NCBI GenBank assembly: GCA_034439575.1
Contig: JAWXAQ010000023.1
Coordinates: 1 to 10,490 of the forward strand
Length of the DNA: 10,490 nt
DNA from: Leptospira sp.
GTDB lineage: Bacteria; Spirochaetota; Leptospiria; Leptospirales; Leptospiraceae
Direction: 5' to 3'
Each line of letters starts with the position of its first letter. Position 1 is the first letter of the stretch. The notes beneath the pieces were generated by a model, which ran no database searches, was not told the DNA's origin, and saw only the letters and a list, made by a program, of their open reading frames with translations. Position numbers and translations under genes: made by a program. Positions 1-10,490 of the stretch are shown here, piece by piece.

Positions 1-134
1 AACTTCGCGGCTAGATGCTACGCATCACGCTCGCGAGTTGTAGTCTCGCAGTCGAGGCAAGGTCACTTGCCTCTTGTGCTCCGACTGGCCATCCCATAGT
101 TTTGATACTCTGTCGTATAAAGATTGTTAAAAGA
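1..134. repeat. Partial GC-rich multi-hairpin repeat unit 1 (attC-like/structured element; left end outside window)
   Basis: Hairpins GATGC-tac-GCATC (14-26), GCGAG/CTCGC (33-49), GAGGCAAG-gtca-CTTGCCTC (54-73) and CAGTCG/CGACTG (49-54/82-87). The 3' end TTGTTAAAAGAGTAAGA (124-140) matches the unit 3 end TTGTTAGAAGAGTAAGA (525-541). Confidence 0.55.
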
Positions 135-139
135 GTAAG

Positions 140-171
140 AGCCTTTGGTCGAAAGATCGGAGGCTTTTTTT
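140..171 (+). terminator. Intrinsic terminator 1
   Basis: 11-bp stem AGCCTTTGGTC/GATCGGAGGCT (3 G-U pairs), GAAA tetraloop, T7 run at 165-171. Confidence 0.8.
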
Positions 172-193
172 ATTTTATAAGAACAAATTAACC

Positions 194-316
194 TATTCGA
201 TCTTTAACGACAGGCGGAATGTTTCTCGAACGTAAGCGAAGCCACGAGGGCGTAGCGCCCGAATTGGGACAGGACGTCCCATGAGGGAAAGTCGAGGAAC
301 ATGAAGCTTTGTTGGG
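194..316. repeat. Structured repeat unit 2 (attC-like fold-back)
   Basis: 5' block 194-232 matches 365-403 at 32/39 nt. 3' block 276-313 matches 492-529 at 36/38 nt. Outer arms ATGTTTCTCGA/TCGAGGAACAT, inner hairpins GGGCG-tag-CGCCC (248-260) and TGGGAC-aggac-GTCCCA (265-281). Bounded by TTTAAC...GTTGGG. Confidence 0.75.
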
Positions 317-345
317 AAGCCATCCTGTGTTAGGGTGGCTTTTTT
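317..345 (+). terminator. Intrinsic terminator 2
   Basis: Stem AAGCCATCCT/AGGGTGGCTT with a 5-nt loop, followed by TTTTTTGTTTT. Confidence 0.8.
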
Positions 346-364
346 GTTTTATAACCAGTGTTAG

Positions 365-534
365 TATTTGATCTGTAACGGCTGGCGGAATGTCTTTCTA
401 ACGGAGGCGGAGCAGGATTGCGGAGCTCGTGAATCGTGACACGGAGGTCACGTGAATAGGAGTTAGGAAGACAAGGAGCTCTGACACGGAGGTCCCATGA
501 GGGAAAGTCGGGAAACATGAAGCTTTGTTAGAAG
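365..534. repeat. Structured repeat unit 3 (attC-like, with internal duplication of its 3' half)
   Basis: Shares 5' and 3' blocks with unit 2. Stem TGTCTTTCTAAC (391-402)/GTTAGGAAGACA (462-473). TGACACGGAGGTC occurs twice (437-449 and 482-494). Bounded by TGTAAC...GTTAGA. Confidence 0.75.
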
Positions 535-750
535 AGTAAGAAGCTCGTGTCGTAAGATGCGGGCTTTTTTTGTTTTATATCGGAAGAAGATGCACATCCC
601 ACATAAGCGGAACTTCTATAGATAACTACCACTGCTTGATCTTTTGTAATCGTAGATTCAACATAAGGCACTCCTAAACGAGCGCAATTTCCAATTTCTT
701 TGGACTCATATAAATTTGAAAAGAATGAGATTTATGTTTATTTACACCTC
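528..750 (-). pseudogene. Remnant of a DUF2846-like lipoprotein gene (no start codon, C-terminally truncated)
   Basis: Manual translation of the minus frame from 710 to 576 gives YESKEIGNCARLGVPYVESTITKDQAVVVIYRSSAYVGCASSSDI. This resembles the lipoprotein Cys plus A-V-x-x-Y-R-x-x-x-x-x-G-x-A N-terminus of DUF2846 proteins. SD-like GAGGTG at 750-745 has no in-frame ATG after it. The frame ends at TAA 530-528. Family assigned by recognition, not by search. Confidence 0.45.
541..571 (+). terminator. Intrinsic terminator 3
   Basis: 11-bp stem AAGCTCGTGTC/GATGCGGGCTT with a GTAA (GNRA) loop, T7 run at 565-571. Confidence 0.8.
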
Positions 751-992
751 TTTTTATTTTTACGTTGAAAAAGTGTTCGTTATACGGTAAATAGTCTAGA
801 GAGATGATCCACTTTCAATCAATACTCGATACTCCATTTCTTGGTAGAGATTAATATCTTCTCGTTTAACTCCGATAACTTTTAATTATTCAATTGAAAT
901 GTGTCATGTGCAAATCTCAAAATTTTGGATCCTTTTCTGAATTTTTGAAAAAGAAAGAAGAGCTTTAAAATACAGGATTTTACCGAATGCCT

Positions 993-1406
993 CTAATTTT
1001 TATTCATGGATCGAATCGGAAATTGATTCACGATTTGTTGGAAACTATCGGAAATCTCCAGACAATCAGAATTGCCAATGTGAAAGTCAAAAATCATGTT
1101 TGGTGAATCAATTGGAAATGGAACTATTGATTTATCAAGTTGTATCCTAAGATTTTTCTTTGTTTTAGTTGAGTTCTCCTTTAATTTGAAAAAATAAAAT
1201 GTATTCTCCAAGTTAAAAATTTTTGAACCAGTGGGAAGTCTAGGGAAATCAAAAAACCATCTCGAAAAATCTAAGCATTCCCAAGTTAAGAATAGAGGAT
1301 CTACTCTTGAAGATGCATTCCCATCGATTTGGAAATACAATTCAAAAAGCAACCAGTTGTCGTCATAATAGGAATCATTTTCGCCTGAGAACTGATAGCC
1401 GATCAC
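993..1406 (-). CDS. Hypothetical protein, possibly WapI-like immunity protein; probably N-terminally disrupted
   Basis: 137-aa ORF from GTG with GYQF...YDDNWLL and DPLFLTWE motifs. An in-frame ATG at 1454 is separated from it by a TAA at 1433-1431 (MIFFLAK*QNLIIKSKVIGYQF). The family call is tentative. Confidence 0.6.
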   Translation of the reverse strand: MIGYQFSGENDSYYDDNWLLFELYFQIDGNASSRVDPLFLTWECLDFSRWFFDFPRLPTGSKIFNLENTFYFFKLKENSTKTKKNLRIQLDKSIVPFPIDSPNMIFDFHIGNSDCLEISDSFQQIVNQFPIRSMNKN

Positions 1407-1967
1407 TTTTGATTTGATGATTAGATTTTGTTATTTGGCTAAAAAGAAAATCATAAAGGAAATTATACATAGCAGGTAGGACAAAATATAATTTCGTATA
1501 TTTCGAAATTAGTCTTAAGTTCATAATAATTTTTAGTTTATGGGAACATAACGAAAAATAAGTATCAAAGAGAAAAAAAGAATTGATCCACTTGGATTAG
1601 GAACTCGTTAAAATCATATCATTACCGTTGATTGATTTTAAAAAGCATATCTATAATTTATAGAAAAATATTTCAAATTCAAACGAGTGAAAATTTTTAA
1701 AAAAGTCCATCAAACGGAAAAACAAAAAAAAGAGAGTTACATAATCTGCTTTTAACAAGGTCGAAATTCTAGAAAAGTAAATTGTCAATATAATGATCAC
1801 TCATAGAAGAGGCATTGATCCAAATTTAGAAAGTCGAAAACGTGATATCGAAGAGATCATTCGTAAAAAAAGAGAGAATTTATTTGAGCTAAATAATTTA
1901 ATGGGAAATAGTTATGAATACACTTTCGAATATTATAAACTAAAATTGAAAGCAGGATACGATTTTA

Positions 1968-2042
1968 TCCCCGCGTTAGGTGATCCGCAGGGCTTGGTCC
2001 GAAGGACGGGAGCGTCAGCGCACCCCGTAGGAGCCCGACCCA
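1968..2042. repeat. Short GC-rich REP-like palindromic intergenic element
   Basis: GC island in AT-rich DNA with GGGCTT (1990-1995)/GAGCCC (2031-2036), GTCC-gaa-GGAC (1997-2007) and ACGGG/CCCGT (2006-2010/2024-2028). It lies about 50 nt past the response regulator stop codon. Confidence 0.45.
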
Positions 2043-2093
2043 TTGAGCTAACAGACTTTAATACGAAATTTAATCGGGAACGCCCTTGTTATC

Positions 2094-2504
2094 TCAATTC
2101 GCAGGTAATACTTGTAATTCACGTATAACGGAGATGAGATGATCTTTCTTCCAAGGCTTTGTGATGACATGATCTACTCGGCCAACTCTTTTCGCACGGT
2201 CTAAAGAAACTGGATCTACTTGGCCAGTGAGAAGGATTTTCTTAATATTTGGGAAATTGAGTTGAAGGTGAATCATAAATTCATCGCCTTTCATACCAGG
2301 CATTAACCAATCACTAACGACGATCACAATAGAGTTGTTAGCGTCTTCCGTATCATCAATGATATCTATGGCTTCGGCAGCCGATTGTGCTGTTTCATAT
2401 ATAAAATTATTTCCGAAGGAATTACGAAGTTGTTCCTTTAAACTTTCAAGAACAGACTCCTCATCGTCTACGCAGAGAAAAATACATTTTTGGTCTGTGT
2501 TCAA
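2094..2504 (-). CDS. Single-domain response regulator (CheY-like REC)
   Basis: Acidic pocket VDDE, phosphoacceptor in VVSDWLMPGMKG, LLTG and the conserved KP (ITKPW). TTG start overlaps the kinase TGA. Confidence 0.93.
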   Translation of the reverse strand: MNTDQKCIFLCVDDEESVLESLKEQLRNSFGNNFIYETAQSAAEAIDIIDDTEDANNSIVIVVSDWLMPGMKGDEFMIHLQLNFPNIKKILLTGQVDPVSLDRAKRVGRVDHVITKPWKKDHLISVIRELQVLPAN

Positions 2505-4447
2505 ATCGGTAGCCTCACGATGAAGGTGGTACCAATACCAACCTCTGAATGAAAGTAAATTTCTCCCTGATGCTTTTCAATGATTTTTTTTACGATTCCA
2601 AGTCCCAAGCCTGTTCCCTCGCCTCTCATTTTCGTAGTAAAAAAGGGATCAAAAACTTTCTCTTTATCCTCTTCCTTAATTCCTTTGCCTGTATCTCGAA
2701 ACAAAATCTTTACAAAGTTAGGTTCTGCTTCCTTTGTAATCTCGATATAGATTTCCCCCTTACCTTCGATAGCTTGCACAGAATTGTGAATCAAATTGGT
2801 CCATACTTGGCTCAATTCATCTGGATAAGATTTGATCGTTCCTAAATAATTGAAATTCTTTATGATCTCAATTCCTTCTTTTAATAAACTTTTATAGATG
2901 ATAAGAACTGTCTCAATATTCTCCGCTAAACTAATTTCTAACTTTTCGCCTGTTAAATCCTGATGAGAATAATTTTTCAAAGCATATACAATCTTCGAGG
3001 CACGATCCACAGAATTTTCTATGTTCCTTGCATTGCTTTGCAATCTAGAAATTTTATATATATATTCGATAGACTCTTCACCGCCAACTTCTTGTAAGAT
3101 GGAAATCCATTTATCTAGGGCAATTGGTAAATCAATATCCAATAGCAAATCCGCGAAATGTTCTGAATTTTTTATTTCAGCCTTTAGCAATAGTTCTGCT
3201 ATCTCTTTCTTTCGTTGCCTACGCTCTCTACTTGTTAAATACGTTTGTTTTGAGTCATAAGGATTGGCATTTGAAATTATATCATTTACAATTTTTTTAG
3301 CACTATTTGGCAAAGTATTCGTAGGAAATGCTAACACATAGGTGATTGCATCTTCTACATTGGATATCGCGGTCCGAATCGATCCAAGAGGTGTATTGAT
3401 TTCATGGGCGATTCCAGCAACTAACTGACCTAGTGTGGACATTTTTTCTGACTGTATGAGTTGTGCTTCTGCCGCTTTCAAATCTTCCAAAGCCTGAGAA
3501 AGATCAGAGTTTGATTTAGAAAGATTTTGGTTGGATAAATTTAAATCTTGGATAAGGAATGAGATTTTTTCTTTTAGAATGCGAAAGGCCGAGGCCAAGC
3601 TCCCAATTTCATCCTTTGACTCATAAGTGATAGGCACTTCCCAATTTTGATTTCCGATCTCGTGTGCTACGTCCGTCAAACCATAAATTGGCGAACTTAC
3701 TTTTTCGCGAATCACGATATAGGAAAATGTTAAAGAAACAATAAGGGTTATGATCACAAAAAACATTGCTGAAATCAAATAAACACTGTATCGTTCGAAG
3801 GCTCTAACATTTTCATTTGTACGTTTTTCAAGTAGTTGGAAGAATTCATCTATAGGTCGCATGATTTCTCTTTTGTAATTATGATACTCAATGCCATGCA
3901 TTATAGAAATCGCATATTCTCTATTTGGTTTCCCCCGAATTGTGAAATTACCTTTCGCATCTTTGAAATTACCTTTTACGGCATTCATGGCAATATTTTC
4001 TAAATTTACTAATTCATCAGAATTGAATTGAGCTTTTTTTAATTTCTCAAATTCATCTTGTGTGAATCCGGCTTCGATCATTCTTGATTGCAGTGAATTT
4101 TTTGAACCAGCCTCTTCCTTTTTATCTGAAGGATAAATTACAAAATCCCAATAGATCCTATCATAGTTTTCTGGCCGAGTTTTTTCCCCATTGCGAATAG
4201 CCAATATTTCATTAAAGATTTTTTCGTAAAAATCATTTCCCGTGACAACATATGTTCGCGCAAACCGTGTTAGGTCATCGGAACTTTGCCTAAGTTCATC
4301 AGCCAGTTTGATCGATTTTAATCTTGTTTCTTGACTTTCAGCTAGGAAAGACTGAACTTTAAAGAGAGTAATCGCAAGTATTCCGAGTATAATTAATAAT
4401 ATGATATTAACAGAAAATATTAAATAAAATAAACGCTTTAGGCTCAT
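2501..4447 (-). CDS. Membrane-bound sensor histidine kinase (TM-extracytoplasmic sensor-TM-HAMP-HisKA-HATPase)
   Basis: Two hydrophobic TM segments, HAMP (DEIGSLASAF), H-box AGIAHEINTPL, N-box QVWTNLIHNS, G1 DTGKGI, F-box FDPFFTTK and G2 GTGLGL. Confidence 0.95.
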   Translation of the reverse strand: MSLKRLFYLIFSVNIILLIILGILAITLFKVQSFLAESQETRLKSIKLADELRQSSDDLTRFARTYVVTGNDFYEKIFNEILAIRNGEKTRPENYDRIYWDFVIYPSDKKEEAGSKNSLQSRMIEAGFTQDEFEKLKKAQFNSDELVNLENIAMNAVKGNFKDAKGNFTIRGKPNREYAISIMHGIEYHNYKREIMRPIDEFFQLLEKRTNENVRAFERYSVYLISAMFFVIITLIVSLTFSYIVIREKVSSPIYGLTDVAHEIGNQNWEVPITYESKDEIGSLASAFRILKEKISFLIQDLNLSNQNLSKSNSDLSQALEDLKAAEAQLIQSEKMSTLGQLVAGIAHEINTPLGSIRTAISNVEDAITYVLAFPTNTLPNSAKKIVNDIISNANPYDSKQTYLTSRERRQRKKEIAELLLKAEIKNSEHFADLLLDIDLPIALDKWISILQEVGGEESIEYIYKISRLQSNARNIENSVDRASKIVYALKNYSHQDLTGEKLEISLAENIETVLIIYKSLLKEGIEIIKNFNYLGTIKSYPDELSQVWTNLIHNSVQAIEGKGEIYIEITKEAEPNFVKILFRDTGKGIKEEDKEKVFDPFFTTKMRGEGTGLGLGIVKKIIEKHQGEIYFHSEVGIGTTFIVRLPI

Positions 4448-4450
4448 GTT

Positions 4451-5710
4451 TCACCGATTCGTTGTTAGATCTACAGAGACCAAACATATATCATCATTCA
4501 ATACTGAATCTTGCAAAAAGTTCATCATATCCGAAAAGATTCCAGCTACTAATTTCTCACTTGTCTCAGTACGATTTTCCATAAGATAATCATGAAGTAG
4601 ATCTTCATAAAACTGTAGACCTTTTTGTTCCGAACAGGCCTCGATGAGTCCATCTGTAAAAAACAATATTCGTGAACTTCCAGTTAGATTGACAATTTCA
4701 CTTTTATAATCTGAATTTTTTTGTGCCAGTGTAACTGAACTTAGAATTCCAAGTGGTTTTCGTTTGTGCTGAAGTTTAAGTTCTCTTACATGATCCATAG
4801 TAAAAACATAAGGAAATGGATGTCCCGCATGTGCACAATTCATTTCACTTTTTTCAAAATCGATAACTGCGTATAGAGCTGTCACAAAACGACCGTCAGA
4901 ATAGGAGAGAATGATATCATTGAGGATGGTTAACAACTGGGAAGGATCATTTAGTATCTCTTCTGACATTTGGTGTAAGGCGCTCTTGATAATGGCAGTT
5001 ATGAAGGCTGAAGCAACTCCATGTCCTGCCACATCACTGATAAAAATTCCGATTTTGTTTTTATCTTTGAAATGCAAAATATCAAAAAAATCCCCACCCA
5101 CTTTATCCAAAGGCAAATAAAGAGTGGATATAAATTTTTGGCTCTCTTTATGAGGTAACATCGAATTTTGAATTCGTGCAGCGAGTGTTAAATCTTTTCT
5201 CATCATCATATTTTGGCTGAGAATTTCTTTTGATTTTTGTGCCAGATCTTTTTGGATCAGTTTTTTTTCGGATACATCCATGACTGTGAATCGGATCAGA
5301 ATTTCTTCTCCAGGTGCCGATACAATCTTTCCTGAGAGATAAACATCAAGAAAATTGTCGTCCTTTTTTCTTAAAGATACCTCTAGATTGTTAGTTGTTC
5401 CTCCTTTGAGTATAGATTCAAATCCTAAGTCAAAAGCTTGGATATAATTTTCTCCAACGAGTTTTCGAAATTCCGAGTAAGCATTTAGCTCTTTGCGTGT
5501 ATATCCTAGCCAATCAAGTAAAGTCACATTCGCTTTTTGAATGTTGCCTTTTTCGTTGAGATTTAGATATCCAATGGGAGAATTATTAAAGAAGTCATCT
5601 AACAGAACATTTTGGATGAGTAATTGGTATTTTAATTGGTCCAATTCTGCGCTGAGTTTGGCTATTTGTTCCAATTGTGATTCTTTTCCAACATCCGTCA
5701 TTTGCTCCAT
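4451..5710 (-). CDS. PAS-domain PP2C/SpoIIE (RsbU-like) serine phosphatase
   Basis: PAS (FNNSPIG...ANVTLLDWLGYTRKEL), linker DLTLAARIQNSMLP, and PP2C motifs VGGDFFD, SDVAGHG, FTDGL and DDICL. Confidence 0.93.
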   Translation of the reverse strand: MEQMTDVGKESQLEQIAKLSAELDQLKYQLLIQNVLLDDFFNNSPIGYLNLNEKGNIQKANVTLLDWLGYTRKELNAYSEFRKLVGENYIQAFDLGFESILKGGTTNNLEVSLRKKDDNFLDVYLSGKIVSAPGEEILIRFTVMDVSEKKLIQKDLAQKSKEILSQNMMMRKDLTLAARIQNSMLPHKESQKFISTLYLPLDKVGGDFFDILHFKDKNKIGIFISDVAGHGVASAFITAIIKSALHQMSEEILNDPSQLLTILNDIILSYSDGRFVTALYAVIDFEKSEMNCAHAGHPFPYVFTMDHVRELKLQHKRKPLGILSSVTLAQKNSDYKSEIVNLTGSSRILFFTDGLIEACSEQKGLQFYEDLLHDYLMENRTETSEKLVAGIFSDMMNFLQDSVLNDDICLVSVDLTTNR

Positions 5711-6208
5711 TTAGACGATTTGCAATTTCCTACTCAATTCATTTTGTTATAGTTTTTGTCTCTTTTGAATTTCGCGGTTTCATAAAATGACTTTTTTCGA
5801 AATCACAATGAGTGAATCACTATTAAGTAATAAAATTCGATTTAGTTTTTCTTTTCCGAATTCGAAGTTATTGAAACCATAAGACAATTAATCATGATCA
5901 AAAATTGATCTGTGTTATCAGAAATAATAGAAAATTTTGGTTGTTTCCATGCTGGGGTATAATTATCAAATCCTTTAAAATTATTTTTTTCATATTTTGA
6001 ATCACCAAACGGTAATAATATTCCGCTGTCACTTTCCTAATGTTACGTGATCAGGAGTTTAATAAAAATAATCTAAGTTTGGATTATATTTCACATATTT
6101 GATGAAATGATTTCCAAGTCCATTTTTTCCGAGTATCAAATAGCGGTGCAATTCTAGGATAATTATTTTTCTAATGTATACTTCCGCCATTTATAACTAA
6201 ATAAAAAG

Positions 6209-6237
6209 TTTGCACAATTTTTAATGCTTATTATACT
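6209..6237 (+). promoter_or_regulatory. Putative sigma70 promoter for the RRM gene
   Basis: TTGCAC (6210-6215), 16-nt spacer, TATACT (6232-6237). The AT-rich context lowers specificity. Confidence 0.45.
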
Positions 6238-6421
6238 TGGCCATAGATTCAATAATTATCGTTTTCTTAACTTCTAAAGTATTCCTGACCTTTTTGCACT
6301 CTGATTTCTTTTCTAAGTCTTCCCCTGCATTTTCGTTGTGTTTTTACCTAAATTCCTTTACGGATAGTCGTTTCTAAATCATGAAATTTTATGAATCAAT
6401 ACAAAACATTGAGGATATCAA

Positions 6422-6685
6422 ATGTCAACTAACATATATGTAGGAAACCTTTCTTATGAAATGACAGAGAGTAAGTTAAATGAACTTTTTTCTGTTCACG
6501 GTGCAGTAACTTCTGCAAAAATTATCACTGACCAGTACACTGGCGGATCAAAAGGTTTCGGTTTTATCGAAATGAAAGAACGTAATGATGCTGATAAAGC
6601 TATTAGCGATTTAAATGGAAAAAACATCCTAAATCGCGAAATGAAAGTAAATATCGCAAAACCTAAAACGAACAACTGGAACTAA
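6422..6685 (+). CDS. RRM (RNP-1) RNA-binding protein, Rbp type
   Basis: RNP-2 IYVGNL, RNP-1 KGFGFIEM, SD GAGGA at 6411-6415. Confidence 0.95.
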   Translation: MSTNIYVGNLSYEMTESKLNELFSVHGAVTSAKIITDQYTGGSKGFGFIEMKERNDADKAISDLNGKNILNREMKVNIAKPKTNNWN

Positions 6686-6697
6686 ATTCCAAAAAAT

Positions 6698-6736
6698 AAT
6701 TTCAGTTTTTGGAAATAAATTCCAGAAACTGAAATT
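6698..6736 (+). terminator. Long hairpin after the RRM gene (probable terminator)
   Basis: 17-bp stem AATTTCAGTTTTTGGAA/TTCCAGAAACTGAAATT (one G-U) with a 5-nt loop. The T-tract is weak. Confidence 0.6.
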
Positions 6737-6996
6737 CTATTCAGCCGAAGGCGATTGATTAAAATCAGTTCCTAACTCGCAATCATCTCATTTCATATTT
6801 CCCACTTCAATCAAATTCTCCGCATTATCTGAGTCCGAAATTTTTCATAGCTAAGAATTAATATTTGAATGGTCGGATGAATCTTTTCTTTTACTAATTA
6901 TAGTTTTTTTCTAGTTTAAATCAAAGTTTCATATAACAAGAAAAGATATTGTTTAAAAAGTATCACTAAACAATGTTTATGTGAAATGGTCCAAAA

Positions 6997-7248
6997 ATGT
7001 TGGATGAAACTATATTTCTCTCTATTGAGGTTGTAATTCTTATACACAAAAACCAAATCGAACACTATGACGGGGCAACTAATATTCGTGATTTAGGTCT
7101 TCTTGAATCAGCAATTAACCAACCAATGACTACTTTTGACGGGATCAGTTTACACACTTCTCTTTTCGATAAAGCAGCTGCCTATTTATATTACTTATGC
7201 AAAATAATCAAATGGTGTTTCTCAAAAAATCTTGTTTTCCTAATCTAA
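6997..7248 (+). pseudogene. doc: Truncated death-on-curing (Doc/Fic family) toxin
   Basis: Typical Doc N-terminus (FLSIEVVILIH...IRDLGLLESAINQP...LFDKAAAYLYYLCK). The HxFxDGNKR motif expected next is absent, replaced by IIKWCFSKNLVFLI*. Only 83 aa. Confidence 0.8.
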
Positions 7249-7383
7249 ATCCAACAAAACTAACTTTAATTAAACATTTTACACTTTGAATAAATCAAAA
7301 ACCTAATTATTATTAATTATTTTAGGGCAGTAGTAAGAATAATATCTTGAAATTCCTGTTTTTAAAATCAAAGGTGGAGAAAA

Positions 7384-8676
7384 TTGAAAATAGGATCATT
7401 GAATCGGATGGAGCATAATCTAGAAATTCCGGATGTAATCGTTCTGGATAAGTCGTACACTCGGGCATATCTTCCAGAAGATTCCTTTGTTTCAAATCTG
7501 CGCAGAGCACTACCGCGAGAAATTTCGATTGATCATTTTGAAAATTCCTTAAAATCAAAGATTAAGGATATTGAATATAGTTTTTTACAAAATTATTACG
7601 ACCGTAGAAACGGAGCCAAAGGAGAAGCTTATATTCTACGAACTATTCCGCAAAGGATACGAGTCGATATCGCTGAATCATTTTTATCTCAAGATTCACT
7701 GACTGAAGAGGATAAGGAATATCTATCCAAATATTATGAATTGGATAAAACTTTAGATCGATATATACTTCGCCATACGATAACAGAAGCAGATGAAATC
7801 AAGATGTTAAAAATGTTTAACATGAAAAGTCTGCATATAAATAATGTTCAGAAAGCAATGATATCTGAAATACTTGAAACAATAGAAGAGATTGAGAAGA
7901 AAATGATATTTTTTGCAAATCTTTACACTCATCCTTCTCATAAATTTTTTTCTCCCCCGAATCTTAAACATGTCTCTGGGATGCAGATAACAGAAGCCGC
8001 TCGCCAATTTGCAATTGCGATTTGCCATAAGTATGGTCATGTTCCTTTTGAAGGAGTTACCTTCCTCTTACAATCGTTAAAGAGTGAATTTTTTCAATAT
8101 GCCAAAGTGAATATGCCAATTAAGATGAGAGCAATTGCCAAGGATGTAAAAGTAACTAAAGATAAAAGTTGGAATTTTGTTGATATGGAGATTACCGTAT
8201 ATCAAGAAAATGTGGAAATAAGTAAAGTCTCTACAATTGCTACAATCCTTCCGCTAAAAGTTTATAAACGATTGAAGTCTGGCCAACAAGAAGTTTATGA
8301 AATCGATCCTCGTTTCCGTCCAAGTGAAAGATTTCGAAACAATATCTCTATTCGATATAAGGATGAAGACCAGATCAAAAAATGGGTTTGTCATATTGAA
8401 AATTTTTCAGAAGGCGGATTTATGGTGAAGGCGGAAGGTTCACTTCCCCCTAAACAATTTTCTGACAATGAAAGTTTAGAATTTTTTATGCATTTTGATA
8501 TCGCTGGATTTGTTCATGGTAAGTGTAGAAATACTTGGACTAAGGTGGAAAGGGAAGAGGAAGATACGTTTCTCGCGGGCTTTTCAATCATTGAGATGAC
8601 AAATGTAGATAAGGACAATTTAAAAGAAGCCATAGGTCGGTTTGGTCGATTGATCGAAGAAAGAGATATCTATTGA
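7384..8676 (+). CDS. AfsA-related hotdog-domain protein (A-factor/butyrolactone synthase family) with C-terminal PilZ-like domain
   Basis: AfsA-type signature HKFF...HVSGMQITEAARQ...HKYGHVP (EAARQ at 7993-8007). PilZ motifs RxxxR (RPSER, 8317-8331) and NxSxGG (NFSEGG, 8401-8418). TTG start follows GGAG; alternative ATG at 7408. Confidence 0.85.
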   Translation: MKIGSLNRMEHNLEIPDVIVLDKSYTRAYLPEDSFVSNLRRALPREISIDHFENSLKSKIKDIEYSFLQNYYDRRNGAKGEAYILRTIPQRIRVDIAESFLSQDSLTEEDKEYLSKYYELDKTLDRYILRHTITEADEIKMLKMFNMKSLHINNVQKAMISEILETIEEIEKKMIFFANLYTHPSHKFFSPPNLKHVSGMQITEAARQFAIAICHKYGHVPFEGVTFLLQSLKSEFFQYAKVNMPIKMRAIAKDVKVTKDKSWNFVDMEITVYQENVEISKVSTIATILPLKVYKRLKSGQQEVYEIDPRFRPSERFRNNISIRYKDEDQIKKWVCHIENFSEGGFMVKAEGSLPPKQFSDNESLEFFMHFDIAGFVHGKCRNTWTKVEREEEDTFLAGFSIIEMTNVDKDNLKEAIGRFGRLIEERDIY

Positions 8677-9377
8677 TGGAAATCAAATCCCATCCGATAA
8701 GATATATCTTTTTACATTTTGATGGCGTTGTACTTCAAAACATCCTGGCACCTATCACATATTCCGTGATCAAAAAATTGGGCGGAACCTATTCGGCCGA
8801 GATAGAAAATAATATTTTTGCAAAATCTCAAACGCATGCCGCAAATTTTATCATCAATCATTTAAAATTGGATTTATCAGTCCAAGATGTGATAAATTTA
8901 TATTATGCAGAACGAAAACTTTTTGAAGAGACTCATACAATCAAATTCAATATTGGAGTCAAGAATTTCCTAACATTACTCAAAGATTTGGGTTATAAAG
9001 TGATTTCATATGGCGGGGCACCGAAGGAATATTTTTTGAATCATGTGAAAGATTTGTCTCCCTTTTTTAGTCATGATAAATACATTCAGACGAGAGAGTT
9101 TCGACCCGGAGTCAAAGAAATTGTATTTCAAATGTTTGGACTTAAACCAATGGAAGCATTATTTATAGATGAAGAGTTTAACATCGCTCTGGCGGCAAAG
9201 AATATGCAAGTACCATTTATCGGTATTTCTACTGGTTATGATTATAGCTTTCAAAAATCGGAAATGAAAAAACTTGGTGTGAAATATATAATTGATTCAT
9301 TGGAAGAGATGGATGCTCAATTTTTAACGCGCATTCAAAAAGATGTCTCAGATAGTTGTATTTGGAATGAACGATAA
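8676..9377 (+). CDS. HAD-superfamily hydrolase/phosphatase-like protein
   Basis: Motif I-like FLHFDGVV, helical cap, GVKNFLTLLK, motif IV-like ALFIDEE. ATG at 8676 overlaps the upstream TGA (TGATG); the ORF track starts at TTG 8673. Confidence 0.8.
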   Translation: MEIKSHPIRYIFLHFDGVVLQNILAPITYSVIKKLGGTYSAEIENNIFAKSQTHAANFIINHLKLDLSVQDVINLYYAERKLFEETHTIKFNIGVKNFLTLLKDLGYKVISYGGAPKEYFLNHVKDLSPFFSHDKYIQTREFRPGVKEIVFQMFGLKPMEALFIDEEFNIALAAKNMQVPFIGISTGYDYSFQKSEMKKLGVKYIIDSLEEMDAQFLTRIQKDVSDSCIWNER

Positions 9378-9398
9378 AATAAGGCTTAGTTAATTTAT

Positions 9399-10169
9399 AT
9401 GAACGAATTCAAAAATCAAAATATACTAATCACAGGTGGAACGAGTGGAATGGGGCTTGTGACTGCAGGACTCTTCGCATCAGAAGGTGCCAATGTCTTT
9501 ATATCTGGACGCAGTTTAGAGCAAGGAAATGAAGCCCTTCGTTCATTAAAACAGTATGATGGGCGAAATCAATACATTCAATGTGATGTGACGAATCAAA
9601 TGGAAGTTCGATCCATGATTGATTATATTGTGAAAGAAGTTGGTGGGCTAGATATCGCGGTAAACAATGCAGGCATTACTTCAAAAGCCCATTTGCCTCT
9701 GGCCGAATTTGAAGAAGATGAATGGAAAAATATAATCAATGTTAATTTGAATGGACTTTTCTATTGTATGAAATATGAAATCTCCACAATGCTTACGAAG
9801 GGCAAGGGAATCATTGTGAATAATAGTTCTGTCGCGGGACTTGTATCTATGCCGAGCCAGGCTGCTTATTCTGCGAGTAAATCTGCAGTCATTGCATTGA
9901 CTGAATCGGCCGCCATTGATTATGCACAAAAAAACATTCGTATCAACGCCATTGCTCCTGGACCTGTGATGGGGGGCATGAATAGCACAGAAAGATTAAA
10001 TGCAAATCCAGAAAGGACTGCCAAGAAGCTGAACTTAACTGCCATGCATCGATTTGGTGAGCCTATGGAAATTGCGAATGCCATTGTTTGGTTATGTTCC
10101 GAAAAATCATCCTTTGTGACTGGAGCGACAATCGCTGTGGATGGTGGATTTACTGCGGGAAAATGGTAA
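9399..10169 (+). CDS. Classical short-chain dehydrogenase/reductase (SDR)
   Basis: TGGTSGMG nucleotide-binding motif, NNAG, catalytic Ser (NSS) and YSASK, IRINAIAPG, VDGG. Confidence 0.95.
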   Translation: MNEFKNQNILITGGTSGMGLVTAGLFASEGANVFISGRSLEQGNEALRSLKQYDGRNQYIQCDVTNQMEVRSMIDYIVKEVGGLDIAVNNAGITSKAHLPLAEFEEDEWKNIINVNLNGLFYCMKYEISTMLTKGKGIIVNNSSVAGLVSMPSQAAYSASKSAVIALTESAAIDYAQKNIRINAIAPGPVMGGMNSTERLNANPERTAKKLNLTAMHRFGEPMEIANAIVWLCSEKSSFVTGATIAVDGGFTAGKW

Positions 10170-10237
10170 TCATTTACGTATTTTGTTTTACAATTTCAAT
10201 TTTTTAAGAAGCATATGACCTTTTAGGAGGTAAATCT

Positions 10238-10490
10238 ATGCTTGCTTTTGGAGGATGCGAAAGGCTTGAACCAGTTCACGCAGGCGAAAGAAATACGATT
10301 TATCGCGGTTTCAAAAATGGAAATCCGATCATACTCAAAGTCCTTCAGAAAGAATACCCAACAATCACTGAATTAGAAAATTTCACATTAGAATATAATT
10401 TATTACGCAATTTTAATTCTACTCGCATCATATCTCCGATATCAATTGAAAAAATAAATAATACACTCGGCATTATTTTCAAAGACATAG
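10238..10490 (+). CDS. Ser/Thr protein kinase N-terminus (partial), of the type found in large kinase-AAA ATPase-sensor hybrids
   Basis: SD AGGAGG at 10225-10230 and ATG at 10238. Frame is open to the window end: MLAFGGCERLEPVHAGERNTIYRGFKNGNPIILKVLQKEYPTITELENFTLEYNLLRNFNSTRIISPISIEKNNNTLGIIFKDI (IYRG, IILK Lys, alphaC Glu). Not in the ORF track. Confidence 0.8.
   Translation, partial: MLAFGGCERLEPVHAGERNTIYRGFKNGNPIILKVLQKEYPTITELENFTLEYNLLRNFNSTRIISPISIEKINNTLGIIFKDI

Follow-up and report, generated by a model that had tools for sequence, protein, structure and literature searches.

A conserved Leptospira gene cluster encoding a single-hotdog AfsA-PilZ protein, a candidate c-di-GMP-gated enzyme for a butenolide-type product

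The window, i.e., the whole stretch of DNA that was analysed, covers 10,490 nucleotides of Leptospira sp. (contig JAWXAQ010000023.1, assembly GCA_034439575.1). Positions 7384–10490 hold the first four genes, all on the forward strand, of an operon-like cluster conserved among saprophytic Leptospira and in Spirochaetota related to them. Gene 1 (7384–8676) encodes 430 amino acids from a TTG at 7384, or 422 from an ATG at 7408. Gene 2 (8673–9377) encodes 234 amino acids, with ATG 8676 as the likely start and TTG 8673 as the alternative, and gene 3 (9399–10169) encodes a classical FabG-like SDR of 256 amino acids. The fourth gene is present as its 5' part only (10238–10490, interrupted by the contig end) and belongs to a giant gene with the domain order Pkinase-AAA_16-TPR-GAF-SpoIIE(PP2C)-TPR. 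The earlier note on this DNA had described the first three genes as tightly coupled and the host as AT-rich and probably spirochaetal, and both descriptions hold. The stop codon TGA of gene 1 (8674–8676) shares its A with the ATG of gene 2 (8676–8678) in a TGATG junction, giving an overlap of 1–4 nt, and a 21-nt gap (9378–9398) separates genes 2 and 3. The GC content of the window is 0.30–0.41, and the closest named relatives are the saprophytes L. ognonensis (84% identity) and L. ryugenii (77%). The PilZ domain, the insertion in the hotdog, the single repeat, and the conserved giant gene from 10238 had been missed.

The operon structure of the cluster is based on gene spacing alone. A promoter-like site (TTGAAT, 16 nt, TATTAT) lies 5' of gene 1 at 7286..7313 on the forward strand but is weak evidence, as a scan of 6600–10490 gave 14 such sites against 16.2 expected from shuffling and this site does not stand above chance. 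The scan of the same region gave no terminator-like sites between the genes. With Pfam, no genes for an ene-reductase, an ACP, a ketosynthase, or an ArpA-type receptor were found among the window ORFs, and none of the 11 ORFs scanned matched a TetR-family model, leaving no ArpA/ScbR-type receptor beside the synthase.

In Streptomyces, the hormones that trigger antibiotic production (butyrolactones, butenolides, and furans) are products of AfsA-type enzymes. The hotdog fold of gene 1 is formed by N-terminal strands (7438..7518, forward strand, residues ~19–45), whose consensus DKxLVHKxxxENVLI resembles the start of AfsA repeat 1, and by a core (7900..8283, forward strand, residues ~173–300) with the AfsA-type active-site helix, including H186, H196, G199, E204, R207, and Q208. 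The protein matches Pfam AfsA (PF03756) over residues 175–256 with 51.6 bits (cut-off 24, E 1.3e-13), and has no FabZ/FabA Pfam match. Among 41 diverse relatives (19–68% overall identity), the AfsA model matched 41, compared with one for FabA, at E 0.0067. This bears out the AfsA match predicted in the earlier note over the FabZ or thioesterase hotdog that it had named as the alternative. The EAARQ motif, which had been reported correctly, comprises residues 204–208 and contains the single ExxR pair of the chain, E204/R207. E204, R207, P245, and Q274 do not vary among the 41 relatives; H196 and Q208 each occur in 40. The family consensus E-H-V-P-G reads K-H-V-S-G in the Leptospira clade, with K195 found in only 3/41 and S198 in only 4/41.

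The likeness to the Streptomyces proteins extends beyond the active site. The spacing H-x9-H-x2-G-x4-E-x2-R-Q is identical to that of AfsA repeat 2, the KVYKRLKS that follows the hotdog resembles the KVYQRLRS with which AfsA repeat 1 ends, and the N-terminal strand K.LVH[KR]...V[LM][LI] is common to gene 1, AfsA, ScbA, MmfL, and SabA. Two active-site peptide patterns derived from the gene 1 family retrieved 77 loci, dozens of them Streptomyces AfsA loci. By sequence, the hotdog is AfsA and not FabA/FabZ. At the same time, the protein has one AfsA repeat rather than two: the Pfam match is a single stretch, and the C-terminal domain is a PilZ domain. With a hotdog HMM built from the family, Streptomyces AfsA proteins give two matching regions, whereas family members give only one. 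Gene 1 also falls below the cut-off of the ScbA/BarX equivalog model NF041195 (40.8 vs 200 bits, model positions 37–160 of 290). Gene 1 is therefore no classical AfsA, although it has the HMM match and the ExxR pair.

The AF2 model of gene 1 has a mean pLDDT of 84. The top fold matches (VIA) are FabZ proteins with Z 14.7 and 14.6 (for 1u1z, Z 14.7, rmsd 3.0, 134 residues aligned, model range 19–290), thioesterases are also among the best, and FapR hotdog sensor domains are found as well (4a0x, Z 12.5; 2f41, Z 12.0). A PDB sequence search with gene 1 returned 0 matches. The fold matches are unable to tell AfsA from other hotdog families because no AfsA-family structure turned up; no crystal structure is reported to exist (PMC13454427).

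The strands and the core of the hotdog are separated by an insertion of ~125 residues (7519..7899, forward strand, residues ~46–172), for which no known fold has been found. It is built from repeated beta-hairpin and helix units, carries conserved Tyr72 and Tyr118, and reaches a pLDDT of 90.7 when folded alone. Its best structural match has Z 3.7 in VIA (0 of 48,161 chains at Z >= 5) and E 0.4 in Foldseek, with no Pfam match and no usable ESM Atlas match. The protein is predicted to form a homodimer with a score of 0.59 (runs 0.59, 0.61, and 0.56), compared with 0.32 for the best control, a contact agreement of at least 100%, and a partner pLDDT of at least 81. In calibration, the mark was attained by 20 of 30 proteins whose solved structures are pairs and by 1 of 23 whose solved structures are single chains. 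The predicted interface (residues 228–236, 199–200, 203–204, and 207) is that of the classic hotdog dimer, and the pass may therefore come from likeness to solved structures. The predicted homodimer would set two ExxR pairs side by side and in this way make up for the missing second repeat, since the residues reported as essential in ScbA are E78/R81 and E240/R243 and span both repeats (PMC13454427). The single hotdog fold and the predicted dimer geometry are shared with FabZ/FabA dehydratases and 4HBT thioesterases. Unlike FabZ/FabA, gene 1 has the invariant ExxRQ, an AfsA feature.

In place of a second AfsA repeat, gene 1 carries the PilZ domain (8296..8655, forward strand, residues ~305–424, or 312–417 in a narrower delimitation), which matches Pfam PilZ (PF07238) with 28.3 bits (cut-off 22.5). 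The fold (residues 305–426) is matched in VIA by PP4397 (3kyf, Z 12.9, rmsd 2.7, 113 aligned), YcgR (5y6g, Z 12.3), MotI (Z 12.1), and MrkH (Z 11.6). Both c-di-GMP motifs are intact, as R312-P-S-E-R316 and N340-F-S342-E-G-G345. With its fold, RxxxR, and (D/N)xSxxG the domain resembles the receptors YcgR, PP4397, MotI, MrkH, and PlzA, but its partner is an AfsA hotdog rather than a PilZN, glycosyltransferase, or DNA-binding domain. The output of gene 1 is probably gated by c-di-GMP, because the PilZ domain of the window retains both motifs. All 20 close relatives compared have S342 and G345, and 18 of them have N340. On the other hand, RxxxR is poorly kept family-wide: R312 is found in only 4/41 relatives, most of which have N, K, or G at position 316, and the gammaproteobacterial relatives have no Arg at all at these positions. 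Therefore, c-di-GMP binding cannot be the ancestral role of the PilZ domain.

Gene 2 had been read as a HAD-like protein. A HAD fold is weakly detected: the score on Pfam HAD (PF00702) is 18.3 bits, under the cut-off of 26.4, and the NCBIfam phosphoglycolate phosphatase models give at most 23 bits with cut-offs of at least 225. The first Asp of motif I is the HAD nucleophile. In gene 2, motif I is the non-canonical H15-F-D17-G-V, in which H15 takes the position of the leading Asp of DmDG in alignments with 9m7l and 3l5k, and a Gly occupies the Ser/Thr position of motif II. The second Asp of motif I (D17) and the Asp of motif IV (D166) are retained. H15 is invariant in 5/5 gene 2 sequences of the Leptospira lineage; distant Spirochaetota orthologues have the canonical D-I-D-G-V in 6/7. 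The nearest solved protein at motif I is the pseudouridine-5'-phosphatase HDHD1. Gene 2 resembles the HAD phosphatases MmfP and SabP in its weakly detected fold and differs from HAD phosphatases in the residues named above and in the sub-cut-off score.

Gene 3 is an SDR, as had been claimed, with 216 bits on adh_short_C2, 182.7 bits on adh_short, and the Rossmann TGGTSGMG and catalytic YSASK motifs in its translation. Its scores on FabG models are also high; that on PRK05653.1-3 is 233.7 bits, yet under the cut-off of the model. The expected linkage of the three genes across genomes is borne out for the SDR, which lies 3' of gene 1 in 11/11 loci of relatives, and only in part for gene 2, which is present in 3 and absent from 8 of these loci. 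In a tree, the 15 SDRs found linked to relatives of gene 1 all fall into one clade (support 99/99), joined by a single own-genome paralogue, and gene 3 clusters with gammaproteobacterial linked SDRs (support 100/99). Going by this tree, the SDR clade of gene 3 is found with relatives of gene 1 in Spirochaetota as well as in Gammaproteobacteria.

The giant gene downstream encodes a protein of ~1,900 amino acids with Pkinase, AAA_16, GAF, and PP2C domains, and continues on two further contigs of the same assembly (C37 and C10). It lies 3' of the cluster on the same strand in 8/8 wide loci of relatives and in 6/22 distant loci, and in 7/8 wide loci gene 1, the SDR, and the giant gene succeed one another in this order. 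Within Leptospirales, this giant signalling gene is the most constant neighbour of gene 1. At two distant loci (L030 and L037), the giant terminates in PAS-GGDEF-EAL, replacing PP2C, and in L037 the gene 1 relative beside it has no PilZ domain. The gammaproteobacterial relatives of gene 1 lie amid redox enzymes and have no giant kinase. As side observations, Leptospira carries giant Pkinase-AAA_16-GAF-PP2C proteins in several copies, a HATPase_c_2-STAS protein lies beside the pair in one locus (L032), and a second locus of the same genome (C15) contains 4HBT hotdogs, an SDR, KS, and KAS III together with a paralogous giant sensor.

The gene 1 family is found in 38/40 sampled genomes of the same genus and in 56/114 of the family (both counts include G000). 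It is old and broad within Spirochaetota and, from this distribution, not a recent import. In metagenome space, it counts 173 representatives at 50% identity. Several relatives are joined to an ACP or lie at PKS C-termini (P0048, P0158, P0159, P0171, and P0181). P0048 consists of a TubC_N docking domain, a PP-binding domain, the AfsA hotdog, and PilZ, while P0158 carries AT, ACP, and AfsA, and P0159 carries KS, AT, and AfsA. These fusions point to chemistry on acyl thioesters. Across phyla, HAD-like genes and reductases stay linked to gene 1: a gene 2-type HAD adjoins it in 7/22 distant loci, a second, canonical HAD_2 does so in 6, and in P0039 and P0040 gene 1 is naturally fused to a HAD of the gene 2 type (42–45% identity to gene 2 of the window). 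The conserved HAD partners and the HAD fusion point to a phosphorylated intermediate.

SabA, SabP, and SabD are described as a set of synthase, phosphatase, and ketoreductase (PMC7756379). The trio proposed in the earlier note agrees with this set: gene 1 is accompanied by a protein of phosphatase fold and by an SDR, which correspond in kind to SabP and SabD (PMC7756379). Gene 1 itself differs from AfsA, ScbA, MmfL, and SabA by its one repeat, its insertion, and the PilZ domain in place of repeat 2, and the window differs from the Streptomyces systems by the giant gene that lies downstream instead of an ArpA-type receptor gene. A second comparison is with GdsF/GlaE of the gladiostatin/gladiofungin PKS of Burkholderia gladioli, a non-actinobacterial AfsA-like "PBS" chain-release domain (PMC7756379, PMC7756420). 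This domain uses ACP-bound 3-keto thioesters and DHAP; in vitro, the one in GdsF carries out the condensation of 3-ketothioesters and DHAP (PMC7756379). Unlike GdsF/GlaE, gene 1 of the window stands alone with no ACP/PKS nearby, and it has the insertion and PilZ. The novelty claimed for an AfsA protein outside Actinobacteria was overstated, since AfsA Pfam matches are known from 12 phyla (PMC8209734) and a working AfsA-like domain of Burkholderia has been published as well (PMC7756379). The architecture of gene 1 and its gene context were not found in the literature searched, nor was any work on a spirochaete counterpart of AfsA-type hormone synthases.

Based on these observations, we propose that gene 1 is a catalytic member of the AfsA/phosphorylated-butenolide-synthase hotdog superfamily with a new architecture. 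The likeliest function of the cluster would be the c-di-GMP-gated synthesis of a butenolide-type molecule. Two copies of gene 1 would pair through the hotdog sheet, bringing two ExxR pairs together like the two repeats of ScbA. A thioester carrier (ACP) may then donate a beta-keto-acyl group, which the dimer would pass on to a C3 acceptor bearing a phosphate, for example DHAP, and the condensation product would cyclise to a phosphorylated butenolide-type compound. The SDR would reduce a keto group, and gene 2, a HAD-fold partner that is non-canonical in the Leptospira lineage with His in place of the nucleophile Asp, may bind or process the phosphate ester. The PilZ domain with both motifs would probably allow c-di-GMP to gate the output. 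There would probably be a link between the small-molecule product and the neighbouring giant kinase/phosphatase, in which the GAF domain is a candidate receptor. In this scheme the architecture, the conserved residues, the synteny, and the natural fusions are observed, while the substrates, the product, the control by c-di-GMP, and the tie to the giant sensor are inferred. Taken as a whole, a conserved cluster with a catalytic, c-di-GMP-gated single-hotdog AfsA-PilZ enzyme, a butenolide-type product, and coupling to the giant sensor has in our view about an even chance of being right. A wider version, which we regard as unlikely, makes the locus a self-contained spirochaete circuit connecting two kinds of messenger, in which the butenolide-like molecule from the c-di-GMP-gated AfsA-type synthase would be read by the GAF domain of the giant STAND-type kinase/phosphatase, the GGDEF-EAL giants of some lineages would feed back on c-di-GMP, and C15 would be a repeat of an "acyl-signal synthase plus giant sensor" module.

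The alternative that survives best, although we consider it unlikely, is that the hotdog is a FabZ-like dehydratase or a thioesterase which acts with the FabG-like SDR to modify lipids or to produce a compound derived from fatty acids, so that neither DHAP condensation nor a butenolide would be involved. FabZ and thioesterases as the best structural matches, the high FabG scores of gene 3, and the pairing of 4HBT hotdogs, SDR, KS, and KAS III with a paralogous giant sensor at C15 are consistent with it. However, the fold matches cannot separate the families, and the sequence is AfsA, with the sole FabA match among the relatives at E 0.0067. In addition, ExxR with its invariant Arg is an AfsA hallmark, and the conserved HAD partners and HAD fusion suggest a phosphorylated intermediate.

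Harder to credit is a mainly regulatory gene 1, a c-di-GMP receptor with FapR-like, non-catalytic sensing of acyl-CoA or acyl-ACP that modulates the giant, the SDR and HAD being unrelated or accessory. The best-conserved residues argue against this, as they are of the AfsA catalytic type (E204 and R207 in all relatives compared), and so do the relatives joined to ACP/PKS modules, where a release enzyme is expected, and the gammaproteobacterial relatives that lack the giant kinase. The features that speak for regulation are the FapR domains among the structural matches, the PilZ domain typical of receptor proteins, the constancy of the giant signalling gene in Leptospirales, and the HATPase_c_2-STAS protein in L032.

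We find it highly improbable that Leptospira acquired canonical Streptomyces-type gamma-butyrolactone quorum sensing, i.e., an AfsA/ScbA orthologue with its receptor. The AfsA Pfam match next to a HAD-like gene and an SDR would fit, but the single repeat, the PilZ fusion, and the insertion contradict it, as do the ScbA/BarX score far under the cut-off, the absence of a TetR/ArpA-like gene from the window, and the age and breadth of the family in Spirochaetota (38/40 genomes of the genus). That the genes are neighbours without a common function is equally hard to believe, since the uninformative promoter and terminator scans and the inconstant gene 2 are outweighed by the 1–4 nt overlap and 21 nt gap, the gene order kept in 7/8 wide loci, the natural gene 1-gene 2 fusions, and the single clade of linked SDRs across phyla.

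Returning to the catalytic AfsA-PilZ enzyme, what is new is the architecture, a single AfsA hotdog with an insertion that has no structural match and a PilZ domain; AfsA outside Actinobacteria is already in print. If the proposal is true, the cluster would provide an enzyme that makes a diffusible or lipid-like signal and is controlled directly by c-di-GMP. The cluster would also show how an AfsA hotdog functions with a single repeat, which would be relevant to the engineering of PKS chain release, and would give the first functional handle on the giant Pkinase-AAA_16-GAF-PP2C proteins of Leptospira.

The window spans the entire contig of 10,490 bp (C23) within a 4.1-Mb Leptospira assembly, and its GC content ranges from 0.30 to 0.41. 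An ORF scan places gene 1 at 7384–8676, gene 2 at 8673–9377, and gene 3 at 9399–10169, all on the plus strand. The gene 1 stop codon TGA (8674–8676) overlaps an ATG at 8676 in a TGATG junction, and a spacer of 21 nt separates genes 2 and 3. The earlier note had described these three genes as a tightly coupled trio encoding an AfsA-type hotdog protein, a HAD-like protein, and an SDR, and its account of the ORF positions, the overlap, and the spacer is borne out. No tRNA was found in the window, and Rfam returned no match at the gathering threshold over the whole window or at E ≤ 0.1 over positions 1–1800. No riboswitch was detected ahead of gene 1, and a scan for promoters and terminators predicted sites no more frequently than expected by chance. 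Four sequencing runs contained 12 short contigs of 90–99% likeness, from libraries flagged as “probably DNA” and hence uninformative on transcription.

The sequence upstream of the three genes has features of its own. The first ~240 bases of the window (positions 1–243) are repeated at the termini of other contigs in the assembly (C8:1–222, 95%; C25:12032–12184, 90%) and are also present inside C8 and C30. This sequence looks like a dispersed repeat, for which Rfam has no family, and it probably caused the assembly breaks. The first kilobase of the window has a higher GC content (0.41) and lacks a long ORF. On the minus strand, positions 993–1406 encode a 137-aa protein of the WapI-like immunity family (PF24716, 53.8 bits), with no apparent toxin gene next to it in the window. 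Three closely packed signalling genes follow at 2094–5710 on the same strand; by ORF and Pfam scan they encode a PAS-SpoIIE (PP2C) phosphatase of 419 aa, a HAMP-HisKA-HATPase histidine kinase of 648 aa, and a stand-alone receiver of 136 aa. Pfam also identifies an RRM_1 RNA-binding protein of 87 aa at 6422–6685. Just upstream of gene 1, an 83-aa ORF (6997–7248, plus strand) matches the N-terminal part of Fic/DOC only (profile positions 2–74 of 93, 31.4 bits) and is probably a truncated remnant.

The gene 1 protein is matched by Pfam AfsA over a single hotdog stretch (residues 175–256, 51.6 bits against a cut-off of 24) and by Pfam PilZ over residues 312–417 (28.3 bits against 22.5), and no Pfam match was found in residues 1–170. 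Its score on the NCBIfam ScbA/BarX equivalog is 40.8 bits, below the cut-off of 200. The butyrolactone rule of antiSMASH is keyed to the AfsA profile and would probably fire on this contig. An AlphaFold2 model built from 20 homologues has a mean pLDDT of 84. In Foldseek this model retrieves PilZ receptors (MrkH, PlzA, and PP4397) and single hotdogs (FabZ, thioesterases, and FapR), and a sequence search of the PDB gave no match at E ≤ 1. VIA aligns the PilZ domains of PP4397, YcgR, MotI, and MrkH with residues 305–426 (Z 11.6–12.9). It also aligns 134 of the 142 residues of FabZ (1u1z; Z 14.7, rmsd 3.0) with the model range 19–290, which implies that residues ~19–45 and 173–300 form one hotdog and that residues ~46–172 are an insertion into it. 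A reading of the N-terminal 170 residues as a degenerate first AfsA repeat is thereby ruled out. Folded alone from 23 sequences, the insertion reaches a pLDDT of 90.7. Searches with this model found no close structure, with a best VIA Z of 3.7 (none of 48,161 chains at Z ≥ 5) and a best Foldseek E of 0.4, and the ESM Atlas gave no usable match to residues 12–172. The absence of a match to the modelled insertion is no proof of a new fold.

The likeness to AfsA extends to the details of the active site. Gene 1 was compared with three AfsA proteins of actinobacteria, whose loci had been retrieved by the family's own active-site patterns. It has in common with them the N-terminal strand K.[FL]VH[KR]...V[LM][LI], and with the end of AfsA repeat 1 the motifs H..YG.VP and KVY[QK]RL[RK]S, while the spacing H-x9-H-x2-G-x4-E-x2-R-Q is identical to that of AfsA repeat 2. 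Among 41 diverse full-length relatives, which are 19–68% identical to the window protein, Glu204, Arg207, Pro245, and Gln274 are kept in all 41, His196 and Gln208 in 40, and His186 in 36. Pfam AfsA matches every member of this set and PilZ matches 27. Lys195 and Ser198 of gene 1 deviate from the family consensus E/D-H-V-P-G.

PMC13454427 states that Glu78/Arg81, Glu240/Arg243, and the linker residue Arg174 are essential in ScbA; gene 1, in contrast to the two ExxR pairs of ScbA, has the single pair Glu204/Arg207. Two-copy prediction of residues 12–303 scores 0.59 (runs of 0.59, 0.61, and 0.56) against 0.32 for the best control, with a contact agreement of at least 100% and a partner pLDDT of at least 81. 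Of the proteins solved as pairs, 20 of 30 reach the calibration mark for this test, compared with 1 of 23 among those solved as single chains. The predicted interface consists of the strand 228–236 and residues 199–200, 203–204, and 207. This is how hotdog proteins classically dimerise, and resemblance to dimers of known structure may account for the pass. If formed, the predicted dimer could offer a way for two ExxR pairs to meet.

The Pfam HAD match of gene 2 is below the cut-off. Its sequence flHfDG aligns with ifDmDG of human and related pseudouridine-5'-phosphatases, which places His15 at the position of the first motif I aspartate. This aspartate is the HAD nucleophile. At the motif II position there is a glycine, Asp166 is kept, and the second acid of motif IV is an asparagine. 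The motif I histidine is present in all five gene 2 sequences of the Leptospira lineage, and six of seven distant orthologues have D-I-D-G-V. Two representative relatives of 644 aa, P0039 and P0040, are natural gene 1–gene 2-type fusions whose gene 2-type domain is 42–45% identical to gene 2 of the window, and P0040 carries the LHFDG histidine variant. These fusions make gene 2 a genuine partner of gene 1 and, together with the variant in P0040, rule out a gene that is merely decaying. In this lineage the gene 2 protein is probably not a canonical aspartyl-phosphatase.

A fourth gene lies downstream on the same strand and encodes a giant protein of ~1,874–1,918 aa with Pkinase, AAA_16, TPR, GAF, and SpoIIE (PP2C) domains. 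In the source genome it is cut by the contig end, and it continues on contigs C37 and C10, with 65–67% identity to the orthologue in genome G024. In eight wide loci of 18 kb around gene 1 relatives, the giant gene is present in 8/8, a gene 3-like SDR in 7/8, and a gene 2-type HAD in 4/8. Eleven small loci, whose span ends before the giant gene, have the SDR in 11/11 and the HAD in 3/11. The counts for 22 distant loci, several of them cut by contig ends, are 7 for the SDR, 7 for the HAD, and 6 for the giant gene. A canonical HAD_2 of a second kind adjoins gene 1 in 6 of these 22, and L022 and L024 contain NmrA-like reductases. In two relatives' loci (L030:10167–16463, 2,098 aa; L037:9723–16037, 2,104 aa), PAS-GGDEF-EAL replaces the C-terminal PP2C of the giant protein.

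Five loci are proteobacterial: L038 (a Tatlockia MAG), L041, L044 (Gilliamella), L047, and L048 (Serratia inhibens). All five have a gene 1 relative of 380–408 aa followed by an ORF of ~385–406 aa and an SDR 42–50% identical to gene 3. Pfam, applied to L038, L041, and L044, identifies the ORF product as an Oxidored_FMN (OYE-type) reductase and also finds a second SDR and DUF2867 there. L038 and L044 additionally encode Flavodoxin_2, and there are MFS or HlyD transporters in L041 and L038. The arrangement resembles a small-molecule biosynthetic cluster that is as yet uncharacterised. A tree was built of 26 SDRs, in which the outgroups are only the source genome's own paralogues and three second SDRs. 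In it, 15 gene 1-linked SDRs and a single paralogue from the source genome form one clade (support 99/99), and the five proteobacterial SDRs are joined by gene 3 and its G024 orthologue (100/99). That paralogue (254 aa) belongs to a second acyl-chemistry module with a giant sensor (locus L099, C15:196000–214000, positions 4633–17028). It is encoded on the minus strand along with two 4HBT_2 hotdogs (149 and 281 aa) and a PP2C (291 aa); the plus strand encodes a KS (424 aa), a CoA-transferase (584 aa), and a KAS III (327 aa), with a 1,784-aa Pkinase-AAA_16-GAF-SpoIIE paralogue directly 3' of them.

Gene 1 is found in 38/40 genomes of the genus and 56/114 of the family, the source genome included in both counts. 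It is found in none of the 22 genomes of genus g21, and in genus g22 only 3 of 24 genomes match, weakly and over the hotdog region alone. The closest named relatives all belong to saprophytic species: L. ognonensis (84%), L. ryugenii (77%), L. kobayashii, L. idonii, L. meyeri, L. levettii, and L. vanthielii. Among species representatives, the closest orthologue (84%; G093:C54:250006–251286) has one in-frame TAA in the match, which could mark a pseudogene, stem from a sequencing error, or lie just before the true start. An exhaustive search of representatives gave 173 clusters at E ≤ 0.001, 98 at E ≤ 1e-10, and 45 at E ≤ 1e-30; many among the matches listed are full-length at ~400–430 aa. Full-length relatives in named genomes are mostly from Leptospiraceae, Leptospirales, Spirochaetales, and Brevinematales MAGs, along with one Tatlockia MAG and one Proteobacteria MAG; the C-terminus has diverged in the forms from Gilliamella and Serratia inhibens. 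Other forms are ~300 aa without PilZ, hotdog-only (~180 aa), or PKS-terminal.

The PilZ domain of gene 1 has the motifs RPSER (Arg312–Arg316) and NFSEGG (Asn340, Ser342, and Gly345), and judged from this sequence c-di-GMP binding by the window protein is plausible. In 20 close relatives, Arg310, Ser342, and Gly345 are invariant, Asn340 is kept in 18 and Arg312 in 13, and position 316 is lysine in 10 and arginine in 6. Across the 41 diverse relatives, Ser342 is kept in 39, Gly345 in 35, and Arg312 in 4, and position 316 is mostly Asn, Lys, or Gly. The gammaproteobacterial relatives have no arginine at the RxxxR site, which along with the rarity of Arg312 excludes c-di-GMP binding as the domain's ancestral function. 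Control of gene 1 activity by c-di-GMP through PilZ is rated somewhat less likely than not.

Several representative relatives carry the AfsA domain in assembly-line proteins. P0048 combines a TubC_N docking domain, a PP-binding domain (ACP), the AfsA hotdog, and PilZ; P0053 has TubC_N and the gene 1 family unit; P0158 has AT, ACP, and AfsA; P0181 has AT and AfsA; and P0159 and P0171 are KS-containing PKS modules with a terminal AfsA. PMC7756379 reports that the terminal AfsA-like domain of GdsF, from Burkholderia gladioli, condensed 3-ketothioesters with DHAP in vitro, and that three proteins are required for SAB butenolide biosynthesis: SabA, the SabP phosphatase, and the SabD ketoreductase. 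Excision of the AfsA domain abolished gladiofungin production, according to PMC7756420. In the same paper a point mutant of GlaE, E10080A, retained a wild-type profile; this glutamate may or may not be the one of the ExxR motif.

AfsA homologues have already been described outside Actinobacteria. Creamer et al. (PMC8209734) report AfsA Pfam matches in 12 phyla, and neither “Leptospira” nor any word beginning with “Spirochaet” occurs in the text. Mentions of AfsA-related clusters exist for Chromobacterium (PMC12114271) and for Pseudomonas (PMC8719888). A literature search found no paper on AfsA or a hotdog fused to PilZ and, as judged by title and abstract, none on butyrolactone-type genes in Leptospira. 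The main text of two Leptospira c-di-GMP surveys (PMC11800159 and PMC12943098) has no mention of AfsA, hotdog, A-factor, or butyrolactone. The architecture of gene 1 is thus absent from the literature found, though the supplements of these surveys may list the protein.

It is very probable that gene 1 encodes a catalytic member of the AfsA superfamily and belongs to a conserved cluster of four genes. The earlier note proposed a butenolide- or butyrolactone-like signal, and the product class inferred here falls a little short of an even chance; the giant protein is unlikely to be the receptor. The single repeat, the equivalog failure, the deviation at Lys195/Ser198, and the lost HAD nucleophile were counted against the mechanism as a whole, as was the lack in the window of genes for an ene-reductase, an ACP, or an ArpA-like receptor. 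The chances of the complete mechanism are evenly balanced. In this mechanism, which is the preferred reading, gene 1 would be an AfsA-type acyl-thioester:phospho-acceptor transferase acting as a homodimer, and the SDR and the HAD-fold partner would tailor its product. In this lineage, c-di-GMP would control gene 1 through PilZ, and the synthase would have a functional link with the giant kinase/phosphatase that carries the GAF domain.
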